Source: a phage. From it: a DNA stretch of 64,000 nucleotides. Shown one piece after another: positions 1 through 64,000 of the stretch. The notes below the pieces were generated by a model, which made no database searches, was not told where the DNA came from, and saw only the letters and a program-made list of their open reading frames with translations. The stretch is from the sequence record PZ496580.1. One strand, given 5' to 3'. Numbering within the stretch: position 1 is the first letter of the stretch; each line of letters starts with the position of its first letter. Position numbers and translations under genes: made by a program.

Positions 1-2126
1 ATACCCGCGCTATTACTCCTAAGAAATTAGAAGAACGTCGAGCGTCCGAGGATCTTGCTGGTATTGCTGAAATTGTTCAGGTTGGCGGTCGTGCTGCCGC
101 TCGACGTGGCGAAGCTGGTACAGGGATCTATAACATCAACGACCATGCTAAAATTGTTACGCCACAAAACATCAACGAAGTTAAGGCGACAGAAACTTCC
201 CGTGGTGTTGGCTATCTGGCAACTGACGCGGAAGTGCAAGGGGCTACAGAATCAACCCCGCAAGATGCTTTACTAATCACGACTCGCACGCTAACGAAAC
301 GTACTGCTACCGAATCGCGTACTGGTATCGCTGAAATTGCAACTCAGGAAGAAACAAACTTAGGTCAAAGTGATAACCATATCATCACGCCTAAAAAGCT
401 GCATACTCGCCGCGCAACGGAAACTTTACACGGTTTAGCAGAAATTGCAACTCAGCCGGAATTTGACGCAGGTCGTGACGATGCTCGCATTTCTACCCCA
501 TTGAAGATTAAAACCTTCTTTGAGAATGCACAGCGCTTGAAAGTAGATCCGACTCAGGGGCTTAACCTTACTGGTGATTTGTGGCAAGGTATCATGATCA
601 GCGGTCTGGATGCAACCGAAGACACAAAAGGTGTCGCTAAAGTTGCTACTACTCAGCTTACGGATGCTGGTCAAGATGATACTACAATCATTACTCCTAA
701 AAAGCTGCAAGGCAAAAAGGCAACCGAAGGTAAAGAAGGTATTATCCGAGTTGGTACTCAAGCCGAAACCGTGGCTGGTACACTGGCTAATGTAGCAATT
801 TCTCCGAAGAACTTCAAATATGTTGTTCAGACAGAGGATACATGGAAAGCAACCGAAGCGCGTCGTGGTTTCTTGAAAGTTGCTACTCAGGAAAACTGTT
901 TTGTTGGTGACAATCTGCAAGGTTCTACTCAAGAACTAGTAAACTACCCGCATGACGGAATTGCTGTTACCCCGAAAGGATTAAACTATGCACTTGCTAA
1001 TTTCTTACCTAAGATGGCAACCGCTCAGAATAGTTTGAAATTGGGTAACGTAGAGGCCGCTAAATGGGCGCGTAGAGACATTGACCAGACCATTGAGAGC
1101 AATTACACGTTTAATAAAAACGTTAACGTGAAGGGCGATTTAGAGTGCTTAAAATCAGGTTCCTTTGAAACTCTGTATGTGACTAAGAACTCTACTGATG
1201 ATCCGAGTAATGGTCATCTGGTGTTGGGTGAGCGTGGAGTTGACGGTCACACCGGAATTACTCTGCATGGCACAACAGAATCGGAAGGTATGGAAAACTC
1301 ATGGTCTATTATCGTTGGTGGTACTGGTACGGCGCAAGTAGTTGATGGTGATGCGATCGCTTTCGGTAAAATTAATGATGGTGGATTCGTCGAGCATTAC
1401 GCCTTTGCTATGGAACACAATGGCGACGCGGCAGCATATCGAGACTTTATTGCAGGTCGTAACCTGTATGCGAAACAAGGCGGTTTATACATTGTTGACC
1501 AGTCTAATCCGGCAATGACTCGTTCCCCGGATGGTATGCTGAATATCGGTCACGGTGGAAGTGTTAACATCAAGGCAGGTTATCAAACGTTAACTACAGA
1601 GATCGCCGGACAGAAATATCAGATCGTACACGCAGGAAACGCTGACGAAGTTCTTAACCGTCAGTTTGTTAAGAATGCTGGCGATACAATGGTCGGTAAG
1701 CTGATTATGGATAATGCGCCTATTGTTTCTGTTAAGCATGAAGCTAGCGCAGCAACCGCTCCGGCAATCGGTAACATCGGTTTCTGGAATATGCGCGTTA
1801 CTACCCAGAACATCAAAGAAACTTATCCAGAGAAGAAAAACGGTACTCTGATGCAATGGGGTACTGACGAGGACGGGCTTACCCAGCTTTGGTCCCCTGA
1901 TGGTACTCATAAACATTATATCCGTTCCGGTACTGGTGGTCAATGGACCGCATGGGGTGAAATTTACACCAAACAGAATAAGCCTACCGCTCAGGAAATC
2001 GGGGCAGTAGTTGCAGAAGGTGGTTTAATGAACTCTATGACGGTTCGTGATTGGATCAAAGTTGGTAATGTTAAAATCATCGCCAATAATCTGACTCGTA
2101 CCGTAGACTTTATCTGGGAAGACTAA
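1..2126 (+). CDS. 34: Long tail fiber proximal subunit gp34, C-terminal ~700 codons (5' end outside window)
   Basis: Frame open from nt 3 to stop at 2126. Repeated ITPKKL..TE..G.AEIATQ motifs and C-terminus ...VGNVKIIANNLTRTVDFIWED match remembered T4 gp34. Followed by 35-36-37. Confidence 0.85.
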   Translation, partial: TRAITPKKLEERRASEDLAGIAEIVQVGGRAAARRGEAGTGIYNINDHAKIVTPQNINEVKATETSRGVGYLATDAEVQGATESTPQDALLITTRTLTKRTATESRTGIAEIATQEETNLGQSDNHIITPKKLHTRRATETLHGLAEIATQPEFDAGRDDARISTPLKIKTFFENAQRLKVDPTQGLNLTGDLWQGIMISGLDATEDTKGVAKVATTQLTDAGQDDTTIITPKKLQGKKATEGKEGIIRVGTQAETVAGTLANVAISPKNFKYVVQTEDTWKATEARRGFLKVATQENCFVGDNLQGSTQELVNYPHDGIAVTPKGLNYALANFLPKMATAQNSLKLGNVEAAKWARRDIDQTIESNYTFNKNVNVKGDLECLKSGSFETLYVTKNSTDDPSNGHLVLGERGVDGHTGITLHGTTESEGMENSWSIIVGGTGTAQVVDGDAIAFGKINDGGFVEHYAFAMEHNGDAAAYRDFIAGRNLYAKQGGLYIVDQSNPAMTRSPDGMLNIGHGGSVNIKAGYQTLTTEIAGQKYQIVHAGNADEVLNRQFVKNAGDTMVGKLIMDNAPIVSVKHEASAATAPAIGNIGFWNMRVTTQNIKETYPEKKNGTLMQWGTDEDGLTQLWSPDGTHKHYIRSGTGGQWTAWGEIYTKQNKPTAQEIGAVVAEGGLMNSMTVRDWIKVGNVKIIANNLTRTVDFIWED

Positions 2127-2131
2127 TTAAA

Positions 2132-2148
2132 GGGGGGCGAAAGCCCCC
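2132..2148 (+). other. GC-rich stem-loop (GGGGGGCGAAAGCCCCC) between 34 and 35, no U-tract
   Basis: Perfect 6-7 bp inverted repeat with GAAA loop, 12 nt before the gp35 ATG. Confidence 0.3.
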
Positions 2149-2160
2149 TATGGGGTTATT

Positions 2161-3300
2161 ATGACACAAGAGATAGAATTACGCAATACTGGAATTAAGT
2201 TTGCGCATTTCGATGAGGACTCCGCGACATTTACCAGCATTTCAGAAAATAACTCTGTAATGTATAAACTTGAGGTTAGAGGATCTAATGCGGATTCTAC
2301 CAAACCAGCAAGGATTAGATTTAATGGAGTGGAGATCGTTGGCACTGGTTATGAAAATGGCCTAAATTTTAAAGTTCTTACTCCAACTGGACAATTACAC
2401 GAAGAAAAGGTATTCTATGGTCGAGGTGCTGTTTTGGCAATGCGTGATTATCTTTCTTTGCTGAAAGGTGATTATATCATTGCGATGGCAACGCATGGAG
2501 AATTGTTTGCAGATCCGGTAAGTGATGATGTATTTTCTAAGCTGGGATCGGTATCATTCCCGAATCACATTTTGCTACAGCAAATGCCTCGTGTATCATA
2601 TGCAGCAATTTATTCTACGAAAATGGGTAAAATTGTTTGTGAAGGTATGCAAGCGACCCACGGGGAAGGACAAGATTCATCTATACAAATTGAGAAGGTT
2701 TATGATACTATAGATGATCTTGCTATAACAGGAACACCACAACGATTTTTAGATTATCCGGTTGAATATGTTAGCGAAGATGCCGAACATTTCGAGCTAG
2801 TACAATGGCCTCATGATGAGATCAGCGCACCACTTGAATATTTTAACATAAAGGCAGGTGACAAACTATCAATATCTTTTGAATTGTTCCGTGATAGTGC
2901 CGCAGCCGCAGCCAACGTAACAGCGCGTTTCTATCACAACTACTTCACCGATGGACAATATAAAACTGGTGTTCGATACAATGCCAGCAAAAAAGATCAA
3001 TGGGAAAAGTTTGAAGCCGTCTATACCGTACCGGAAGGAGTTGATAGTGTAGTAACTGGTTGCGTTAGATATCCAACCAACTCCAATGAAGGTATTGTTA
3101 AAGTTAGAAACATACTAATAACGCCGATCAGTGGAGTCGTCAAAACTACTGGTCCTACTTCATTTGGTGTTAATGGTGTTAGAACAACTCATATTCAGGA
3201 TAACGGTGATTTTACTAACCCTGTAATGAGTCTTCTTAAACTACCCAGAGACAATAAACATATCACATCCAACAACTTTAAAGAGTTCGATGTTGATTAA
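2161..3300 (+). CDS. 35: Long tail fiber hinge connector gp35 (379 aa)
   Basis: Position between 34 and 36; size close to T4 gp35 (372 aa). Assignment mainly by synteny. Confidence 0.7.
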   Translation: MTQEIELRNTGIKFAHFDEDSATFTSISENNSVMYKLEVRGSNADSTKPARIRFNGVEIVGTGYENGLNFKVLTPTGQLHEEKVFYGRGAVLAMRDYLSLLKGDYIIAMATHGELFADPVSDDVFSKLGSVSFPNHILLQQMPRVSYAAIYSTKMGKIVCEGMQATHGEGQDSSIQIEKVYDTIDDLAITGTPQRFLDYPVEYVSEDAEHFELVQWPHDEISAPLEYFNIKAGDKLSISFELFRDSAAAAANVTARFYHNYFTDGQYKTGVRYNASKKDQWEKFEAVYTVPEGVDSVVTGCVRYPTNSNEGIVKVRNILITPISGVVKTTGPTSFGVNGVRTTHIQDNGDFTNPVMSLLKLPRDNKHITSNNFKEFDVD

Positions 3301-3311
3301 CATTTTTAACA

Positions 3312-3340
3312 AGCCGATCCATGTGGTCGGCTTTATTTTT
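3312..3340 (+). terminator. Rho-independent terminator after gene 35
   Basis: Hairpin AGCCGA-N9-TCGGCT followed by TTTATTTTTAT. Confidence 0.6.
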
Positions 3341-3462
3341 ATACAGTTGGTTAAATTATAACCAAAACGAAGAAAGATCTTTAGAATATAGAAAAGTTTG
3401 TTTCGGTTAAAAATTAGTCAGTGCCTACGGCACGTCGCGAAGCGATATTTTGTTAACATTCT

Positions 3463-3470
3463 ATAAATAC
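3463..3470 (+). promoter_or_regulatory. T4-type late promoter TATAAATA upstream of gene 36
   Basis: Exact TATAAATA 33 nt upstream of the gp36 ATG. Confidence 0.6.
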
Positions 3471-3502
3471 TCGGAACTATAACTAATTTTTGAGGTTACT
3501 TT

Positions 3503-4993
3503 ATGGCAGATTTGAAACATGGATCTACTGTAGGCGGATCTCCCATTTGGACGCAAGGAAACTTGACGATCCAGCCAGCGGGAGATCAGCTTTTCTACAA
3601 AGGTCATAAAATCTATACCGCTTTTGATAGACCTTCGGCTACCGATTTTGATGCTGTTAGTGCATCCGAAGGTGGCACATTTCAAAAGCAAGTTCATTTC
3701 GAGGAAGGTTTAAGCGTAGGTAGCGCATCGGCTGGAGAAACCAAAAAGAATGGTATCTTTAAAGGCCAGAGTGATGCTGCTAATTTTGACGGCGTAAGCT
3801 GGGGTTTGCATTCATGGAAGTCAATCGGCTTTGTTAATGCCCGTGATGGCGTTATCATGGCGTATATTGACACCACAACGGGCGAATTTAAGTCTAAAGG
3901 GACTATCGAAGGGACAACCATTAAAGACACAGGTCAACGCGTCTACAGCCCTGTTAATAAACCGACGAATAATGATTTGGATTTGGTTTCCCGTCGCGGT
4001 GATACTCTCACAGGAACATATAATTTAAACACTGTCACTGTTAAACTATCGGTTGATTCGAAATTAATTGCAAGGGAACGTGATTTAATTAATTTTGATG
4101 CGACTAAGATCTATTATGGTAACGTTCTTGATACGTTGGTCTTCCGAAGTAAAGATGAGCCTACCATTTTTGTTAATGGCAAAGAAGGTCGTTTTTATCA
4201 CACCAACAATAAACCAACTAAAGCCGATGTTGGACTAGGCAATGTCACCAATGATGCACAGGTTAAACGTGCTGGTGATATTATGGAAGGTAACTTGCAA
4301 GCGCCTAGAATGTTGGCGACAAACGATCCTGCTGGTCCTAATGAATTGGTTCGTTTGAGCTACTTTGAGAAAAAATCAATGGTAGCAAATCCAACCATCA
4401 TTGGAAACGTTGATTGGAACACTCTTATTAATCGCGGTATCTATCGTGTGGAAAATGCTGGGTCAGGTACTAACAAACCGTCTGATAGCTATTATAACGG
4501 CGTTTTGATGGTATATCGCCCAGAAGATGCGGTCGGTACTCGTCGAATTGTTCAGGTTTATTATCCTGAATCTATTGACCATCCGATGTGCTGGCGTTCT
4601 TGTTCTAATGAATCATGGACTGCATGGAACTATGTAGATCACCGTAAATTAGCCGATATTCGCTATGTTAACGTAACTGGCGATACCATGACAGGACAGT
4701 TAACTGTTCCGGCTGCAAATGGCGTTAAAACGGCTAGAGGTGCATATAATGGTGATAACTACTATGCTGGGTTAAATAGTGCTGATGGCACGGCTATGAT
4801 TCACCGTATCAGCGATATTAAAGCCACCGAAAAATTGGGTATTACGCACGATTCTAAAGCTGTTTTCATTAAAGCGCGTGGAAATACTCAAGACACAGAC
4901 CGCTATGAACTTTACCACGAAGGCCATAAACCGACACCCGCAGAGGTTGGCGCGGTTCCACTTAATGCGGTGATTGATTTTGGTACTTTCTAA
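3503..4993 (+). CDS. 36: Long tail fiber distal-half connector gp36, enlarged (496 aa vs 221 aa in T4)
   Basis: N-terminus MADLKHGSTVGGSPIWTQGN...PAGD matches remembered T4 gp36 N-terminus MADLKVGSTTGGSVIWHQGN. SD GAGG before ATG. Confidence 0.85.
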   Translation: MADLKHGSTVGGSPIWTQGNLTIQPAGDQLFYKGHKIYTAFDRPSATDFDAVSASEGGTFQKQVHFEEGLSVGSASAGETKKNGIFKGQSDAANFDGVSWGLHSWKSIGFVNARDGVIMAYIDTTTGEFKSKGTIEGTTIKDTGQRVYSPVNKPTNNDLDLVSRRGDTLTGTYNLNTVTVKLSVDSKLIARERDLINFDATKIYYGNVLDTLVFRSKDEPTIFVNGKEGRFYHTNNKPTKADVGLGNVTNDAQVKRAGDIMEGNLQAPRMLATNDPAGPNELVRLSYFEKKSMVANPTIIGNVDWNTLINRGIYRVENAGSGTNKPSDSYYNGVLMVYRPEDAVGTRRIVQVYYPESIDHPMCWRSCSNESWTAWNYVDHRKLADIRYVNVTGDTMTGQLTVPAANGVKTARGAYNGDNYYAGLNSADGTAMIHRISDIKATEKLGITHDSKAVFIKARGNTQDTDRYELYHEGHKPTPAEVGAVPLNAVIDFGTF

Positions 4994-4997
4994 TTTT

Positions 4998-5022
4998 AGC
5001 GGGGAGATAATCCCCGCTTTTC
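4998..5022 (+). terminator. Rho-independent terminator after gene 36
   Basis: AGCGGGGA-GATAA-TCCCCGCT hairpin followed by TTTT. Confidence 0.6.
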
Positions 5023-5063
5023 TAAATAATATTATTCTAATAACCGTTTAAGGATTTTATAAA

Positions 5064-7976
5064 ATGGCAGATTTAAGCAGAATCCAATTTAAACGCACTA
5101 GCACTAAAGGTCGTCGACCTGATGCTGGTACGATGAATCCGGGGGAATTGGCAATCAACCTTGCGGATCAATATCTTCTTACTAAAAATGATTCCGGTGC
5201 TATTATCAATTTAAGTTGTCCTCCGGTTTATGACCGCGATGTTACAATGGCTGGTAAAGTTAAAGGTAATAATTATATCTTAAGTAAAACCGCTAACTAT
5301 TTGGAAGACCAGACAGCGAGAGACCTTAACTACTTTGGTGCTTTCCGTACCAATGGTCTTGATGGCTTTCTCGAACTCACGCTAAACGTTCCTCATTCTT
5401 CTGGTGTTCAGCATGGTCGAGGATTTACTTTCCAGTATGGACACACTGGATCACGAGTAGAAACCTATGGCTATAATAGAGAAGGTCAAAAAGCATTTAG
5501 CTATAAAATGTATCACGAAGGTGATAAACCAACTCCTGGAGAATTGAACGTTTACAGCAAACAAGAAGTTGACCGTATGTTTGTTAAAAACGTTAAACTT
5601 GCTACAGTTCCTGTTGATACCGTTGAAGGCTATTTTAAATTAGCAACTGCAATGATTCCACAAAACGGTCGTAGCGTATTTTTCCGTATTCATGGCGGCA
5701 ACGGATATAATGTTACTGCATACGATCAAGTTGATATTGTAGAAATTGTTATTCGCAGTGGAAATAATCGCCCTAAAAGTGTTAACGTTATTGCATATCG
5801 CCGAAATACAAACAAATCATTTGATGTTTTGGCTGTTAATACTTCTGGTGATAACTATGATATCTATGTGAAATATCAGCGTTACACTGATAACGTTATT
5901 GTTGAATTTGGTAAAAGTGTTGATGTTAATCTGGTAGTTCATGACGTTCCAGACTTTGTTGCTGACCGTCCTGCTGGCGATAATGTTATTGGCGGTCGCG
6001 CGGTAACTCTTTTCAACACCGAAAACAAACGCGGTGTATTGAGTTTTGACGATAACACACAAAATAGTTATGATATTGTTCACTTGAGTAATGATAAAGG
6101 TACTGGACGAAAATATATTCGTAAATTCCGTAGCAACTATAACGAAATGATCTGGCATGAGACTGTTCAAGGTAATACATATCGATTGGCAACCGGAACG
6201 ACTGATGCATCGGAAGTTTTTAGAATTACTAGTCGCACCATGTTTACTGGTAAAGGTGTATTTGATGCCGGACAAAACGTTCTTAGATTAGAGCGTCCTA
6301 GTAACCAATCAAACTATATTGAATGGCAAGATCGCCGAAATGGTGCTGATGCTCGTCAAGGTTGGATCGGTTTTGGTAGTGCTGAAACAAATAACTTCCA
6401 ATGGTATAGCGATCACGGAAAAAACTCATTCCAGTTGGATGCTAATGGTCAATGCTCTATTACTACTGGTGCGACCAAAATTGTATATACCAACGGACAA
6501 TATTATTCCGCTAACTCTGATGCATATCGTATGATCTATGGCAATTACGGTGCATTCTGGCGCAATGACGGGACTAAAGTTTATCTTCTTTCCACCAAAG
6601 AAAATGACCGTTTTGGTGGATGGAACGGCAACCGACCATTCATTTACGATTTGACGACTGGTAAAGTTACTTTAGGTGGTGACGGTAACGAAGGTGCATT
6701 AGTTCTTGAAAGAGATAGCCGTGCGGCTAGATTTGCTGGCGACATTTACGTTGGCAAAGGGATGTTAACATTTGATGCCGGACGATTAAATTCTCGTGAT
6801 TACTTCCGGTTTAACCATTGGGGCGATAGCAATAACGCGCGTGATAACATCCTACAGCTTGACGATAGCAAAGGTGCACACTTCACCACTGAACGTACTT
6901 TAGCAACTGGTGCGATTAAAACTAAATTCTTCGGTGATTTGGAATCTGCTGGTCAGATTAAATGGGGTAAAGGGACCGCCACATCTACGTTTACTATACG
7001 TGTTTGGGGTGCTGATGCTCGTAAACAAATATTTGAATGCGGCGATGAAAGCGGGTGGCATTGGTATACACAGCGTGCTGGTGGACCGGGAACTCCCGCA
7101 ATTGATTTTAGTATTAACGGTACTGTAAGGCCGCAAACTATGGATTGTGGCGGTAATATCACCCTTCGTGGTGCTGATATTGAATTTAAACGAAGCGGTA
7201 ACAAGCATTTATGGTTTAGAGATCCAAACGGATTAGAATTGGGTTTGATTTATTGTGATGATGCTGGTGTTATTCGTGTCCGTGGTGAGAAGTCGACCGA
7301 AGTATGGAAATTCTCGGCAAAACAGATTCATTTAGAAACGGGTACTGCCGGAAATGGTGTAGGCTTGCTTCGTGGTGCTGTAGGTGGTGGCGCATGGACT
7401 CAATGGAGAGATCGTGGTACTGGTTTGCAGGTTGACTGTCAGCAATCAGAAAACTCAGCACACAACATATGGCGAGCGACTCATCAAGGCAAATACCATC
7501 TTGCAGCAATGGGTGTTCATGCATCCGGTGGTAGTGTTGCTAATACCGTTGTTAGATTACATGTCCATGACTCAAACTATGATTTCACTGCGGTTGGTGA
7601 CTTCACCGCAGGTCGTAACGGTTCGTTTAACGATGTGTACATTCGTTCTGATGCTCGCCTTAAAATCAACAAGGAAGAGTATAAGGAGAATGCCACCGAT
7701 AAAGTTAATCGCTTGACGGTATATACCTATGACAAGGTTAAATCTTTAACCGACCGTACTGTCATTGCTCATGAAGTTGGTATTATTGCTCAGGATCTTG
7801 AGAAAGAATTGCCAGAAGCAGTAACAACCTCGAAGATCGGCGACGGTGATACACCAGAAGAGATCTTAACAATTTCTAACTCTGCTGTCAACGCTCTTTT
7901 AATTAAGGCGTTTCAGGAAATGAGCGAAGAATTGAAAGCCGTTAAAGCTGAACTAGCGGAACTTAAAAAGAATTAA
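5064..7976 (+). CDS. 37: Long tail fiber distal subunit gp37 (970 aa) with C-terminal intramolecular chaperone domain
   Basis: N-terminus MADLSRIQFKRTSTKGRRPDAGTMNPGELAINL resembles remembered T4 gp37 [28 protein letters not shown]. C-terminus has S-D-A-R-L-K motif and helical tail typical of S74-type auto-chaperones. Confidence 0.9.
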   Translation: MADLSRIQFKRTSTKGRRPDAGTMNPGELAINLADQYLLTKNDSGAIINLSCPPVYDRDVTMAGKVKGNNYILSKTANYLEDQTARDLNYFGAFRTNGLDGFLELTLNVPHSSGVQHGRGFTFQYGHTGSRVETYGYNREGQKAFSYKMYHEGDKPTPGELNVYSKQEVDRMFVKNVKLATVPVDTVEGYFKLATAMIPQNGRSVFFRIHGGNGYNVTAYDQVDIVEIVIRSGNNRPKSVNVIAYRRNTNKSFDVLAVNTSGDNYDIYVKYQRYTDNVIVEFGKSVDVNLVVHDVPDFVADRPAGDNVIGGRAVTLFNTENKRGVLSFDDNTQNSYDIVHLSNDKGTGRKYIRKFRSNYNEMIWHETVQGNTYRLATGTTDASEVFRITSRTMFTGKGVFDAGQNVLRLERPSNQSNYIEWQDRRNGADARQGWIGFGSAETNNFQWYSDHGKNSFQLDANGQCSITTGATKIVYTNGQYYSANSDAYRMIYGNYGAFWRNDGTKVYLLSTKENDRFGGWNGNRPFIYDLTTGKVTLGGDGNEGALVLERDSRAARFAGDIYVGKGMLTFDAGRLNSRDYFRFNHWGDSNNARDNILQLDDSKGAHFTTERTLATGAIKTKFFGDLESAGQIKWGKGTATSTFTIRVWGADARKQIFECGDESGWHWYTQRAGGPGTPAIDFSINGTVRPQTMDCGGNITLRGADIEFKRSGNKHLWFRDPNGLELGLIYCDDAGVIRVRGEKSTEVWKFSAKQIHLETGTAGNGVGLLRGAVGGGAWTQWRDRGTGLQVDCQQSENSAHNIWRATHQGKYHLAAMGVHASGGSVANTVVRLHVHDSNYDFTAVGDFTAGRNGSFNDVYIRSDARLKINKEEYKENATDKVNRLTVYTYDKVKSLTDRTVIAHEVGIIAQDLEKELPEAVTTSKIGDGDTPEEILTISNSAVNALLIKAFQEMSEELKAVKAELAELKKN
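7647..7976 (+). other. Intramolecular chaperone (peptidase S74-like) domain of gp37; predicted autocleavage at Ser of SDARLK
   Basis: ...YIRSDARLKINKEEY...GIIAQDLEKELPEAV...ALLIKAFQEMSEELKAVKAELAELKKN, the pattern of endosialidase/T5 L-fiber C-terminal chaperone domains. Confidence 0.7.
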
Positions 7977-8018
7977 GGAAAACTCCCAGGGAAGGGAAAC
8001 TACTAAGGAGAAACGGCT

Positions 8019-8258
8019 ATGGTCTATAATATCGTCATTGGTGCTTTGTCTAGTTTCGGAATGAAACTATTGTCAAAGTTAATTAGTGAAAAGATGCTCA
8101 CTAAAATTTTCTTCTATTGCGCTCGTCGTCTTGCGGCTTATACCAATACGCCAATTGATGATCGTTTTGTGGAAGAACTTTATAAGGAGTTTAATAAAGA
8201 TCAGTCAGAAGATAGTAACGAGCAAGATAAACCTAGTGATAGTCAACTACCTAAATAA
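8019..8258 (+). CDS. Hypothetical 79-aa protein between 37 and t (hydrophobic N-terminus, acidic C-terminus)
   Basis: Strong SD AAGGAG 7 nt before ATG; occupies the slot where T4 has gene 38. Confidence 0.6.
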   Translation: MVYNIVIGALSSFGMKLLSKLISEKMLTKIFFYCARRLAAYTNTPIDDRFVEELYKEFNKDQSEDSNEQDKPSDSQLPK

Positions 8259-8291
8259 GAGTACACTGTCATAGTTATCTTAGGGCATTAT

Positions 8292-8948
8292 ATGCAAGTT
8301 TCTGAAAAAGAGAAAGACTTTGCTATCTCAAATGTCCTGCGCGCTATTTTCACAACTAAAAGCACGGAGTTGCTCGTACTTCGTGTTTTTGCTGCCGTCG
8401 TGTTGTCCATATTAGCATTTGTCGTTTATAGTAAAAACGAGTTATTTGCGCTTTATAAAGAGACTCGTTATGAGACTTATGCTCACGTTCTCCAGGTAGA
8501 GAAAGACCGCAATTTTGATAATGCAGCACAGGAGCAGTTACAGATAGTTCATGTGTCGGCTGATGCCGATTTTTCTGCTGTTTTTAGTTTTCGTCCGAAA
8601 AACCTAAACTATTTTGTTGATTTGGTGGCATATGAAGGAAAGCTACCGCATACGATCGATGAAAAGAATTTAGGCGGATTCCCTATCAATAAAACGAGTG
8701 AAGAATATCGTAGGCATCTTTTAGGTAAATCCTATTTTACTGATAAAGATTTCCAGTATATTCCATCGAGGGAGAAAAAATTAGAGAATATCGATATAGG
8801 ATTCATGTATTCTTGTCCTATATTCAATCTCGATAATGTCTATTCTGGTAGTATCGCCATTGCATGGAAGAATAAACCGGATATTGACATTGAGAATTTA
8901 GATACTCTTTGCAATCAATCTGCCAGAATCCTCGGAAGGATTAGATAA
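8292..8948 (+). CDS. t: Holin t (218 aa)
   Basis: Same length as T4 holin t; EQLQIVHVSADADFSAVFSFRPKNLNYFVDLVAYEGKLP and C-terminal ARILGR match remembered T4 T. Confidence 0.9.
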   Translation: MQVSEKEKDFAISNVLRAIFTTKSTELLVLRVFAAVVLSILAFVVYSKNELFALYKETRYETYAHVLQVEKDRNFDNAAQEQLQIVHVSADADFSAVFSFRPKNLNYFVDLVAYEGKLPHTIDEKNLGGFPINKTSEEYRRHLLGKSYFTDKDFQYIPSREKKLENIDIGFMYSCPIFNLDNVYSGSIAIAWKNKPDIDIENLDTLCNQSARILGRIR

Positions 8949-8952
8949 CTTA

Positions 8953-8988
8953 AAGGGGAAGCCTTTCGGCCTCCCCTTCTTTTTTATT
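8953..8988. terminator. Convergent terminator separating plus-strand late module from minus-strand early array
   Basis: AAAGGGGAAGCC-TTTC-GGCCTCCCCTT hairpin followed by CTTTTTTATT. Confidence 0.6.
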
Positions 8989-9232
8989 GGTGCATAGAAG
9001 CCCCTGAATCACATTTTGACGCTGTATGATGAAAACAGGTAGCGTACCAGTCATCGGCTTGTTTGTCTTCGTCAGAAAACGCGTAATTTCGTTGTATACC
9101 GTTTTCTACTTTGACCAGTGCAATAGCTGTTTCTGGAAGATCAATCAATCGAACAAAATCACCATCTTCCCACTCTACACGAGCAATATCATAGCCCATC
9201 TCAAAATAAACAATCGCTTGTTCTAATTTCAT
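8984..9232 (-). CDS. Hypothetical protein (82 aa)
   Basis: Last ORF of the minus-strand array; start overlaps the stop of the upstream ORF. Confidence 0.5.
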   Translation of the reverse strand: MKLEQAIVYFEMGYDIARVEWEDGDFVRLIDLPETAIALVKVENGIQRNYAFSDEDKQADDWYATCFHHTASKCDSGASMHQ

Positions 9233-9576
9233 TCTGGAAACTTCCCGTAAATGTTCTCTGCCAGCTTACGTGCATCGCTAATAATATCTTTCATGTGATG
9301 GTCGTATTGCTTTGCCATAATAAGAATACAATCAATGAAGAATGAATAACGTCTAGAATTTACTAAAAAGTTTTTACCTAGTGAATCAAACGGATCTAGA
9401 TCATCAAGTTCGATAGATTCTCTAACTTTAGACAATTCTTTCATTACAAGGTTTACATCGTTTATAATATCTTTTGATTTATATGCGCCTTTCTTTAACA
9501 ATATGGCGGTCAATTCTGACGCAGTTTCTTGAAATTCTTTCTGATAAGCTGAGTTTACATCATCGATATTAAACAT
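9229..9576 (-). CDS. Hypothetical protein (115 aa), tandem paralog of the next ORF
   Basis: MFNIDD... start and ...ENIYGKF end mirror the adjacent ORF (MFNFDQ...ENIYGNI). Confidence 0.55.
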   Translation of the reverse strand: MFNIDDVNSAYQKEFQETASELTAILLKKGAYKSKDIINDVNLVMKELSKVRESIELDDLDPFDSLGKNFLVNSRRYSFFIDCILIMAKQYDHHMKDIISDARKLAENIYGKFPE

Positions 9577-9585
9577 AATCGCCTC

Positions 9586-9918
9586 TCAAATATTGCCGTA
9601 AATGTTTTCAGTCATGGTTCTTGCTTCTTCCAGCATTTTGGTCATGCTCATGGTGTAGTTGTTATCTCGTACAGACTTAATAACGACAAGCAAGGAATCT
9701 AGGAAAACTTTATATACTCTCCATTTTACGCTATTGTTGAATAGTTTTATATCTTCTACTTTATCGATCAGATAACCTAAAACAGATAGCGCCTCGTTCA
9801 CTTCTTCCGTTACTTTACTGCCACTAAACCAGATGGGGTAAAGCTGGATTGACAGCGACCGTGCTGCCTCTTTCAGTTCGGTCGCCTTCCATGATTCATA
9901 TTGATCAAAGTTAAACAT
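9586..9918 (-). CDS. Hypothetical protein (110 aa), tandem paralog
   Basis: Shared N- and C-terminal motifs with 9229..9576. Confidence 0.55.
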   Translation of the reverse strand: MFNFDQYESWKATELKEAARSLSIQLYPIWFSGSKVTEEVNEALSVLGYLIDKVEDIKLFNNSVKWRVYKVFLDSLLVVIKSVRDNNYTMSMTKMLEEARTMTENIYGNI

Positions 9919-9930
9919 TATAGAATACCC

Positions 9931-10263
9931 TTACAGATGAAAACCTGTTACGATCACCGCGTCGATCATACCGCTAGGGATAAACGGTTCACCCTCTTTT
10001 ATCTCAACTTTGAATTGATGCCATTTCGCTAATACTTCTTCCGGTACACCCAGCGATTCGGCATCTGCTTTAGTTTCATCCATAATCCAACTAGGCTGCA
10101 TGAGAGCATAGTTTACATAGTCCATTTCTGGGGTCATGTCATCAATGTTAATATATTTGCAGTTGACGCGTTTCAGAATTTCAAATTCTTTATCATCAAC
10201 CTGTACCATGTACAATTCGGTAGTTTCTGGAATCAGTTCCCATACAATCAGTACATTTTTCAT
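9931..10263 (-). CDS. Hypothetical protein (110 aa)
   Basis: ORF in tightly packed minus-strand array. Confidence 0.5.
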   Translation of the reverse strand: MKNVLIVWELIPETTELYMVQVDDKEFEILKRVNCKYINIDDMTPEMDYVNYALMQPSWIMDETKADAESLGVPEEVLAKWHQFKVEIKEGEPFIPSGMIDAVIVTGFHL

Positions 10264-10271
10264 AGGTCACC

Positions 10272-10640
10272 TCACTTAACAAAGATTTTCTTTAATGCTT
10301 TCAGGATCGTTGCTTCCGGCGCTTCTTCCGGTGGAGGAAGCAATTCTACCACTTCCTCTTCCAACTCGATATAGTCTACCAGATATTCTACATAGAATGC
10401 AAGTGCTTCCATGAAATTAAATGCTACATCCGATTCACCACACGCTCCTACATGCATTGTATAAACATCACTGCGATCAAGTTTGTGGATACTGCCTAGA
10501 TAGTTCCGGTTATACCAGACTTCCCACACTTTCAGCTTTCCGGTTTTGGTTGCTGTTTTATAATCGGTTTCGTAGTGGTGCAATTGACGTTGCAGATCAT
10601 TGATAATAACACATTTTTCGTAATTGTTTTGAATTTCCAT
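10272..10640 (-). CDS. Hypothetical protein (122 aa)
   Basis: ORF in minus-strand array. Confidence 0.5.
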   Translation of the reverse strand: MEIQNNYEKCVIINDLQRQLHHYETDYKTATKTGKLKVWEVWYNRNYLGSIHKLDRSDVYTMHVGACGESDVAFNFMEALAFYVEYLVDYIELEEEVVELLPPPEEAPEATILKALKKIFVK

Positions 10641-10650
10641 GATGTAATCC

Positions 10651-10842
10651 TCACTTATCGTTAAGAAGTTCTAAAACTTTCTGTCGTACTTTGTCAATAT
10701 TAGTTGATTCAAAAACTGTACGGTATCCCCAGCTTTGACCGTATGACCGCGAGCAATCCCCATATCCCCATTGTTCAACCTGATAGTATTCAAGGAATGG
10801 ATGTTGCCGAACTATTATACCATCGCGATTAAAAATTACCAT
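10651..10842 (-). CDS. Hypothetical protein (63 aa)
   Basis: ORF in minus-strand array. Confidence 0.45.
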   Translation of the reverse strand: MVIFNRDGIIVRQHPFLEYYQVEQWGYGDCSRSYGQSWGYRTVFESTNIDKVRQKVLELLNDK

Positions 10843-10864
10843 AATATAATCCTCACGTCAAAAC

Positions 10865-11164
10865 TTATTTTCGGTTGTGGTCACGATATGTTTTAAAATA
10901 TCCCTCGTACCACGGTAAAACATCTGGATTTTTACCACTATACAGACTTTTAACCATCATGTCAATAAGACCGTCCGGTGTTTGATAATTACCAGCTTTT
11001 ATAAGCTCTCTGATTAAAATCTCTCTGTATATGTCTTTAGGATCTTCGTAATCAACTTGTATTGTGGTTGTTGTCTCGCTTAATTTGGTTTCTGGGGTAT
11101 CTTGCATCGCCTTCCACCAATCTTTTGTAATCTTCATGCTGTTGAATTTCATAATTATCTGCAC
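10865..11164 (-). CDS. Hypothetical protein (95-99 aa; start ambiguous, internal ATG at 11152)
   Basis: Track start at 11164 is GTG; ATG at 11152 lies 2 nt after the upstream stop. Confidence 0.5.
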   Translation of the reverse strand: MQIIMKFNSMKITKDWWKAMQDTPETKLSETTTTIQVDYEDPKDIYREILIRELIKAGNYQTPDGLIDMMVKSLYSGKNPDVLPWYEGYFKTYRDHNRK

Positions 11165-11925
11165 CCGTACTGGTCAACATAGATTTTAGAGTATCCTTGT
11201 TCGCGGACTTCTAAGCGAATGATATCGCTATCCTGTTCACGCCACACATAATACTTTTTATTTTCTTTCCAGCCGCTAAAAACGATCATTCCGTTGTCAT
11301 CAACTACTCGTTTTGTGTTTGCCTTATGCACATCATTATTGTCGATGTATGTAAAATGGATAATCTGACCATCTTTTACTTTCAGAGTCAATTCACCTGG
11401 ATTGTACTCTTTATAAAATGGCTGTGCTTTCGGCTTAGTGTTTGCTCCGTCGATATTTTTCCATTTAAAGTGAGATTCACATTGCAAGGTAAACTCGCTG
11501 GTTTGTGGTTTCTTTTCTTTCTTCGGTTGCTCTACCACTTTTTCTTCCTGTTTCGGTTGTTGTTCTTCGTCAACCTTAACGGAAGTCTCTGAATCGCTTT
11601 CTGACGCGGTTTCTTCTTTAGGTAATACATTCATCAAGTTTTGAATTTGAGCGTTATATACAGCCTCCAGTGGCTGAATCTGCCCGATATTGATCATAGT
11701 ATCACGAACAGTTTTATTCCAGTTGCGTTGCTCTTGTTTCAGAGACGGATCAATCTTAACAGCCTTAACATACACCTCATGAAGTTTCGAATCCAGTGCG
11801 GAGATTGACTCATTAGCACAAATAAACTTCTCTGATTTGGTAGTAGCTTTAGCGCAATCAAAGGACGCAGCATTGGCACCGAAAGCAGTAGCGGAAAGAA
11901 CGATAGCAGCGATAATGTTTTTCAT
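11155..11925 (-). CDS. Secreted DUF1311/LprI-like protein (256 aa) with signal peptide
   Basis: N-terminal MKNIIAAIVLSATAFGANA signal peptide, then FDCAKATTKSEKFICANESISALDSKLHEVY...QRNWNKTVRD, the pattern of the DUF1311 lysozyme-inhibitor LprI N-domain. Confidence 0.6.
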   Translation of the reverse strand: MKNIIAAIVLSATAFGANAASFDCAKATTKSEKFICANESISALDSKLHEVYVKAVKIDPSLKQEQRNWNKTVRDTMINIGQIQPLEAVYNAQIQNLMNVLPKEETASESDSETSVKVDEEQQPKQEEKVVEQPKKEKKPQTSEFTLQCESHFKWKNIDGANTKPKAQPFYKEYNPGELTLKVKDGQIIHFTYIDNNDVHKANTKRVVDDNGMIVFSGWKENKKYYVWREQDSDIIRLEVREQGYSKIYVDQYGCR

Positions 11926-11959
11926 AATATATTCCTCAATGTTTTGTCTTGATGGGAGT

Positions 11960-11988
11960 ATCTTACTACTCCCTTAATCCGGTGTCAA
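11960..11988 (-). promoter_or_regulatory. sigma70-type early promoter cassette (TTGACA-N17-TAAGAT) with inverted repeat GGGAGTA-N6-TACTCCC over the -10
   Basis: Plus-strand tgtcaa at 11983-11988; palindrome at 11954-11973. Confidence 0.6.
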
Positions 11989-11995
11989 CTACTTT

Positions 11996-12151
11996 TTAAA
12001 TTTCTTCTACAGTAAAGTCTTCAATGTTGTTGTGCTCTGCGAACGTTGCCAGACCAGCATCCCACGCATCATCCTCAGAGAAGAATACACCGTAACGTTC
12101 ATATCCTTTAGCGCCTTCAAATTTAACCATTAATTTGTGAGTATGTTTCAT
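11996..12151 (-). CDS. Hypothetical protein (51 aa from ATG at 12151; track start 12211 is an upstream alternative)
   Basis: ATG at 12151 preceded by AGGAG. Confidence 0.5.
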   Translation of the reverse strand: MKHTHKLMVKFEGAKGYERYGVFFSEDDAWDAGLATFAEHNNIEDFTVEEI

Positions 12152-12220
12152 TTTGATTCTCCTTCGTTGTCTTGATGAGTTCATTATAGGGGATCTGCGA
12201 TCCCCTGTCAATAACTATTT

Positions 12221-12433
12221 TTAATTTTTACCCGCTCGTGCATTAATACGCATTTTCTGCATAGCCATGATCTGGCTTACTGCTTCTTCTTTACGTTCTT
12301 GCGTGATAACGTGACCAGATTCCGCAAACTCTCCCGCAACTTCTTCTACGATCTCGCGAACTTGAGAACGTCCAAAGATGCGGTTTCCTTCGTAGCTCAT
12401 AAACTCTGTTACTACTTGCTCGATAGATTTCAT
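12221..12433 (-). CDS. Hypothetical protein (70 aa)
   Basis: ORF with SD AAGGAGAAT upstream. Confidence 0.5.
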   Translation of the reverse strand: MKSIEQVVTEFMSYEGNRIFGRSQVREIVEEVAGEFAESGHVITQERKEEAVSQIMAMQKMRINARAGKN

Positions 12434-12462
12434 GTGATTCTCCTTTTGTTTGGTATGGGAGT

Positions 12463-12491
12463 ATGTTACTACTCCCTTATCTTTACGTCAA
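12463..12491 (-). promoter_or_regulatory. Early promoter cassette (TTGACG-N17-TAACAT) with GGGAGTA-N6-TACTCCC palindrome
   Basis: Same module as 11960..11988; palindrome at 12457-12476. Confidence 0.55.
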
Positions 12492-12498
12492 CTAGTTT

Positions 12499-12741
12499 TT
12501 AGAAATTTTTCGCTTCTTCTTCGGTCATCATAACCGCGCATTCGTGCATAACTTTGAAAACCGGATCAATCATGTCGAATGCTTCGCGAGACAATTTACG
12601 AGAAGCGATTTTGATTGCTTCATCGTCTTCGACTACAGGAACAAAAACAGTTTTCAGTTCATCGAGAATGGCAGCTTCTTTTTCATTCAGGAAGATACCA
12701 GCGTCATACAGTGCAACTTCGATAACATTAACTTTAACCAT
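12499..12741 (-). CDS. Hypothetical protein (80 aa)
   Basis: ORF in minus-strand array. Confidence 0.5.
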   Translation of the reverse strand: MVKVNVIEVALYDAGIFLNEKEAAILDELKTVFVPVVEDDEAIKIASRKLSREAFDMIDPVFKVMHECAVMMTEEEAKNF

Positions 12742-12774
12742 TTTAATTCCTCCAGTTCGTTTCGGTATGGGAGT

Positions 12775-12803
12775 ATAATACTACCGATGACCTTTGGCGT
12801 CAA
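12775..12803 (-). promoter_or_regulatory. Early promoter cassette (TTGACG-N17-TATTAT), degenerate palindrome
   Basis: Plus cgtcaa at 12798-12803; GGGAGTATAATACTACC at 12759-12775. Confidence 0.45.
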
Positions 12804-13005
12804 CTGCTTTTTTATTATTTTCGTGAAAATTTTTCGTCGCCTCATGTGCTTTTCGCTGGGCTTCTTGTTGTGCTTGCTGGCGTGCTGCCTCTTGCGATGC
12901 CATAACAGACGCATTTGCAGCAGTTACAGCCGCGACCATCGCTGCGGTATTGGCATTTACAGTACATGCGCTCGCCAACAAAGCAATCGCAATCATTTTC
13001 TTCAT
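12781..13005 (-). CDS. Small secreted Ala/Gln-rich protein (74 aa) with signal peptide
   Basis: MKKMIAIALLASACTVNA signal-peptide-like N-terminus. Confidence 0.5.
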   Translation of the reverse strand: MKKMIAIALLASACTVNANTAAMVAAVTAANASVMASQEAARQQAQQEAQRKAHEATKNFHENNKKAVDAKGHR

Positions 13006-13241
13006 AGTTTCCCCTTTATGTTATCTTCGACCTTCATCCATTCCGCGTATTCTTGCGCGGCTACTTTCGGATTTAGTCCGTCTTCGTACATTGCTTCAAG
13101 TAATTCTTCGTCGGTGGGCTTATACCCTAGATAAGCCTCCACCTGATTTTTCCAAATTTTATACCAGTTCATATTATCACCAGTCAAGAGCGCGTGTCTC
13201 TGCGTCTTCCCATGCTTGATCCATAACAGCCTTAAAAACAT
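13002..13241 (-). CDS. Hypothetical protein (79 aa)
   Basis: ORF; ATGA start/stop overlap with downstream ORF. Confidence 0.5.
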   Translation of the reverse strand: MFLRLLWIKHGKTQRHALLTGDNMNWYKIWKNQVEAYLGYKPTDEELLEAMYEDGLNPKVAAQEYAEWMKVEDNIKGKL

Positions 13242-13449
13242 ATTCTAAGGTATCATCTTTCGAGAATCCGAAGACCTTAGACGGAATATCTTCAATTGCT
13301 ACTCCAGCAACTTCCGCATTACGAGCCTGACAATAATGCAACTCTAAGTTATCGAGATAGCGACCGCCTAATTTCTCCATATCATCCCAACATTTCCAGT
13401 AACCTACTTTATCGGCAATTGCTAACACTTTGCTGTTTTCGTTGCTCAT
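13177..13449 (-). CDS. Hypothetical protein (90 aa from ATG at 13449; track start 13509)
   Basis: ATG at 13449 preceded by AGGAG; the track start would overlap the promoter cassette. Confidence 0.5.
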   Translation of the reverse strand: MSNENSKVLAIADKVGYWKCWDDMEKLGGRYLDNLELHYCQARNAEVAGVAIEDIPSKVFGFSKDDTLEYVFKAVMDQAWEDAETRALDW

Positions 13450-13480
13450 CTTTGATTCTCCTTTCGTTTGGTGTGGGAGT

Positions 13481-13509
13481 ATGTTACTACTCCCATTATT
13501 CAGTGTCAA
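13481..13509 (-). promoter_or_regulatory. Early promoter cassette (TTGACA-N17-TAACAT) with GGGAGTA-N6-TACTCCC palindrome
   Basis: Plus tgtcaa at 13504-13509; palindrome at 13475-13494. Confidence 0.55.
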
Positions 13510-13515
13510 TAGATT

Positions 13516-13722
13516 TTATTCGATTATTTCAAATTTTGCTACCGGATCACCGTTTCGTTTGGTTGCGGTAAGTTGTTGTTTGTCAAAGTAAAACCAAATA
13601 TAGTCACCATGAACTACATCAAATGTGTTTCCGTTATTGTTCGTGAATACATCAACATCATAATCACACCCGACACTAAAGCTATAATTGATGTGATCGG
13701 TTTCAATGCAACGTACTTTCAT
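13516..13722 (-). CDS. Hypothetical protein (68 aa from ATG at 13722; track start 13785)
   Basis: ATG at 13722 preceded by AGGAG. Confidence 0.5.
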   Translation of the reverse strand: MKVRCIETDHINYSFSVGCDYDVDVFTNNNGNTFDVVHGDYIWFYFDKQQLTATKRNGDPVAKFEIIE

Positions 13723-13753
13723 TTTTGAATCTCCTTTTTGTTTCACTGTGTGT

Positions 13754-13782
13754 ATTATGCGGTGCTGGATTATGGAAGTCAA
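13754..13782 (-). promoter_or_regulatory. sigma70-type promoter (TTGACT-N17-CATAAT)
   Basis: Immediately downstream of the terminator at 13791..13822. Confidence 0.45.
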
Positions 13783-13790
13783 CAACTTTT

Positions 13791-13822
13791 TAAAATAAAA
13801 AAGCCGACCACAAGGATCGGCT
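13791..13822 (-). terminator. Rho-independent terminator after ORF 13833..14228
   Basis: Minus strand GCCGATCC-TTGTG-GTCGGC hairpin followed by TTTTTTATTTT. Confidence 0.65.
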
Positions 13823-13832
13823 TAATAATCAG

Positions 13833-14228
13833 TTACTTACTAAATTTCTTTTTGGCTTCGTCTACTGCATGAGATGCCAGTACCGCCGCCGCATGTGCAT
13901 TTTTATCTGTGTTGCAGAGAACACCCAGATAAACATCACGCCAAAGTTTAATCATCTCGTAGATCATATCAATATCATTTTCTTGTTTGTTGGCGATGCT
14001 ATTCGTCGTTATCTGGTAAGGTAACGGCTTGATCTGTACTGGTTCCGCCATCGGGCTAATAGGTTTCGGATCGGTCATAATAGGTGCTGTTGTCGGTGAT
14101 GTTTTCCATACGTCATTATTCCACGGTTTAACGGTTGTACCGTATATTTTATAAGGATTTTTGTCTGGATCAACCATCCATGTATGATGAATACCTAAAC
14201 CATTTGAAGTAATGCGTCGCTCAGTCAT
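13833..14228 (-). CDS. Hypothetical protein (131 aa)
   Basis: ORF in minus-strand array. Confidence 0.5.
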   Translation of the reverse strand: MTERRITSNGLGIHHTWMVDPDKNPYKIYGTTVKPWNNDVWKTSPTTAPIMTDPKPISPMAEPVQIKPLPYQITTNSIANKQENDIDMIYEMIKLWRDVYLGVLCNTDKNAHAAAVLASHAVDEAKKKFSK

Positions 14229-14433
14229 GTTTTACCCCCTCTGATAATTCTTTCATCCAATAATCTATCGTTGCTCTGTGTTCTGGTGTGTTTGTTATCC
14301 CTGCGAACTTGTTCAGAGATTCAATATTGATCCGGTTGGCTTCTTCCATAGTCTCAACGACCATTGGTACAATCTTTTCATTGTTGTACACGAAAGCCAC
14401 ATAACCACCTACGGGATATTCTTTCATAATCAA
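14221..14433 (-). CDS. Hypothetical protein (70 aa)
   Basis: ORF overlapping the gp52 stop. Confidence 0.5.
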   Translation of the reverse strand: MIMKEYPVGGYVAFVYNNEKIVPMVVETMEEANRINIESLNKFAGITNTPEHRATIDYWMKELSEGVKHD

Positions 14434-15791
14434 CCCTTCTTAAGTTCTTTAAGATCCTTCTTATATTCCTTCATTGCGGTCGTCTTTGTCCAATACTCAT
14501 ATTCACTATGATGTTTATCGGCATCTTTGACCAGTCGATCATACTCTTCTTGAGTAACGCTATACAATGGCATAGAAACGAGCTTATCGGCGTATGAACG
14601 CAGTTTTTCATGTCCATTGATGGATTGCATTACCTCGGCCTTTTTCTTTCCCTGTAGCTCGATTTCGCCCTTAATTACGCGATCGATAAATTCGGCTTTA
14701 GCCATTGCATAATTGTATGCTTCCAGCGTTTCCGCTTGCATCAATTCAATGCGTTTATCGACATACCATAAGCGGATTTCGACGAATCGACGAATCAGGT
14801 CGCTAGCTTTCTCGAATACTTCAACTAAACCACGTTCATTAACCACTACGATATTCTGGGCTACTAACTGCGTTAGTTTAAAATCCTTCATGATTTGCTC
14901 ATGTCGAGCGGATTCATCTTCGCTTTTGAAATAATCGCGTTTCAGTGTTACTTCAAATCTAAATCCATCCTTAGAGCAACGGTCATTATATGAGACAATC
15001 AGATCTTTTTCTTCCAGTGCATCCAGTACCGCTACATATTCTTCACGGTCGAACTTATAAGGAACTTCTGATATTGTCAGTTTAGTCTTGCCGTTTAGTT
15101 CATATGTACCCTCAAGAATGACACCATCGCGGTCATCACGCGGGATAACTTTACCGGTGAATTTTGGGAATTGAACACTAGGTTCTTTATCCAGTTTTCC
15201 GGCAAGTGCTAGCTCTGTGCATTCAATGAGGCTTTCCAGTGAATGCGGTAAAATGTCAGTTTTATACCCTGTAGCAATACCACTAATACCATTAGCCAAT
15301 ACCATTGGCACAACTGGCAAGTAGAACGCTGGCGGGATGTGTTCCAGATCTTCGTGCTTAGGTGCGCAATTCATATCTTTATAGATTTTAAAGAAGTTTT
15401 CATGCACACGAGCAAAGATATAACGTGCCGCGCCTGCTTTCTGGACTAAACGCGAACCGAAGTTACCTTGACCGTCAAGCAGTGGAGTATTATTGCTCCA
15501 TGTATTCGCCATGAGTGATCCGGCTTCTACGGCATTAGTTTCGCCGTGGTGATACCCCAATTCAGCAACACCAGATCCAATATCTGCCATCTTACGGAAT
15601 TTCTTACGGTCGCCTTTACTCTTTTGCAAAGCACATTCCATAACAAAGCGTTGCACTGGTTTAAGCCCATCCACTAATTGAGGAATCCCGCGTTCCTCGG
15701 CAGAATAGATCGCATATTCCTTAGCTTCATTATGTACAATGCTTTCAAGGCTGCGGTAAGTAACTGATTTATTCATCTTCACCTCATACAC
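14430..15791 (-). CDS. 52: DNA topoisomerase II medium subunit gp52 (GyrA-like)
   Basis: GLKPVQRFV, GYHHGE and LLDGQGNFGSR motifs match remembered T4 gp52; 453 aa vs 442 aa. Confidence 0.9.
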   Translation of the reverse strand: MYEVKMNKSVTYRSLESIVHNEAKEYAIYSAEERGIPQLVDGLKPVQRFVMECALQKSKGDRKKFRKMADIGSGVAELGYHHGETNAVEAGSLMANTWSNNTPLLDGQGNFGSRLVQKAGAARYIFARVHENFFKIYKDMNCAPKHEDLEHIPPAFYLPVVPMVLANGISGIATGYKTDILPHSLESLIECTELALAGKLDKEPSVQFPKFTGKVIPRDDRDGVILEGTYELNGKTKLTISEVPYKFDREEYVAVLDALEEKDLIVSYNDRCSKDGFRFEVTLKRDYFKSEDESARHEQIMKDFKLTQLVAQNIVVVNERGLVEVFEKASDLIRRFVEIRLWYVDKRIELMQAETLEAYNYAMAKAEFIDRVIKGEIELQGKKKAEVMQSINGHEKLRSYADKLVSMPLYSVTQEEYDRLVKDADKHHSEYEYWTKTTAMKEYKKDLKELKKG

Positions 15792-16146
15792 GCTTACAAA
15801 TCACATTCTTTACTTTATCAGATTTATCAGCCCAATCCAATAGCCATTTTAACGGAAGGATTGAAACAATAAACGGGGTAGCAATCAAAGCAAACATGAT
15901 ACACCGGATAATCAGGAAAGCGCAAGTAACAAAGCTAGCGATAGCGATCCCGACAAAACAAAATACCATAGAAAACAGAGTAATGATATAGAAAGGCCAA
16001 AATACCCACTCCCGCATCTTAACGCCTTTGTATTCTCTGAATTGCTTAAAATCTACAAACAACTCTCGGATAGACGCGTACAGGACCGAAAAATCATCTT
16101 TCATTGCTCTGAATGAGCAATCTTCTATTTTAGAATGACCTAGCAT
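15784..16146 (-). CDS. Hypothetical membrane protein (120 aa, 2-3 TM helices)
   Basis: Long hydrophobic stretches (WVFWPFYIITLFSMVFCFVGIAIASFV...). Sits where T4 has ac/stp. Confidence 0.5.
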   Translation of the reverse strand: MLGHSKIEDCSFRAMKDDFSVLYASIRELFVDFKQFREYKGVKMREWVFWPFYIITLFSMVFCFVGIAIASFVTCAFLIIRCIMFALIATPFIVSILPLKWLLDWADKSDKVKNVICKRV

Positions 16147-16148
16147 TA

Positions 16149-16442
16149 TTAACCGCCTTTCATCATTGATACTGGAATTGTTTTCTGATTTGTGTATAAT
16201 TGGCCTACTTCAATTTTTTCTTGAATCACCACAACGTTACAATAACCACTGTCTTTAAGTTTTCTGATAATGACTCTCTTTTGTTCGTCGGTGATAGGAT
16301 TGACTGTTCTCACCAATTCACCGCAAATAATAGCACCATCTTTACAATTACCAGTAACTTTCATGCTACGACCGTGAACAACAACCACATCACCGTAAAT
16401 CACATTTTCGTCGTCGTATTTGGTAATAATCGTGACCGTCAT
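16149..16442 (-). CDS. Hypothetical protein (97 aa)
   Basis: ORF with SD GAGGGAA before ATG. Confidence 0.5.
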   Translation of the reverse strand: MTVTIITKYDDENVIYGDVVVVHGRSMKVTGNCKDGAIICGELVRTVNPITDEQKRVIIRKLKDSGYCNVVVIQEKIEVGQLYTNQKTIPVSMMKGG

Positions 16443-16487
16443 AATGTATTCCCTCTAAGAAAGGCCGCGCAAAGCGGCCTATGTTGA

Positions 16488-16814
16488 TTATTGTTCTACA
16501 GTATAACCGTTGTTTTCAAGCCATGCAATAACAATCTTTTCGCCAATTTCATCGAGCATTTCATCAGAGCCATATTCTTTGATGAAAATCGATGGGTCAT
16601 TATTGCTTACTACGTGCTGGATCACAACATGTTCAGGAATTGCGTCTAGCAGTTCGCTATGATCATACTCATTAACGATATCTTCAACACTAACATTATT
16701 AACCAAATCAACATCATCCATAGTCACAGTAACGCGACCGGACGGACGCAATGAATATTGGCTACTTTCAACTTCAACATGTGCACTTTCGCAAGTAACT
16801 TTCATATCAACCAT
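16488..16814 (-). CDS. Hypothetical acidic protein (108 aa)
   Basis: ORF immediately downstream of rIIB. Confidence 0.5.
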   Translation of the reverse strand: MVDMKVTCESAHVEVESSQYSLRPSGRVTVTMDDVDLVNNVSVEDIVNEYDHSELLDAIPEHVVIQHVVSNNDPSIFIKEYGSDEMLDEIGEKIVIAWLENNGYTVEQ

Positions 16815-16828
16815 AATTAATTCCTCTG

Positions 16829-17830
16829 TTAGTAATGGCTAAAACCTTCGGTTACATCTTCAACCACATAGTAACGATGACAGCGCATTTTGGCATTCGC
16901 ATAATCTTTCGGGATACTTACAACGTGACGCGGATCAACTTTACATTTAATGATTCGGCCTCGTCCACCGCCATAGTGCGGAATATAGTGTTTCGCTGCA
17001 ACGTGGAGGCCATTAGAGCAAGTACGGTCATCATCGGGGTCCACGTCTTTACGCTTCATTTTAACCGTGCGCCCTGGGCTATTATCAAACGTATGCGTAA
17101 AGAAATCTTTATAATCAACATCAACACGTTTCCATGCATAGAAACAACCATCTTCCCCGATCTCAATGTCGTTGTGCTCTAAGAAGTCAAACAGACGATC
17201 TACCGCCTTACGGCTAGGGTTTTTCTTGCACTTCTCAAAGAAGTTCAGATAGTGCGTATATGGCTTATTCTCTTTAATCGACTCCACAACTCGACGAGTC
17301 AGATTATTATCAAGAACAATATTATGATAATACACAATACCATTTTCGATACGGAAAGCGCCGTGATAATATACTTCAACCGCTTTCTTAATGTCAATCA
17401 GCGTAATTGCTTTAATGAAATCATTCTGCTTAACTGCCTCCAGTGCTTCATTAAAGTTAACATGCGACGGATCAGCAGTATAAACAATGTCACCACATGT
17501 AATAGTAATAAATTTAGATGAGGCTATTGCTACGATTTTTGAGGAAGTAGTCACGGGCTTTTTTGCGCGTTCACCGCCTTTTCCTTTACTGGTTTTACGT
17601 CGTGCTTTACGTTTTTCTAGTGCCTTGCGACCTTCCGCTACTGCGTCTTTCTGAATCAGTAATACACGGGAGGCAGTACGACGAGATACACCAAATGCTG
17701 CCGCAAGTGCTTCGCGGGTAGTAAACTTACCCTCACCCCACTGTTTAGCCAGTTTGATTTGTTTTGCAGAGTCCAGACATTGAACGTTACGGTCAGAGAC
17801 GGTGATTTTTGCTTTAGTCATAGTATTCAT
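16829..17830 (-). CDS. rIIB: rIIB protein (333 aa)
   Basis: C-terminal RLFDFLEHNDIEIGEDGCFYAWK...SIPKDYANAKMRCHRYYVVEDVTEGF matches remembered T4 rIIB; N-terminal HTH TTREALAAAFGVSRRTASRVL. Confidence 0.85.
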   Translation of the reverse strand: MNTMTKAKITVSDRNVQCLDSAKQIKLAKQWGEGKFTTREALAAAFGVSRRTASRVLLIQKDAVAEGRKALEKRKARRKTSKGKGGERAKKPVTTSSKIVAIASSKFITITCGDIVYTADPSHVNFNEALEAVKQNDFIKAITLIDIKKAVEVYYHGAFRIENGIVYYHNIVLDNNLTRRVVESIKENKPYTHYLNFFEKCKKNPSRKAVDRLFDFLEHNDIEIGEDGCFYAWKRVDVDYKDFFTHTFDNSPGRTVKMKRKDVDPDDDRTCSNGLHVAAKHYIPHYGGGRGRIIKCKVDPRHVVSIPKDYANAKMRCHRYYVVEDVTEGFSHY

Positions 17831-17870
17831 TCCTCTATTAGTGGGCGACTCTCGCCGCCCGATTCACATC

Positions 17871-17880
17871 ATTATACCAG
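17871..17880 (-). promoter_or_regulatory. Extended -10 promoter (TGgTATAAT) in front of rIIB, followed by a short stem-loop (17843-17860)
   Basis: Minus strand cTGgTATAATg directly after the stop of the small HTH ORF; GGCGA-CTC-TCGCC hairpin; then SD AGAGGAA. Confidence 0.4.
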
Positions 17881-17882
17881 AA

Positions 17883-18014
17883 TTATTTTGCTTCTACAAC
17901 CTTGCGGATTGTGCGGTCTGATACATTATAGATTCGTGCCAGTTCGCCTTTAGTCAAGCCGCGAGCGTATTGTTTACGGATGGTTTCTTTCTGGATAGCG
18001 GTCAGTTTAGTCAT
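17883..18014 (-). CDS. Small HTH protein (43 aa) resembling the N-terminal HTH of T4 rIIB
   Basis: Not in ORF track (<60 aa). ATG at 18014 preceded by GAGGTGA 11 nt after the rIIA stop. MTKLTAIQKETIRKQYARGLTKGELARIYNVSDRTIRKVVEAK aligns with remembered T4 rIIB N-terminus ...YTQQELADWQGVSVDTIRRVLKNAEEAK. Confidence 0.55.
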   Translation of the reverse strand: MTKLTAIQKETIRKQYARGLTKGELARIYNVSDRTIRKVVEAK

Positions 18015-18025
18015 AATATCACCTC

Positions 18026-20134
18026 TTAAAATTTAACATTCTTAACCAGTTTCATAAAGTCTTGTGCGCGTTTGTCGTTATGCAGAATACGATACCAGTT
18101 ATCTACAATATCATACAGTAACGGGCTATTCTCTTTAAACTTCGCACAAACTGCTTTAATTCGTTCGTTTGCTGCCGTGAATTTTTCGTCACAGATCTTT
18201 TTAGTTTCTTCGTCCATAATCCAACGAGTACGAAGGAGTAACTTGGAAACCTCTTTATTATAATGACGACCGTACAGTCTGTCAACAAATTCTGGAATAC
18301 AGCGTTCTAATTCATCGTCATGATACAACATAGTGATCACACCCAGATATTCGCCATACCCCAGATGATTGGTCTTAACCTTCTTAGCCAGACCAGCCAG
18401 CTTACCGCGAACAAATTCTAGCGCACATTCCAATTGTTCGTCAACGAGATATTTTTGTGTCTCATTACGGGTAATAATATACTTTGTTACCCCGAAGTAG
18501 TCAAGCGCCGTGTGTAATGTATTTTCATTATAGATCGATTGACGGCTACGGCTTTCGAATGCATCACCCACGCGGAACATGTGCAAGCCTGATAACTCGC
18601 GAATCTCTGCCGCTTTCATGTGATGGCTGGTTTTATGCCAACTGTCACCAATCTTTTCCATAATATACACGTTAGGTAGCTTAGGAGTCGCTTCACGCTG
18701 TGTACGTTCGGTCTTCTCCGGTTTAACTGCTTTAGCACGCAGATCATCGGCCTCAGATACCTTAATCACGGTCATTTCAGATTCATCATAATACTGTTTG
18801 ATGTACTCGAAAGTCTCCATATGTTTTTCGTTGCGCTGACGGAACACCAGTACCTTTTTATTGATGCCGTATTCCTGGACCATGCCGTTAAGAGTCAGTG
18901 CACGCAGTTTCGGTTTATCGGTATCATCAATAAGACACGTAATATCTTCTTTATGCATCCATACAAAATGCGTAATGTTGTATTGACTGCTAACGAAAGC
19001 AGGGCGCAATTTACTGATTGTGTGTCGAGTACGATACAGAGTATACACTTGACCTTCTACGTCATTAGGCGAATCTTTACCAGCATTAACAAACTTATTA
19101 TAGATTTCTACCGGATCATCCCATTGTCCGATCTTACCCATCTTGCTAATAATATTGCGTTGAGTCGATGAATACTCGCTCATAAATTGCGCAAGTTTAC
19201 GCTCTGTTTTAATGTTGGCGATCTTCTCTTTGACCTTTTCCAACATCATTTCATTGATTTCTGCAATACGTTTTTCGATGTTCGCTTTAGTCTCAATTGA
19301 CAAGTGAACTTCTTCACGCGATGGCATCAGGTCCAGATCACCCAAATCAAAATTAATGTAAATGGTCTGGTGCTGACGGTTTACAGCTTCTAACCATGTT
19401 CCGCGAACGTATTCATACGGGATCGGATACTGGATCTTACCCATGATTGCATATACTACATAGGAATCGTTATCACGCCCATTACAAACATAATAATTAT
19501 CAAAGCTAGGGAAATAATTAATTTCGATTGCATTGATATTAGGTTTGTGTTCCCCAAAATGACGCAGTACAAATTGTGCTTCTCTATGCCATGTCTGAAT
19601 ATCTTTCTCTTTCACTGGAATAGTGATTTTCAGACCATTGTCTTCATAGGTCGGTTCGTCGAAAATCTGCACCATTTTCGGCATAGAGTTTTGCACAAAT
19701 GCCGTAAAGCCATAAGCGCGACCATTGTAATAGTTTACGATTGTAAAGGTGTCGGTATAGCTATAAGCAGACTTCGCACCCAAACCAAAAGATCCGATAT
19801 AATCATTAGTTTGGTCTTTTGTTGATTCAAAGTAAACCGTAAACAGTTGTTCTAATTCTTTCTTAGACGGAATACCAGTACCATAATCACGCACAGAAAA
19901 ATACGGTTCGATTGCAGTCGGTAAATGAATATCAAACGGACGATCTAAGGTTCCGGCTTCTTTGTGGGTGTCGGTAGCATTACATGAATACTCACGGACG
20001 CAAGCACGCTCACAATATTGATAAGTGTTCTTAGAAAGCACCATAAAAGCCTTGCTACTTGCTTTCAGAGAAAAATCAACCGCACCGCTCAAGTCACTGC
20101 CAAATACTTCTTCATTATCAATATGCATTTTCAT
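18026..20134 (-). CDS. rIIA: rIIA protein (702 aa), GHKL/HATPase-like N-domain
   Basis: RDYGTGIP and GSFGLGAKS ATPase motifs; size close to T4 rIIA (725 aa); directly upstream of rIIB. Confidence 0.9.
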   Translation of the reverse strand: MKMHIDNEEVFGSDLSGAVDFSLKASSKAFMVLSKNTYQYCERACVREYSCNATDTHKEAGTLDRPFDIHLPTAIEPYFSVRDYGTGIPSKKELEQLFTVYFESTKDQTNDYIGSFGLGAKSAYSYTDTFTIVNYYNGRAYGFTAFVQNSMPKMVQIFDEPTYEDNGLKITIPVKEKDIQTWHREAQFVLRHFGEHKPNINAIEINYFPSFDNYYVCNGRDNDSYVVYAIMGKIQYPIPYEYVRGTWLEAVNRQHQTIYINFDLGDLDLMPSREEVHLSIETKANIEKRIAEINEMMLEKVKEKIANIKTERKLAQFMSEYSSTQRNIISKMGKIGQWDDPVEIYNKFVNAGKDSPNDVEGQVYTLYRTRHTISKLRPAFVSSQYNITHFVWMHKEDITCLIDDTDKPKLRALTLNGMVQEYGINKKVLVFRQRNEKHMETFEYIKQYYDESEMTVIKVSEADDLRAKAVKPEKTERTQREATPKLPNVYIMEKIGDSWHKTSHHMKAAEIRELSGLHMFRVGDAFESRSRQSIYNENTLHTALDYFGVTKYIITRNETQKYLVDEQLECALEFVRGKLAGLAKKVKTNHLGYGEYLGVITMLYHDDELERCIPEFVDRLYGRHYNKEVSKLLLRTRWIMDEETKKICDEKFTAANERIKAVCAKFKENSPLLYDIVDNWYRILHNDKRAQDFMKLVKNVKF

Positions 20135-20148
20135 AATATAATCCTCAC

Positions 20149-20406
20149 TTAATTAAAATCTTCTTTTTCCATCTCTGCGTAGATTACATCCCACGCCCAT
20201 AAATCAATAAACGCATTATATGTTATGGTGCAATCGTTATCAATCACTTCTTTCGCATATTTCTTGATGTTTTCGTAGGAAACTTGCGGATTAATTTTGT
20301 TCTTCCGAAGGTGCGCATATTCATACCTCAAACATTTCATAAACAGGTCCATCGATTTCTTTTCTCGATGACACTTGGCGATCATAAAATCAAAACTTCG
20401 ACTCAT
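20149..20406 (-). CDS. Hypothetical protein (85 aa), rIIA.1 position
   Basis: ORF between rIIA and gene 39. Confidence 0.5.
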   Translation of the reverse strand: MSRSFDFMIAKCHREKKSMDLFMKCLRYEYAHLRKNKINPQVSYENIKKYAKEVIDNDCTITYNAFIDLWAWDVIYAEMEKEDFN

Positions 20407-20417
20407 TTTTCTACTCC

Positions 20418-20612
20418 TTATACATTTTCAATTACCCATTGCAGATGGGCTTCTGCGTCAACCAGTTCAGCGCGGCTTTTCTCTAAGCACTTGCTGTATT
20501 CTTTACGTTCCCAATCAGCAATTTCGTTTTTCAGGACTTCTTCATAGTAAGCAATTACGCCTTTCAGGTCTGAAACTTTACGGCTTGCCAATTCGATGTA
20601 ATGGTTACGCAT
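20418..20612 (-). CDS. Hypothetical protein (64 aa)
   Basis: ORF with promoter cassette upstream. Confidence 0.45.
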   Translation of the reverse strand: MRNHYIELASRKVSDLKGVIAYYEEVLKNEIADWERKEYSKCLEKSRAELVDAEAHLQWVIENV

Positions 20613-20650
20613 TTTGATTCTCCTAAGTGGTATCTCGTTTCGATGGGGAC

Positions 20651-20679
20651 ATTATGATATATCCCCGATCCAGTGTCAA
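20651..20679 (-). promoter_or_regulatory. sigma70-type early promoter (TTGACA-N17-CATAAT)
   Basis: Plus tgtcaa at 20674-20679; GGGGA..TCCCC inverted repeat spans the spacer. Confidence 0.5.
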
Positions 20680-20687
20680 CAACTTTT

Positions 20688-20987
20688 TTAATCTTTTTTC
20701 AGTGCGTCCATTACTCGCTCTGCGATCAGTTCTCGTAAGCACTGATAACCATGATATTTGATGGCAATGTCACGCAGATCATTAACCAGTTCCCGTACTT
20801 CATGGTCTTTCAGATCGTCTCTGTATTTCGATTTAATCGTATCTTTAGGTTGATTGCGGATAACCTGAAAACCTTGTTCTGCAATCACTGCGGCTTCTCG
20901 CTGGCGTTCATGCTGTACTGTATTTTTGATCAGGTTTGCTTCCATGAACTTTGCCATACTCATCATCATGTTATTCTTTTTGCTCAT
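20688..20987 (-). CDS. Hypothetical protein (99 aa)
   Basis: ORF downstream of gene 39. Confidence 0.5.
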   Translation of the reverse strand: MSKKNNMMMSMAKFMEANLIKNTVQHERQREAAVIAEQGFQVIRNQPKDTIKSKYRDDLKDHEVRELVNDLRDIAIKYHGYQCLRELIAERVMDALKKD

Positions 20988-21022
20988 CGTTAAATCCTCA
21001 TAAAAAGAAAAGGGAGACTCCC

Positions 21023-21050
21023 ATTATAGAGAATCTCCCTTGTATGTCAA
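21023..21050 (-). promoter_or_regulatory. sigma70-type early promoter (TTGACA-N16-TATAAT) flanked by GGGAGA..TCTCCC inverted repeat
   Basis: Minus cacTTGACAtacaagggagattctcTATAATgggagtctccc. Confidence 0.55.
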
Positions 21051-21053
21051 GTG

Positions 21054-22877
21054 TTATGATTGCATCCAAATTTTGCGTTGATCTGCATCTTCACTATAGA
21101 GCAAATCGAATAGCTCTTTATAGTTTTCCGGCAACGTGATGATCTCCATTACAGGATCGTTGATCACGCGATGATAGTCTGATTCTGTGAGCGATGCTAA
21201 ACCTTTGATATATCGAATGTTGTAACCTTTGATATTATCGCGATCGTTCTCAAAATCTTCTAGGTCATAATACCATCGAACATCATCACCTTTCTTTGGT
21301 TCCGCAATGATAATAGGTGTTTTGATAAACCGGATTCGACCATCTTCGAACAATTCAGGCCAACGTGCAAAGAAAGAGATCAGACTAGGCTTAATAGACC
21401 CGATCCCGTCAGTATCAGCGTCTGTCATAATCGCAATATTTTTGTATTGCATAACTTCCAATGCATCAACACCAAATTGCAAGCCAGTGATCGCCATGAT
21501 GTTAAAAATTTCGGCGTTCTTAACGATCTTTGCCTCCGGTTGTTCCCACGTTGTAAGAGTTTTGCCTCGCAACGGGAAACCGCCATGTAAATCTTGATCA
21601 CGTACAGAGATCAGATAGTTGATCGCGGAATCACCTTCCGTCAAAAACAGGGTAGTTTCTGCGTCAGTTCCAATAAGGTTAGCTTTAACGTGCTTTGCTA
21701 CCTTAGCCCGTTTTGCTGCCTTTGCTGCCTTAGTCGCTGCCGCTTTATCTGCTGCCTCTTTGCGTGCCAGGACTACAGCAATAATAGGCATGATAATGTT
21801 TTCTTTCTTCGCAATGATTTTAGCCAGTTTTTTAAAATCCAGATCAATGTGTCGCTTGATATCACCAGTTGGATTAGTCAAGCGTTCTTTTGTCTGTGAA
21901 TCAAAACGAAGGTTAGGCAATTCACGAACAATAAGAATACAGGTCAATCCAGACTTAACCGCAGCTTTAGTAACATCAACCTTATATTCTTTCTTGATTC
22001 GTTTTACAATCTCTTCACAAAGATCATCTGTCACGTAGTCTACGTGTGTTCCCCCGTTTTTGGTAAACAGACCATTAGCAAAGGATACTGATTTAAAACC
22101 TTCTCCCTCGACCGCAGGAACTAGGGCAAGTGAAAAGTTTTTATCTTCAATGACAAACGGATCATCATTGTATAGTTTAGCATAATCCTTGAACTTACTA
22201 ACAATACGTTTACCATTAAACTTAAACGTGATCTTAGGAAAGATTACGCTCAATGATTGCAGACGATCATGAACAATATCTAAAACAGAGTTGTCCATCA
22301 TATAACCTTCGAAGTGGTCGAAGTCTGGGCAAAATGTAACCTTTGTTCCCTTCAATTTTGATGGTTTCGATGACCATGTGATATTTTCAGCACCATTTGT
22401 ACACTGTACGGTCATTTCTGTTTCACCGTCACATGTCACACCAGTAAACCAATCGCTAAAGAAATTTGACAACGACGACCCTACACCGTTCATCCCTTGC
22501 GTTAATCGATTGGTATCATCAAAGTTAGACCCTGCTTTTGTTCGTGTCCATGCGGCTACAGGTTGCGGAATCTGCGTACCCTCTGGGGTAGTGACCATAT
22601 GTTGAGGAATACCGCGACCATTGTCTGTTACCGTAACAATATTGTTTTGGATATCGACGCTAATCACATTGGCAAATTCAAAATTAGTGCGAATCGCCTC
22701 GTCTACAGAGTTGTCGATGATCTCATCAATGATTTTAACCAGTCCGGGAACGTATGAAATTTTTGTCCACTTACCGAACAGGAAACGTTGATGTTCTTCG
22801 TATGTAGTTGACCCTATGTACATCCCAGCACGCTTAAGGACATGTTCACGATCAGATAAAATGCGGAACTCACTCAT
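21054..22877 (-). CDS. 39: DNA topoisomerase II large subunit, fused gp39+gp60 form (GyrB-like, 607 aa)
   Basis: N-terminal GMYIGST...DEIIDNSVDEA...DNGRGIP ATPase motifs and TOPRIM region; length equals fused 39/60 of T2-type phages (T4 has split 39 + 60). Confidence 0.9.
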   Translation of the reverse strand: MSEFRILSDREHVLKRAGMYIGSTTYEEHQRFLFGKWTKISYVPGLVKIIDEIIDNSVDEAIRTNFEFANVISVDIQNNIVTVTDNGRGIPQHMVTTPEGTQIPQPVAAWTRTKAGSNFDDTNRLTQGMNGVGSSLSNFFSDWFTGVTCDGETEMTVQCTNGAENITWSSKPSKLKGTKVTFCPDFDHFEGYMMDNSVLDIVHDRLQSLSVIFPKITFKFNGKRIVSKFKDYAKLYNDDPFVIEDKNFSLALVPAVEGEGFKSVSFANGLFTKNGGTHVDYVTDDLCEEIVKRIKKEYKVDVTKAAVKSGLTCILIVRELPNLRFDSQTKERLTNPTGDIKRHIDLDFKKLAKIIAKKENIIMPIIAVVLARKEAADKAAATKAAKAAKRAKVAKHVKANLIGTDAETTLFLTEGDSAINYLISVRDQDLHGGFPLRGKTLTTWEQPEAKIVKNAEIFNIMAITGLQFGVDALEVMQYKNIAIMTDADTDGIGSIKPSLISFFARWPELFEDGRIRFIKTPIIIAEPKKGDDVRWYYDLEDFENDRDNIKGYNIRYIKGLASLTESDYHRVINDPVMEIITLPENYKELFDLLYSEDADQRKIWMQS

Positions 22878-22980
22878 TATTAAACCTCTTCATAACATAA
22901 CCATAACTTACTGCAACCGCCACAAAGACGGCTGCAACAATCATATTAAAAATTGAGTGATTGTCAAGTATATGACTCAT
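22870..22980 (-). CDS. Small single-TM peptide ORF (36 aa)
   Basis: Not in ORF track. ATG overlaps the upstream stop (ATGA); stop overlaps the gp39 start. MSHILDNHSIFNMIVAAVFVAVAVSYGYVMKRFNNE. Confidence 0.35.
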   Translation of the reverse strand: MSHILDNHSIFNMIVAAVFVAVAVSYGYVMKRFNNE

Positions 22981-23150
22981 GACACGCGCACATTTTTATC
23001 GTAATACCCGCCATTAATCCCGCGCGGGGCAGTCAATCCCTGTTTGCATTCTTTACCACATTCAGGGCATTCTGCCTTTTCACGCTCGGAAATTTTGCGG
23101 ATTTTCTGAAATTGACCGTGTTCTTCACAAGAATAATCATATAATGGCAT
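22977..23150 (-). CDS. FmdB-family zinc-ribbon protein (57 aa from ATG at 23150; track start 23231)
   Basis: MPLYDYSCEEHGQF...CPECG is the FmdB/CxxC-x17-CxxC zinc-ribbon signature; SD AGGGGA before 23150. Confidence 0.6.
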   Translation of the reverse strand: MPLYDYSCEEHGQFQKIRKISEREKAECPECGKECKQGLTAPRGINGGYYDKNVRVS

Positions 23151-23151
23151 A

Positions 23152-23820
23152 TTATCCCCTTTGTTTCTTAACTGAATTTGGATCTGGATTTTCTGGCAAG
23201 TCTTCCAGACCCATAGCATAACGTTGTGCATAGATTAGCATAAGAATATCGCGAGCGCAATCATGAATTGCATCATGCGCGATAAATCCGTCTAGCGTAC
23301 CCATTGGTAACGGGCATTCACACATACCACGATGCATCAATGTACGCTCAATGGCGGTGCGAACATCTCGGATGTTCCAGAATCGCACAGGTTCAAGGCT
23401 GAACGTCTCTCGTGTATTGTGTGCACGTCGAATCATATCAACTAGTAACGGAATATCAAACGCATTACCGCGTGACCACATTACGGATTTAACCGGATCT
23501 ACTCCTACGGATTCACAGAATGCGTTAAAACGCGCTAAACCTTCTTTAGTTGATACTTCCGTACCATTTGTGATTAATTGCTTTCTCATGCCTTCTGAGG
23601 CGGTATTCTTCCACCATTCAACCACACCATGATCAAACACTCTTACACCTTTCTGGGAAGGAATATCAAATTTTACCAGAAAGGAATTGTCAACCAGTTC
23701 TTTAAATGTAGGTGGATTGTGCGGATCTTCTTTAAATCCGATTGCCGCCATATTGATAACCGCCCCATCAGGCGGATAACCTAAACTTTCAAAGTCAATC
23801 ATTAAATCCACTGGAAGCAT
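23152..23820 (-). CDS. dexA: Exonuclease A DexA (DnaQ-like 3'-5' exonuclease; 222 aa from ATG at 23820)
   Basis: DFESLG exo I-type motif and HDAIHD exo III-type motif; size close to T4 DexA (227 aa); SD GGAGGA before ATG at 23820. Confidence 0.75.
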   Translation of the reverse strand: MLPVDLMIDFESLGYPPDGAVINMAAIGFKEDPHNPPTFKELVDNSFLVKFDIPSQKGVRVFDHGVVEWWKNTASEGMRKQLITNGTEVSTKEGLARFNAFCESVGVDPVKSVMWSRGNAFDIPLLVDMIRRAHNTRETFSLEPVRFWNIRDVRTAIERTLMHRGMCECPLPMGTLDGFIAHDAIHDCARDILMLIYAQRYAMGLEDLPENPDPNSVKKQRG

Positions 23821-23821
23821 T

Positions 23822-24064
23822 TTAAATATCCTCCGCGATATGCCGGAACAACTCCAGATCGTTTTTATCCAGAATGAAACCGCTACAATCAATAATCCCT
23901 TTACCGTAATTATCGGTTAACAGTCGGTCCGTTGCCATGTATGCGCGTACTTTGTTGTTAAAATTCATTACATGTTGTGCATAGTCACAATGAATCTTTT
24001 GACGGTTCCACGCGACAATTGATTGTAGATGTATTACATTAGCCATATCATTAATAACAACCAT
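23822..24064 (-). CDS. Hypothetical protein (80 aa)
   Basis: ORF between dda and dexA. Confidence 0.5.
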   Translation of the reverse strand: MVVINDMANVIHLQSIVAWNRQKIHCDYAQHVMNFNNKVRAYMATDRLLTDNYGKGIIDCSGFILDKNDLELFRHIAEDI

Positions 24065-24065
24065 A

Positions 24066-24233
24066 TCAAAACCCTCGCTTAGTGAAATGCTCGATCATTT
24101 TATTGATACATGCAGCTTCACTATCGCCGGACACATTCCAGCCATATAGACCCCATCTAAAACACATGGTAACAGTTCCATTGTGACGGCTTACCGTCAC
24201 ATCATTAAATTCTGGGATACTTCGCATAATCAT
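24066..24233 (-). CDS. Small hypothetical protein (55 aa)
   Basis: Not in ORF track. SD AGGAAA before ATG; stop abuts the next start. Confidence 0.4.
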   Translation of the reverse strand: MIMRSIPEFNDVTVSRHNGTVTMCFRWGLYGWNVSGDSEAACINKMIEHFTKRGF

Positions 24234-24243
24234 AATAATTTCC

Positions 24244-25635
24244 TCAAATATAGTCTACTCGATACCGCGCACGGGTAACACCCACATATAATAACTGCAT
24301 TGCCAATTCAAAGTCAACATTGTCTGTACACATGCAAGGAGTATACAGGAACACGCGGTCTACGCTGATCCCTTGTGACTTATGAATGGTGCAAGCTGGT
24401 AATGCTTTTACATTCAAGAACATACGTTTCATCGTCCAGAAGGAATCCCAATCTGGTTTAAATTTTGGATTCTCTTTCTTCATTTCGCGATATTGTCCGG
24501 CGACCGTATTCAGATAGATAGAGAAAATGTTCTTCTGACGTTGTTCTGTCAGAATGTTGATTTCTACTAAATCCGGTTTATCTGTAGTGATTCCGACTGC
24601 ATCTAAACCAACTTTCTGATTTAGGATTTCTTTGTCTTCGTCATCATCGACGCTTTCCACTTTCAGAGTATAGCCTAAAACTGGTTGCGGATCTACCCCC
24701 GTGCAACGTAATGTAAATTCACGCGGGATGACCTCTTTAACTCGGATCATCTCACCATTGTTAAAAATAACATTGGGAATCTTCTTCCCGCGTTCATCTC
24801 GCAGATATTCGATCAATGGTTCCTGAGTAACCAGAATTTCATCTATAATCACTGGTTCATCGGTGTTATAAACGCGCTTACGTACAATTTCATTGAGTTT
24901 TTCGACGCTCTTGTTAGTGTAGGCCAGAATACGGTTTTCTAGAAGGTCTTCCGGCGTTTTAACGGTTTCGAAATAATGCTTCATAAACTCCGGCAGAGTT
25001 GAGCTATGGAATACACCCTCGTTACCGCACTGCTTTTCGAATACCCATTTACCATTACGAACAGCGGTCGCCACATCAATGATCGGTGCATTAGATCGTT
25101 TAATTTCTGTCAACTCCACGTTTTGAAAATTTTCATCCGTGAAGAAAGGAGAAATTGACGTTGCACCACTCGGATCAACTGGTCGTAACTGGTGCGGATC
25201 GCCAACTGCAATAACAACAATTCGACCGTTGATACTCTTCATGAGAATATCAAATAGTTTCTTATCGACCATACTCGCTTCATCAACAATGATGATCTGA
25301 ACATCATCTAGTTTAGGAGTATCTTTTTGCTCAAATACTTGAGTATCTTCATAGTTGGTCGGGTTAAGACGCAATAAAGCATGTAAAGTAAATGCTTGAC
25401 GACCTACCGCTTTACTCAAAACTTTTTTAGCCTGGTGGGTAGGCGTTGCCAAAACCACACCAGTCACACCCCGGCGGACCATTTCCTGAACAATGAATTT
25501 CATCATTGCGGTTTTACCAGTACCAGCCGCACCACGGACAGTTGTATGCTTCTTTTGTTCAATGCGTTTCATTAGAACATCAAAAGCATGTTTTTGTCCG
25601 TCTGTCAACATATCGAAAGTTAATACTCTGCTCAT
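24244..25635 (-). CDS. dda: Dda SF1 DNA helicase (463 aa)
   Basis: GAAGTGKT, ATPTHQAKK and DEASM motifs; C-terminal LLYVGVTRARYRVDYI matches remembered T4 Dda (QLLYVGVTRGRYDVFYV). Confidence 0.9.
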   Translation of the reverse strand: MSRVLTFDMLTDGQKHAFDVLMKRIEQKKHTTVRGAAGTGKTAMMKFIVQEMVRRGVTGVVLATPTHQAKKVLSKAVGRQAFTLHALLRLNPTNYEDTQVFEQKDTPKLDDVQIIIVDEASMVDKKLFDILMKSINGRIVVIAVGDPHQLRPVDPSGATSISPFFTDENFQNVELTEIKRSNAPIIDVATAVRNGKWVFEKQCGNEGVFHSSTLPEFMKHYFETVKTPEDLLENRILAYTNKSVEKLNEIVRKRVYNTDEPVIIDEILVTQEPLIEYLRDERGKKIPNVIFNNGEMIRVKEVIPREFTLRCTGVDPQPVLGYTLKVESVDDDEDKEILNQKVGLDAVGITTDKPDLVEINILTEQRQKNIFSIYLNTVAGQYREMKKENPKFKPDWDSFWTMKRMFLNVKALPACTIHKSQGISVDRVFLYTPCMCTDNVDFELAMQLLYVGVTRARYRVDYI

Positions 25636-25949
25636 TATCCTAAAATCCTCACCTTGCGAACACAGATAGTATTGAGTTCTCGCCGTACCCGTTCTTTTTC
25701 ATATTCAGGAATTTTGTATTCTATACCATCCCGAACAATTTCAGAAGATCGGATTATACCAAATTTTCGTTTAGGCACAACCTTGTATTTCGGTTCACCT
25801 GCCAATAGACTCTCACAATAATCTATCTGATCACACATTGACGCTAACGCTGCATCATGTGTTTCGCAAGTTAGGACGCGACCCTTCGCGTCCACTGAGT
25901 ATTGAAAGAATCCGTCTTTATCACGATAACATACAGCAAATACATGCAT
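25635..25949 (-). CDS. Hypothetical protein (104 aa)
   Basis: ORF, ATGA overlap with dda. Confidence 0.5.
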   Translation of the reverse strand: MHVFAVCYRDKDGFFQYSVDAKGRVLTCETHDAALASMCDQIDYCESLLAGEPKYKVVPKRKFGIIRSSEIVRDGIEYKIPEYEKERVRRELNTICVRKVRILG

Positions 25950-26704
25950 TATAAACCTACCTTCGCTTTCATCAATTCAATCCACGACGCATCAATCGGA
26001 AGCCCGTATTTCACGCGTTCTTTTTGTGCTGGCGTTAAGTTCTCATACTTAGAAAGAGATTCAATCAAAACGCTGGTATATTTTAGCACGATTTCGGTAT
26101 TGTTTGCAATAGCCTTAAGTTTTTCTTCTTTCTTGTTGATTTCGCTAAGGGCTTGCTTGAGATCTGCAATTTTCTGATAACGTTCTTCCATACGGAAGAG
26201 AGTATTTTTAATCGCTCGCTCGGCTGCCTCTGCTTTCTCCGGTTCGTTGTGCTTTTTGTGGCGCTCGATTGCTAATTTCTTTTCTTCGATTGCCATTTCC
26301 TGATTTTTGATGCGATTCTCGTTAAGTTCGATCCACTCGATGTACTTCGCACGTAGGGCAATTTCATCATCAGAAAGTTTACCGTTAGTTCCTAGTTCCT
26401 GGATCTCTTTAAGAGATTCGATAGTGTGATTGCCACGGAAAGAATTGTATTTCAGTTTAACCGGAATTACATTGCCATCAACATATCCCAGATTGCAATC
26501 AATGCGCTCTAAGGAGAGTCCGTCATCACCTTCACCGAAAGCCTCACCTGAATAGGCGCAATGAGTCTGACGGTAAATGTTACGCACAGTGACTAAGCTC
26601 ATAGAGAAGTCTTTGTTGCGACGTGAAGCGCCAGCCATGATAGAGTTCAGACGGAAAACAACCAGCGCCAATTCTTCGTTAGATTTAAAAGCAAACAGTT
26701 TCAT
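25949..26704 (-). CDS. Hypothetical protein (251 aa) with coiled-coil C-terminal half; srd/mod region by position
   Basis: Located between dda and gene 56 where T4 carries srd/modA/modB; no motif recognised. Confidence 0.5.
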   Translation of the reverse strand: MKLFAFKSNEELALVVFRLNSIMAGASRRNKDFSMSLVTVRNIYRQTHCAYSGEAFGEGDDGLSLERIDCNLGYVDGNVIPVKLKYNSFRGNHTIESLKEIQELGTNGKLSDDEIALRAKYIEWIELNENRIKNQEMAIEEKKLAIERHKKHNEPEKAEAAERAIKNTLFRMEERYQKIADLKQALSEINKKEEKLKAIANNTEIVLKYTSVLIESLSKYENLTPAQKERVKYGLPIDASWIELMKAKVGL

Positions 26705-26732
26705 AATTGATTCTCCTTAGTTGGTATGTGTG

Positions 26733-26762
26733 TATTATTGTCTATCTGGTTTGTGCTGTCAA
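26733..26762 (-). promoter_or_regulatory. sigma70-type early promoter (TTGACA, weak -10) with conserved 5'UTR
   Basis: Plus tgtcaa at 26757-26762; UTR ACACATACCAACTAAGGAGAATCAATT-ATG is nearly identical to the one at 63153. Confidence 0.4.
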
Positions 26763-26765
26763 CAC

Positions 26766-27269
26766 TTAAATTAAAGAAAATTTGTAAATCTCTATCAGAT
26801 CGCCGTTACATGCGTAAACTTCCTCGATCTCATCAAGGATCATGGTCGTCCCTGTCTTGTATATGCACTCGCGCTCATCCGCCAACATAGCATACAAAGA
26901 CAGTCGAGTAGTCGGATTGTCATACTCTTTAGACACCACTCGATCAATAGCATGTTCGTAATAATTCATGCAAGGCTTGGTAGGTTTTATTGCAATAATC
27001 TTTCCTGTTGCATAAACATCGGTTGCAAAGTCCTCTGCTGTTGATTGCAGTGGCGTAAAGCTCATAGGACGCTCTACAACGAAAGAATCACCTACAATTA
27101 AGGTATCCAGCTTACGGCCTTCTCTTTTGCTCACACCGCGATACAAGGCTTCATGATGCACTAACCGTTCAGTCTTTTCAATCAATCCATTAAGGATCGA
27201 CATATCGATATTTTCTTTAGAGTTCATCACTTCATCAATGATGTTAAGTTCTTCTGGTGTAAATTGCAT
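26766..27269 (-). CDS. Hypothetical protein (167 aa)
   Basis: ORF downstream of gene 56. Confidence 0.5.
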   Translation of the reverse strand: MQFTPEELNIIDEVMNSKENIDMSILNGLIEKTERLVHHEALYRGVSKREGRKLDTLIVGDSFVVERPMSFTPLQSTAEDFATDVYATGKIIAIKPTKPCMNYYEHAIDRVVSKEYDNPTTRLSLYAMLADERECIYKTGTTMILDEIEEVYACNGDLIEIYKFSLI

Positions 27270-27302
27270 AATAAAAAAGCCTCCAATCTTTCGACGGGAG
27301 GC

Positions 27303-27331
27303 ATAATAAAACCATTATAGAGTAGTGTCAA
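27303..27331 (-). promoter_or_regulatory. Promoter (TTGACA-N17-TATTAT) overlapping a terminator-like hairpin (27273-27302)
   Basis: GCCTCC-N12-GGAGGC hairpin plus TTTTTTATT between the -10 and the downstream ATG. Confidence 0.5.
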
Positions 27332-27338
27332 CTAATTT

Positions 27339-27863
27339 TTAGTAGCCGCGTTCTTGACGGGCGAAGTTTTCAGCATTTTTCAGATAGTACAGCTTGAAGA
27401 TATCCTTAGCGGTTAAACCTAAGCCCAGCATTTTAATCAGCACAAAATGCCAGATATCGATCAATTCCATCGCAATTTCGGTTTTATCGTCATCTGACAG
27501 ATCAGCAAATTTACGCGCTCGTGCTTCGCCGTGGTTCTTCTTCCACACTTTAGTAATTGCGCTTGCATCTTTGCCATTTGACATGCCACCCAGGGCAACA
27601 TAAAGTTCTCGTGTCTCGTCGTCGATTGCGTCATCCCACAACTTCATCCAGTCAAGGATCTCCCCGCAAGTTTCCAGCTTATCAGGATGCGGCACCCACT
27701 CAAATTTATCAGCTAGTGCGACCTGTAAGCCTTTTTGCATATCTAACATTACTTGCAGCGGATCTTTGCCGCTAGTGATTGCCTCGGAATACGCAATACC
27801 AGCTTTAGACATAGTTTCGTCGCTAACCAGACCAGCACAAGAATTAAATTCTGACATATTCAC
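27339..27863 (-). CDS. 56: dCTP/dUTP pyrophosphatase gp56 (MazG-like, 174 aa)
   Basis: KDPLQVMLDMQ and C-terminal FKLYYLKNAENFARQERGY match remembered T4 gp56. Confidence 0.8.
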   Translation of the reverse strand: MNMSEFNSCAGLVSDETMSKAGIAYSEAITSGKDPLQVMLDMQKGLQVALADKFEWVPHPDKLETCGEILDWMKLWDDAIDDETRELYVALGGMSNGKDASAITKVWKKNHGEARARKFADLSDDDKTEIAMELIDIWHFVLIKMLGLGLTAKDIFKLYYLKNAENFARQERGY

Positions 27864-27871
27864 CTCATTAA

Positions 27872-28900
27872 TTAAAATTTACAATATTTCATAAACCGCA
27901 TTTTAGCCATCAGACCTTGTACGGTGTTCTCTTTGATGTATTCCATGATCTGGTCGCGTGTAGCGCCCTCGTCCTGAATCATGGCGTTAACGTCTTTAGA
28001 ATGCCACGGGCAACGATCCCACAAAACAATCTTTTCCCCTGCATTGATAAACTTTTCCAGTCGGTGCATTGTATCGGCTGACCGTGGTTCCGCATCAAGT
28101 ACAAACACTCGCTGGTCTGGGAAAGGGATTTCATCTAATCCCAAAGTACCGCCAGTAATTGCACACCCGTTATCAATAAACAATGAATCGATCGGACCTT
28201 CTAAGAAATACACTGGCTTACTCGGATCGGCGCGTTCAAGACCATAGACCTTACTCGCTAACTCATGAGTTTTAATCGTCATATATTTGGTCTTTCCGTA
28301 ATCCTTTCTCAATGCTCTCCCCTGAATGGATTCTATCTTGTTCTCGCGGTTAAAGATAGGAATCACTAAACGCGGTTCAGGTTGTGGATTCTTGAAAGTA
28401 TCAGCTTTAATATGATTTGCTACCTTTTGCCATTCTCTCGTGAAATACAGAAGATCCCATTTATCGTGGGGAATGCAACGATCACTGACATACTTTATTA
28501 TAGGATGATTAGCCGGAAGAGTATCTAATCTCTCGCAGAAAGGCAATGTTTGCACTTTCTTAATCTCCGGCTTTTCTACCTTTTTCAGTGGCTTGAACGT
28601 GGTGTTCTTGTGGTCGCCTTGTTCCTTCCGTCGTTCCATAAGCCATTCCCTGAATAGGTCCGGCTTATATTGTTTAAGAAATTCACCTAACGGCTGATTG
28701 TAGTTACAGTTGAAACACCCGGCTCGCAAACTATCCTTATAGGTATAGATACGGAATCGCGCTTGAGTATGATTTTTCTTTGAGTCACCGCAGATCGGAC
28801 AACTACAGACCAGCGTAAATGAGCTAGTATGCAACCGTTTAAAATTTCGTTCGCCGTATATGGCTTTTTCCGCTATTTCATAATCTGCGTAGTAAATCAT
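27872..28900 (-). CDS. 61: DNA primase gp61 (342 aa)
   Basis: Same length as T4 gp61; N-terminal zinc ribbon CSCPICGDSKK...CFNC and TOPRIM-like core. Confidence 0.85.
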   Translation of the reverse strand: MIYYADYEIAEKAIYGERNFKRLHTSSFTLVCSCPICGDSKKNHTQARFRIYTYKDSLRAGCFNCNYNQPLGEFLKQYKPDLFREWLMERRKEQGDHKNTTFKPLKKVEKPEIKKVQTLPFCERLDTLPANHPIIKYVSDRCIPHDKWDLLYFTREWQKVANHIKADTFKNPQPEPRLVIPIFNRENKIESIQGRALRKDYGKTKYMTIKTHELASKVYGLERADPSKPVYFLEGPIDSLFIDNGCAITGGTLGLDEIPFPDQRVFVLDAEPRSADTMHRLEKFINAGEKIVLWDRCPWHSKDVNAMIQDEGATRDQIMEYIKENTVQGLMAKMRFMKYCKF

Positions 28901-28909
28901 AATAACCTC

Positions 28910-29113
28910 TTATATCTCAAATTTCATGAAAGTTCCTACACTTTCATTTTCATTCTCTCCGTTCTCATCTAAGCCAAATTTGTAGACACTACCATCTGGC
29001 GATGTGTAAGAGAATACACGAAAACGGCCTACCGGGTCAAGTTCTGTAAATTCATATTCTTTTCCGGCTTCAAACAGTGCATATGTGCTTTTAAGACATT
29101 TCATCGTAATCAT
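28910..29113 (-). CDS. Hypothetical protein (67 aa)
   Basis: ORF downstream of 61. Confidence 0.5.
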   Translation of the reverse strand: MITMKCLKSTYALFEAGKEYEFTELDPVGRFRVFSYTSPDGSVYKFGLDENGENENESVGTFMKFEI

Positions 29114-29253
29114 TTAAGCGCCACCGACAACAGAATGAGAACTACACCAACATACATTGTGATCTCGGATAACTTTTCTGTTTTTGTTTTGTGTCCAGAT
29201 AATCCGAAAACAACAACACCGATAATAGCGGACAGCAAGCCAACGATAAACAT
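29110..29253 (-). CDS. Small two-TM membrane protein (47 aa)
   Basis: Not in ORF track. ATGA overlap with the downstream ORF; MFIVGLLSAIIGVVVFGLSGHKTKTEKLSEITMYVGVVLILLSVALK. Confidence 0.45.
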   Translation of the reverse strand: MFIVGLLSAIIGVVVFGLSGHKTKTEKLSEITMYVGVVLILLSVALK

Positions 29254-29260
29254 GATGATA

Positions 29261-29437
29261 CTAAGCACCGTCTTTCTCCTTTTTGCGTTTTTCTTTACCC
29301 GCTACACTAGGTCCACGATTGGTAATAGATCCGCTCGTTTCACCTGCTGCGATCTTCTCAGGATTGCCGCCAGCATCGCCAGCGGTCATATCTTCTTTGA
29401 GTTTATTTTCTTCAACAAACTGTTTAAAGCCAATCAT
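29261..29437 (-). CDS. Small hypothetical protein (58 aa)
   Basis: Not in ORF track. ATG overlaps the stop of the upstream ORF (TCAT at 29434-29437). Confidence 0.35.
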   Translation of the reverse strand: MIGFKQFVEENKLKEDMTAGDAGGNPEKIAAGETSGSITNRGPSVAGKEKRKKEKDGA

Positions 29438-29808
29438 AGAATAATCTCTTTCAGTAAGTCAACAATCTGGTCTTTCGTCAGTTTATCCTGATTCTCTACA
29501 ATCTTGATAACACAAGCGTTAACATCTTTTCGAGTCACGCGGGAGATCGTTTTAATACGGTTAAACGGTTCGTAGAAATACACTGCTTCATTATAGAGAG
29601 CGGATACTTTACGACGCATTTGATCTTTATCTGACAAGAAAACAAGTGCTGTTTTATGATCTACACCCGCCACGTTATATAGTTCAGCAACACCCCAGCG
29701 ACCTTCCGGTTCAATCATTCCGGCGTGTTTACCGTCGATAAAAATAAGAATATCTCCGTTGAATGCGGTTTTGAATGCTACATCTTCCGGCGTAATCATA
29801 TTTTTCAT
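29434..29808 (-). CDS. Hypothetical protein (124 aa)
   Basis: ORF with SD AGGAGACTATATT before ATG. Confidence 0.5.
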   Translation of the reverse strand: MKNMITPEDVAFKTAFNGDILIFIDGKHAGMIEPEGRWGVAELYNVAGVDHKTALVFLSDKDQMRRKVSALYNEAVYFYEPFNRIKTISRVTRKDVNACVIKIVENQDKLTKDQIVDLLKEIIL

Positions 29809-29838
29809 AATATAGTCTCCTTAGAGTTTCAATATAGG

Positions 29839-30474
29839 TCAGGCGAACGTAGAAAGCAAATGTTTCGTTTCTTTCAGTTGTCGTTCAAGATCTTTTCGTT
29901 TCTCTTTAAGTTGCATTTTAGCATTATTTCGCTGTTTTTCAACATCTTTATCAATATGCTTAGTCCAATTATCAATATCAGAATAAGTTGGCATACCCAA
30001 TTCTAGACCTAATGCGGTTGGATACAGGGTAACAGTCCATAGACCGCTAATCTTCTTAAACAGGTCTGGGTTTAGTGTACTACCTACATCTTCCGGTGTC
30101 AACTCTTTTTCTTCTTTCAGTGGTGGGATCTCGTCATATGGTTCCAGTGCATTTACTTTAATATCAGATACCTCATCAAAGAATCCGCGTACATCCGCAG
30201 GAAATACACAAGCAATTTCCCAACCGTGATCACGCAGAGAAGTAATATTTTTCACTCCCCCACCATGTGTGATGATTGATGTGACATTGCCATCAAGGTC
30301 CACCGAATTTACGAGAAATGGCTTATCGTCTGTCAGATCATTATAAAACTGTGCTTCGGCTGTAGTCATCTCCAGAAACAGATCTCGGATCGGACGACCA
30401 TCAGGTGCGTTACCTTCCTTGAGAGTATAAAAACGACTTACGATCCATTTTGGCGGTAAAGCATTAGCGATCAT
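29839..30474 (-). CDS. Hypothetical protein (211 aa)
   Basis: ORF between 41 and 61. Confidence 0.5.
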   Translation of the reverse strand: MIANALPPKWIVSRFYTLKEGNAPDGRPIRDLFLEMTTAEAQFYNDLTDDKPFLVNSVDLDGNVTSIITHGGGVKNITSLRDHGWEIACVFPADVRGFFDEVSDIKVNALEPYDEIPPLKEEKELTPEDVGSTLNPDLFKKISGLWTVTLYPTALGLELGMPTYSDIDNWTKHIDKDVEKQRNNAKMQLKEKRKDLERQLKETKHLLSTFA

Positions 30475-30524
30475 GTTATATCTCCTATCAAATCATTCAC
30501 CAGCGCCCCGCAGGGCGCATTTTA

Positions 30525-31937
30525 TTAGAAAGTCATGTTATTTGCTAGCTCGTCGAGTTTTTCTCGTTTCTCGGCTTGCTGTGCGCTTTGTGGTTTAACT
30601 TGTGCATTCTCCTGATCTGCGATCTGGTTTGGTACTTCATACCAACGCTGATTGCCTTTCTTCACACCAACGTTAAACCGTGAATAATAGTTCTTATCAC
30701 CGTAACGAGACTTGATCTGCTTCATGAGTTGAACGCCCATTTTAGCAAGGTCTTCGGTCTCGATAACACCCAACATAAAATCGGCTGTAGCCGGAAGACC
30801 TGCTGATTCAGCGGTATCACTCATGTTAAGGTCTGACGCATCCCAACCCGCGCGGGTAGTCTGTGCCGCAGTCCAACCAACAACATCCCACTTAACAAAA
30901 AAACCTCGCAGTTCTTCCGCAATCGCCTTAACTAGTGTGTAACTATTTTCAGAGTATACACGCAAGCGAGACGATGCGCAAATCCCCAGATAGTCAACAA
31001 TCACAACATCAGGTTTAAACTGTTTCTTGAGTCGCAATTCATTCATTAACGCCTCAAAGTGATTGGAGTTCGCGCCACCAGTCGGATACTGCTTGATCAT
31101 CAATTTTCCAACCGGACGATCTCCGATCTTCTTATTCTTAACACGCTTCATACGTGCGGAATATTCCGCAAAAGAAACATTACCATTATCCAATTCATCT
31201 AATGTAATGTCAAGCAAGTTTGCGTCGATACGTTTGGCTACGACATGCTCTGCCATCTCCATTGAGATATACAATACATCATAACCACATTCCATATAAT
31301 CCGCAGCAAGAGAACACAATCCAAGCGATTTACCAACATTTACACCAGCAAGCAACACATTTAGCGTTTTTCTTTCCGCACCTCCTTTCGTGATTTTATT
31401 CAACATCGGCAGCTTAAACGGGATCTTATTCGCCTTAGTCTGATATAGCAAGAATCGTTTTTCAAAGTCATTAAACCAGTCATGACCTACATCAGAATCA
31501 AACGTAATGGATAGTGCTTCCTGCATGATCTCAGGAATAGCTCCCTCGCCAGGCAATTTCTTATTCTGTTTCTCTTTTGGTAGTTGTGCGTTCGCCTGAA
31601 TCTCTAGCGCCCGTGACATTGCGTTATACATGGCACGGTCACGAATAAATTTTTCGGTTTCCTTCATTAACCAATCAAGGTCTTCCGGTGTATTCTCCAG
31701 CGAATCGAGAAGAGTTTTAGCCCCTTCATATGTTGTCTGATTGCCTCTCTCCTTGTCTAAAGCAATCTGTAATGCAGTTGGCGTAGGAATGTTGGAATAT
31801 TCGTCTACGTGCTTTTTAATCAGCTTATAAATCAGTTTTTCTTCGTCTTCGGTGAAGTAGTCCGCTTTAAGGTGAGGCCATACATTCGTAAAGAATGCGC
31901 CATTGTAAATCAACTGTGAAAAGATAGTTTTAATCAT
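30525..31937 (-). CDS. 41: Replicative DNA helicase gp41 (DnaB-like, 470 aa)
   Basis: Walker A LAGVNVGKS and RecA-like core; size close to T4 gp41 (475 aa); synteny 61-41-uvsX. Confidence 0.9.
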   Translation of the reverse strand: MIKTIFSQLIYNGAFFTNVWPHLKADYFTEDEEKLIYKLIKKHVDEYSNIPTPTALQIALDKERGNQTTYEGAKTLLDSLENTPEDLDWLMKETEKFIRDRAMYNAMSRALEIQANAQLPKEKQNKKLPGEGAIPEIMQEALSITFDSDVGHDWFNDFEKRFLLYQTKANKIPFKLPMLNKITKGGAERKTLNVLLAGVNVGKSLGLCSLAADYMECGYDVLYISMEMAEHVVAKRIDANLLDITLDELDNGNVSFAEYSARMKRVKNKKIGDRPVGKLMIKQYPTGGANSNHFEALMNELRLKKQFKPDVVIVDYLGICASSRLRVYSENSYTLVKAIAEELRGFFVKWDVVGWTAAQTTRAGWDASDLNMSDTAESAGLPATADFMLGVIETEDLAKMGVQLMKQIKSRYGDKNYYSRFNVGVKKGNQRWYEVPNQIADQENAQVKPQSAQQAEKREKLDELANNMTF

Positions 31938-32251
31938 ACATAGCCCCCAACTACACGCATAACAAAGGTCTTGAGTTTATACCAGAAAGTTTCTTTTTTC
32001 AACTTTTCTTCTGCTTCTTTGATCTGCGCGGTTAACGCCTTAATGACGTGAGGATATACCACATCACGATCTGACGGCGTGGAGTAGTCGACCACAATAC
32101 CTTTAGTGTCTGGATCGTATTCAACATTATGAATATAGACAATATGATGTTCTCCCTCTTCATCAACAATTATCAATTCCTGAATAACTGTCTTCATTGC
32201 TTCTTGAATCAAGCTGTGTGCTTCTTCTAAACTTGTTGGTTTCTTATCCAT
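31934..32251 (-). CDS. Hypothetical protein (105 aa) in the position of T4 gene 40
   Basis: Lies between 41 and uvsX as gene 40 does in T4; hydrophobic C-terminus. Positional only. Confidence 0.4.
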   Translation of the reverse strand: MDKKPTSLEEAHSLIQEAMKTVIQELIIVDEEGEHHIVYIHNVEYDPDTKGIVVDYSTPSDRDVVYPHVIKALTAQIKEAEEKLKKETFWYKLKTFVMRVVGGYV

Positions 32252-32306
32252 AATATAATCCTCTCTAGATATGAAAAAGGGGCACGTAGCCCCTTTACTA
32301 CCATTG

Positions 32307-33377
32307 TTATGCTAACATATCTTCGATTTCTTTGTCAACTGCTTCGTCGCTGATCACTTGCCCCAGCTTATAATGATCGTTGATTGCTTCGTTAAACTTA
32401 TCGTTTGTCAGAAGTGGTTTCCAGAACTCAATGCTATTGGTTTCTTTAGCACGGAACTTGCGTTCTTCGGTTTCCATCTCTCCGGTCTCAGTATTCAGGA
32501 TTGAACGAGAATACCAACCGTTTGACGGTTTCACTACCCAGCCTAACTCTACAGCCAACTCCAGCAAACCGGAATAAGGATCGATGCCACCGCTAAATGT
32601 TACGCTAATCGGGAACTTAGATTTTTCTTTAACGGTTCGTGATTTTTCCGCATTCAGGATAAAATCATAACCAGTAATTTCGGTTCCTTCTTTCTGCTGA
32701 CGACGACCAATAATGAAAACTTCATTGGCTGAATACATCGCGCCCGTGCCGCCGGACATAACGGTCTTACTAAACATTTCTTGCGTTTCGTAAGTGTGGT
32801 TAATAGCGATGCACGGGATATCATTCATAGTCAGATACGGCGTAACCATACGGAACAAGCCTTTAAGTGCTTTAGCTCGCGTCATATCCTGTGCGGATTT
32901 CTCATTAATCGCGTCTTCAACTTCTTTTTTACTTGCTAAGTTACCGATTGAGTCAATAAAGATGATCACTTTATCTTCACGGGTAATTTGCTCAAGCTGG
33001 TTCATGATTTCAAATTTAAGTTCTTCGATGTTCTTGATTGGAACATGCACCACGCGATCAGGATCTACACCCATAGATTCAAGATAAGCAGACGTAATAC
33101 CGAACTCAGAATCAAAGAACAAGCAAGCCGCATCTGGATTCTGTTTCATGTATGCACTAACGCAAGTTAATCCCATGTTTGATTTAAAGTGCTTAGACGG
33201 ACCAGCAAAGAAAATCAGACCAGATTGAAAGCCTTTTTTAAGATCACCGGAAAACGCAATATTCAGCATCGGGATCTTAGTGCGAGTATTTGTTTTTTCG
33301 TTAAAGAAGCTGGATTTAGACAGTACCGCAGTAGTTTTCAGGGTAGAGTTCTTTTTCAGTTTTTCCAGTACAGACAT
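32307..33377 (-). CDS. uvsX: UvsX recombinase (RecA-like, 356 aa)
   Basis: Extensive identity to remembered T4 UvsX (AGPSKHFKSN, FFDSEFGIT, IAINHTYETQEMFSKTVM, KSRTVKEKSKF). Confidence 0.95.
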   Translation of the reverse strand: MSVLEKLKKNSTLKTTAVLSKSSFFNEKTNTRTKIPMLNIAFSGDLKKGFQSGLIFFAGPSKHFKSNMGLTCVSAYMKQNPDAACLFFDSEFGITSAYLESMGVDPDRVVHVPIKNIEELKFEIMNQLEQITREDKVIIFIDSIGNLASKKEVEDAINEKSAQDMTRAKALKGLFRMVTPYLTMNDIPCIAINHTYETQEMFSKTVMSGGTGAMYSANEVFIIGRRQQKEGTEITGYDFILNAEKSRTVKEKSKFPISVTFSGGIDPYSGLLELAVELGWVVKPSNGWYSRSILNTETGEMETEERKFRAKETNSIEFWKPLLTNDKFNEAINDHYKLGQVISDEAVDKEIEDMLA

Positions 33378-33388
33378 TATTAATACCT

Positions 33389-33577
33389 CTATTCAGTTAA
33401 TCCGTAATACTTTAATTGCTTCATTGTTATTCGATCTTTGTAGTGCTCTTGAATTAACTTTTTCATCGCATCAACATCGATCGTCACAAATACTTCGTTG
33501 CTGTGATTTCCGTGAACTTTCTTGAAATGCTCTATGCCTTCCTCACGTTCACGTTTAATCTTTTCAATGTCTCTCAT
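33389..33577 (-). CDS. Hypothetical protein (62 aa from ATG at 33577; track start 33616 is GTG)
   Basis: Promoter at 33622..33649 puts the transcript start near 33615, favouring the internal ATG. Confidence 0.45.
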   Translation of the reverse strand: MRDIEKIKREREEGIEHFKKVHGNHSNEVFVTIDVDAMKKLIQEHYKDRITMKQLKYYGLTE

Positions 33578-33621
33578 AGTATATTTCTCACGTTGGCGGG
33601 TATCGTCACCCAACACCCGCC

Positions 33622-33649
33622 ATTATACACACTTTATCTTAAATGTCAA
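33622..33649 (-). promoter_or_regulatory. sigma70-type promoter (TTGACA-N16-TATAAT) at the 3' end of gene 43
   Basis: Plus tgtcaa at 33644-33649 and attata at 33622-33627. Confidence 0.5.
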
Positions 33650-36317
33650 ACAGGTCAGTAAGCGATGCAACTTTTTCGTATTGCAGCTTTGCAGCCGTGG
33701 TAATGTTCTCCAGTGGTTTGACGAAAGTCTTATTGAACAACAAAGGCCAGTCCAACCACTTCAACACCTCTGATTCAATTTCTGGCGGAATACGAGTACC
33801 GGACAACCAACCAAAACAGATTTCTCCAAACGGATTTCGATCTTTAAGCGGTACAATCATAACCTTCTCGCCTTCACGAATCGGATCTAGTCCGAATTTT
33901 CTGGCATTACGATTATAACACAATACACTCTTAACCGCATACGGACAACCCTTAATCGGATACCCGTTTGAATCGCTGTATTTCTGTAGGTTGTTTGCAG
34001 ATGATACAGCAGCAACCTCAAGATAATCAAGTTTTCTAAATTCTTGCTCAAAAATACCGTAGTATTCCTGCAATGACTCTTCCCCTTCCTGCAACATACG
34101 GCGAATACATTCTTTCAGTGATTTCTGACATGCTTTAGGGGTAGAGCTACGTTGCGTTTCCAAGCCCATGATTTTTAGCTTAGGTTCAGCAAAGCGTGTT
34201 CCTTCCATATCCCAAACATTAAGAGCATAACGCTTTTTACCAGTCCAGAATCCACCGATACCCGCAGATTTCAACGGAGGACCAGCAATTGCCTCACGGT
34301 CCATAAACATCAAGTGCTCATAGTTGTTCATGTACTCGCATAACTCGCGATATCCTTTGTCGATAATCGGTTCCATTCGATGTTTACCGAAATTATCAAG
34401 GAAGTCAACAAGTTTTTCGGTATCGTCGAAACGATCTTCCCCGCCAACCTTATCAACAACATTGTTAACCAGCACATAAACGGAGTCAGTATCACAATAA
34501 CGAACATATGCAAAATCGGTTGTTCCGCAAAGCTCGTTTAAGTATTCGTTAATCTTACGTTCAATCCACTGAATTGCAAGCTGACCGAACAGTGTGATCG
34601 CACTAGCGTTACGGAGATCATAAAAACGGAATTTAGGATTCCCCAACGCACCATAGAGGGAGTTGATCAAAACTTTTCGAGAAAGCTGGTTTGTATTGCA
34701 CAAGATCGACTCGTCTTTACATTCTTCCAGCAATTTCTCTAAGGCATCTTTACTTAATTCAGAAAGCATCGATTTAAACGCTTCATCGAAGTCGTGACGC
34801 ACTTCAACGCTATAGCTAATGGTTCCCCCATAAACATGATTTTCATCGTGTAGAATCGCTTTACAGAGTTCAGCATTGCGATCACACGCCAACATCATGT
34901 TTTTGTACTGCTTACGCTGATCGAATACCTTTTTAATCTCAATCGGTACGATACCATGAATATCTTTTCGATACATCCACCCGTTAGGCGAGCAAGAATA
35001 CTCATCACTCGGACGTGGTGCAGTTTTATTGATATACTCGTGCATCGGTGCAGCATCAAAAGATCCAGCGATTGTTTCAGGCGAAATATTAACCTGTCGA
35101 ATAATAGATGGGTACAGACTTGTTAAGTCAAAGCTCATCATCCAACGGTAAGCATTCGGCACAGGTTCTTTTACAAATGCGCCCGGATACGTCTGCTTAG
35201 GCTGTATCTTATTTTCCGGTACTACTTTACCCTCAGCTTTCAGAGATCCGAAGATAATAGCATCCCATACTTTCATCGGGTTATAAACATGGTTAAATTT
35301 AATCTTTGCATAGAAACATAGGCTATACACCAGATCAATAAAGCCACGCTTTTTATCAATCGCCAGCACACGGTCAACGTCGCCGATGTTATAATCGATG
35401 TAAAGTTGATGGTTATCATCACGCAATTTCTTTAACGGACCATCATAATCAACCTTACCGATTCCTGTCTCATATTCAGCAACATAATCTAACGCATATG
35501 TTGGTTGAGTCGTAAAGCTAAATTTCTTGTACAAGTCAATGTAATCAAGGCTTTCGATCCCCATGATCGTAAATGCTTCACGCTCGTTGCCAAAATCATC
35601 CTGTGAGATTCGGGATTTAATCTTACCGCACGGGCTTAGACGGTTAGCGGTTCTACTTCCGAACTTATTACTGATACGTTTAATGATATATGGAATATCG
35701 AATGTTTCTGTGTTCCAGCCAGTGAAACCAACTGGTCGGTTTTCCTCAAAGAATCGGATGTATTCTAACAGCAATTCATCTTCTGTGTCATAGACGTTAT
35801 AAACAACGCGCTCTACAATATCAGGTCGAAGAATAGACTTGCTTGATTCCCAGATTTCACCGTTTTTTCCTTTCAAATCAAATACAAAGAAACGATCATG
35901 TACGGAATCATAATGCGTAATTGCATCGATGGGATATTTCGCTTCTTCTGGTTTAGGAAATTCCGGGGCAGTGACCTCAATATCAACCCATGCTACACGG
36001 ATTTTATTTCGGTCATATCGAATCTCGCCTTTATACGTATCGGACAGATAGGAGATGATAAAATCATCCATCCCTAATGCCTCTTGCCCCATTTCTCCCA
36101 TCTTTTTACGCCATTTGTTGGCCTCGTTCATAGATGGGAATTTTTTAGCAATGCAAGGCTTGCCATAGATATCTTTATAATTCGTAACCATACTCGGTGC
36201 GGCATGATGAAATAAAGTTGGCGTATATTCAACGTAACGCTCTTGTTCTTGTCCAGCATCATCAATATAACGCTCGTAGATCTTATCACCCACTCGCTCA
36301 CATGACAGAAAATACAT
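33639..36317 (-). CDS. 43: DNA polymerase gp43 (family B, 892 aa from ATG at 36317)
   Basis: Near-collinear identity to remembered T4 gp43 (YGDTDS, DFxSLYPSII, KxxxNSxYG). ATG at 36317 preceded by AGGAG; track start 36347 is GTG. Confidence 0.95.
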   Translation of the reverse strand: MYFLSCERVGDKIYERYIDDAGQEQERYVEYTPTLFHHAAPSMVTNYKDIYGKPCIAKKFPSMNEANKWRKKMGEMGQEALGMDDFIISYLSDTYKGEIRYDRNKIRVAWVDIEVTAPEFPKPEEAKYPIDAITHYDSVHDRFFVFDLKGKNGEIWESSKSILRPDIVERVVYNVYDTEDELLLEYIRFFEENRPVGFTGWNTETFDIPYIIKRISNKFGSRTANRLSPCGKIKSRISQDDFGNEREAFTIMGIESLDYIDLYKKFSFTTQPTYALDYVAEYETGIGKVDYDGPLKKLRDDNHQLYIDYNIGDVDRVLAIDKKRGFIDLVYSLCFYAKIKFNHVYNPMKVWDAIIFGSLKAEGKVVPENKIQPKQTYPGAFVKEPVPNAYRWMMSFDLTSLYPSIIRQVNISPETIAGSFDAAPMHEYINKTAPRPSDEYSCSPNGWMYRKDIHGIVPIEIKKVFDQRKQYKNMMLACDRNAELCKAILHDENHVYGGTISYSVEVRHDFDEAFKSMLSELSKDALEKLLEECKDESILCNTNQLSRKVLINSLYGALGNPKFRFYDLRNASAITLFGQLAIQWIERKINEYLNELCGTTDFAYVRYCDTDSVYVLVNNVVDKVGGEDRFDDTEKLVDFLDNFGKHRMEPIIDKGYRELCEYMNNYEHLMFMDREAIAGPPLKSAGIGGFWTGKKRYALNVWDMEGTRFAEPKLKIMGLETQRSSTPKACQKSLKECIRRMLQEGEESLQEYYGIFEQEFRKLDYLEVAAVSSANNLQKYSDSNGYPIKGCPYAVKSVLCYNRNARKFGLDPIREGEKVMIVPLKDRNPFGEICFGWLSGTRIPPEIESEVLKWLDWPLLFNKTFVKPLENITTAAKLQYEKVASLTDLFDI

Positions 36318-36349
36318 AATATAAACTCCTTCACTTACGAAAGACACTC

Positions 36350-36378
36350 ATTATAGGGGAATCGACTTAGTTTGTCAA
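36350..36378 (-). promoter_or_regulatory. sigma70 consensus promoter (TTGACA-N17-TATAAT) for gene 43
   Basis: Perfect -35 and -10 hexamers, about 26 nt 5'UTR to the gp43 ATG. Confidence 0.65.
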
Positions 36379-36399
36379 TACCCCTATCCCATCAGTATC

Positions 36400-36762
36400 T
36401 TAGCGTCCGATCTGATACTTTTCGATCAGTGTCCATTCTTCTTTCTGTTTGAAAGACAGTACACGGAAATTATTAACTTCGGTAGTTTCAAAATCACTAT
36501 CAATCAGGGTACACAGATTCCACTGCGCAAGAAGTTTTGCAATGTTATTACGGCGTAATTCATCTTCCCACGTCATTTTAACACTACGACCATCTAATTT
36601 CAACAACTCCTTGAAATGAACGATGTAATAGCGCCCCTTCTTCTGGAGAATATGACAAGACTGATACAGTGTCTTGTCTCGATTGTTGGTAATGCCGCAG
36701 CGGGTTAAAGTCTCCTTAATTTTAAGGAAGTTTTCAGGATTAATCAAATTAATTTCAATCAT
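36400..36762 (-). CDS. regA: Translational repressor RegA (120 aa)
   Basis: MIEINLINPENFLKIKETLTRCGI...LYQSCHILQKKGRYYIVHFKE is near-identical to remembered T4 RegA. Confidence 0.95.
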   Translation of the reverse strand: MIEINLINPENFLKIKETLTRCGITNNRDKTLYQSCHILQKKGRYYIVHFKELLKLDGRSVKMTWEDELRRNNIAKLLAQWNLCTLIDSDFETTEVNNFRVLSFKQKEEWTLIEKYQIGR

Positions 36763-36763
36763 T

Positions 36764-37342
36764 TTACCACCTTTCTATAATCTTTTTAAGTCGTTTCCTT
36801 TCTGTCTGATTCTTAGTAACACCCGCCAAAAGTTCATCGGTCGCATACGGTTTAATGTGCTTCAATAACTTGTCCATATATCCCTTTTCATTAGCCAAAT
36901 CGAGATAAAACCGGGCGTCATCCATATTTACACAATATGCTTTCGCCACTGCCATTAAAACCAATTTTTGGTCCAATTCTTCTGTTAGCTTAGCCCATTT
37001 ACCGTATCGTTTCCCCTTAGAAATACTCTGTAAGAGATAATCAAAATGCATTTGATCTGGGAGGCCATGACCGATTAAATTCATCACATACGCGCTATAT
37101 AGGCAATCTGCGTGCTGGGAAAGAGCGGTGTTAATCCATCTCTGATTGTATGCAGAATTGTTCCCAACATTAACGCGCTGTTTATCTAAGGTGATATGAT
37201 CCATCAGAGCAAACAATGCATTGTCGGTTTTCTCGGTGAATGTGTCCGCTAATTCAGACACCTTTTCCCAATCACGAGAGCGCCATGCAATTTCATGCTC
37301 GTTTAATTGTGTATCATCTTCACCGAAAAATTGACCTAACAT
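36764..37342 (-). CDS. 62: Clamp loader small subunit gp62 (192 aa)
   Basis: QLNEHEIAW...KGKRYGKWAKL matches remembered T4 gp62. Confidence 0.9.
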   Translation of the reverse strand: MLGQFFGEDDTQLNEHEIAWRSRDWEKVSELADTFTEKTDNALFALMDHITLDKQRVNVGNNSAYNQRWINTALSQHADCLYSAYVMNLIGHGLPDQMHFDYLLQSISKGKRYGKWAKLTEELDQKLVLMAVAKAYCVNMDDARFYLDLANEKGYMDKLLKHIKPYATDELLAGVTKNQTERKRLKKIIERW

Positions 37343-38331
37343 TATACGAACTCCAATTCAACCATTAATTGCATTAACAAAAAGACAATGTGAATCTCTT
37401 TATCAGCCGCGTGCGCAAACATCTGATTATTTTCACCGATAATCTCGGTCAGACGGATAATCGACGCTGGCTTAACTTGAGTATACAACTCATTATAAAG
37501 TTTCTTGACAAATTGAGCGTATGTATTGGTATGGCGTGGTGCGAGTTTACGCACATTAGCAAACTGTTTAGTTTTAAGTGCTTCCACCACATCGGTTACT
37601 TCGGTATTGCTACTTTCGATAACCATGCTCAATACGCCAGCATCAATTTTACCATGTTTAGCGTAGCGGTCCAAAAGTTTCATTACGCGTCGGAAGTCTG
37701 GAAAGTTCTGCTTAACCAGTTCCGCTAATACGCGCATTTCTTCTACTGGCACACCTTCTTTATCAAGAATTGCTTTACACCGGACGATCATTTCTTTCAT
37801 CATGCGAAGCTGGTCATCTTTAGTCGGAGATCCAAACGTGATGGGGTCAAATCGAGACCGCAACGCTGGGATAATACCTTCTAGATCATTTGCTGTAATG
37901 ATGAATGTCACATTGTTTGAGTATGCCTCAGAGAAACTACGCAAGTGTCTTTGAGCATCAGCAAGCCCCGCTCGGTCATACTCATCGATAATAACAACTT
38001 TGCCTTTTTCTCGTTTTTCTTCATCAAGTGATACACTCTGCGCAAAGCGTGTAATCTCATCGCGGATAAAATCAATCTTACAATCTGCGCCGTTAACGAA
38101 CAGATAATCAACACCCACATCTTCGCAAAGCGCCTTAGCAACGGTTGTTTTACCAGTACCCGGCGATGGGCTATGCAGAATCATTGAAGGGATTCGGCCT
38201 TGCTTAACAATCTGCGCGAAGATCTTTTTATCTGCTTCCGGCAGAATACATTCAGAAATTGATTTCGGACGGTATTTCTGTTCCCACTGAAACTCATTTT
38301 CATTAACACTCAGCATATAATCACCTCTCAC
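37342..38331 (-). CDS. 44: Clamp loader large subunit gp44 (AAA+, 329 aa)
   Basis: EQKYRP...ILHSPSPGTGKTTVAKALC...DEYDR matches remembered T4 gp44. Confidence 0.9.
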   Translation of the reverse strand: MRGDYMLSVNENEFQWEQKYRPKSISECILPEADKKIFAQIVKQGRIPSMILHSPSPGTGKTTVAKALCEDVGVDYLFVNGADCKIDFIRDEITRFAQSVSLDEEKREKGKVVIIDEYDRAGLADAQRHLRSFSEAYSNNVTFIITANDLEGIIPALRSRFDPITFGSPTKDDQLRMMKEMIVRCKAILDKEGVPVEEMRVLAELVKQNFPDFRRVMKLLDRYAKHGKIDAGVLSMVIESSNTEVTDVVEALKTKQFANVRKLAPRHTNTYAQFVKKLYNELYTQVKPASIIRLTEIIGENNQMFAHAADKEIHIVFLLMQLMVELEFV

Positions 38332-38381
38332 AAATTACATCATTAAAATGGGGAGTATTTACACTCCCCGCAAATATTATA

Positions 38382-39071
38382 TTAGTCGGTGTAGCTGGAG
38401 TCAAGGTCACACGCGATCATATAAGATACGGTTTCACTTGCCAGCCATACAGCCTTACGGCGAGTGAAGCTCAGTTTGTAATCGCCGAAGTCAGTAGCAA
38501 CCAGTTTCATGTTATCTTTACGAATAAAGAAATGGAAGTCGGCGGTTCCGGCATATTCGCCCATGTCAAGACAAAACATCTCATTCGGATTATTTTTGTC
38601 AATCTCTTCCCAGCCTTTGATCATAAGACGACCATCAATCGGAAGAAATTCAAGGCGGTCCACTTTAAGCTGATTGCTCATTTTCATAAGCTGTTTCAGA
38701 TCGTCGTTGCTCAGTTCGTAATCTACATCGCTTGCAGGTGGAGTAACTCGGCCTTTCGGTGATACGATAGCAGCAGCACTAGCACCAGGATAATTAATTT
38801 TCAGACGATCGTTAGACACACGAATGTTACCAGTGCGGTTATCAACCGTAATATCTGCTTCATCACCTACCAGATTCAGAATACCCAGGAAAGAGTTAAG
38901 ATCATAGATCCCAATTTCGTGTTCCAGTTCTTGATTCAGAGTCGCTTCACCATATACAACGTTTGTCATGTTTTTGGTGATCAGGACGTTTCCTTTTTTC
39001 AGGATGATACCTGGGTTAATAGCGGAAAAGTTTTTCAGGGTAGCAATGGTTTCTTTAGTAAGTTTCATCAA
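38382..39071 (-). CDS. 45: Sliding clamp gp45 (229 aa)
   Basis: MKLTKETIATLKNFSAINPGI resembles remembered T4 gp45 MKLSKDTTALLKNFATINSGI; size 229 vs 228 aa. Confidence 0.9.
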   Translation of the reverse strand: MMKLTKETIATLKNFSAINPGIILKKGNVLITKNMTNVVYGEATLNQELEHEIGIYDLNSFLGILNLVGDEADITVDNRTGNIRVSNDRLKINYPGASAAAIVSPKGRVTPPASDVDYELSNDDLKQLMKMSNQLKVDRLEFLPIDGRLMIKGWEEIDKNNPNEMFCLDMGEYAGTADFHFFIRKDNMKLVATDFGDYKLSFTRRKAVWLASETVSYMIACDLDSSYTD

Positions 39072-39098
39072 ATCACCTTTATCATGTTAATCAATTAA

Positions 39099-39497
39099 TT
39101 ATGGGTTTACTTTGTGCTCATTTTGAATCTTTAGCATTCTTTCGATAAATTTTTTCTCGGCTTCCTTGTCGGATGAGTGAGTATACTTCAATCCAATGTA
39201 AGCTGTCAAGTATTGTTGCAGAGCATAGACAGTAACAGGATTCTTTGCGGTCTTTTTGCCGTCGAGATATACCAGATCACCACGAACATCAAACGCAAGT
39301 TTACGACGAATCACGTCATCAACAAATTTATCTAGGACAAAATACCACTCAATACATTCTATCCCGTGACGGTAGTTCATTACATCATTATCTTTGATAT
39401 AGTCAAACGGAATATGACATAATTTACGATTTTGTAGTATGAATAGCATTTGTTCTTTTAAGCTCATACGTTTCATTCTATCACTTCCCATCAGCAA
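39099..39497 (-). CDS. Hypothetical protein (132 aa) in the rpbA position
   Basis: Immediately downstream of 45 as rpbA is in T4; size similar (129 aa). Positional only. Confidence 0.4.
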   Translation of the reverse strand: MLMGSDRMKRMSLKEQMLFILQNRKLCHIPFDYIKDNDVMNYRHGIECIEWYFVLDKFVDDVIRRKLAFDVRGDLVYLDGKKTAKNPVTVYALQQYLTAYIGLKYTHSSDKEAEKKFIERMLKIQNEHKVNP

Positions 39498-39873
39498 TTG
39501 CGATCAGACGAGTTACTACTACGCTAGCGGCTTCAATCAGCAGTTCATCAGTGTCAATCTGATAACCTTTTTCGAGAATATCTTTACCACGAATAGTTTT
39601 AGCGCCTTTAGCAATTGAATCATCGTAATACTTGCGCATTGCAGCGATCCATTCTTTTTGCACCATATCATCAATATGCGCGTACAGTTCAAAGCGTGCT
39701 TGCTGCGGGATAACCTTCATTTTAGCTTTCTCGCTTTCCGGCATTTGCAGTACCCACGCTTTACGGATCTTGTTCATTGCTCGGTCAAATTCGAGGCTGG
39801 TTTTCTTGTTCTGAATGTCTGCTACAGTAATTTTAGCCAGGTTTGCGGAAGTAGTCATAATATTAATCTCCAA
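39481..39873 (-). CDS. Hypothetical protein (130 aa)
   Basis: ORF between 46 and 45. Confidence 0.5.
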   Translation of the reverse strand: MEINIMTTSANLAKITVADIQNKKTSLEFDRAMNKIRKAWVLQMPESEKAKMKVIPQQARFELYAHIDDMVQKEWIAAMRKYYDDSIAKGAKTIRGKDILEKGYQIDTDELLIEAASVVVTRLIAIADGK

Positions 39874-39888
39874 AATAAAATCAGTATA

Positions 39889-40119
39889 TCACGTTCTAAA
39901 GTTTGTTGCAACCCCAGCATCAGGGTAATCAAGTTTATCAAAGTTGGGGACCAGCATAAACTCATGATGACGACAAGACAACATTTTTGTTATGTCTTCA
40001 TCGCTGTATATGCTGTTTTTCATATCCCCCATACTAACTACATATTCTTCACCGGAATATAGATTGATTAATGTATACAATTCTAACTCCGGCTGCGTTA
40101 CTCTGTCAAATGTTAACAT
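39889..40119 (-). CDS. Hypothetical protein (76 aa)
   Basis: ORF overlapping the gp46 stop. Confidence 0.45.
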   Translation of the reverse strand: MLTFDRVTQPELELYTLINLYSGEEYVVSMGDMKNSIYSDEDITKMLSCRHHEFMLVPNFDKLDYPDAGVATNFRT

Positions 40120-41803
40120 TCATTTCAGTGAATCGCCCACGTTTAACCATCTTGAGATGACGGCTAAAATCATCAGGGTTATGGTCACGATGGCTGATAA
40201 TATACACGTTATCATCTAACTTGTCAATGATGGAATCAAGTGCTTTTACGCCTTGAACGTCCGTAGCCCCATCATAAATTTCGTCGAGTACCAACAAAGA
40301 AATATTAGTACCAGATACTTTACCAGCAACATCACGCCATGTAAAGAGCATCGCAAGGTCAATACGTGCTTTTTCGCCTTGACTGAATGATGTATACGAA
40401 AACGATTCACGCCCCCGTGATTTAATTGTCTCGTTAAACTCTTCATCTAACGTAAAGATATAATCCGCTTCCATGATATCAAGATAATACGCAATCCGAT
40501 CATTGAAATATGGAATATATTTCTTGACGATAGACGCCTTAACACCGGAATCTTTCAACATTTCTGTTACAAATCCACGATGATATTTTTCAAGAACTAG
40601 CTTTGATTTTTCATTAGTAATCTCTACCAGTTCGTGTTCCAGTTTAGCAAGTTCTTCGGAATTGTCAACCCTTTCTTTTTGTAATTCCTGAATTGCTTTC
40701 TGGATCTGTTTAGCCCGACCTACAGATGCCGTTAAATTCGCTCTCTGTGACTCTATAGCGCGTTTAATTTCCAATACCTTAGTTTGTGCTGTCTGGAAAG
40801 AATTGGCCTTCTCTGCGTATTCTACGCGTTTCTCGTCAATCAGAGACAGTTTATGTTCTGCTTGTGCTTTTTGTTCTCGTACAGCCTGATCATTACCTTG
40901 AATGATCGGTTGTGTGCACGTAGGACAGACCCCGCCTTTCTCATGCATATGAATAACACGGTCAAAGTTCTGGATCTGCGCACCAATCTGTGCGATAGCC
41001 GTATTAATTTTAGCCAATGCCGCGCTAGGATCTTCCGGCATAACAACAGCCAATAGCTCATCGGTCAAGCGCGTTTCTTCGGCTTTAAATGCTTTAGCCG
41101 ACTCTACCTCTTTATCATACATATTCTGTAAACGCTGGAGATTCTCGGCACTCGCCTTGCTAGCGTCTTCTATGTACTTTTTATGAGTGTTGATTTGTTG
41201 CTGAACGTGATTAGCTTTCATTTCCTGCATTTGGATATTCTGGGTTATCTCGCGCACATACGCTTTATTCAGTTTATCCATTTCGCCTAGCGTAGCAATA
41301 TCAAGCAAATCCTCGACCAGTTTACGGCGACCCGCTGCCGGAAGACTCATAAACGGAACATAACCAGCAGTGCCTAAAACAACGATCTGTTTGAAGCTGG
41401 CTAGGTTCATGCCTATGATACCTTCAAAATATTCCTGAAAGTCTTTGGTGCTTGCGCTCTCATCGATCTTTTGACCGTCGCGATGCACTTCGAATACTTC
41501 CGGCTTTTGTCCACGTTTAATATAAAATTCTTTCCCGTCCAGTTCAAACCAGACTTCGACCAACAGTTTCTTTTTGTTGACGCTGTTAATCAATTGGCCT
41601 TTCTTGATACTACGAAACGGTTTACCGAACAACACAAAGCAAAGCGCCTCGATCATTGTTGATTTACCAGCACCGTTAACACCAGTGATTAGTGTCTTTT
41701 TGAATCCGTCTAGCTGAATCTCTACAGGTTCAGCACCCACGCTCATTATATTTTGATAGCGCAAGGTTTTAAAATTTAACTTTGCCATTAATCCACTCCG
41801 CAA
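40106..41803 (-). CDS. 46: Recombination endonuclease subunit gp46 (Rad50/SbcC-like, 565 aa)
   Basis: Walker A GVNGAGKST, central coiled coil with CPTC zinc hook, C-terminal FSQGEKARIDLA...LVLDE; matches remembered T4 gp46. Confidence 0.9.
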   Translation of the reverse strand: MRSGLMAKLNFKTLRYQNIMSVGAEPVEIQLDGFKKTLITGVNGAGKSTMIEALCFVLFGKPFRSIKKGQLINSVNKKKLLVEVWFELDGKEFYIKRGQKPEVFEVHRDGQKIDESASTKDFQEYFEGIIGMNLASFKQIVVLGTAGYVPFMSLPAAGRRKLVEDLLDIATLGEMDKLNKAYVREITQNIQMQEMKANHVQQQINTHKKYIEDASKASAENLQRLQNMYDKEVESAKAFKAEETRLTDELLAVVMPEDPSAALAKINTAIAQIGAQIQNFDRVIHMHEKGGVCPTCTQPIIQGNDQAVREQKAQAEHKLSLIDEKRVEYAEKANSFQTAQTKVLEIKRAIESQRANLTASVGRAKQIQKAIQELQKERVDNSEELAKLEHELVEITNEKSKLVLEKYHRGFVTEMLKDSGVKASIVKKYIPYFNDRIAYYLDIMEADYIFTLDEEFNETIKSRGRESFSYTSFSQGEKARIDLAMLFTWRDVAGKVSGTNISLLVLDEIYDGATDVQGVKALDSIIDKLDDNVYIISHRDHNPDDFSRHLKMVKRGRFTEMNVNI

Positions 41804-42032
41804 TCACACATTCCATAATATTAAATGCTAACACATCTTCATCAATGTTGTAAACACTTGCCGCCTTCACTTTAACTAATGTGTCTCTGCGATCTGGCAA
41901 CATGATAACATAATCCAGTGTCGCCGGATCATATGTCATAAAGGGGTCAATATAAACCCCTTTATTCAATGCCAGATATTCGCGAAGACCTTCTATAACC
42001 CTGTGTCTAAGGTAGGTCATCGATAGAATCAT
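41769..42032 (-). CDS. Hypothetical protein (87 aa)
   Basis: ORF in the 47-46 interval. Confidence 0.5.
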   Translation of the reverse strand: MILSMTYLRHRVIEGLREYLALNKGVYIDPFMTYDPATLDYVIMLPDRRDTLVKVKAASVYNIDEDVLAFNIMECVIAEWINGKVKF

Positions 42033-42619
42033 TTTAGTTTATGTTCCTCTAAAAATTCTTCAATTTCACCTTGCAGGTCTTCCGCTTGCTGTTCCAGAAT
42101 ATCGCGAAATTCACCTACAGTCAAGCGGTAATCACATTTCACCAGTCGATGCGGGAGAATATACCCTTTATACATTGTCTCTGACGCTTCCAGGAATACC
42201 CCGCTATGCATGACGGAGATCCAACCTGTTAACGTCAATGGAGTATTCGGAAAATAATACTTGCTGGATTGTTTCCACTGGACGAAAGCACCATATACAA
42301 TCGGATTATATTCACCAACCACACTCTTAATAATGGATTCTACTTTGTCTTTTACAAATACGCCCATATCCATAGTGGTCATCAATTCTTGTGGATGAAT
42401 CACTTTAAGGTAACGACGATAGTCATCATCATAATACAGCTTAACTACTGGTTCACCCCACATAGACGAAATATTCGCTTTCAGATATCCATAAATCGGA
42501 TTCTTATCATAGGATTGTTTTAGCGTGTAGGTATGCAACAGCGTAATAAAATGTCGCATTACCAGTTTATCTGGATCAACCGCGCCCATAGTCGTATTCA
42601 TAATATGTTCCTTTCTCAA
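42029..42619 (-). CDS. Hypothetical protein (196 aa)
   Basis: ORF in the 47-46 interval. Confidence 0.5.
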   Translation of the reverse strand: MRKEHIMNTTMGAVDPDKLVMRHFITLLHTYTLKQSYDKNPIYGYLKANISSMWGEPVVKLYYDDDYRRYLKVIHPQELMTTMDMGVFVKDKVESIIKSVVGEYNPIVYGAFVQWKQSSKYYFPNTPLTLTGWISVMHSGVFLEASETMYKGYILPHRLVKCDYRLTVGEFRDILEQQAEDLQGEIEEFLEEHKLK

Positions 42620-42899
42620 TTGCTTCTTGTTTCAGGTCTTCTAACATTTCATCAATAGCTTGTTTCAGCATATGACGCAGAGTAAAGTAGTAGTGTTCAT
42701 CAAATTCTATTTCTCGACGGGGAATAGAACGGAACTTACATTTAACGACTGTATCAGTCATTCGTTTTTCGACCAACATACGCACTTCTTGATGTTCTTT
42801 AGAATACCAGACCATCACATGCATATCTTTACGGCGAGCGAACATAGGCAAAGACGCATTAAACCATATTACCTTTTGTGCAAGTGTAAGGGTTTTCAT
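42576..42899 (-). CDS. Hypothetical protein (107 aa)
   Basis: ORF in the 47-46 interval. Confidence 0.5.
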   Translation of the reverse strand: MKTLTLAQKVIWFNASLPMFARRKDMHVMVWYSKEHQEVRMLVEKRMTDTVVKCKFRSIPRREIEFDEHYYFTLRHMLKQAIDEMLEDLKQEAIEKGTYYEYDYGRG

Positions 42900-43159
42900 A
42901 GTACAGACTCCATAGATCCACGCGCAATAACATTCTGGGTGATATCAGCAATCTTACGGGATACGATGTTTGTTAGCCCTTCTTTGGTGATATTTTCACG
43001 ATCAAATGGGATTTCGTCATGAGTCCACAAACCATAGTTAGATCGAAATGATAGCATATACTGACCATCTCGCACAACCTCAAATACATGGATCTTAGTG
43101 AATTTCGATAAACCTTCGTTGATTTCTTTCAGTGCATTAGTAATCATAACAACCTCCAA
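42896..43159 (-). CDS. Hypothetical protein (87 aa)
   Basis: ORF with promoter cassette upstream. Confidence 0.5.
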   Translation of the reverse strand: MEVVMITNALKEINEGLSKFTKIHVFEVVRDGQYMLSFRSNYGLWTHDEIPFDRENITKEGLTNIVSRKIADITQNVIARGSMESVL

Positions 43160-43171
43160 TCAATTTTAGAG

Positions 43172-43200
43172 AGTATAACGGGGATTTCTCCCCGCGTCAA
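43172..43200 (-). promoter_or_regulatory. Early promoter (TTGACG-N17-TATACT) with CGGGGA-GAAA-TCCCCG hairpin in the spacer
   Basis: Plus cgtcaa at 43195-43200. Confidence 0.5.
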
Positions 43201-44235
43201 CTAACTTTTTGCGCTATTTACTTCGGCTAAAAGTTCATCAGAAATACGCTTGACCGCCGCAAGTTCTTCCGGTTCTAGGTTTTGTTCTTCCAGATATTCA
43301 TAGACCATCTGAATAGTGCTTTTAACTTCAATAACACCTGTTTCCTGTGATGCGCTACTCTCCAGTTTATGGACCACTTTTAGCTTGTGTACAACGGCCT
43401 CTAACGCGCTTTCTAACTTAGTTAACCCATTATCAGCGACCGTTGCGATAAGACGCACACTAAGCCCCTTAAAGCGTTCTACATCGATTTTATCATCTGA
43501 CGGGTAAGTGATACGCACATGATAAGTTTTGTCATTCTGAATAAACTCTTTTTTGTGTGTATCGGTATCGAATACCCAAAAACCACGCGGATCGTTTTCG
43601 TCACCCGCCGTTAGTGTGTATGGTGTACCGATATACGTTACGTTACCCCCATCACTAATAGTATGAAAATGACCAGAAAACACTTCACGGTATTTCTTGA
43701 GGAAGTCCGCGCTATAACCTTCGGATTTTAGCCCTTTATAGAAATAGTAACCGGACAATTCCCAATGGCCTACACAATATTCGCTGAATGAGTTTTGAAT
43801 AAACTCTAAAATCTCTGATTTATTGTCATCACAAAACCACGGGAACAGATCAAATGATACACCATCAAAGGTAACTGTTTCTGGTTTATCAATAACCTTA
43901 ATACAATCATACTGGCTTAACACTTCACGCGGTGCGTTAGGCTGGATCTTGTTTCGTTTAAACATATCATGATTCCCGACCGTGATATAACAAGTAATAC
44001 CAGCCTCTTCCAGTAGCGGGATGATTTTCGTTCTATTAAAACGCATAGTTGCATGTGTGATTGCTTTTCGGCAATCAAACCAGTCCCCTGTCTGAATCCA
44101 TGCCTTAATATTATGTTTTTTTGAATAATCGACTGCCTTTTTAATAGTATCAAGAATATACTCATGTATCCACGGATCATCGTTGCCGATACCAGTATGC
44201 AGATCACCCAAAAGCAAAATTTTCATATTATACAT
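43201..44235 (-). CDS. 47: Recombination endonuclease subunit gp47 (Mre11/SbcD-like, 344 aa)
   Basis: Phosphoesterase motifs GDLH, GDWFD, GNHD, GHWE, GHFH; TAGDENDPRGFW matches remembered T4 gp47. Confidence 0.9.
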   Translation of the reverse strand: MYNMKILLLGDLHTGIGNDDPWIHEYILDTIKKAVDYSKKHNIKAWIQTGDWFDCRKAITHATMRFNRTKIIPLLEEAGITCYITVGNHDMFKRNKIQPNAPREVLSQYDCIKVIDKPETVTFDGVSFDLFPWFCDDNKSEILEFIQNSFSEYCVGHWELSGYYFYKGLKSEGYSADFLKKYREVFSGHFHTISDGGNVTYIGTPYTLTAGDENDPRGFWVFDTDTHKKEFIQNDKTYHVRITYPSDDKIDVERFKGLSVRLIATVADNGLTKLESALEAVVHKLKVVHKLESSASQETGVIEVKSTIQMVYEYLEEQNLEPEELAAVKRISDELLAEVNSAKS

Positions 44236-44241
44236 AATCTC

Positions 44242-44796
44242 CTAAAAATTTTTAACACCATATTCACCAAAATAAAGATCAACCGCTTTGTCATAAGCTC
44301 TGGCCGCATCTTCTTCGTTGACATAATACCCAAGAGATATTAGTTTATCATTATTTCGTATTCTTGCAACCCATTTCTTCGTATGTTTATGCCAGCTAAC
44401 CCCTTTATACTTGCTTGCTTTATTCTTGTACTTTCCAACGTTACAAGCATTTTTCTTTGCGTCGGACTCTCTAAGATTGCGCGGTGCGTTGTTTAAAGGA
44501 TTTCGGTCTATATGATCTATAATTTCTGGTTGTGTTCCATGCTCAAGAAACCATACAATACGATGTACATATGGCTTTAAAACCCTCCCATTATCCATAA
44601 CAATTGCAATTTGGAGATGATCCTGACTTTTAAAAGTTTTTACTTTATCTCCTGCCTTATAAAACTTTCCTTCGTAATTCTTTCCTCCGGCTCGGCTATT
44701 CTTTAAATGATAAAGAATACCATCGTCGTCATGTCTATATCTTTCTCGTATAATTCGTTGCGTTTCTTCATCCCACAATTTGGAACGTCTACTCAT
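44242..44796 (-). CDS. Freestanding HNH homing endonuclease with C-terminal AP2 DNA-binding domain (184 aa)
   Basis: HRIVWFLEHG...IDHIDRNPLNN HNH motif; YKGVSWHKHTKKWVARIRNNDKLISLGYYVNEEDAARAYDKA is an AP2 domain. Confidence 0.8.
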   Translation of the reverse strand: MSRRSKLWDEETQRIIRERYRHDDDGILYHLKNSRAGGKNYEGKFYKAGDKVKTFKSQDHLQIAIVMDNGRVLKPYVHRIVWFLEHGTQPEIIDHIDRNPLNNAPRNLRESDAKKNACNVGKYKNKASKYKGVSWHKHTKKWVARIRNNDKLISLGYYVNEEDAARAYDKAVDLYFGEYGVKNF

Positions 44797-44866
44797 AGTC
44801 TCTTCCTCTCTTCGTTTTCGATGCTCTCACTATATCACAGAAAAATAAAAAGGGAAACCCCTTTCA
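44242..44866 (-). mobile_element. Homing-endonuclease insertion unit (terminator, extended -10 promoter, HNH-AP2 ORF) between genes 55 and 47
   Basis: Minus-strand AAAGGG-GTTT-CCCTTT + TTATTTTT terminator (44841-44866) and TGaTATAGT promoter (44826-44837) directly upstream of the HNH ORF. Confidence 0.55.
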
Positions 44867-44886
44867 GAGTCTCCCTTATAAAGCCA

Positions 44887-45174
44887 TTACAGCATACTTA
44901 ATACCGTTTGCCGTGTACTAACCCACATAGCAGAAAGCAGTTCTGGCGTGTGTGGCTGTTTGTAGATATCACGTAATTTTCCGATAGCGTAGATATACGC
45001 ATCACGGTTATCATCGATGATAGCTTGTTCAGCCCACCTCTTAAGGCGTGCAATCTCTCGCGAGTTCTTACGCAAGATCTTTTCCGCTTTCTTAGCGGCT
45101 TTCGCCTCTAGTTCTGCTTGTACTTTGTCTACTTCATTCACTACAATCTGGTCATGTTGTTCATCGTAAGTCAT
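44887..45174 (-). CDS. Hypothetical protein (95 aa)
   Basis: ORF downstream of 55. Confidence 0.5.
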   Translation of the reverse strand: MTYDEQHDQIVVNEVDKVQAELEAKAAKKAEKILRKNSREIARLKRWAEQAIIDDNRDAYIYAIGKLRDIYKQPHTPELLSAMWVSTRQTVLSML

Positions 45175-45175
45175 A

Positions 45176-45409
45176 TTATTTTCCTTCTGGGATATAGTCG
45201 ATGATTAAAGAAAATTCATCTTCTGATACATTATAGCTATGTGAGATTGTACCCGTAAAGACCTCAAGGTCCGGTGATTTGATATTGCACGGATCGATAA
45301 TCACCGGAACGCCGCAATCTCTCAAAAATAATTTGGCGAAATACGGCACAAGGTCAGTTTCAAACTCTGCTTCTTCCAGCAAACGGGAAATGTTAATTTT
45401 CAATCTCAT
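45176..45409 (-). CDS. Hypothetical protein (77 aa)
   Basis: ORF overlapping the gp55 stop. Confidence 0.5.
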
Positions 45410-45926
45410 AAAATTGGTCCAGGCTAGGCAATTCCTCGGTCAATACATCTTCAACCTTTGGCGCTTTCGGTTTATTGACCGATTCCTCGTAGTTGTTGAT
45501 TTTATCGTAAATGTCCTGTATGAATGCCTCATCCGCAATCTGGCACATATCAGCGTCGCGTTCGTCATATACATGATGCACAAAATATTTGTATTTTGCG
45601 GCGGTTGCTGTTCTTTCTTTTTTAATGCGCTGTACAAAGGCATTAAAGCACGCTTGCGTAATGTAAGCATGAGGATTTTTATACTTTGTCTCGTCAAAAT
45701 TAATCAAACCCTTGACCGCCGCTTCGATTCCATCGTCGATCATTTCTTCGCGCCACGTTTGACTATAGCCAGAAAAGTTAAAACGCCGTGATAGATTTTT
45801 AGAGATTTGCATAATTGCTAGGCCGATTTGGTCGCTCATTGGCACTTGTCGACCTTCGGCTGCAATTCGTTGTTTCCAACGGCAAATTTCTTCGTAAAGC
45901 TCTTTATTGTTTACATAATCAGACAC
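45393..45926 (-). CDS. 55: Late-transcription sigma factor gp55 (177 aa)
   Basis: [11 protein letters not shown]...[22 protein letters not shown]...[29 protein letters not shown] is near-identical to remembered T4 gp55. Confidence 0.95.
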
Positions 45927-45966
45927 TTCGCACCCTCGCTATTATTTAGGAAATAACCCTTTCGGG

Positions 45967-47436
45967 CTATTCCCCATTACCATTATACTTTCTTTGCTTA
46001 GTTATCCACACTCTAACCATCTCTACAGATTCGCCGTCAGACGGATCAAGAGTTTTTCCTTTTTTCTTCATGCGGTACTTAAATCCGTTAAATCTTGCAT
46101 TCTCTTGCTCGTTAAAGTCGAACATCTTTTTAAATGATTTTCGCCCTTTACGCTCACCGCATTCTAGAGGAATCATTCGGTCTGTTATTACATTGGCATT
46201 AGGTAGAAACGTTTTTAGATAATCTACCAACGCCCAATCAGGAACATATAGATTAACATTCTCCTTGCTCTCGTTGTCTCTCAGGTTACAACGCAAACAT
46301 AATTGAAATGCTGGTTCCAGATAATCAGACACATGACGCGCTTTCAAAAACTCGTTTGTTGGGAGATCGCAACTATTAGCAAGACCTTTTAAAATATCAA
46401 TCTCCCATCGTTGAGGGTTAAAGCTGAACATCACAGCAACATTTTTATGATGAATGTAAGAGTTAAGACCATAAGATCCGTAAGGTATCCGCTCACCAAT
46501 ACCATTTGTGCACGCTTCTCGGTCCCGATTCACGGTATAAATGAAGTCATCACCACATTCATTTTTAACCATATCAACAAGACGTTCAAAGGTATTGTTT
46601 GTTTCTGACTGGTGACGCGACCATCGTTCAGAGTCCGTCATAAGGATGATATTAACTCTATCTGTATTTTTATACTCTTTGAAATATAGTCTGGATTCTA
46701 GCGCACTCGGAACAAAATCACAATTTGCATAGTATCGTAGATACTTCCCACTATATGTATCAAAGAGATTTGCACATGCTATCGTAACCTTTTTAAAGTC
46801 TCCCCACGTACCGTGTTTGTTATCGTTCAAGAAAACAATTTTCGACCCATTCTTCCGGTGGCCTTCGTTATGTTTTACCATAACGTTGATTTTCTTCTCT
46901 AATAACGCCTCATAAAGCCCTCTAAGAGAAGAATCGATCATATCAGTACCATCCTTTGCACTTTCTATCTTTTCTTTGATAGCGGCCTTCTCAGAGTCTT
47001 TTAGAACTAAGTTCTGTAGGCATTCCGATTCGTCGGCGATTGGTTCGCAATGCTTCGTGATAAGTTCAAGATTAGACTTAAACGGATACTCATTAAATTC
47101 AACCAGTTGAGGAACTTCATCAATGTAAAGAGCATAATCACCAAACATTTTTGAACGTTCCATATTAGATAACGCTGTATGTGTAATGAATATCACATCA
47201 GCACCATCTTTAACTGATTGCATTATCGACGCTTGCACTGTCTTAAGGCTTCTTAGTCTTGTGCTATCAATCAAGACAGCACGACCGCCCATTCTTTTAA
47301 ACTTATTGTAAGATTGTTCACTTAAAACACGAGATGGCGAAGCAATAACCGCTTTTTCTTTTGTCTCTAGGACGTGGGAAAGTATAGCATCAGTTTTCCC
47401 CGCCGCTGGCAATGCGATTAATGTTTCAATCTTCAT
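45967..47436 (-). CDS. Unassigned P-loop NTPase (489 aa) with helicase-like motifs I, Ia, II at the N-terminus
   Basis: Walker A ALPAAGKTD (res 8-16), ASPSR (Ia-like), YIDEVP (Walker B/DExx-like); Cys-containing C-terminal half without recognisable helicase motifs III-VI. Confidence 0.6.
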   Translation of the reverse strand: MKIETLIALPAAGKTDAILSHVLETKEKAVIASPSRVLSEQSYNKFKRMGGRAVLIDSTRLRSLKTVQASIMQSVKDGADVIFITHTALSNMERSKMFGDYALYIDEVPQLVEFNEYPFKSNLELITKHCEPIADESECLQNLVLKDSEKAAIKEKIESAKDGTDMIDSSLRGLYEALLEKKINVMVKHNEGHRKNGSKIVFLNDNKHGTWGDFKKVTIACANLFDTYSGKYLRYYANCDFVPSALESRLYFKEYKNTDRVNIILMTDSERWSRHQSETNNTFERLVDMVKNECGDDFIYTVNRDREACTNGIGERIPYGSYGLNSYIHHKNVAVMFSFNPQRWEIDILKGLANSCDLPTNEFLKARHVSDYLEPAFQLCLRCNLRDNESKENVNLYVPDWALVDYLKTFLPNANVITDRMIPLECGERKGRKSFKKMFDFNEQENARFNGFKYRMKKKGKTLDPSDGESVEMVRVWITKQRKYNGNGE

Positions 47437-47723
47437 TAGAAACCCTTACGTCGTGCTTTCTGACATTTCTTGATCATTTTATCAGAAATTTCGCGCTTCG
47501 GTGCAATCTCTTTCACACCGAAAGCACTAATGCCAAATTCAGAGAGAATATATTCAACCAACAATTCACGCACACGCGCTTTACCGATATTCACGCCGTT
47601 ATTTTTCAGATATGTCTGGCCTTCGACTTGCATCAGATCTAAATCCGCGTCGGTAATATTGATTTCTTCCATGCGCCCAAATCGAGAATAAACCATGTGT
47701 GCGATTGCATTGTGTACTAACAT
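47436..47723 (-). CDS. Hypothetical protein (95 aa from ATG at 47723), co-transcribed partner of the P-loop NTPase
   Basis: Track start 47741 is TTG; ATG at 47723 preceded by GAGG; stop overlaps the NTPase start. Confidence 0.5.
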   Translation of the reverse strand: MLVHNAIAHMVYSRFGRMEEINITDADLDLMQVEGQTYLKNNGVNIGKARVRELLVEYILSEFGISAFGVKEIAPKREISDKMIKKCQKARRKGF

Positions 47724-47744
47724 AATATATTCCTCACTCAAGAA

Positions 47745-47903
47745 TTACTTAATGATACTTACTTTACCAGATCCGTGACAATGAGCGCAACACCCATCAC
47801 CACGCAATCCTGTTCCGTTACAGTGTTTACACGTCTTCAACGGTAAAGCCATTATAGCAAATAAAGCAATAATGAACACCGAAACTAAATTCTCAATAAT
47901 CAT
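47745..47903 (-). CDS. Small membrane zinc-ribbon peptide (52 aa)
   Basis: Not in ORF track. MIIENLVSVFIIALFAIMALPLKTCKHCNGTGLRGDGCCAHCHGSGKVSIIK: one TM helix plus CxxC-x8-CCxxC. Confidence 0.4.
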   Translation of the reverse strand: MIIENLVSVFIIALFAIMALPLKTCKHCNGTGLRGDGCCAHCHGSGKVSIIK

Positions 47904-48162
47904 AAATCGCCCTCAGTTCTTTATAGCCTCCAATGTGCTCGTTGTCAATGAATATCTGGGGGTATACAAATCGGAGGCTCTTTGAGTTCAGCCTCCCCGC
48001 CAGTTCTTCAATCATATCACGGTCGGGAATAATGTCAACCCCAACCTGCTTGAATACTGGTTTAAGTGTATACGGAATACCCAGATCATCCAGTAGCTTC
48101 ATTGCACTAATACAACCATAACAATGATAAGCCTCTTTCGGTATACCGTATATCTCGATCAT
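47893..48162 (-). CDS. nrdH: Glutaredoxin-like protein NrdH (89 aa)
   Basis: CYGC redox motif in glutaredoxin-like context; located between 55 and nrdG as in T4. Confidence 0.6.
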   Translation of the reverse strand: MIEIYGIPKEAYHCYGCISAMKLLDDLGIPYTLKPVFKQVGVDIIPDRDMIEELAGRLNSKSLRFVYPQIFIDNEHIGGYKELRAIYDY

Positions 48163-48665
48163 TTCTCAGCCTTTAATCTTTCTAGTTCTTCTTCCAGTTC
48201 CTTAATGCGCTTCTCGCGTTCAATATCACGTTGGATCTTAGTGGCGAATACTCGTTTAAACTGACTATAGTCATCAATTTTAAATACTTCCTCTTCACCA
48301 TATCGACGTACAGAAACTTCGTAGTTGTTGAAAAATTGTTCCAACATTGCATCAGTGGTCAGTTCTGCCGATACCACTTTAAAATGACGTTCTTCTGATT
48401 GCAAAAACCAGTTGTGCGCGTATTCCCGTACATCATCAACATTGCGGCAGGTGTATACCGTGCCATCAATTTCAATCGCAGAAACATAATCATCATCCGA
48501 TGCATGGTGATCAAATGCAATAACTTTAAATGGACGGTCGCCGATAAACTCTGCTATTGCATCATTTGCAACGCTAAAGTTTGCAAAATCTTTTCTCGTT
48601 TTCTTATCTTTCCACTGATAGGTCACGCCAGCAACAAACATATTACCATCCTCGCTCTTTACCAA
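48159..48665 (-). CDS. Paralog-family protein (168 aa): one beta-domain plus coiled-coil tail
   Basis: Shares GxTYxWKD...PFKV...IEIDGxxYT...WF motif block with ORFs at 48643-50497 and 54320-56957; C-terminal KRIKELEEELERLKAEK. Confidence 0.6.
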   Translation of the reverse strand: MVKSEDGNMFVAGVTYQWKDKKTRKDFANFSVANDAIAEFIGDRPFKVIAFDHHASDDDYVSAIEIDGTVYTCRNVDDVREYAHNWFLQSEERHFKVVSAELTTDAMLEQFFNNYEVSVRRYGEEEVFKIDDYSQFKRVFATKIQRDIEREKRIKELEEELERLKAEK

Positions 48666-49467
48666 TCAAAAATTCAACTTCACGACGTTTAATGTCTTCT
48701 TGAAGGTCTTTAATCTTCTGTCGATCTTGCATGATTTCGTCCATCTTGTCAAGTGCTGCAATGAAATCATCGAAACGTTCAAAGGTTTTACCTTCATTTG
48801 CTTCGCTAAATTTAACCATAGTCAGACCGTAACGACTACTAAACAGACGTTTCAACTGTCCAACGATCTTAGAATCAGTGGTTATAACTTCCAATTCTTC
48901 TACTTCTTGAAAGAATTTTCTATCAGAATCAATAAACCAGCTAGTTCCTTTATGGTCTCTATCTCCGGTTGCGCTCATTAGAGTATGGTCTTTACCATCA
49001 ATTTCAATTACATCAATTTGCCCACATGGACTAACATTTTTAACAGTAAAAGGTCTATAATTTATTGCTCGTGCAATAACATAATTAAGGTTAGATACGT
49101 TTTCAGCATAATGGCAGAAGTCGGTCATAGCCTTCGCATCTTTCCAAGTATAAGTTTTACCAACTTCCCATTTCTGGGGAACTTCTTCAACTTCACGAAA
49201 GAATTTTCTATCGAATGGACTAAAGAAATATGTTGCAGTCCAAATGTCTTTTCCTGTAGCAGTTTTCGCCGTATGATAAACACCGTCTAGCTCTATTGCA
49301 TTAATCCAACCGTTACCCTCGATCTCGATGATGGTAAATGGCTTGTCACCAATAGCTGCACTAATATCGCTGTTAAGTGGAGAAAGAACACCTTCTCCGT
49401 TAGTAATAAACTCAGTTTTAGCGTTTTCATCTTTCCAAGTGTAAGTTTTACCAATTTCCCATTTCAT
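48643..49467 (-). CDS. Paralog-family protein (274 aa): two tandem domains plus helical tail
   Basis: KWEIGKTYTWKD and KWEVGKTYTWKD each begin a ~95-aa repeat ending in DRKFF(R/Q)EVEE. Confidence 0.6.
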   Translation of the reverse strand: MKWEIGKTYTWKDENAKTEFITNGEGVLSPLNSDISAAIGDKPFTIIEIEGNGWINAIELDGVYHTAKTATGKDIWTATYFFSPFDRKFFREVEEVPQKWEVGKTYTWKDAKAMTDFCHYAENVSNLNYVIARAINYRPFTVKNVSPCGQIDVIEIDGKDHTLMSATGDRDHKGTSWFIDSDRKFFQEVEELEVITTDSKIVGQLKRLFSSRYGLTMVKFSEANEGKTFERFDDFIAALDKMDEIMQDRQKIKDLQEDIKRREVEFLIGKERGW

Positions 49468-49479
49468 AATATATTCCCC

Positions 49480-49959
49480 TTAACCGATTTTATCAAGTTC
49501 GTTTAATGCTTTCTCTGCTTCCTGTATAGCTTGCACCCTTTCCGGCATTTTGTCAAGAAAATCTTTCAACTCTTCAAAACTGGAGATATGACGCAAGGCA
49601 TTAGCACCGATAGCCGCATGTGATTTGCATTCAAAGCGAATTTTATAATTATCCATCGCCAACTTGAGAAGATCAATTAGTTTAGATTCTTCTGGAATAA
49701 TAATTTCTTCAAATCTGCTACGGTCGTGATCCAGAAACCAACAAGATAGACCTACATCGGTTGAACTCATATAAGTTCCATCATGAAGATATACAGATCG
49801 CACGTATCCTTTTTTCGCATCAACCGACGCAACTTTAAACGGTAATCTCAGATATTTCAAATAATCAACATCATACCATTTAAAAAATTGGTTTGCATCT
49901 TTTACATCTTTCCACGCATAGGTCTTACCAGCTTCCCATTTCATAATATCATCTCTCAT
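49480..49959 (-). CDS. Paralog-family protein (159 aa)
   Basis: KWEAGKTYAWKD...PFKV...; C-terminal LKDFLDKMP tail motif. Confidence 0.6.
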   Translation of the reverse strand: MRDDIMKWEAGKTYAWKDVKDANQFFKWYDVDYLKYLRLPFKVASVDAKKGYVRSVYLHDGTYMSSTDVGLSCWFLDHDRSRFEEIIIPEESKLIDLLKLAMDNYKIRFECKSHAAIGANALRHISSFEELKDFLDKMPERVQAIQEAEKALNELDKIG

Positions 49960-50497
49960 TTTTGATACGTGATTCTAATTGGATCATACGGTCGCGCGTT
50001 TGCTTGTATTCGCGGATAGCACCGATACGGCTAGGCATACCATTTAGAACGCTCTTAATACCTTCTAGGGTAGTAATTTTAGCAATGCTATTATGTAACC
50101 CCATCTTATCGATTAACTGAATATCGTAGGCTTCCATAAGCAGACCCAGACGTTCTAAGGTTAAATCTTGTTCTTTATCTTCTTCCTTTTCTTCCGGTTC
50201 TGGGATTTCTTTGTTAATAGTAGCTTCGGTAAAGAAACGACGCTCACCTGCCCAAAACCACACACCGGAAAAGCCAATAGGGGATTCTTTTAACGTCATA
50301 GAGTCGTAACCACTGCCGATAATAGTAATTTCTCTAACATCACCATCATCGTCAATGTCTTCTACCCTAAACGGGCGACCAGCCAACAAGTCCACAATAC
50401 ATCTGTTAATAGACGACGAAAATTTAGTCAGTTCGGCTTTCGACGCTTCGCATTCAATCTTGTAAGTTTTACCAACTTCCCATTCCATAATAATCAC
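49949..50497 (-). CDS. Paralog-family protein (182 aa)
   Basis: EWEVGKTYKIE...RPFRVEDID...; Glu/Lys-rich linker and helical tail. Confidence 0.6.
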   Translation of the reverse strand: MIIMEWEVGKTYKIECEASKAELTKFSSSINRCIVDLLAGRPFRVEDIDDDGDVREITIIGSGYDSMTLKESPIGFSGVWFWAGERRFFTEATINKEIPEPEEKEEDKEQDLTLERLGLLMEAYDIQLIDKMGLHNSIAKITTLEGIKSVLNGMPSRIGAIREYKQTRDRMIQLESRIKNER

Positions 50498-50498
50498 C

Positions 50499-51008
50499 TC
50501 AAATAATTTTCACTGGAATACTATTAACAATCTTGTATTGTACTTGATTGTCGGACCCCCGCCACGGCTTCTTCGTTGGCATATCTTTAATATAACGCCC
50601 ATCGATGAACATGTCAACCGATTCTACAATTTTTCTTTGCTCATCATTCAATTGGTCAAGGGTATAACCAGACCATAGCCAAATATCTTTATTTGGCATC
50701 CATGATTTTACTTCATCGATGATCCGCTGTACACCCTTTAAATTGCGTTTATACAGTGGATCGCCACCTAAGAATGTTAGCCCCTGAATAAAATCAGGTC
50801 TAAGCAGATCCAGAATCAATCCCATTGTATCATCAGTGAATGGTTCCCCGTTCTTAGGATTGAGTAGGCTAGCATTAAAGCAACCATCACATGCGTGTGA
50901 ACATCCGGTAACGTAAAGGGAGACTCTCACTCCCTCACCGTTAACCATATCACAATCTTTAATATCGGCATAGCGTAGTTTGCCGTATGTATCAGAACTC
51001 ATATTCAA
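50499..51008 (-). CDS. nrdG: Anaerobic ribonucleotide reductase activating protein NrdG (radical SAM, 169 aa)
   Basis: CSHACDGC (Cx3Cx2C) cluster motif, GGDP, C-terminal KKPWRGSDNQ similar to remembered T4 NrdG. Confidence 0.85.
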   Translation of the reverse strand: MNMSSDTYGKLRYADIKDCDMVNGEGVRVSLYVTGCSHACDGCFNASLLNPKNGEPFTDDTMGLILDLLRPDFIQGLTFLGGDPLYKRNLKGVQRIIDEVKSWMPNKDIWLWSGYTLDQLNDEQRKIVESVDMFIDGRYIKDMPTKKPWRGSDNQVQYKIVNSIPVKII

Positions 51009-51144
51009 TTACCCCAAACTCGTTTACAATCTGCGCTTTATAGTATCCACCGCGAGATGCTAATAGATAAGCCGGGCTTAGGTATTCGTATTCACGGATT
51101 TCTACTTGTGCGTTTTCAGTTTCCCAAATCAGTAAAGTCCACAT
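50992..51144 (-). CDS. Small hypothetical protein (50 aa from ATG at 51144; track start 51219)
   Basis: ATG at 51144 preceded by AGGAG; the track start would overlap the promoter at 51187..51215. Confidence 0.4.
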   Translation of the reverse strand: MWTLLIWETENAQVEIREYEYLSPAYLLASRGGYYKAQIVNEFGVIEYEF

Positions 51145-51186
51145 ATTTGATTCTCCTGTAAAGTTGTATCTCGTCTTGATGAATAT

Positions 51187-51215
51187 AGTATAGGGGATCT
51201 CTCGATCCCCGTCAA
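51187..51215 (-). promoter_or_regulatory. Early promoter (TTGACG-N17-TATACT) with GGGGATC-TCTC-GATCCCC palindrome filling the spacer
   Basis: Plus cgtcaa at 51210-51215; palindrome at 51193-51210. Confidence 0.55.
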
Positions 51216-51219
51216 GCAT

Positions 51220-51540
51220 TTATTTTAAATTTTTTCGAATGTATTCAGACCATTCCTTCCCTGTCAGTTCGGTCCCATTCTGGAAACTGAAATATTCATA
51301 CGGCATAGAGTCAAGATAAAACAGGATCATACATCGCGCCATATAATACCAATCACGATTAAAGTAAACTACGTTATCACCAGTACCATCAGCACCTTTA
51401 TCATAACCATCGCGGGTACGGGCGACCCATTGAATAGTATCATTTTTCTCACGGATAGTAACAGGTTCCCAATATCCAGCACCATCCAGCATGACCACAC
51501 GAACAAGTAAGGAAATATTGGCCTTTTGATTTGTTGTCAT
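51220..51540 (-). CDS. Hypothetical protein (106 aa from ATG at 51540), possibly the 3' part of a frameshifted gene
   Basis: Overlaps the upstream ORF by ~90 nt in another frame; no SD before any candidate ATG. Confidence 0.4.
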   Translation of the reverse strand: MTTNQKANISLLVRVVMLDGAGYWEPVTIREKNDTIQWVARTRDGYDKGADGTGDNVVYFNRDWYYMARCMILFYLDSMPYEYFSFQNGTELTGKEWSEYIRKNLK

Positions 51541-51769
51541 CCCATTCACGATGGATTGGTTCGATCTCGTGAAACAGTGCTAAACAATCATGATTATGCA
51601 ACACTGGCTTACCATCAATCAATGCATGGAATGTATACAAACGACCAGTAGACAAATAGCTGTCCTCACGCTCAACCAGTTCAATAGCAATCTTTTTAGC
51701 TCGTTCCTTGTGTCGTTGTGCTTTACGCTTACGGTTTAATGATTTCATATTCACCTCACACATTATCAA
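51449..51769 (-). CDS. Hypothetical basic protein (106 aa), possibly the 5' part of a frameshifted gene
   Basis: C-terminal 20 codons (CSCGHAGWCWILGTCYYP) look like out-of-frame read-through; 10-bp tandem repeat at 51474-51493. Confidence 0.4.
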   Translation of the reverse strand: MIMCEVNMKSLNRKRKAQRHKERAKKIAIELVEREDSYLSTGRLYTFHALIDGKPVLHNHDCLALFHEIEPIHREWDDNKSKGQYFLTCSCGHAGWCWILGTCYYP

Positions 51770-52311
51770 AGGTCGCGATATAGTACATTATGAAAATGAG
51801 AACTTGCATTACCAATATTGTAGATAATAAATTCTTCATCCGGCGCTTGCGCTACAAATTGAGTATGAGCAACCGCTACAACCTTAAAAATACGATCCGT
51901 GATCTTGTGTTTAATTTCTGTTCCTACTTCCATAGGAACATATTCATGTGTTTCTGTTTCAGTCGCAAAACAGCCATCTTCTTCATAAGCACGAACAAAT
52001 CGATCGCAATCAGTACGCTTAACAAATTCAAGAGTATATAATTCTCGTGAATTGTCGGTATAAACCAACACAGAATTATTCTGATAGCGAATCACATACA
52101 GGTTATTATCATCGTCAATTACGCAAAAGCTACGGATTTGTGTTCCTTCGCCTTTACTCCAGCAGATATTAACCACCGTTCCTCTAATAAAAAAACTTTC
52201 CTTTAAATTAAAACTAGCCAATGTGCTAGCGTGCATTTTAACAACAACACCATCGCCAATTTCCAGTTTACGAAGTTTAACTTCTTTGCTCAGCACACAA
52301 AACATCATCAT
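51766..52311 (-). CDS. Hypothetical protein (181 aa)
   Basis: ORF downstream of the nrdD terminator/promoter. Confidence 0.5.
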   Translation of the reverse strand: MMMFCVLSKEVKLRKLEIGDGVVVKMHASTLASFNLKESFFIRGTVVNICWSKGEGTQIRSFCVIDDDNNLYVIRYQNNSVLVYTDNSRELYTLEFVKRTDCDRFVRAYEEDGCFATETETHEYVPMEVGTEIKHKITDRIFKVVAVAHTQFVAQAPDEEFIIYNIGNASSHFHNVLYRDL

Positions 52312-52340
52312 GTTGTCCTCTCGTTGTTTTCGATGTGAGC

Positions 52341-52368
52341 ATTATACATTAGCTAATCAGGTTGTCAA
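52341..52368 (-). promoter_or_regulatory. sigma70 consensus promoter (TTGACA-N16-TATAAT)
   Basis: Plus tgtcaa at 52363-52368 and attata at 52341-52346. Confidence 0.6.
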
Positions 52369-52373
52369 CACCT

Positions 52374-52406
52374 AAAAACGAAAAAGCCGACCCTTTCGGA
52401 TCGGCT
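52374..52406 (-). terminator. Rho-independent terminator after nrdD
   Basis: Minus AGCCGATCC-GAAA-GGGTCGGCT hairpin followed by TTTTTCGTTTTT. Confidence 0.7.
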
Positions 52407-52411
52407 GAAAA

Positions 52412-54274
52412 TTACATGTGCTTAACGCGGTTTACCATCTCGGAATGTTTCCCGTGGTTAAATGGACGCAGATCAACAGATCCAAGATATCCACTAACGC
52501 GACGGATAACATTCATTTTTTCCAGATTATCATTTCCGCAATCAGGGCAAACAAAACCAGACTCGGTCGCTCTCATTTCCTTAGTAGATCCGCATACATG
52601 ACACACATCAGAAGGGGTATTAACACCGAAGTAGTGCAATTTATCCATTGCATAGTCTACTACAGTTTCAAGCCCTTTAATGTTGTTTTTCATGTCTGGA
52701 AACTCAACATAAGAGATCATGCCACCGGACGCCAGCCAGTGATAGTCTTTCTCAAAGTCGATTTTCTCAAACGGTGTGACTTTCCGGTCTACGTCAAGGT
52801 GGAATGAGTTGGTGTACCAGTCTTTATCGGTAGCACCCTTAACAATACCAAATTGCTCTCGGTCCAGTCGATTAAATCGATAGCAAAGGCTTTCGGCTGG
52901 CGTACCGTAAAGACTAAACCCAAGTCCGGTTTCGTCCTTCCATTTTTCAGTATAATGACGCAAGATCTTAAGAATATGTTTACCGTATCGCTGCGCATCT
53001 TCCGAATCAAACGGATGAACACCAAACAGGACGCTCAATACCTCATGTAAACCAATATACCCAAGAGAGATACTAGCGCGACCATCTTTCAACACTTCCA
53101 AAATTTCATCGTTTTGATGAATACGGAAAAATGCACCTTCGGTATACAGTACAGGAGCAACATTGGCTTTAGCGCCTTTTAAAGCGTCTACGCGACTCAT
53201 GAGCGCATCAAAACAAATAGGCATACGATTAGCTAGCTCTTGTTCGAATAGCTCAATTCTGCGCATTACAGACGCTTTACCAGCACGACGCGCGGCAATA
53301 AGGGCAATACGCGGAAGATTCAGAGTAACAACACCTAAGTTATTACGTCCGTCTAATACTTCTTCGCCTTTCTCATTATGCCACACACCCAGGAAGCTAC
53401 GACAACCCATCGGGCTAACCGGAACACTAGATCCAGTGATACTACGGTTATTCTTCGCAGAGATATAATCAGGGTAAAGACGCTTACTAGAACATTCCAA
53501 TGCAAGTTGTTTAATGTCGTAGTTCGGATCTTCCGGTTTAAGGTTTAATCCTTCTTCTAAGAACATCACCAGCTTAGGAAACACCGGAGTTATACCATCT
53601 TTACCTAAACCTTTAGTTCGAACTTTCAGGATCGCTTTCTGAATCAGTTTTTCTTCCCAGCTAGTACCCATACCAAATGTTAAAGTCACAAAAGGTGTTT
53701 GACCGTTGGTGGAGAACAAAGTGTTGATTTCATATTCCAACGCCTGATACCCGTCTAGCGTTTCTTTTTCTGTCTTCTCTTGTGCATAGAGAGTATCAGC
53801 TTTGATTCCGTAGGTTTCGGCATCAGCAAGGTGTTTATGATATGTTTTCTCAACATACGGTGCTAACACCTGATCGATGTTTGCAATTGTGGTCCCGCCA
53901 TATTGATGACTTGCCACCTGTGCGATAATTTGAGCGGTTACAGCACAAGCAACGCCGATTGATTTCGGACTTTCGATTTGTGCGCTACCCAATTTAAAAC
54001 CATTCTCTAGCATGTCTTTTAGATTAACAAGACAGCAGTTAGTAAACGGCATAGCGGGTGCATAATCCATATCATGATAATGAATATCACCGTCTACATG
54101 CGCTTTATAGATGTGCTCAGGTAACACGGTTTTAGCAATCTGTTTAGACACAGCGCCAGCAATCAGATCTCGACGTGTCGGGAATGTTCGCGCGTCTTTG
54201 TTCGCGTTCTCTTTGCTTACTTCGTTTTCTTTACCCGTTGCGATCTCTGTAATGTCTTTGATTAGTTTTTCCAT
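52412..54274 (-). CDS. nrdD: Anaerobic ribonucleoside-triphosphate reductase NrdD (620 aa), uninterrupted
   Basis: Class III RNR size; C-terminal zinc ribbon CHVCGSTKEMRATESGFVCPDCG and glycyl-radical segment RVSGYLGS. Confidence 0.9.
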   Translation of the reverse strand: MEKLIKDITEIATGKENEVSKENANKDARTFPTRRDLIAGAVSKQIAKTVLPEHIYKAHVDGDIHYHDMDYAPAMPFTNCCLVNLKDMLENGFKLGSAQIESPKSIGVACAVTAQIIAQVASHQYGGTTIANIDQVLAPYVEKTYHKHLADAETYGIKADTLYAQEKTEKETLDGYQALEYEINTLFSTNGQTPFVTLTFGMGTSWEEKLIQKAILKVRTKGLGKDGITPVFPKLVMFLEEGLNLKPEDPNYDIKQLALECSSKRLYPDYISAKNNRSITGSSVPVSPMGCRSFLGVWHNEKGEEVLDGRNNLGVVTLNLPRIALIAARRAGKASVMRRIELFEQELANRMPICFDALMSRVDALKGAKANVAPVLYTEGAFFRIHQNDEILEVLKDGRASISLGYIGLHEVLSVLFGVHPFDSEDAQRYGKHILKILRHYTEKWKDETGLGFSLYGTPAESLCYRFNRLDREQFGIVKGATDKDWYTNSFHLDVDRKVTPFEKIDFEKDYHWLASGGMISYVEFPDMKNNIKGLETVVDYAMDKLHYFGVNTPSDVCHVCGSTKEMRATESGFVCPDCGNDNLEKMNVIRRVSGYLGSVDLRPFNHGKHSEMVNRVKHM

Positions 54275-54284
54275 TGTATCACCT

Positions 54285-54310
54285 ATGAAAAAGCGGGATT
54301 TTCTCCCGCT
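54285..54310 (-). terminator. Terminator-like hairpin 11 nt upstream of the nrdD start codon
   Basis: Minus AGCGGGAGAAAATCCCGCT followed by TTTTTCA, then SD AGGTGA. Confidence 0.5.
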
Positions 54311-54319
54311 CGTTGATAG

Positions 54320-54814
54320 TTATTTTACCAGTTCTGCTAATTCTTTTTCTTTAGCTTCTAGTTCAGCTTTAAGCTGTTTAATCTCTTGTCGCTTCTTATT
54401 AGCGGCTTCTTGCTTACTATTTCGGATAACCTGATCTAGATACAACTCCCAATCCTGAATATTTTTGATAATGTAACCGTCAACATTAATTGGTCGGAGA
54501 TTCAGTACAGCTTCCAGTTTAGTTGCAAAAACTTTAATTGCTGGGGTGAAGTATTCATATTCGTTATCTTCAAACCAATAACCTAGACTTGCATTATCAA
54601 TACGAAGACGAAGTTCAAGATCAAGGTCTTTATCTTCGGTGTATAGGTCTTTTACACCCCCCATCGAACCAACAACAACTTTAAAACGAATTTTATCAAC
54701 ACCACCAAACACATCAGTAAGGATACCAGCAATTGAGCTATTAGCGCAAGATTGGTCGCTGAATGCGTCAAGGTTTTCTTTAGTTACAGTATACCAAACA
54801 TCTTGTTTCCACAT
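54320..54814 (-). CDS. Paralog-family protein (164 aa)
   Basis: IRFKVVVGSMGGVKDLYTED... beta-domain and C-terminal coiled coil (KQLKAELEAKEKELAELVK). Confidence 0.55.
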   Translation of the reverse strand: MWKQDVWYTVTKENLDAFSDQSCANSSIAGILTDVFGGVDKIRFKVVVGSMGGVKDLYTEDKDLDLELRLRIDNASLGYWFEDNEYEYFTPAIKVFATKLEAVLNLRPINVDGYIIKNIQDWELYLDQVIRNSKQEAANKKRQEIKQLKAELEAKEKELAELVK

Positions 54815-54844
54815 AATATAATCCTCTCGTTGTTAAGTGGGAGT

Positions 54845-54872
54845 ATTATAGCATACTCCCTTTGCATGTCAA
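54845..54872 (-). promoter_or_regulatory. Early promoter cassette (TTGACA-N16-TATAAT) with GGGAGTAT-N6-ATACTCCC palindrome
   Basis: Palindrome at 54838-54859 overlaps the -10. Confidence 0.6.
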
Positions 54873-56047
54873 GCACGAACTTTTTTCTTTACTGCTTTCA
54901 CCTTCTGGCGAATTGCTCGAATCTCTTCGATCTCTTTTTCAGTCTCTTTAACAATTTCTTTGCGATTCTGAATATCTGTATCGAGATTATCATCAAGTTT
55001 AGGCAGCATGTCAATCAAGAACTTTTTAAAGTCTTTCAGGTTTCGGATAACAGCACCTTCACCCATTACCGCCACCCCTACACCATCCGGTAGATCACCA
55101 AACAGTTTAACCAGTTCAGACAGATGATCATGATCTTCTAGTGCTTCTTCCGGTTCAGATGGTAGTTCAACAAAGTAATAGCGTTCATCATTGCTGATCA
55201 GGTGATACCAGCAAAGCCCAAAAGATTTAGGAGTATATTCTACACCATCAACTTCAACCGCGTCAACACTTCCGAAAGAATCTACTTTAGTTACCTTAAA
55301 TCCGTGTTCCAGCTTTTGAACAATTTCAATAACATGACTGGATACGGTTTCAGTGTTAAACCAATGAGGCAAATTATGTGGATTTGGTTTGTAGCGTTCG
55401 CCCACTTTAAATCTCTGACCACGCTCTTGCATACGGACATATTCAACTCGCGTTATTTCCGCGAAGTATTCAAATTCGCTACCGTCAAACACACAAGCCC
55501 ATTGATCACAAAAACGATCCGCCTTAACAGTTTCACCTTTCGCGGTGATCATGGTAGCCGATCCGTGAAATTCTTCTTCAACTAAAAAGCCATATTCGAC
55601 AAAATCAACAAGTTTCATGGCTTCTTTGTGCTCTGGATCATGCTCTCCCCAGAATCGCTTAAATTCTTGCAAACCTTCCGGGGTAAACGAATAACATTTA
55701 CCTTTTTCAAAGTAAGTCGGCATTGCATCCTCTTTCTTGTTCATCGCTTCGTATGTCTCTTTTGAGATACGTTTAAAGTATTTGCGCTCATTGTGCATAA
55801 TCATAGTAGCCCAATAATCCACAATATCATTAGCGGAATAAACTACATCTCCAGCTTCAATAGTAATAACATGACCGTGGTCATCTTTTTCTAATACTTT
55901 AAAGCCCTTTTCTACGATTTCAGCAACCCGAATATGACCACGGCGCGAAGCATCAGTCAGAATAATTGAATAGCGAGAAAAGTCTAGAAACTCATCTTTA
56001 CCGCCTTCACGGAATGCATAGTAATGCCCTTCAAAGAATTTAGCCAT
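54869..56047 (-). CDS. Paralog-family protein (392 aa): three tandem domains plus LKDFKKFL helical tail
   Basis: Three repeats each containing GF(K/L)V...G.V..IE..G..Y motif and ERKYFKRI-type end. Confidence 0.6.
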   Translation of the reverse strand: MAKFFEGHYYAFREGGKDEFLDFSRYSIILTDASRRGHIRVAEIVEKGFKVLEKDDHGHVITIEAGDVVYSANDIVDYWATMIMHNERKYFKRISKETYEAMNKKEDAMPTYFEKGKCYSFTPEGLQEFKRFWGEHDPEHKEAMKLVDFVEYGFLVEEEFHGSATMITAKGETVKADRFCDQWACVFDGSEFEYFAEITRVEYVRMQERGQRFKVGERYKPNPHNLPHWFNTETVSSHVIEIVQKLEHGFKVTKVDSFGSVDAVEVDGVEYTPKSFGLCWYHLISNDERYYFVELPSEPEEALEDHDHLSELVKLFGDLPDGVGVAVMGEGAVIRNLKDFKKFLIDMLPKLDDNLDTDIQNRKEIVKETEKEIEEIRAIRQKVKAVKKKVRA

Positions 56048-56078
56048 AATATAATCCTCTCGTTGTTTAGATGGGAGT

Positions 56079-56107
56079 ATCTTACTACTCCCGTTTCATC
56101 ATGTCAA
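56079..56107 (-). promoter_or_regulatory. Early promoter cassette (TTGACA-N17-TAAGAT) with GGGAGTA-N6-TACTCCC palindrome
   Basis: Plus tgtcaa at 56102-56107; palindrome at 56074-56093. Confidence 0.6.
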
Positions 56108-56688
56108 GCGTTAAATGACTTTTGGATCTCTTTCAGTTCAGCTACTTTATCGGCGCTATACTTTGCTTGATGTTCCATGCGCTTAAGCTCACCTTTGATA
56201 TAGGTTTCTAGCTTAGGTTTATTCTCAATCAGAAAATCTTTCAAGTCATCGGCATTTTTAAAGTATAGCTGATTATCAAAGCTAAAATCTTCCAGCGTCA
56301 ATGATACCAAAGAAGACTTCGCAAACAAGTTAATCAGATCTTCCAGAGATTCTTCTTTCTTAACTGGTTTCATTTCTTCAAACTGCTTTTTAGTGATGCG
56401 TTTAAAGTATTTGCGCTCGCTTGCATCAATCAGAATCGATGCACCCTCATAATCATGAGTTTCTACCAAATACACATTACCCATAACATTAACGGTCAGA
56501 ACTTTAAAGCCATTGCGAAGCACATCATGCAGGAATTTGTTATGTTGCGGGTATAGTTTAACAAATTCAACAGCAGCATTAGCACTACGGAAAGTGTAGT
56601 AACGGCCTCTTTCAAAAACAGCATCATTGGAAGATTTAGCCGGATATACTTTGTATGTTTTCTGCACCATAATATAATCCTCTATCAT
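56104..56688 (-). CDS. Paralog-family protein (194 aa)
   Basis: NGFKVLTVNVMGNVYLVETHDYEG...ERKYFKRITKKQFEEM; tail LKDFLIENKPKLE. Confidence 0.6.
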   Translation of the reverse strand: MIEDYIMVQKTYKVYPAKSSNDAVFERGRYYTFRSANAAVEFVKLYPQHNKFLHDVLRNGFKVLTVNVMGNVYLVETHDYEGASILIDASERKYFKRITKKQFEEMKPVKKEESLEDLINLFAKSSLVSLTLEDFSFDNQLYFKNADDLKDFLIENKPKLETYIKGELKRMEHQAKYSADKVAELKEIQKSFNA

Positions 56689-56957
56689 TTCACTAATTGA
56701 ACAGCACGGAACAGAATGCGATCACATGGAAGTAGCATAAAGTTCCAGCTCGGATCAAAGTCTTTAGCGGTGTAGGGTTTCCCATCAACAGAGATTTCAC
56801 TTACATAACCAATGGGCGACACTTTAAGAACAGTAAATCCATTCTTGATGACTTCGTAGGTATCTTTCAGACCTTCGTAGTCGTCCTCTAAGAAGTCTTT
56901 ACGTGCTTGCTCAGATTTAAAAACATAGGCCACACCAGCTTTAAACATCTTACGCAT
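56685..56957 (-). CDS. Paralog-family protein (90 aa, single domain)
   Basis: NGFTVLKVSPIGYVSEISVDGKPYTAKDF. Confidence 0.55.
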   Translation of the reverse strand: MRKMFKAGVAYVFKSEQARKDFLEDDYEGLKDTYEVIKNGFTVLKVSPIGYVSEISVDGKPYTAKDFDPSWNFMLLPCDRILFRAVQLVK

Positions 56958-56988
56958 TGTTGATTCTCCTTCTTGATTAGATGGGAGT

Positions 56989-57017
56989 ATTTTACTACTC
57001 CCATTTCATGTTGTCAA
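56989..57017 (-). promoter_or_regulatory. Early promoter cassette (TTGACA-N17-TAAAAT) with GGGAGTA-N6-TACTCCC palindrome
   Basis: Plus tgtcaa at 57012-57017; palindrome at 56984-57003. Confidence 0.6.
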
Positions 57018-57023
57018 CTACTA

Positions 57024-57497
57024 CTATCTTAATTTTTGTATGAATTGTTTCTTATACTTCTTCGTGATTTCTTCTCGTGTATCAGCGTCGCAGTAATCGA
57101 AACCTTCTGCGTCCATAATAGCAACCATCTCCGCGCGTGTCAAGCGTGAAAATCGTTTTACTTTATCAACAGCATATTGAGGATGTAAATGATTGTTGGT
57201 GTAGTCTCCTTTGATGTAATTAACATAGTTTGTAGCCCAAACAACGAAATCAGCACCTAAAGCACCAACCCCAAACCGCTTAAAGTCTCCGGTCAGCGAT
57301 CCTTCTAGGCGGTTGCAACACGAATGAAGCAATCCCCTTACGCGGCCTTGCCCTTTCCCATCTAGATCGTGATCATGGTCAAGATGGTTTTTGCTCATAT
57401 CCTCAAAAAGTGGCAATTGACAAAGGGGGCAAATGCCCCCCTGTTTTTCGAATAGTTCTTGTTTGTACTCTTTAGCACTCTTAGCAGTCAGTAACAT
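57024..57497 (-). CDS. 49: Endonuclease VII gp49 (Holliday junction resolvase; 157 aa from ATG at 57497)
   Basis: MLLTAKSAKEYKQELFEKQGGICPLCQ...NHLDHDHDLDG...GRVRGLL matches remembered T4 gp49; same length as T4 (157 aa); SD GGAGGGTG. Confidence 0.9.
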   Translation of the reverse strand: MLLTAKSAKEYKQELFEKQGGICPLCQLPLFEDMSKNHLDHDHDLDGKGQGRVRGLLHSCCNRLEGSLTGDFKRFGVGALGADFVVWATNYVNYIKGDYTNNHLHPQYAVDKVKRFSRLTRAEMVAIMDAEGFDYCDADTREEITKKYKKQFIQKLR

Positions 57498-57521
57498 AAA
57501 TTCACCCTCCAAAGAAGGTAT

Positions 57522-57803
57522 TTAACCATTAATCTTGTTTTTGACTACAAAGGACCGGAACTCATCAAAGCCACCGATATAATCACCATTATAGAAAATC
57601 TGCGGCATGGTGGCAATAACTTCTACCCCTGCGCGATCCTGAATATCGGCAATGATAGAATCAATCTTTACCGGGCGACCGTTTTCGTCAACACCATCAT
57701 TAACCGGAATGTAGATGTAAGGGATCTTACGCGCTTCACAAAGGCGCTTTGCATTCTGGCAATACTTACAGTTGTAACCTTCAAAACCAAAAATTTCTAC
57801 CAT
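57522..57803 (-). CDS. nrdC: NrdC thioredoxin/glutaredoxin (93 aa from ATG at 57803)
   Basis: CKYC redox motif, MPQIFYNGDYIGGFDEF similar to remembered T4 NrdC (MPQVFAPDGSHIGGFDQL). Confidence 0.75.
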   Translation of the reverse strand: MVEIFGFEGYNCKYCQNAKRLCEARKIPYIYIPVNDGVDENGRPVKIDSIIADIQDRAGVEVIATMPQIFYNGDYIGGFDEFRSFVVKNKING

Positions 57804-57811
57804 GTTATACC

Positions 57812-58624
57812 TCAATCTACGTTAGTTACATAAACTTCTTGCGTATCAGAAGACTTGCCACCTGAACGATCTAGGCAATAGGTCTTATTCAACAGGACGC
57901 AGTTTAAATCGTTCCGCTTGATAAAGTCAAGAAGATGATCATTTACCTTTCCCTTATGATGTGTGACATTACTGATACCAAACTGAAAACCACGCGCCAT
58001 AATAGATTCTACCCACTGATAGAATTTAATCTCTTCCTCGTCACTCCAGAACTTATTATATTCCGCAGAAGTGATAAGGTACGGCGGGTCCAAATAAACG
58101 AAATCACCTGGCAAGATCTCGATCTCGTCATATCGTCCAGAAGTAAAATTGATTCGACCGTCTTTGTTTTCTTCTTTAAAATTCAGGACACGCTCTACCG
58201 CGTTTTCGTTAAAAGTCCGGCGACCAAAGTTAGCATTAAATTCGCCCTTCCGGTTATGGCGGTTAATGTTGCTAAAACTATGCTGAATCAACACAAACAG
58301 AGATAGCGGATCTGGATTCTCGTTATACTTCTTGCGGAATGCCATATAAGAATCTTTATCATCACGAGACAAACCATTCTCGGCAATAATCCGCTTGATC
58401 GTAGAAACCGGATCAGGACACTCGTCAATCGCTTTGTACGCGTCAATTAAGCGGTGATCATAGTCATTAGCCAGCACATCCCCTTCGACGTACAGAGACA
58501 CGCTCAAGCCGCCACAAAAGGCATCAACAAAGCGGTTATAGTGCTTAGGGAAATACTTACTAACACCAGGCAATAACTTTTCCTTATTGCCCGTATAGGG
58601 AATTAAACCTAATGCTTTCTTCAT
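57812..58624 (-). CDS. dam: DNA adenine methyltransferase Dam (270 aa)
   Basis: IPYTGNKEKLLP, FVDAFCGGLSVSL and DPPYLIT motifs match remembered T4 Dam. Confidence 0.9.
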   Translation of the reverse strand: MKKALGLIPYTGNKEKLLPGVSKYFPKHYNRFVDAFCGGLSVSLYVEGDVLANDYDHRLIDAYKAIDECPDPVSTIKRIIAENGLSRDDKDSYMAFRKKYNENPDPLSLFVLIQHSFSNINRHNRKGEFNANFGRRTFNENAVERVLNFKEENKDGRINFTSGRYDEIEILPGDFVYLDPPYLITSAEYNKFWSDEEEIKFYQWVESIMARGFQFGISNVTHHKGKVNDHLLDFIKRNDLNCVLLNKTYCLDRSGGKSSDTQEVYVTNVD

Positions 58625-59055
58625 TATCCCTTCCTCAAATAAGTTCGCTCAATCTCTACCAGTTCGAAAAAATCTTGCCAACCGCAAGGAAAATTGCAGT
58701 TTCCGAAATGATCCTCTTTGTAAAGTTCTTTACCGGATGGCAGCTTAATATCTGTTACGCTGTAGTATCCGCAACAATCGCAATCACCCTCTGTATATTC
58801 TGTTTTAGTCGGAATATCCATCATTGCCAGATACAAAGGTACATCGTCTTGCTCAAAGTTCATGTAACCTTCATGGTCAAACGAAACAAAATTGTCATCA
58901 CCACCGAAAGGGATATAATGGTCATAGTCGGTTACAGGTTGACCGTGTAATTCCCATTCTACAATTTTAATATTACCGCTAAAATTGATACCCATAATTT
59001 CAACAAGAAAATGAGTATCGTCAATGTAAATCTTACTAGGAGTTGGATAAACCAT
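58624..59055 (-). CDS. Hypothetical Cys-rich protein (143 aa)
   Basis: ORF; C-terminal CDCCGYY...CNFPCGW cysteine cluster. Confidence 0.5.
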   Translation of the reverse strand: MVYPTPSKIYIDDTHFLVEIMGINFSGNIKIVEWELHGQPVTDYDHYIPFGGDDNFVSFDHEGYMNFEQDDVPLYLAMMDIPTKTEYTEGDCDCCGYYSVTDIKLPSGKELYKEDHFGNCNFPCGWQDFFELVEIERTYLRKG

Positions 59056-59065
59056 TATATAATCC

Positions 59066-59362
59066 TCATATCTCAGAGAATAGAATCTCTGTTAGCTTCA
59101 CTGACTGCTCTCTGAATGTTAGCGTATACTCGAAAGGAAAGTCAACACCTAATTTCAGAAGAGAATAGCCTACCGCCTCTTTATGCTTATCGGTTAGGGC
59201 AATCCTAACCAATTCCCGTTGAATCTCTTTAGGCGGTGAATGGATAGTAACACTGGTATCATGCAATGTCCAGTCACCATTACGAATCAAGATTAACGGT
59301 TTATCGTCATTGAAGATCACCGACCCCTTTCCGGTCGGTGAGTGTTTTATACTAATCATCAA
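59066..59362 (-). CDS. Hypothetical protein (98 aa)
   Basis: ORF in minus-strand array. Confidence 0.5.
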   Translation of the reverse strand: MMISIKHSPTGKGSVIFNDDKPLILIRNGDWTLHDTSVTIHSPPKEIQRELVRIALTDKHKEAVGYSLLKLGVDFPFEYTLTFREQSVKLTEILFSEI

Positions 59363-59573
59363 ATTCTAAGAAATATTCTGGAACGATATAACCGTTAAAG
59401 TCATTGCACTTATAAAAATGTGGTGCATTTAATGCTGGATGAGCGTTTGTAAACCTCACGTCAGCCAGAAACAGAACGTAATTAACAGGTCTGATACCGA
59501 CAGAATCAGGATCTAATCCCTTTTCTCTCAGTTCAGCCAGCGTTAAAACTCGTCCAGATCGTAACTTAGCCAT
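59352..59573 (-). CDS. Hypothetical protein (73 aa)
   Basis: ORF in minus-strand array. Confidence 0.45.
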   Translation of the reverse strand: MAKLRSGRVLTLAELREKGLDPDSVGIRPVNYVLFLADVRFTNAHPALNAPHFYKCNDFNGYIVPEYFLEFDD

Positions 59574-59859
59574 GATTTACCCCCAATTCATCAAGATTAT
59601 GTCGCAGCATTTCAGAGTATTTTTCTACTTCCTTGATCTTAGTGTGGATCTCCACGATCTCATCTTCACTATCAGAAAGTTTAATGGCAATAGCGGTGCT
59701 GCTTTTACCCGCCTTGATCGCTTCTTTCAGTTCAACCAACATGTCCGCGTGTTTCAATAGTAATTCTTCACGTTGAACATAAGCGACGGTCAAAGCCTCA
59801 TCAGCGATTTCTAAAGCATTTTCAGCGACACCAACAACCATTTTACGAGTAGACAGCAT
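59566..59859 (-). CDS. Hypothetical coiled-coil protein (97 aa)
   Basis: ORF in minus-strand array. Confidence 0.5.
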   Translation of the reverse strand: MLSTRKMVVGVAENALEIADEALTVAYVQREELLLKHADMLVELKEAIKAGKSSTAIAIKLSDSEDEIVEIHTKIKEVEKYSEMLRHNLDELGVNHG

Positions 59860-59873
59860 AAATTCACCTCACA

Positions 59874-60182
59874 TTATTTCACGTTAACGCCGTCATCAAT
59901 CCAGCCGACGCTATTTGGTTTAACAGTTTTACCATAGGATGCATACTTAATCAAGCATGGTTTAACATCATTATCAAATCTTCCTAAACGTACTCCAAAA
60001 TCAGGAATATCCATGTATGCGGCTTTATATCCCCATGTACCGTATTCAGAATCAATCTCAACCGGACGGCCTTTAAAAGCATACACGACACCGTGACGGT
60101 CAACGATAACATAGCAATAGCCAGCCGGAAGATACACAGTTTCGCCGTAAACTTTAACTGGAGTAGCAGAAGAGATAAACAT
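59874..60182 (-). CDS. Hypothetical protein (102 aa)
   Basis: ORF preceded by GAGGATTATATT-ATG module. Confidence 0.5.
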   Translation of the reverse strand: MFISSATPVKVYGETVYLPAGYCYVIVDRHGVVYAFKGRPVEIDSEYGTWGYKAAYMDIPDFGVRLGRFDNDVKPCLIKYASYGKTVKPNSVGWIDDGVNVK

Positions 60183-60216
60183 AATATAATCCTCACATCG
60201 TTCATTTGATGCGGTT

Positions 60217-60245
60217 ATTATATGATAACCGCATTTTCATGTCAA
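60217..60245 (-). promoter_or_regulatory. Early promoter cassette (TTGACA-N17-TATAAT) with GCGGTTAT-N6-ATAACCGC palindrome over the -10
   Basis: Plus tgtcaa at 60240-60245; palindrome at 60211-60232. Confidence 0.6.
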
Positions 60246-60251
60246 CAGTTT

Positions 60252-60626
60252 TTAAAAATCTTCTTCCGGTTTATATCGACCGTCGTCTTCTTGTTTTGGA
60301 GTAAATCCTTTATGCGTGCGCGGCTTCGCTTCCGGTTTACCAGCAATCATCAAACCAAAACATTTCAGCCCTTTATAACACATAACAATATTAACCACGG
60401 TCCACGTTATAGGCCATATAATAGAACAAATGGCATATGCTCCAGTATCGACCTCTTTGGTGTCCTTGTCGAATCTAGCATACAAGCAAATTATAAGATA
60501 GGTGATCATTGCACCAGTAGGCCAGATATAAAGTACATTAACAATATCTTGTGACGTCACGTTATCCTCCTTACATGTCTTGCAGTGCATAAAAGCATTT
60601 TTCTTCATAGTCATAGAAAATGTCAA
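60252..60626 (-). CDS. Hypothetical membrane protein (up to 124 aa; start ambiguous)
   Basis: Two hydrophobic helices; track start overlaps the upstream ORF by 55 nt. Confidence 0.45.
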   Translation of the reverse strand: MTFSMTMKKNAFMHCKTCKEDNVTSQDIVNVLYIWPTGAMITYLIICLYARFDKDTKEVDTGAYAICSIIWPITWTVVNIVMCYKGLKCFGLMIAGKPEAKPRTHKGFTPKQEDDGRYKPEEDF

Positions 60627-60849
60627 AGTATGCTTTTTCTACATACTCGCCATTGATCCAAGCGGCAGTAACAATCAGAGTGGTCCAGTTAGATCCGCTC
60701 TCAACCGTAAAGGTTTTAATACCCAGCTTCGCTGCTAAGTCGAACGCAAACCGGACGCAACCACGGCAGGAAGTGATATTGGAAGTTTTGATTTTGATGC
60801 CACCGCGAGTTTTAGAAATTTCTACTTTAGCGAAAGACAGGTTGCTCAT
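60571..60849 (-). CDS. Hypothetical protein (92 aa)
   Basis: ORF with SD AAGGAGAATCAAA before ATG. Confidence 0.5.
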   Translation of the reverse strand: MSNLSFAKVEISKTRGGIKIKTSNITSCRGCVRFAFDLAAKLGIKTFTVESGSNWTTLIVTAAWINGEYVEKAYFDIFYDYEEKCFYALQDM

Positions 60850-60891
60850 TTTGATTCTCCTTAAGAAAGTGTGTTTCGTTTTGATGTGTTT

Positions 60892-60920
60892 AGTATAGGG
60901 GATACGTGATCCCCTGTCAA
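60892..60920 (-). promoter_or_regulatory. Early promoter (TTGACA-N17-TATACT) with GGGGAT-CACGT-ATCCCC palindrome filling the spacer
   Basis: Plus tgtcaa at 60915-60920. Confidence 0.55.
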
Positions 60921-60936
60921 CAACTTTTTTATGATT

Positions 60937-61257
60937 TTAGTGAATTAACTCTACACCAAAATGAGGCACAGAGAACGCCTTACGAAACACATATTCATCA
61001 TGTTTAGGGATCGCCCCTAACCTCTCTATTTCGCTCGCTAACACGATAAACTGTTTATCTGGTGCATATGCCTTGTGTGCTTCAACAACGCACGGAAAAC
61101 GCGTTTTAGAGAGTTCTGGATAGTTTTCTGAATCCAGAAGGACGATGAATACCCTATTACATTGATTGTAGAATCCTGTTTTTGATTTCATCAAGTTTTT
61201 TTCTATGTACATTTCGTGCAATCTTCCTTTCATGATTTCGTTGGTTCTTGTCTTCAC
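60937..61257 (-). CDS. Hypothetical protein (up to 106 aa; start ambiguous)
   Basis: Track start overlaps the upstream ORF by 100 nt. Confidence 0.45.
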   Translation of the reverse strand: MKTRTNEIMKGRLHEMYIEKNLMKSKTGFYNQCNRVFIVLLDSENYPELSKTRFPCVVEAHKAYAPDKQFIVLASEIERLGAIPKHDEYVFRKAFSVPHFGVELIH

Positions 61258-61498
61258 AGTTTACCCACTCAACAAGATCTTTACCTAACTCGAAAGCCCA
61301 TTCTCGGTCCTGCTTTACGTTTTGTAGGTATGGACTTTCCGACACTCTACGAAGTGATGTTGTCGTAACAAGAATGATCCCAGGAATGGTCGGATGTTCC
61401 TTGCCATAAACAATAGGACGCGAGTCACTATCAATACCTTGTAAGAAGGTGTATCCTGAATCACTTAGAATCATATACATTTTCATTTCACACATCAC
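61157..61498 (-). CDS. Hypothetical protein (113 aa)
   Basis: ORF in minus-strand array. Confidence 0.5.
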   Translation of the reverse strand: MMCEMKMYMILSDSGYTFLQGIDSDSRPIVYGKEHPTIPGIILVTTTSLRRVSESPYLQNVKQDREWAFELGKDLVEWVNCEDKNQRNHERKIARNVHRKKLDEIKNRILQSM

Positions 61499-61752
61499 AG
61501 TTTCCTCAACCAGTTATTAAAGCGAGCAAACCATGATGCTTTTCGTGCTTCTTTTACTTTATGTGCACGAAAACCACTGAAACACCATTCATAATCATCA
61601 CCGAAACATGATTCAACAGGAACACCCGCATTTCGTAGTTCTCTGGTCTTTATCATGAATCCTTGACATAAGGGGCGACCTTCAACAATGATAGGAAGTT
61701 TAACTTTTTCCATGAAAGTATACCCAGCACGGTCAATAATTTCAATCTTCAT
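61495..61752 (-). CDS. Hypothetical protein (85 aa), tandem paralog of 61771..61968
   Basis: MKIEIIDRAGYTFMEKVKLPIIVEGR vs MKIEIIDDGGFSFMNGVKLPIIVEGR. Confidence 0.55.
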   Translation of the reverse strand: MKIEIIDRAGYTFMEKVKLPIIVEGRPLCQGFMIKTRELRNAGVPVESCFGDDYEWCFSGFRAHKVKEARKASWFARFNNWLRKL

Positions 61753-61770
61753 AATATAATCCTCAATTAG

Positions 61771-61968
61771 TTATACTGCCCATGCTTCATTTGCACGAAA
61801 ACACCATTCATACTCAGGAAAATAACCTTTAATTGGTACGCCAGCTTTTTGTAGTTCCTGCGTTTCTACAAGATAATCAAGCCCATAACGACGACCTTCC
61901 ACAATAATAGGAAGTTTAACGCCATTCATGAAAGAAAATCCACCATCATCAATAATTTCAATTTTCAT
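61771..61968 (-). CDS. Hypothetical protein (65 aa), tandem paralog
   Basis: See 61495..61752. Confidence 0.55.
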   Translation of the reverse strand: MKIEIIDDGGFSFMNGVKLPIIVEGRRYGLDYLVETQELQKAGVPIKGYFPEYEWCFRANEAWAV

Positions 61969-62213
61969 TTTACATTGTCTCCATAGATCTTTCCATCAAT
62001 ACCAATTTCACCAGCACGAACATCTAGGATAAGATGCGGTAGGTGTATGCAGTTTTCCCACCCTACGCGCTTCATTTCTGAAACAGTGACGTAAGCCCAT
62101 CCGTTCGCTGTAATAAAGTCTACTTCAACCTTGAGAGGAAAGCAAGACTTTTCTATGTTTTCAAATCCGACAATGTGTTTTGTCGTTGAATATGGAATAT
62201 ATCCGGTGATCAT
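61965..62213 (-). CDS. Hypothetical protein (82 aa)
   Basis: ORF, ATGA overlap with downstream ORF. Confidence 0.5.
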   Translation of the reverse strand: MITGYIPYSTTKHIVGFENIEKSCFPLKVEVDFITANGWAYVTVSEMKRVGWENCIHLPHLILDVRAGEIGIDGKIYGDNVK

Positions 62214-62671
62214 TTTGTGATCTCCTTATACTCAACACACCATAAACGGGTCGCCCATGATAAACGCTCATAACGCTGGCAGAAATCAGACCATAGATAT
62301 TGTGTACCGTCTTGCATAGTTGAAATATGCGTTTTCTCTCCTACTTTCACGAATGAAGTATTCGATTTTGTGATCTCGACCGGAGTATATCCGAAAGCTG
62401 GTTCCAAGTCAACATCTGAACTAAATGCTAATTTAACAGAATTTGTTTTTCTGACCGCTGTCCGGTTTCCTTCTGGGTATAGCACAGCAGGTTTAGCGCC
62501 TAAGCGGATAAACTCAGTGTTTTTAATGAACAGAATATCATGATAACCGTCATATTCCGACACTTCCATAGTAACAGGAAAATCGACATGTTCTAAACCT
62601 GGTAGATCTCGCATATCATGAAATGTAGCCATCAACTTTTTCATCTTGTATTCCTCACTCTTCTGTTTCAT
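62210..62671 (-). CDS. Hypothetical protein (153 aa)
   Basis: ORF in minus-strand array. Confidence 0.5.
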   Translation of the reverse strand: MKQKSEEYKMKKLMATFHDMRDLPGLEHVDFPVTMEVSEYDGYHDILFIKNTEFIRLGAKPAVLYPEGNRTAVRKTNSVKLAFSSDVDLEPAFGYTPVEITKSNTSFVKVGEKTHISTMQDGTQYLWSDFCQRYERLSWATRLWCVEYKEITK

Positions 62672-62852
62672 TTCTTTTATATGGTACTATAACAGGATTA
62701 ATACAGCAAGCACCAATTACGTTATGAGCACCACAATTTAAGCATTTATAATCATGGAACTTATTAAGGAATCGACCAAACTCATAGCCGACTAACGCCG
62801 CGTGTACTTGAGTCTCGATCTCATCCATATCAGCCAATGTTTTAACCTTCAT
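62655..62852 (-). CDS. Small zinc-finger protein (65 aa from ATG at 62852; track start 62891)
   Basis: ATG at 62852 preceded by GAGGATTATATT; CLNCGAHNVIGACC motif. Confidence 0.45.
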   Translation of the reverse strand: MKVKTLADMDEIETQVHAALVGYEFGRFLNKFHDYKCLNCGAHNVIGACCINPVIVPYKRNETEE

Positions 62853-62862
62853 AATATAATCC

Positions 62863-63153
62863 TCAAATGGTAGTTTTGCGAAGATGGTCATTACATGCTT
62901 TTAATGCATCAGTCGCGGTGTCATAGCGAGTATTATCATAGCACCAGTAACCATCTGTCAACTGATAAATCAATCCGTCCCTTTTAGCTTCGATGAAAGA
63001 TAACTCTTTGAAAGTTTCTACTTTCTTTGCTGATACTCCACGGTCACGGCGCTTATAGAGTTTAGCTAAAATGCGTTCAGCTTGTTCCTCTTTATCACCA
63101 GACAGATCCCAAATAATGTTGCGGATATGTTTGATTAATTGTTCAGTGGTCAT
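62863..63153 (-). CDS. Hypothetical protein (96 aa)
   Basis: ORF with conserved UTR/SD AAGGAGAATCAAAG before ATG. Confidence 0.5.
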   Translation of the reverse strand: MTTEQLIKHIRNIIWDLSGDKEEQAERILAKLYKRRDRGVSAKKVETFKELSFIEAKRDGLIYQLTDGYWCYDNTRYDTATDALKACNDHLRKTTI

Positions 63154-63182
63154 CTTTGATTCTCCTTAGTTGGTATGTGTGC

Positions 63183-63210
63183 ATTATAGCATTGTGATTA
63201 TCTTTGTCAA
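63183..63210 (-). promoter_or_regulatory. sigma70 consensus promoter (TTGACA-N16-TATAAT)
   Basis: Plus tgtcaa at 63205-63210 and attata at 63183-63188. Confidence 0.6.
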
Positions 63211-63215
63211 CACCC

Positions 63216-63247
63216 AAAAACAAAAAGGCTACCCCGAAGGATAGCCC
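63216..63247 (-). terminator. Rho-independent terminator after the gp38-like gene
   Basis: Minus GGGCTATCC-TTCG-GGGTAGCC hairpin followed by TTTTTGTTTTT. Confidence 0.7.
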
Positions 63248-63253
63248 ATAAAA

Positions 63254-64000
63254 TTACACGCGAGCACCGTAGATCGTGCCTACTTTATCCCAGCGAGGGG
63301 CATTGCCAGTAACAGCCTTACCAGCTGCGCCACCCGAGTGAACAGTTCCTCCAGTACCACCTTGAATATATGAAGATTTGCCAGCAGACCCCAAATCTCC
63401 ACCATTTCCTCCATAGTGAACCCCAGAAACAGTGCCTTTACCTGGGGCAGAAATTGTACCAGCAGATGCTGCCGCTGCGCCGCCTCCTGCCTTACCAGCA
63501 GCACCAAATGGACGGCCTCCGCCGCCTCCAAATATCATATCCATTTGAGGGAAAGGATGGTATCTAGCACCAGCACCGCCACCACCGCCACCACCAATAA
63601 TACCATTATTGTTTATTCTTAAACGAGTTCCAATTCCGTTATTTATTGCATTTCCTCCTGCTCCACCAGCAGAGTTACTTCCGCCATTTCCTCCCCGACC
63701 TAATACATGAACACCAGAGTTAATGATTAGTGTCACATATTCATTTGTTAGTGAGCTAGGGAAATCAAGACAAGGAACGCCAGTAGATTGGGAAACAATA
63801 TTACCTGTGATAGTAATTACTACCGGAGTAGATCCTTGTGCTTTCATCCAGTTAATAAGAGTGTCTTTATTGTAAGAGTTACTAGCGCCAATGCTATAAT
63901 GAATCTCTTTAGAACGTCCGACCATCGCTGACATATACGCCGGACGACCTAAGCGTACAGCTTGCATTGCGGCGCTCATCCACCGTTGACCAGTCTCAGA
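63254..64000 (-). CDS. gp38-like glycine-rich receptor-binding adhesin, C-terminal ~248 codons (5' end outside window)
   Basis: Frame open to window edge; ...SETGQRWMSAAMQAVRLG...GRSKEIHYSIGA... resembles the conserved N-domain of T2-type gp38 as remembered; multiple glycine-rich tracts (GRGGNGGSNSAGGAGG, GGGGGGGAG, FGGGGGRPFGAAGKAGGG). Confidence 0.55.
   Translation of the reverse strand, partial: SETGQRWMSAAMQAVRLGRPAYMSAMVGRSKEIHYSIGASNSYNKDTLINWMKAQGSTPVVITITGNIVSQSTGVPCLDFPSSLTNEYVTLIINSGVHVLGRGGNGGSNSAGGAGGNAINNGIGTRLRINNNGIIGGGGGGGAGARYHPFPQMDMIFGGGGGRPFGAAGKAGGGAAAASAGTISAPGKGTVSGVHYGGNGGDLGSAGKSSYIQGGTGGTVHSGGAAGKAVTGNAPRWDKVGTIYGARV

Follow-up and report, generated by a model that had tools for sequence, protein, structure and literature searches.

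The rIIA and rIIB genes belong to the most famous genes in genetics, and how they act at the molecular level is still unclear. The frameshift experiments and those with r1589, a fusion of rIIA and rIIB, exploited the beginning of the T4 B cistron. In the phage DNA analysed here (sequence record PZ496580.1; the whole stretch of 64,000 nucleotides is referred to as the window), a further reading frame of 43 codons lies between the two genes. This raises the question of what this frame, called the mini-gene below, encodes, whether it is a gene in its own right and from where it was derived.

Organization of the rII locus

The phage was identified as a Krischvirus (RB49-like coliphage). The rII genes are located on the minus strand in the order rIIA, 43-aa mini-gene, rIIB, and the coordinates of all the features are presented in Table 1. 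Weak matches to GHKL ATPases were obtained with rIIA. The stop codon TAA of rIIA (18028-18026) is followed by the 11-nt spacer and the ATG of the mini-gene; the spacing from the rIIA stop to the rIIB ATG of T4 is likewise 11 nt. In JD18, rIIA and rIIB abut directly. Four divergent metagenomic relatives (L005, L006, L008 and L010) also carry the mini-gene. Its Shine-Dalgarno sequence is retained in 4 of 4 of them, and in L010 an ATGA overlap joins rIIA to the mini-gene. It is plausible that the translation of the mini-gene is closely coupled to that of rIIA. The perfect consensus promoter in the 3' part of rIIA is, by its sequence, a possible extra promoter for the mini-gene and rIIB.

Table 1. 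Positions of the rII features in the window and the evidence for each.
Feature	Position	Strand	Evidence and details
rIIB	16829-17821	minus	330 aa from the second ATG (almost certain start), ORF opens at 17830; PHROG 609, E=1.9e-106
Diverged N-terminal HTH of rIIB itself	17654-17770	minus	residues 18-56; AF2 helices 18-29, 36-42, 47-56, pLDDT 92-98
GC-rich hairpin GGGCGGC-GAGA-GUCGCCC	17843-17860	minus	RNA fold -15.7 kcal/mol, z=-2.84; downstream of the -10
Sigma-70-type promoter of rIIB	17871-17899	minus	-35 TTGTAG (17899-17894), 17-nt spacer, extended -10 TGgTATAAT (17879-17871)
Mini-gene	17883-18014	minus	ORF list; 43 aa, 5.0 kDa, pI 10.4; stand-alone tri-helical HTH of the rIIB N-domain type
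rIIA/mini-gene spacer, 11 nt	18015-18025	minus	sequence; holds the Shine-Dalgarno GAGGTGAT at 18025-18018
rIIA, upstream cistron	18026-20134	minus	ORF list, 702 aa; PHROG 612, E=2.5e-188; RIIA label in Krischvirus records
Perfect consensus sigma-70 promoter, TTGACA-17-TATAAT	18257-18285	minus	in the 3' part of rIIA; consensus scan 12/12

The Shine-Dalgarno sequence of rIIB, AGAGGA at 17836-17831, abuts the first ATG of the frame, and rIIB is annotated as a 993-nt CDS of 330 aa in the KFS-EC and GEC-3S records; therefore, the true start of rIIB is almost certainly the second ATG. Two plus-strand frames of the mechanical ORF listing (17759-17953 and 17802-17921) overlap the site of the mini-gene. 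The protein-level conservation of the mini-gene was measured in the minus-strand frame.

The mini-gene product and its similarity to rIIB N-termini

The mini-protein (MTKLTAIQKETIRKQYARGLTKGELARIYNVSDRTIRKVVEAK) matched PHROG 15481 with E=3e-34, residues 1-43 aligning on profile positions 1-43 of 43. Among the Pfam families, it matched CENP-B_N (PF04218, psq-type HTH) with 26.0 bits (gathering cutoff 21.2, E=7e-6) and Sigma70_r4 with E=2e-4. The CENP-B_N match indicates only a generic three-helix HTH, and many generic HTH families were listed in both the Pfam and PHROG searches. The AF2 model (pLDDT 86) contains three helices, 6-18, 22-28 and 33-41, and the nearest structures found with Foldseek were the DNA-binding HTHs of transposases, resolvases and LuxR-type proteins, with a TM of about 0.8 to the N-terminal HTH of IstA. 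Generic HTHs only, none of them at E<1e-3, were obtained with Foldseek against the PDB, and the PDB sequence search resulted in nothing specific. The gene is already present in databases as a 'hypothetical protein' with a 100% identical product (YP_010097294.1 of KFS-EC, YP_009118959.1 of GEC-3S); these Krischvirus entries and PHROG 15481 represent the identical gene but are without function, domain or family assignment.

An rIIB-N profile was built from the N-terminal 55 aa of 104 ordinary rIIBs, the mini-bearing clade being excluded. The mini-protein scored 48.6 bits with this profile (E=2.4e-14 among about 1,030 targets), positions 3-44 aligning on residues 1-42, and the mini-proteins including those of the relatives scored 41-54 bits end to end. 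Across the window, only rIIB itself, with 23 bits, was detected besides the mini-gene. In BLASTP, the mini-protein shared 16 of 39 residues (41%, E=5e-4) with residues 7-45 of T4 rIIB and 53% (E=1e-8) with residues 3-42 of JD18 rIIB. The best non-self tblastn matches in 50,697 phage genomes were also rIIB N-termini. The corresponding comparison with the HTH of the neighbouring rIIB gave a BLASTP E value of 26 and 30% identity in the profile-guided alignment. Judged by these sequence comparisons, the mini-protein is closer to the rIIB N-termini of other genera than to the HTH of the adjacent rIIB.

The mini-protein resembles the N-terminal HTH of T4-type RIIB, which lies upstream of the Pfam domain Phage_T4_rIIB (PF26926) within the PHROG 609 proteins, in its three-helix fold, sequence family, genomic position and 11-nt spacing. 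In contrast to T4-type RIIB, it is a separate 43-aa polypeptide which is not fused to the rIIB C-domain (PF26926) and coexists with a second, diverged HTH still attached to rIIB. The xVKCL lead-in that is usual in ordinary rIIB N-termini is missing. Because the frame stops after codon 43 and does not share the reading frame of rIIB in any of the five lineages, the product is a paralogous stand-alone domain and not an rIIB protein.

The AF2 model of rIIB had an overall pLDDT of 87.5. Helix 3 in the HTH of rIIB itself (RTASRV) carries another residue in place of a nearly invariant Ile. No meaningful match of the C-domain, and thus no functional clue, was obtained with Foldseek using the rIIB model. 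Three tandem HTHs were found in the rIIB of L005 and two in that of P0186. The HTH copy number at the rIIB 5' end is variable, namely 1, 1+1 split, 2 and 1+3.

The preliminary description of this DNA had claimed a 43-aa HTH mini-gene between rIIA and rIIB, an rIIB N-terminal type of its HTH, an HTH retained by rIIB, and an extended -10 promoter with a stem-loop between the two genes. All these features were recovered, and the alignment with the rIIB N-termini of relatives, which it had proposed, was run and revealed a detectable HTH similarity. Neither the conservation and selection of the ORF nor its existing annotation had been part of that description.

Comparison with endonuclease HTHs

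With a profile of the mini-proteins, 1.84 billion proteins were searched. The best single-domain matches, at 40-47 bits compared with 38 bits or less for rIIB N-termini, were endonuclease HTHs (HNH, GIY-YIG and LAGLIDADG types) and small stand-alone HTH proteins. The HTH of one HNH endonuclease appeared about 52% identical to the mini-protein (read by eye from the two sequences). With the rIIB-N profile, 7 of the 8 mini-proteins (44-54 bits) scored above every pre-selected mini-like endonuclease match except P0214 (50 bits). The mini-protein of L010, with 41.2 bits, was topped also by four further matches of 41.6-44.2 bits, among them P0186, an rIIB. Since this HTH class occurs in homing endonucleases as well, a descent from rIIB rests on the position and the profile score and not on the sequence alone.

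The HTHs of phage homing endonucleases (HNH, GIY-YIG) and of resolvases, Hin and IS21 transposases have the same fold as the mini-protein and a comparable similarity (40-47 bits). In contrast to these enzymes, the mini-protein is without a catalytic domain, fixed in the rII operon and vertically conserved with rIIA and rIIB. No nuclease domain or adjacent remnant was found; the 43-aa ORF consists of the HTH only, flanked by rIIA and rIIB at gaps of 11 and 61 nt.

Several other candidates were discarded. For P0253 and P0197, which are stand-alone proteins similar to the mini-protein, the genomic context is unrelated and not rII. P0052, a 233-aa rIIB without HTH, is uninformative as an independent split, its gene starting within a 1.5-kb contig at a distance of 70 nt from the contig end. 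In P0044, the N-terminus differs and a mini-gene is absent.

Conservation of the mini-gene

An intact ORF of the mini-gene was present in each of the 59 Krischvirus records and in the four metagenomic relatives, where it encodes 43-46 aa and is always found in the order rIIA-mini-rIIB. For the same pairs, the amino acid identity of the mini-protein was 60-84%, compared with 32-45% for rIIA and 42-63% for rIIB, which makes it the most conserved of the three. The dN values of the mini-gene were 0.11-0.32 and the pS values 0.5-0.86, the synonymous sites being near saturation. The sole nucleotide difference from KFS-EC and GEC-3S was a synonymous third-position change. The start codon, length and Shine-Dalgarno sequence are retained across five lineages, and in all five the mini-gene is out of frame with rIIB, with start-to-start offsets of 193, 190, 202, 197 and 140 nt. 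The helix-3 motif NVSDRTIRK of the mini-protein is invariant. On this comparative evidence, the mini-gene is a genuine conserved gene under selection, and a three-cistron rII module (rIIA, mini-HTH, rIIB) is characteristic of Krischvirus and several uncultured relatives.

The junction between the mini-gene and rIIB

The gap of 61 nt between the mini-gene and rIIB contains a promoter, a hairpin and a Shine-Dalgarno sequence. The -10 of the promoter is perfect and extended with TG, and its -35 matches 3 of the 6 consensus positions, due to which the promoter was skipped in the consensus scan. In GEC-3S, the rIIB promoter is annotated together with its -35 and -10, and an identical -35/-10 block is retained in L005. 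The -35 is located within the last six codons of the mini-gene, and the mini-gene stop codon falls in the promoter spacer. The hairpin has a 7-bp stem with 6 GC pairs and a GAGA loop, and no U-tract follows. Hairpins of different sequences occur at the equivalent place in L005, L006 and L008. The Rfam scan of 17600-18300 yielded no RNA family. About 23 pairs of a promoter and a stem-loop were counted on the transcribed strand of the window in our own scan.

Promoter-early stem-loop (PeSL) cassettes have been described in RB49 and phi1 (Arbiol et al. 2010, PMC2839356; Comeau et al. 2014, PMC4122927), where they are documented recombination sites (PMC2839356). As at the present junction, a sigma-70-type promoter and a GC-rich stem-loop lie between the stop of one gene and the Shine-Dalgarno/start of the next. 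In one PeSL subclass the stem-loop is downstream of the -10 (PMC2839356), and the cassette of the mini-gene and rIIB matches this subclass. However, its -35 is weak and located inside a coding sequence rather than after an AT-rich UP region, and the small gene flanking it is conserved across lineages and is not a variable ORFan. As far as its sequence goes, the cassette fits the published PeSL elements. The rIIA/rIIB junction is not mentioned in the two PeSL papers (PMC2839356, PMC4122927).

In L010, rIIA, the mini-gene and rIIB follow one another with ATGA and TGATG stop/start overlaps, with no promoter and no hairpin. Because the split exists there without the cassette, the cassette is secondary and not the cause of the split. 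The suggestion of the preliminary description that a promoter cassette had split the HTH off is contradicted by this arrangement.

Discussion

We consider it probable, at about 0.7, that the mini-gene is a genuine, selected gene of the rII module which carries an HTH of the rIIB-N type and arose by HTH duplication and fission. Most likely, the module encoding the HTH at the 5' end of rIIB was duplicated and the resulting two-HTH gene was then fissioned in the inter-domain linker; the capture of a foreign rIIB 5' end would be an alternative origin. The split would have arisen before the mini-bearing phages diverged, and afterwards the free copy would have kept the canonical sequence while the copy within rIIB diverged. 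The mini-gene begins at the place taken by the rIIB start in other T4-type phages, 11 nt downstream of the rIIA stop.

A duplication from the neighbouring rIIB, as put forward earlier, was not detectable: JD18 rIIB is the closer relative. Because the mini-gene and the adjacent rIIB HTH are not mutual closest relatives, a simple local duplication is not demonstrated, and since the mini-gene is not a detectable duplicate of that HTH, any duplication must be old, or the module was captured. No rIIB was found in which two HTHs are fused and the first of them groups with the mini-proteins. The NJ tree of the rIIB C-domain did not clearly group L010 with the rest of the mini-bearing phages, and a single origin is therefore not demonstrated.

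The mini-gene is presumably translated off the rIIA transcript using its own strong Shine-Dalgarno sequence, possibly by re-initiation after rIIA. The PeSL-type cassette in Krischvirus, L005, L006 and L008 would give rIIB an early promoter of its own, and the stem-loop probably attenuates read-through. The mini-protein may bind nucleic acid via helix 3 and may supply in trans what the N-domain gives in cis in other rIIBs; it would act as a partner or modulator of RIIA/RIIB and not as a general transcription factor. When the rII loci of L005, L008, L010 and the window were compared for shared DNA words as a candidate operator, none of at least 12 nt was found, and 10-11-mers occurred at chance level. 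In the literature searches run on rIIB and HTHs, no paper discussing a separate HTH gene was found.

The mini-gene could instead be a captured generic HTH of a homing endonuclease or mobile element, unrelated by descent to rIIB and now an independent small regulator. The top single-domain matches to endonuclease HTHs and to stand-alone HTHs in unrelated contexts agree with such a capture, as do the many generic HTH families of PHROG and Pfam, and in T4-type phages homing endonuclease genes are often found inserted between conserved ones. Such an origin is nevertheless unlikely: no trace of a nuclease domain was detected, the ORF begins at the HTH with the T4-like spacing after rIIA, the rIIB-N profile ranks 7 of the 8 mini-proteins above all the pre-selected endonuclease matches but P0214, the top matches in the phage genome collection are rIIB N-termini, and HTH modules demonstrably multiply at the rIIB locus (L005, P0186). 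That the mini-gene is a non-functional relic is very unlikely. It would then be the 5' end of an older rIIB or other gene, truncated when a different rIIB recombined in together with the cassette, its ORF being retained by chance or through overlap with regulatory DNA. Its position exactly at the rIIB start, its resemblance to the rIIB N-termini of other genera above that of its neighbour, the -35 carried by its last six codons and the documented recombination at PeSL cassettes in RB49 and phi1 (PMC2839356) are in line with a relic. On the other hand, its conservation is the highest among the three genes in pairs where rIIA identity falls to 32-45% and synonymous sites are near saturation, and its length, start codon and Shine-Dalgarno sequence are kept in five lineages. 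Since L010 has a mini-gene without any promoter cassette, the conservation cannot be due to an overlap with regulatory DNA.

That a single longer rIIB was split by a spurious stop or by a frameshift from sequencing or assembly is suggested by nothing more than the adjacency of the two HTH-coding segments. This reading, which the preliminary description had named as one that would join the mini-gene to rIIB, was ruled out on the relatives by the frame offsets, which differ among the five lineages and never place the two frames in register, and by the 59 concordant genomes. The same stop and 43 codons recur in these independently sequenced phages and in metagenomic assemblies, and the gap holds a promoter, a hairpin and a Shine-Dalgarno sequence; the probability of such an artefact is practically negligible.

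Returning to the mini-gene as a selected product of duplication and fission, a three-component rII system in Krischvirus and relatives, with the free HTH as an obligatory partner or antagonist of RIIB, is a speculative and rather doubtful extension. The free HTH could, for instance, be the canonical DNA- or partner-binding N-domain in trans, with the diverged HTH of rIIB having acquired a different function, or else it could act as a decoy masking RIIB from host systems that sense RIIB. If the three-component reading were true, a natural 'split rIIB' would be a direct genetic handle on the role of the rIIB N-terminal segment.

By its sequence, the T4 B cistron opens with an HTH domain. The mini-gene shows that this domain can be a protein in its own right, under strong selection and with a conservation above that of rIIA and rIIB, which argues that it has a function of its own, and the 43-codon mini-gene is a simple system for probing this function. 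The plasticity of the HTH-module copy number at the rIIB 5' end has been documented as well. A family and domain assignment is now given to the 'hypothetical protein' of every sequenced Krischvirus; several members of this genus are phage-therapy candidates.

The rII locus and the mini-gene

The 43-aa mini-ORF that the preliminary description had placed between rIIA and rIIB was found there, with all three reading frames on the minus strand. The surrounding 1.7 kb was 97-98% identical to at least 35 complete Krischvirus genomes; the records covering the locus (n=59) include RB49, phi1, GEC-3S, KFS-EC and the MIZ phages. Between the rIIA stop TAA (18028-18026) and the ATG of the mini-ORF lie 11 nt that contain GAGGTGAT. 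In T4 the distance from the rIIA stop to the rIIB ATG is also 11 nt. The rIIA product matched GHKL ATPase families only weakly (HATPase_c_3 at residues 77-140, E=0.003); this is in line with the literature, where RIIA is seen as a GHKL-type ATPase. The rIIB start at 17821 was preferred because of the Shine-Dalgarno (SD) spacing and the RefSeq annotation. Two in-frame ATGs, spaced by three codons, stand at the beginning of the rIIB ORF (17821-17830); the SD AGAGGA adjoins the first and lies 9 nt ahead of the second, the RefSeq start. The double-ATG layout, ATGAATAxTATG, is kept also in the metagenomic locus L008.

Features of the rII locus and promoter-hairpin pairs of the window
Feature	Position	Strand	Remarks
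rIIA	18026-20134	minus	702 aa; PHROG 612, E=2.5e-188
Mini-ORF	17883-18014	minus	43 aa
rIIB	ORF opens 17830; supported start, second ATG, 17821	minus	330 aa
Candidate promoter upstream of rIIA	20243-20215	minus	consensus scan
Perfect sigma-70 consensus promoter	18285-18257	minus	TTGACA-17-TATAAT, 12/12; inside 3' part of rIIA
Extended -10	17879-17871	minus	TATAAT with upstream TG; after mini-ORF stop
Hairpin	17860-17843	minus	7-bp GC stem, GAGA loop; -15.7 kcal/mol, z=-2.8
Example promoter-hairpin pairs	20243-20177, 20679-20645, 12211-12183, 54872-54839	minus	scan

The mini-ORF is a real small gene, left unnamed by the databases: it is a "hypothetical protein" in public records and matched PHROG 15481 (E=3e-34). 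By tblastn it was intact in 59 of 59 Krischvirus records, in 54 of them at ≥99% identity, and none was found in other cultured phages. Five cluster relatives in a 5.8-billion-protein collection, each 43 aa long, were 98, 86, 86, 77 and 69% identical. The metagenomic contigs L005, L006, L008 and L010, from divergent relatives, all carried a 43-46-aa homologue between rIIA and rIIB, each preceded by an SD. L011, with an rIIB of similar divergence, had no mini-gene.

The three rII genes were compared in the same phage pairs by the Nei-Gojobori method. The amino acid identities were 60-84% for the mini-gene, 32-45% for rIIA and 42-63% for rIIB, and the corresponding dN values were 0.11-0.32, 0.51-0.76 and 0.31-0.62 (≤0.57 for rIIB when restricted to full-length pairs), with synonymous sites near saturation (pS 0.5-0.86). 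The mini-gene is the most conserved of the three. The NVSDRTIRK motif in its helix 3 is invariant, and the gene differs from its KFS-EC and GEC-3S counterparts at only one nucleotide, a synonymous change in a third codon position. In none of the five lineages does the mini-ORF share the frame of rIIB, and the offsets differ; therefore, a sequencing frameshift joining the two, which the preliminary description had considered, and a programmed mini-rIIB fusion are both ruled out. The first 13 residues of P0159, a 32-aa protein and possibly a fragment, are identical to those of the window mini-protein (MTKLTAIQKETIR), and the two sequences diverge from there on (FHFSRGLTKCDVSRMYNFS). P0159 may represent a variant allele or have arisen by recombination.

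Affinity of the mini-peptide to rIIB

The AF2 model of the mini-peptide is a confident three-helix HTH (pLDDT 86), resembling the DNA-binding HTHs of transposases, resolvases and LuxR-type regulators, and the peptide is strongly basic (pI 10.4, net charge +6.5). Pfam matches were CENP-B_N (7e-6) and Sigma70_r4 (2e-4), the best HTH family reaching 26 bits. The similarity to the T4 rIIB HTH noticed earlier was borne out (41% identity, E=5e-4, residues 7-45) and was closer to residues 3-42 of JD18 rIIB (21/40 identities, BLASTP E=1e-8). The best non-self tblastn matches in 50,697 phage genomes were rIIB N-termini of Jiaodavirus, Slopekvirus, Karamvirus and Serratia phages.

An rIIB-N profile was built from residues 1-55 of ordinary rIIBs (104 non-redundant sequences), leaving out the mini-bearing clade, and searched against all stop-to-stop segments of the window. 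It matched the mini-ORF end to end with 48.6 bits (E=2.4e-14), the relatives' minis with 41-54 bits and the Krischvirus rIIB's own HTH with only 23 bits; no window segment beyond the mini-ORF and rIIB scored. The rIIB retains its own HTH, as had been described (AF2 helices 18-29, 36-42 and 47-56, pLDDT 92-98). In the model, a long helix comes next, then a basic linker that is disordered, and finally the C-domain.

In the reverse direction, hmmsearch with a mini profile against 1.84 billion representative proteins gave 304 matches with multi-repeat HTH proteins on top. The best per-domain matches (40-47 bits) were HTHs of HNH, GIY-YIG and LAGLIDADG endonucleases or small stand-alone HTH proteins, two of which lie in unrelated genomic contexts; the best rIIB N-terminus reached 38 bits. 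The mini HTH is thus a member of a broad class common to rIIB and mobile-element proteins. The evidence for an rIIB-type HTH is good but not exclusive, and the assignment to rIIB was made because of the profile score, the positional equivalence to the rIIB start and the HTH multiplication at the locus.

The promoter and hairpin cassette

The extended -10 promoter and stem-loop reported between the mini-ORF and rIIB are present. The -35 TTGTAG, 17 nt upstream of the -10, lies within the final codons of the mini-ORF; since it matches just 3/6 positions, the promoter was missed by the consensus scan. The same rIIB promoter is annotated in the GEC-3S record. The hairpin is followed by the SD and rIIB. 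The cassette fits a known regulatory type, the promoter-early stem-loop (PeSL) elements of RB49 and phi1, in which a sigma-70-like promoter and a GC-rich stem-loop are placed between one gene's stop and the following gene's SD (PMC2839356). Among the five published subclasses (PMC2839356), the window corresponds to "stem-loop downstream of the -10" and L006 to "overlapping the -10". PeSL promoters are reported to be strong and their stem-loops to attenuate transcription (PMC2839356, PMC4122927); the rII junction is not mentioned in these two papers. Of the promoter and hairpin pairs detected by the scan, 23 are on the window's transcribed strand and 1 is on the other, a bias consistent with the RB49/phi1 cassettes. 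In L005, L006 and L008, hairpins of unrelated sequence occur at the same place.

Origin of the mini-gene

The observation of the preliminary description was confirmed and its interpretation, an HTH duplicated and split off by a promoter cassette, was partly supported. Modules do multiply at the locus, where their copy number is variable. The L005 rIIB (4685-6064, ENA ERZ27260015; 459 aa) has three tandem N-terminal HTHs (52, 43 and 39 bits with the rIIB-N profile) besides the separate upstream mini-gene. P0186, a giant 775-aa rIIB homologue, has two N-terminal HTH modules, an insert of ~450 aa and a typical rIIB C-domain. However, the mini-gene is not a recent copy of its neighbour: BLASTP detected no pairwise similarity with the adjacent rIIB HTH (E=26), profile-guided alignment gave 30% identity, and for each of the two, rIIB HTHs from other phages are closer, so a recent local duplication was rejected. 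Alternatively, the mini-gene could be a foreign rIIB 5' end captured through recombination.

The proposed role of the promoter in the split did not hold. In L010 (Logan SRR29026054, 152.8-kb contig) the 46-aa mini-gene (3861-4001) overlaps rIIA by ATGA and rIIB by TGATG, with neither promoter nor hairpin at these junctions; therefore, the cassette did not cause the split. Such a layout is expected if a two-HTH rIIB was split when the linker between its domains acquired a small mutation; the layout was found in none of the cultured phages of the collection. In a neighbour-joining tree of C-domains, the rIIBs of Krischvirus, L008, L005 and the database protein P0008 cluster and L010 is on a long basal branch. 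A single origin of the mini-bearing arrangement is likely but unproven. The most fitting description of the mini-gene is a stand-alone paralogue of the HTH domain at the rIIB N-terminus, within a three-cistron rII module; in most lineages, a PeSL cassette was inserted between the mini-gene and rIIB as a secondary event.

In the mini-bearing clade, the rIIB N-terminus is extended by a short stretch that contains a conserved (V/E)SDR(N/Q)V motif, at 17785-17800 (rIIB residues 8-12) in the window and at the same place in the database proteins P0007, P0008 and P0083. The motif resembles VSDRTI of the mini recognition helix, perhaps by chance or perhaps because an old duplication junction has left a trace here.

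Proposed function and expression

The mini-peptide probably binds nucleic acid via the invariant helix 3, and in the rII module it may serve as an N-domain that can be detached. In classical T4 genetics, frameshift windows and the r1589 fusion are tolerated at the start of the B cistron, which would fit an N-domain separable from C-domain function. The literature confirms r1589 as an rIIA-rIIB fusion. On RIIB itself, the literature offers hypotheses only, one being a transcription-factor-like protein partnered with the GHKL-type ATPase RIIA (PMC7824862). RIIB is required against RexAB and is sensed by a bacterial gasdermin system (bioRxiv 10.1101/2023.05.28.542683).

The mini-gene product would be made early, from the rIIA transcript, with the promoter at 20243-20215 upstream of rIIA as a candidate and perhaps the one at 18285-18257 as another, and the cassette would provide an extra promoter of rIIB's own. 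The perfect sigma-70 consensus promoter inside rIIA lies ~240 nt upstream of the mini-gene and could drive the mini-gene and rIIB without rIIA.

Follow-up and report, generated by a model that had tools for sequence, protein, structure and literature searches.

In the stretch of phage DNA that we analysed (the window; 64,000 nucleotides), a promoterless, ORF-only insertion of 570 bp that encodes an HNH-AP2 homing endonuclease (the RB49 ORF040 allele) very probably lies precisely on the gene 47 start codon. The window comes from a coliphage of the RB49 type (Krischvirus). Over the 2.7 kb around the endonuclease it is 97.7-98.7% identical to the Krischvirus coliphages RB49, JK32 and MIZ4/5, and the endonuclease product is 98.9-100% identical in amino acid sequence to those encoded by their genes. 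The gene is RB49ORF040c (AAQ15315.1), which has the same position between a-gt.4 and 47 and the same junctions, and differs in nothing essential (window and RB49 differ at 7 nucleotides in 7 codons, with 5 synonymous and 2 conservative changes). As the same gene as RB49ORF040c, it was already known and does not count as a discovery. The RB49 record has contained it since 2003, annotated as a putative endonuclease that is HNH endonuclease-like and has a DNA-binding AP2 domain, and it is also annotated in JK32, MIZ4 and MIZ5.

In the available text of Nolan et al. 2006, RB49ORF040c is placed among the "putative mobile DNA elements" (AP2 + HNH) and named an AP2-HNH homing endonuclease gene (HEG). 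The portion of Petrov et al. 2010 at hand gives a count of one HNH-AP2 HEG for RB49 and of zero for phi-1, and Arbiol et al. 2010, in the accessible excerpt, describe ORF040 as an isolated gene unique to RB49. The accessible parts of the published accounts of RB49ORF040c make no mention of two features described below, the capture of the gene 47 Shine-Dalgarno (SD) sequence and ATG by the insert and the linked tract within gene 47.

The ORF encodes an HNH_3 nuclease domain and an AP2 domain

The endonuclease ORF is intact and lies on the minus strand at 44242..44796 (184 aa; ATG at 44796-44794, TAG stop at 44244-44242). Its product contains an HNH_3 nuclease domain at aa 76-117 (44446..44571, minus strand), which scores 44.7 bits in Pfam against a gathering cut-off of 24.8, and an AP2 DNA-binding domain at aa 128-171 (44284..44415, minus strand), which scores 41 bits against a cut-off of 33.3 and whose fold extends on to aa 184. 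The HNH motif (HIDRNPLNN, aa 95-103) and C-terminal AP2 domain that the first-pass annotation had read in this ORF are thus borne out. The product also matches PHROG 99 "HNH endonuclease" (E 1.4e-50), and a sequence search of the PDB with the protein independently found WRI1 (E 9e-10). An AlphaFold model built from the homologue alignment was confident (pLDDT 92.1, pTM 0.83).

To describe residue conservation, we used an alignment of the ORF040-type protein with 45 database homologues. Within the motif D94-H95 ... N103/N107 ... N116, residues D94, H95 and N107 were invariant in all 46 sequences, and H78, N103 and N116 were conserved in at least 90% of them. Judged from this alignment, the conserved residues form the H-N-N catalytic pattern of the I-HmuI type, and the active site is intact. 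Taken together, the Pfam and PHROG matches, the conservation, the model and the PDB match place the assignment of an HNH_3 + AP2 protein far beyond chance.

In Pfam the ORF had HNH_3 and AP2 matches only, with no GIY-YIG domain. A tblastn search with the protein found no second copy of the endonuclease in the whole window, and across the window no Rfam family, introns included, came up to its gathering score. The endonuclease ORF is a separate gene between a-gt.4 and 47, outside any intron or intein.

The insert takes over the start signals of gene 47

On the minus strand the gene order is 55, a-gt.5, a-gt.4, HEG, 47, four small ORFs and gene 46. Gene 55 (45393..45926, minus strand; PHROG "late sigma factor") is followed by a-gt.5 (45176..45409, minus strand; RB49 annotation) and by a-gt.4 (44887..45174, minus strand; DUF2654, from Pfam and the RB49 annotation), which is the immediate upstream neighbour of the HEG. 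Gene 47, which encodes an Mre11/SbcD-like recombination nuclease subunit (43201..44226, minus strand; Pfam Metallophos; PHROG 100, 1.7e-125; RB49 annotation), lies directly downstream of the HEG and is presumably co-transcribed with it. The earlier placement of the ORF "between genes 47 and 55" was therefore loosely right, although its upstream neighbour is a-gt.4 rather than 55 and the ORF abuts gene 47. Just past gene 55 on the coding strand, at 45967..47436 (minus strand), we also noted a 489-aa ORF with a weak match to a DEAD/P-loop NTPase (Pfam E 3.4e-6; 27.3 bits against a cut-off of 26). This ORF is RB49ORF044c, which is "hypothetical" in all records and matches PHROG 2467, a family of unknown function, over its full length.

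We mapped the junctions of the insert by aligning the window and RB49 with Phi1 and GEC-3S, two phages in which the site is empty. The segment missing from empty-site genomes spans 570 bp at 44227..44796 (minus strand; alignments with Phi1, GEC-3S and phiS) and consists of the 555-bp ORF and 15 more bases. Its edges are ambiguous by 4 nt, as ATGA stands at both ends and 44223-44792 is an equally valid placement. The sequence of the empty site is hairpin-TTTTTATTTTT-C(T/A)GTGATATAGT-GAGAGCATCGAAAACGAAGAGAGGAAGAGACT-ATGAAAATTTTGCTT, which corresponds to the a-gt.4 terminator, an extended -10, a Shine-Dalgarno sequence and the start of gene 47; in empty genomes the terminator, -10 and SD are followed by ATGAAAATT, which belongs to gene 47. 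The window is identical to the empty-site sequence up to ATGA and then continues into the endonuclease ORF (ATGAGTAGA), and after 570 bp the insert terminates in AATTTTTAGGAGATTATGTATAATATGAAAATTTTGCTT.

Alignment of occupied and empty sites shows that the endonuclease ORF opens on the former SD and ATG of gene 47. The SD region GAGAGGAAGAGA (44799..44810, minus strand), which is here used by the HEG, is that of gene 47 in empty genomes and is annotated as the gene 47 RBS in the empty-site genome Ec_Makalu_001. At the other end, the last 18 nt of the insert (TAGGAGATTATGTATAAT; 44227..44244, minus strand) bring a new Shine-Dalgarno sequence and ATG for gene 47; the substitute SD, TAGGAG, overlaps the HEG stop, and an alternative in-frame gene 47 ATG lies at 44235, within the insert 3' end. 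The substitute SD is 3 nt from the ATG at 44235 and 12 nt from the ATG at 44226, spacings that are suboptimal for either start and make the way in which gene 47 is translated uncertain. Annotators are split on this start, with 44226 called in RB49 and 44235 in JK32 and MIZ4.

The insert has a GC content of 35.8% and a GC3 of 27.6%, while GC3 in the neighbouring genes is 37-43%; this low GC3 suggests, on composition, a foreign origin. At the insert we found no terminal inverted or direct repeats and no target duplication beyond ATGA. A transposon or IS element was considered and rejected, since there are no such repeats and the protein is a nuclease with an AP2 domain, not a transposase. The extreme 3' end of the insert also holds a sigma-70-like pair (TTAAAA, 17 nt, TATAAT; 10/12 matches; 44227-44255, minus strand), which travels with the insert and whose -10 ends right before the gene 47 ATG. 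This pair is probably a chance match, because its transcript could not include the gene 47 ATG.

The site is empty in most Krischvirus records

Among 59 Krischvirus records, the endonuclease gene was present in five (RB49 twice, JK32, MIZ4 and MIZ5), and in 53 the site was empty, with both flanks covered and a clean 570-bp gap. The remaining record, phiS, has another sequence of the same length at the site. Carriers are thus a minority among phages that are otherwise 96-99% identical. Universal presence of the gene at this position, the outcome that would have spoken against mobility, is not the case, and the distribution favours mobility. With its domains and with empty-site alleles as the majority (53/59), the first-pass reading of this ORF as a freestanding HNH-AP2 homing endonuclease gene is supported. 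We also observed that OZ035808.1, which is named "Krischvirus RB49", lacks the HEG and has a gene 47 haplotype of the empty-site type (positions 3001-3581), so that the insert is polymorphic even inside this named species.

The sequence found in phiS is a second allele of the insertion. Its gp018 (WWV92284.1) is a 184-aa HNH-AP2 ORF with 47% protein identity to the window endonuclease. The phiS insert DNA is ~40% divergent from that of the window, and the upstream flank is 1-2% divergent. The phiS endonuclease sits after the same ATGA, with the same captured gene 47 SD and ATG, and its insert ends with its own replacement RBS for gene 47 (TAAGAGGATAATATT-ATG). The two alleles are therefore alike in length (184 aa), domains, insertion point, capture of SD and ATG, and provision of a replacement SD, and differ in that the replacement RBS of phiS is a different and better spaced one. 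Two old, divergent alleles at one exact site in a young, homogeneous backbone are the pattern expected, on this comparison of sequences, of a homing site rather than of vertical inheritance and loss.

The insert is linked to a divergent tract in gene 47

To compare the flanks of occupied and empty sites, we aligned ~7.1 kb from four carriers (the window, JK32, MIZ4 and RB49) with the same region of 11 empty genomes. All 12 fixed carrier-versus-empty differences (12/12) fall within 68 bp at 44118-44185, which corresponds to gene 47 nt 42-109. In the interval 44080-44229, at the 5' end of gene 47, divergence was 14.2% between the groups, 0.3% among carriers and 4.4% among empties. On the upstream side (44802-44949) the corresponding values were 1.3%, 1.0% and 1.65%, and between-group divergence was 1-3% in most other 150-bp bins of the alignment. 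Gene 47 nt 1-41 are the same in both groups except for nt 18, which is synonymous and variable within both, and against Phi1 the tract ends at gene 47 nt 125. We accordingly delimit a HEG-linked haplotype tract at gene 47 nt 42-125 (44102..44185, minus strand) as a candidate target, immunity or co-conversion region. Its changes are mainly synonymous, and the amino acid changes are G15N, V20I, E33D, E37K and V42A. Across the 59 Krischvirus records, the 5 carrier records and no others reached at least 99% identity over the 122-nt 5' end of gene 47; identity in the other 54 was 82-88%.

The gene 47 5' tract of phiS is a third haplotype, which shares 7/12 of the carrier-specific bases, including GG -> AA at gene 47 nt 43-44, which gives Asn15. 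At gene 47 codons 14-15, both endonuclease-bearing haplotypes have replaced GGTGGC (with GGCAAC or GGTAAT), and none of the 11 aligned empty genomes has done so. This change turns Gly15 of gp47 into Asn and removes a GC-rich GGTGGCG element.

At 42433-42882, 1.4 kb from the tract, the carriers differ from one another by 9-17%, and they are therefore not one clone. Linkage of the tract could nevertheless partly reflect shared descent, since there are only four distinct carrier genomes and these are close relatives. Its one-sidedness may reflect low variation upstream, where the flank has no divergent tract, rather than the position of a cut. As a pattern in the alignment, the linked tract fits co-conversion with the HEG, target-site immunity or both, and does not locate the cut.

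Two further observations concern this part of the alignment. A hypervariable patch at 42283-42882 shows 7-26% divergence among Krischvirus genomes, compared with 1-3% elsewhere; it falls in the ORFs 42029..42619 and 42576..42899 (both minus strand; RB49ORF036c/037c), between genes 46 and 47, and in it the four HEG-carrying genomes are 7-17% apart. In ELT4, the annotated gene 47 (2250-3095) lacks 180 nt at the 5' end, yet the sequence stays in frame in the alignment for the first 300 nt or more, so that this is probably a difference in annotation or start call and not a truncation.

Loss of an ancestral gene and a retained function are unlikely

A history in which the gene was ancestral and was lost from most Krischvirus phages by ATGA microhomology deletion would turn the polymorphism into a sign of decay, not of current mobility. 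Such a loss is consistent with the 4-nt repeat that bounds the segment, with the perfect gene 47 start that deletion between the repeats restores, and with carriers that are few and closely related, but it sits poorly with the degree to which the two alleles have diverged in DNA at an identical site relative to their backbones. Nor would it be expected to leave the carriers with a foreign-looking gene 47 tract in perfect linkage to the insert, an insert with atypical GC3, strong differences among carriers 1.4 kb away, and an intact ORF in which change is mostly synonymous. We consider this explanation unlikely.

Very unlikely, in our assessment, is that homing has ceased and that the protein is kept for a function useful to the phage, such as exclusion, in which the genomes of co-infecting competitors would be nicked or cut, or regulation of the 47/46 operon by the AP2 domain. 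The catalytic residues are intact, and the patchy distribution is typical of selfish elements and not of a useful gene, although expression of the protein is tied to an early/middle recombination operon, RB16 and Slopekvirus phages have related HNH-AP2 genes in the neighbourhood of 46 and 47, and co-option of HEG domains is known. Exclusion and homing can, moreover, coexist.

The hairpin and extended -10 belong to the empty-site backbone

An intrinsic terminator-like hairpin with a T-run follows a-gt.4 at 44850..44877 (minus strand), upstream of the HEG, and an extended -10-like sequence, TGATATAGT (TGnTATAGT), matches at 44829..44837 (minus strand). In empty-site genomes both are kept in essentially identical form (1-2 substitutions) directly before gene 47, and two such genomes, GEC-3S and Ec_Makalu_001, carry a terminator annotation for the hairpin. 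Since all empty alleles examined have them, and since they stand 5' of the ORF, we assign the hairpin and the extended -10 to the backbone. A sigma-70 scan of the region found 9 promoter-like sites compared with 8.7 ± 2.9 in shuffled sequence, which is no excess; as sigma-70 sites are no commoner here than in shuffled sequence, we take the extended -10 and the other promoter calls as sequence matches only. The 5' leader did not fold better than shuffled sequences (z -0.62). Between the HEG stop (44242-44244) and the gene 47 ATG (44226), a gap of 15 nt, there is no terminator.

These observations bear on the proposal, made in the first-pass annotation, that the ORF with a terminator and extended -10 promoter of its own is a self-contained mobile cassette. 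Both sequences are physically present and do adjoin the ORF, as a moron-like cassette with its own promoter and terminator would have it. They are not the ORF's own, however: they stand 5' of it, persist essentially unchanged before gene 47 where the insert is missing, and belong to a region for which annotations of empty genomes give the a-gt.4 terminator and the gene 47 RBS. With the hairpin and -10 part of the empty-site backbone and no terminator 3' of the ORF, we reject the self-contained cassette, which we regard as exceedingly unlikely; the mobile unit in the empty-site alignments is 570 bp with no promoter, terminator or start context of its own.

The hairpin and -10 upstream of the HEG also resemble published PeSL elements, and cassette shuffling by endonuclease-independent recombination between such promoter/stem-loop elements (Arbiol et al. 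2010) would suit the PeSL-like run of hairpin, -10, SD and ATG and the isolated character that the accessible excerpt gives to ORF040, but is hardly credible when there is a single PeSL-like element, upstream only, when the 15-nt downstream junction has no stem-loop, when the flanking repeat is no longer than ATGA and when the crossover falls within the start codon and not in the PeSL body.

Relationship to other homing endonuclease genes

I-HmuI (PDB 1u3e) of Bacillus phage SPO1 is an HNH_3 enzyme that is encoded in a group I intron and acts as a strand-specific nickase. The window protein differs from it in being freestanding and in binding DNA through a predicted AP2 domain; in the available part of the source, enzymes of the I-HmuI group are described as typically binding DNA via NUMOD/HTH modules.

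The likeness to T4 mob/seg genes that had been drawn from the sequence is partial. The window HEG shares with them an intergenic, intron-less homing lifestyle in T4-like phages and, as the analogy stated, occupies a different site. It also differs from them in having no promoter of its own, and the analogy does not extend to the nuclease itself. Unlike T4 seg genes, the window HEG has no GIY-YIG domain, and unlike T4 mob genes (mobE and others, of the HNH PF01844 group), it encodes an HNH_3 nuclease of another His-Me group. In the accessible part of the His-Me finger classification, HNH_3, I-HmuI and AP2-bearing proteins form one group and T4 MobA-E belong to another.

The same domain architecture as in the window HEG is found in the HEGs of RB16, RB43 and Slopekvirus and in the IPA-HNH genes of ICP1, the last with a more divergent HNH domain. 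The HNH-AP2 copies of RB16 and Matisse are 46% identical to the window HEG and also lie in the 46/47 region, tight against adjoining genes with overlaps of start and stop codons, and differ from it in their insertion points, which are before or after gene 46. In RB16, two HNH-AP2 genes (1281-1811 and 3495-4070) stand immediately before and after gene 46, with starts and stops that overlap their neighbours, and in Matisse one (3567-4049) stands after gene 46. As these copies abut gene 46, the HNH-AP2 family appears habitually to sit inside the 46/47 operon with no signals of its own. Across T4-like genera, HNH-AP2 HEGs seem to turn up repeatedly in this recombination-nuclease operon.

We also searched the window for empty sites that correspond to the HNH-AP2 paralogues of AV108 and FL15. 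These loci are absent from the window, and a 99-nt intergenic repeat was the sole match. This element, at 3347-3445, lies between two plus-strand ORFs (2161..3300 and 3503..4993) and is followed by a late-promoter-like box, TATAAATA. It is 93% identical to intergenic DNA just upstream of the AV108 HNH-AP2 HEG (L018, 1326-1423), where the flanking genes are unrelated. A regulatory or PeSL-like repeat is one possible identity for it, a hotspot of recombination for the HEG family another.

The searchable literature yielded no report of cleavage, a cleavage site or super-Mendelian inheritance for an ORF040-type protein, and no activity or cleavage-site data for any phage AP2-HNH member.

A proposed homing mechanism

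Freestanding HEGs of T4 often have their cleavage sites in a neighbouring conserved gene, and flanking markers are co-converted with them. For the promoterless insertion at the gene 47 start codon, we propose that the endonuclease would be made from the transcript and the translation signals of gene 47, and that the substitute SD would serve the translation of gene 47 itself, which would probably be coupled to termination at the TAG that the SD overlaps. When both kinds of phage infect one cell, the endonuclease, which like I-HmuI may be a monomeric nickase, would nick or cut the insert-less allele close to the gene 47 start. Recombinational repair off the carrier genome would then transfer the insert to the recipient together with the gene 47 tract beside it. 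Protection of the carrier allele would come from the insertion, from the linked substitutions or from the two combined.

Two candidate positions for the target are about equally likely. A target of the first kind would span the insertion point and be destroyed by the insert; one of the second kind would lie at ~nt 40-110 of gene 47, where the substitutions would shield carriers. Within the tract, the GGTGGC change at codons 14-15 is a notable candidate for such protection. AP2 domains prefer GC-rich DNA according to the available text of a paper citing Magnani 2004, and a link between this preference and the codon 14-15 change is speculative.

Implications

The gene itself adds nothing new, as reviews of mobile elements in T4-like phages have covered it since 2006-2010. 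The additions made here are small: the capture of SD and ATG, the second allele in phiS, and the linkage of the gene 47 tract across 59 records. They narrow the likely target to ~100 bp around the gene 47 start, and they reveal a series of three naturally occurring alleles of a single site, namely the empty, the RB49-type and the phiS-type allele. The DNA-binding domain of AP2-HNH proteins is the presumed ancestor of the plant AP2/ERF factors.

The anatomy of this locus shows how a HEG can be inserted before an essential recombination gene without harm, by means of swapped translation signals. We tentatively raise the possibility, which we hold to be doubtful at present, that HNH-AP2 family members spread in T4-like phages as minimal "start-codon parasites" that settle on the ATG of an essential gene, usurp its promoter, SD and start codon and bring a spare SD and ATG for it, as the two 47%-identical enzymes at this one site would illustrate, and that the Gly15-to-Asn change may mark a GC-rich AP2 recognition element. 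If this were true, the codon 14-15 element would give a phage AP2-HNH endonuclease a predicted target open to direct testing, the first such prediction that we have found.

Follow-up and report, generated by a model that had tools for sequence, protein, structure and literature searches.

Bacteriophage T4, the textbook model of phage replication, initiates DNA synthesis through transcription-dependent R-loops and through recombination, yet many of its non-T-even relatives carry an additional, strictly conserved predicted helicase beside a homologue of a topoisomerase I inhibitor. What kind of motor is this protein, and what might it do for the phage? Since T4-like phages already have gp41, gp59, gp61, Dda and UvsW, no missing function demands it. 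We analyzed one such locus within a 64-kb stretch of phage DNA (the window), which corresponds to a Krischvirus, an RB49-like phage, with 99% identity. A first-pass annotation had set apart a block of three predicted open reading frames (ORFs) and described the longest, of 489 aa, as an unassigned P-loop NTPase whose C-terminal half contains cysteine and in which no later helicase motif could be recognized. All three ORFs are genuine, lie on the minus strand, and are annotated as genes in RB49 and in about 59 near-identical phages. The block and its flanks comprise the following features.

47893..48162, minus strand: nrdH, glutaredoxin, upstream flank (Pfam Glutaredoxin; phrog_22; RB49 annotation)
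47745..47903, minus strand: gene for a 52-aa peptide (ORF; phrog_3931, E 1.1e-9)
47436..47723, minus strand: gene for a 95-aa gp55.2 homologue (Pfam DUF7570, E 1.4e-28; tblastn match to T4 55.2)
45967..47436, minus strand: gene for a 489-aa ATPase with predicted SF2 helicase fold, orthologue of RB49p044, phrog_2467 (ORF; phrog_2467, E 2.9e-175; Pfam DEAD, E 3.4e-6)
45393..45926, minus strand: gene 55, late sigma factor, downstream flank (phrog_234, E 4.8e-63; RB49 annotation)

The block lies between gene 55 and nrdH, as first claimed, with gene 55 located 40 nt past the stop codon of the helicase gene. The start of the 489-aa ORF does overlap the stop of the 95-aa ORF, in the sequence TAATG, and the 52-aa ORF is present just upstream, beginning 11 nt inside nrdH. 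The position had been likened roughly to that of the T4 alpha-glucosyltransferase gene (alpha-gt), an assignment that has to be revised. Because the T4 gene order is nrdH-55.6..55.2-55.1-55-a-gt.5..a-gt.2-mobB-a-gt-47, the 489-aa gene, which lies upstream of gene 55, takes the place of 55.1; the alpha-gt slot is found beyond gene 55, and in this window it contains homologues of a-gt.4 and a-gt.5 together with an HNH-AP2 endonuclease. In a sample of 29 viral contigs, nrdH was found upstream of the helicase gene in 28 and 55.2 in 27, with 55.2 immediately adjacent in about 20; gene 55 followed downstream in 21. The helicase and 55.2 genes are 0.8-2 kb apart in some Aeromonas, Serratia and Erwinia-type phages. 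A "DprA-like" neighbour overlapping the helicase gene in Aeromonas phage 25 has no Pfam support and was given no weight.

The 95-aa ORF, initially regarded as an unnamed partner, was identified as a homologue of gp55.2. It matches DUF7570 across profile positions 1-94 (99.2 bits; cutoff 27) and T4 55.2 across 98% of its length (41.7% identity, E 1e-11, tblastn). The protein measures 95 aa from the ATG, which is preceded at 7 nt by a GAGGA ribosome-binding site, and 101 aa from an upstream TTG. In T4, gp55.2 binds DNA and inhibits host topoisomerase I (PMC4396842). Searches with tblastn detected 55.2 in 1093 records and the helicase gene in 244 phage records, none of them T-even; T4 has no counterpart of the 489-aa protein, in agreement with the first pass, which could assign it to no T4 protein. 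T-even phages keep 55.2 without the helicase, indicating that the two are not obligate partners. The 52-aa peptide, essentially limited to Krischvirus, has a hydrophobic helix at its N-terminus and, after it, two CxxCxGxG motifs of the DnaJ-type zinc centre, and yields weak matches to DnaJ zinc fingers.

How is the block expressed? A consensus scan revealed one candidate promoter within nrdH.

48011..48038, minus strand: within nrdH, sigma-70-like promoter match TTGACA-16-TATGAT and upstream TG, 11/12 positions (consensus scan alone)

This match is a possible early promoter for the three genes; sigma-70-like sites in the region are no more numerous than in shuffled sequence. A late promoter for the block was considered and rejected: the T4 late-promoter motif TATAAATA occurs once in the 64-kb window, far from the block, a distribution consistent with early transcription. 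A single family of repeats was found; it is part of a set of paralogous genes located upstream of nrdH.

The N-terminal motifs first reported for the 489-aa protein are all present: ALPAAGKTD at residues 8-16, ASPSR at residues 32-36, and YIDEVP at residues 104-109. The accompanying statement that no later helicase motifs could be recognized is contradicted by a family alignment and a structural model, which reveal a complete second RecA lobe. The protein is organized as follows.

47392..47409, minus strand: Walker A (motif I), P10-AAGKT15 (alignments)
47110..47127, minus strand: Walker B (motif II), Y104-IDEVP109 (alignments)
46846..47106, minus strand: insertion of about 90 aa, residues about 111-197, from motif II to the motif-III-like TIACAN (model secondary structure)
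46177..46674, minus strand: second RecA-like lobe, residues about 255-420 (model; family-wide invariant residues)
45970..46176, minus strand: basic tail at the C-terminus, residues 421-489, predicted to form three helices (alignment; model)

Conservation was assessed in two alignments, one of 60 distant relatives sharing 19-39% identity with the window protein and one of 28 T4-like homologues. Residues G13, K14, D106, E107, G323, N325, Q378, R382 and R386 are invariant in the former and P10, G13, K14 and T15 in the latter, with D106 and E107 invariant in both. The first lobe contains the SF2 sequences PAAGKT (10-15) and IDEV (105-108). These are followed by a motif-III-like VTIACAN and, in the second lobe, by a motif-IV-like FIYTVN..R (298-306), HGLN (322-325), FSFNP (337-341) and QLCLRCNLR (378-386), providing motif V and the QxxxRxxxR arginine fingers of motif VI. 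Within the tail, E445 and W477 are invariant in the T4-like homologues. As judged from its sequence and predicted structure, the protein is a complete, divergent, two-lobed SF2 helicase-type motor rather than an unassignable NTPase.

DEAD was the sole Pfam family to match the helicase above threshold (27.3 bits; cutoff 26), accompanied at E<=1 by AAA_34 and noise and nothing else. No DNA-binding or primase domain was recognizable in the protein, and searches of NCBIfam and PADLOC gave no significant match for either the helicase or the gp55.2 homologue. DEAD includes RNA helicases, an observation that runs against the reading of the protein as a DNA motor. A DEAD-box-type RNA helicase acting on phage or host transcripts would agree with this match and with the many DEAD-box structures that appear lower in the fold lists; those structures, however, match over one lobe, whereas the top folds are DNA helicases that match over both. 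Motif II reads DEVP, not DEAD, Walker A begins at residue 10 with neither a Q motif nor an N-terminal extension before it, and members of the family are fused to DNA primases. We consider an RNA helicase extremely improbable and DNA the more probable substrate.

The AF2 model of the helicase (pLDDT 87.3, pTM 0.77) displays two alpha/beta lobes. Single-sequence and profile searches against the sequences of solved structures returned nothing meaningful, and only fold comparison was informative: hundreds of SF2 structures matched the model, with XPD (3crv, E 1.5e-10) as the top Foldseek match, followed by DinG and CasDinG. By analogy with XPD and DinG, translocation would be expected to proceed 5'-3'. 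These nearest solved folds also suggest a repair or conflict-resolution helicase that would clear R-loops, RNA polymerase or other blocks ahead of phage forks, and would be needed since inhibition of topoisomerase I by gp55.2 promotes hypernegative supercoiling and R-loops. Tight coupling of the gene to a topoisomerase I inhibitor homologue fits such a role, as do the accumulation of R-loops upon topoisomerase I deficiency (10.1101/2021.04.16.440247) and the unwinding of both double-stranded DNA and RNA/DNA hybrids by CasDinG (PMC10450177), which also shows that Fe-S-less members of the XPD/DinG family can function. The likeness of fold, however, may reflect lobe orientation alone. DEAD_2 and Helicase_C_2, the Pfam signatures of XPD and DinG, do not match the window helicase, and neither is among the matches listed for 70 relatives (E<=0.01-0.05). 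The 4Fe-4S domain between motifs Ia and II is absent, residues 37-101 forming ordinary RecA secondary structure in the model, and there is no cysteine cluster, C130 and C380 being the only cysteines invariant among the 28 T4-like homologues. The retention of 55.2 without the helicase in T-evens also counts against this role, and primase fusions favour initiation over repair. A DinG-like function is in our estimation unlikely.

The fusions emerged from the wider family. A family profile search yielded 1331 representatives below an E-value of 1e-3, of which 765 scored below 1e-10; of the best 146 of the 1331, about half measure 400-620 aa and about 45% 621-1000 aa. Among the proteins retrieved by the T4-like profile, 67 carry an AEP-fold domain at the C-terminus and one (P0121, E 6.4e-28) has AEP motifs N-terminal to the helicase. 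Fusions were found in both domain orders, the commonest here beginning with the helicase and ending with AEP-PriCT. The "bll5242-like" AEP family presumably corresponds to the Bradyrhizobium long forms. All contexts inspected for the family are phages or integrated elements. Three islands (L013, L014 and L017) share the order integrase-AlpA/HTH_17-helicase(-primase), while elsewhere the helicase is found with a resolvase, AAA_25 and a PolB exonuclease domain (L016) or adjoins an ATP-dependent ligase (L012).

This is not a new kind of system. Its helicase nature was already suspected in 2006 (PMC1524935), and in 2018 Kazlauskas, Sezonov, Charpin, Venclovas, Forterre and Krupovic predicted a virus and plasmid family of SF2-like helicases, pVOG1685/pVOG9714, with its closest homologues in T4-like phages (PMC5862659). 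With T4-like homologues and with the same helicase domain fused to AEP primases in mobile elements, the window helicase belongs by sequence to this large, previously predicted viral and mobile-element family. We found no experimental study of the helicase in the literature; it is ordinary in kind, known so far from sequence and prediction.

Among the functions proposed at first pass, NTPase activity and a place in replication are retained, while anti-defence and DNA modification find no support, including from PADLOC. An accessory ATPase of a hyperplastic region that counteracts host immunity, or serves as a decoy sensed by it, with no part in replication, would be compatible with the location of the gene among variable accessory genes, with its absence from T-evens and probable non-essentiality, and with long-form relatives on islands with defence-looking cargo (PLD, Mrr, Metallophos). 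Yet in the islands the helicase is part of the replication module and not of the cargo, the catalytic motifs are strictly conserved across a very large family, and the primase fusions speak for replication, making a role in defence very unlikely.

The island contexts raise a more specific proposal, that of a UL9-like, sequence-specific origin-binding initiator whose tail recognizes the origin and whose motor melts it while gp55.2 blocks supercoil relaxation, giving non-T-even T4 relatives a protein-based route to origin firing. In integrative islands, relatives follow int-AlpA at the place of the replication initiator, fusions to primases occur within the family, and gene-free, repeat-rich stretches lie beside distant homologues. 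Several 500-aa relatives give weak HTH matches at the position of the tail (HTH_23 in P0061, E 2.3e-4; P0066), one distant relative weakly matches PF02399 (UL9, Herpes_ori_bp) in its first lobe (E 0.0014; 17.3 bits, cutoff 20), and similarity to UL9 was noted for the sister group pVOG9714 (PMC5862659). However, the HTH and UL9 matches are all below Pfam thresholds and none occurs in the window protein, for which Pfam returned no PF02399 match, and neither iterons, an origin-like repeat cluster nor gene-free DNA was found near the gene in the window. Substitution for MotA-dependent R-loop origins also fails, as MotA homologues co-occur with the helicase in Aeromonas 25, Aes012, Serratia PS2 and Providencia PSTRCR_121. 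We regard an initiator of this type as distinctly unlikely. As to the tail itself, its identification as PriCT was rejected after hhalign of the T4-like tail with the PriCT region of the long forms (probability 1%), and that as an HTH was likewise rejected, the matches being sub-threshold and confined to other relatives.

The explanation we prefer is that the 489-aa protein is an active SF2 ATP-driven motor, most probably a DNA helicase or translocase, which probably has an accessory role in replication together with gp55.2. It would represent the helicase-only form of a family that elsewhere is fused to an archaeo-eukaryotic-type primase-polymerase for element replication. Many non-T-even relatives of T4, RB49-like phages among them, would produce it early, from a transcript shared with the gp55.2 homologue and through coupled translation, and the two proteins may be functionally linked. 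In an accessory role beside the gp41/gp61 replisome, the protein may open or remodel phage DNA at the structures where replication starts or restarts (origins, R-loops, D-loops and stalled forks), while gp55.2 would keep the template negatively supercoiled.

The gene would permit a test of whether replication starts or restarts differently in non-T-even phages and in T4, and the same domain is, from sequence, the probable motor of a very large class of helicase-primases in phages and integrative islands. With RB49-like phages able to grow on E. coli K-12 and expected to be genetically tractable, the gene would offer a convenient route to characterizing the whole helicase family. A farther-reaching possibility, which we consider a long shot, is that the helicase and gp55.2 form a dedicated, sequence-specific origin-opening module, shared with or inherited from the helicase-primase replicons of islands and lost in the T-evens. 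If this were true, the R-loop- and recombination-dependent initiation of T4 would be derived, not ancestral.

Among known systems, XPD and DinG are the best structural neighbours, aligned with the window helicase over 315-367 residues and both RecA lobes. The insertion of about 90 aa after motif II (residues 111-197) is at the topological place of their Arch domain, of which it may be the counterpart. In contrast to these enzymes, the window helicase lacks even a vestige of an Fe-S domain, has DEVP in place of DEAH as its motif II, and at 489 aa is far shorter. T4 UvsW is also an SF2 helicase from the same phage group; identity with UvsW was rejected, homology over both helicase lobes not being found. 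Herpesvirus UL9 is a viral SF2 helicase that likewise has its Walker A near the N-terminus, and a role in replication initiation is plausible for the family of the window helicase, which, unlike UL9, lacks the C-terminal origin-binding domain. In the family of Kazlauskas et al., the helicase is the C-terminal domain of all3500-type primases (PMC5862659), the opposite of the commonest order here, whereas the window protein is a stand-alone helicase with no primase domain. Finally, the 95-aa protein resembles T4 gp55.2 in its full-length DUF7570 domain and in its position downstream of nrdH; topoisomerase I inhibition is demonstrated for T4 gp55.2 alone (PMC4396842), to which the 95-aa protein is likened by sequence. 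The gene after 55.2 is 55.1 (87 aa) in T4 but the helicase gene here.

The 2-kb stretch carrying the block matches RB49, JSE, GEC-3S, kvi and some 55 further Krischvirus genomes at 99% identity, and the sequence therefore identifies the source of the window as an RB49-like T4-type phage. All genes of the block lie on the minus strand and, from nrdH through gene 55, correspond to RB49p047 to RB49p043. Their layout, in order of transcription, is:

47893-48162 (-): nrdH, first in transcription order
47745-47903 (-): 52-aa ORF, ATG 11 nt inside the nrdH end
47436-47723 (-): 95-aa ORF, GAGGA 7 nt ahead of the ATG
45967-47436 (-): 489-aa ORF, ATG overlapping the 95-aa stop as TAATG
40 nt: spacer between the 489-aa ORF and gene 55, with a small GAAA-loop hairpin
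45393-45926 (-): gene 55, last in transcription order

The ORFs and motifs quoted in the first-pass annotation proved real, each motif lying at the residue assigned to it. Within the nrdH coding sequence, just 5' of the 52-aa ORF, is a putative near-consensus sigma-70 promoter (48011-48038 (-), TTGACA-16-TATGAT with an extended -10 TG) that is without annotation in RB49. Of the T4 late-promoter core TATAAATA, the 64-kb window has a single copy (at 3462) versus 5.6 expected from shuffles, a scarcity that would fit early transcription of nearly all genes.

The 489-aa protein gave a Pfam DEAD match barely above threshold (residues 11-130), a phrog_2467 match labelled 'unknown function', and no match in NCBIfam, PADLOC or PDB sequence searches. 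Nolan et al. (2006, PMC1524935) had listed RB49ORF044c as matching DEAD/DEAH weakly (E 0.069), and at least one GenBank record names the protein 'putative helicase'. Across 28 aligned homologues (32-74% identity), conserved blocks extend beyond the N-terminal third to span the whole protein (PAAGKT, IASxSRxLSxQS, IFITHxAL, YIDEVP, VTIAxAN, FIYTxNSYR, HGLN, FSYNP and EPAFQLCxRxNxR). The AlphaFold2 model built on this alignment is confident (pLDDT 87.3, pTM 0.77) and shows two alpha/beta lobes, with some 90 residues inserted past motif II and a basic tail of three helices. A Foldseek search of the PDB with this model placed XPD, DinG and CasDinG at the top (E 1.5e-10 to 1e-7), with hundreds more SF2 proteins below them. 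The first-pass view that the protein lacks the later helicase motifs was thus mistaken, and it is predicted to be a complete SF2 helicase; the match named at first as refuting, to a UvsW-type helicase, did not turn up either.

Searched with a profile, 1.84 billion representatives yielded 1331 family members (E<1e-3; 765 with E<1e-10). Among 60 aligned distant representatives, which share 19-39% identity with the window protein, the sole invariant columns were G13, K14, D106, E107, G323, N325, Q378, R382 and R386. They correspond to Walker A, Walker B, motif V and the motif VI arginines, a pattern that marks an enzyme under selection for its ATPase chemistry.

Among the best 146 representatives, 75 share the size class of the window protein (400-620 aa) and 65 are longer (621-1000 aa). 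The long forms are extended at the C-terminus by about 300 aa, bearing LVLDFExGD, NTYxHT..PRFRV and SGLDxSK motifs and a helical end; an HMM of this extension has hits in 67 of the roughly 190 family proteins and none in the window protein. The dominant fusion is an N-terminal helicase with a C-terminal archaeo-eukaryotic-type primase (AEP), while one representative (P0121) has the reverse order, AEP motifs and a zinc motif preceding the helicase. What had seemed an unclassifiable NTPase is instead a helicase-only member of a predicted viral and mobile-element helicase family.

The contexts of the relatives point the same way as the primase fusions, and both match the prediction of Kazlauskas et al. 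(2018, PMC5862659). Three islands (L013, L014, L017) comprise a P4-type integrase, AlpA/HTH_17, the helicase(-primase) and then cargo; a fourth (L016) combines the helicase with a resolvase, AAA_25 and a PolB exonuclease domain. One copy (L012) adjoins an ATP-dependent ligase, and further copies lie in phage contigs. On the metagenomic contigs L013 (8168-20834) and L014, the integrative island encodes, in this order, a P4-type integrase, HTH_17/AlpA, an 814-aa helicase-primase and defence-like cargo (Metallophos, PLD-like, an ADP-ribosylglycohydrolase/phosphatase fusion, Mrr_cat). It may be satellite-like or a defence island, with a replicase of a fusion type that awaits characterisation. Gene-free stretches of 1-2 kb adjoin distant helicase homologues (L011 1731-3899, L008 9497-10672, L010 7196-8186); that of L011, Pseudoalteromonas phage PH357, is dense in short palindromes (at least 8 copies; TTGCAAC-N3-GTTGCAA and GTAAC-N-GTTAC types). 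They may serve as origins or as arrays of early promoters and operators.

The 95-aa ORF, with a DUF7570 match of 99 bits and 41.7% identity to T4 55.2, is by these comparisons a bona fide homologue of T4 gp55.2, a DNA-binding inhibitor of E. coli topoisomerase I that raises phage fitness (PMC4396842). The gp55.2 gene is present in 1093 phage records, all T-evens among them. The helicase is found in 244 phage records, none of them T-even, and has no T4 counterpart; its carriers are Krischvirus, RB16/RB43-type, Aeromonas, Proteus, Serratia, Morganella, Erwinia, Cronobacter, Citrobacter, Enterobacter and Klebsiella phages. Since the T4 order is nrdH-55.6..55.3-55.2-55.1-55-a-gt.5..a-gt.2-mobB-a-gt-47, the helicase gene occupies the place of 55.1, and not the alpha-gt slot proposed at first, which lies on the far side of gene 55. 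Across 29 helicase-bearing viral contigs, the genes upstream include nrdH in 28 and a 55.2 homologue in 27 (abutting or overlapping in about 20, 0.8-2 kb apart in the rest), and gene 55 is downstream in 21; 55.1 was found in none of the 29. The 52-aa peptide, with a hydrophobic N-terminus and two CxxCxGxG motifs, is essentially Krischvirus-only and falls outside the conserved pair.

Neighbouring genes yielded further observations. In Aeromonas phage 25 (L004 2929-3504), as in Aes012, a gene overlaps the helicase start; its RefSeq name, 'DprA-like DNA recombination-mediator protein', looks unsupported, with no Pfam match at E<=0.1. Between nrdG and nrdH (48159-50497 (-)), four genes of 168, 274, 159 and 182 aa (RB49p048-051) form a paralogue array without annotation. 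The 159-, 182- and 274-aa products start with M(K/E)WE(I/V/A)GKTY..WKD, of which the 274-aa gene has an internal copy and the 168-aa gene only the divergent form VTYQWKD; a 69-nt DNA repeat recurs at four of these sites (67-75% identity to its reference copy). At T4's mobB/alpha-gt position, adjoining gene 47, is an HNH-AP2 homing-endonuclease gene (44242-44796 (-)), a mobile insertion, because it is missing from the equivalent place in phage W115.

The best-supported reading of the 489-aa protein is a DNA helicase or translocase driven by ATP, from a mobile-element lineage associated with replication, an anti-defence or an RNA-helicase role being less likely. The helicase would be expressed early, co-translated with the topoisomerase I inhibitor homologue, and would be an accessory of the gp41/gp61 replisome, acting at structures where replication starts or restarts. 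We infer this timing, the DNA substrate, cooperation of whatever kind with gp55.2 and, by analogy with XPD/DinG, 5'-3' polarity. Two sharper versions are that the protein may be a UL9-like origin-specific initiator or a DinG-like R-loop or conflict helicase. The specific idea that the helicase makes up for missing MotA-dependent R-loop origins was tested and failed.

The family is already known, by computational prediction only, and the 95-aa neighbour belongs to an accessory gene family known from T4. What is new is confined to details, namely the dominant helicase-N / AEP-C fusion, the family size, the quantified 55.2 synteny and a fold that resembles XPD/DinG but lacks the Fe-S domain. The gene is of moderate interest, since a conserved predicted helicase in the kin of the best-studied model of replication offers an easy target for experiments. 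True membership of XPD/DinG is ruled out, as the Fe-S domain, Cys cluster and DEAD_2 and Helicase_C_2 signatures are all absent; by Foldseek, XPD, DinG and CasDinG are its nearest folds.
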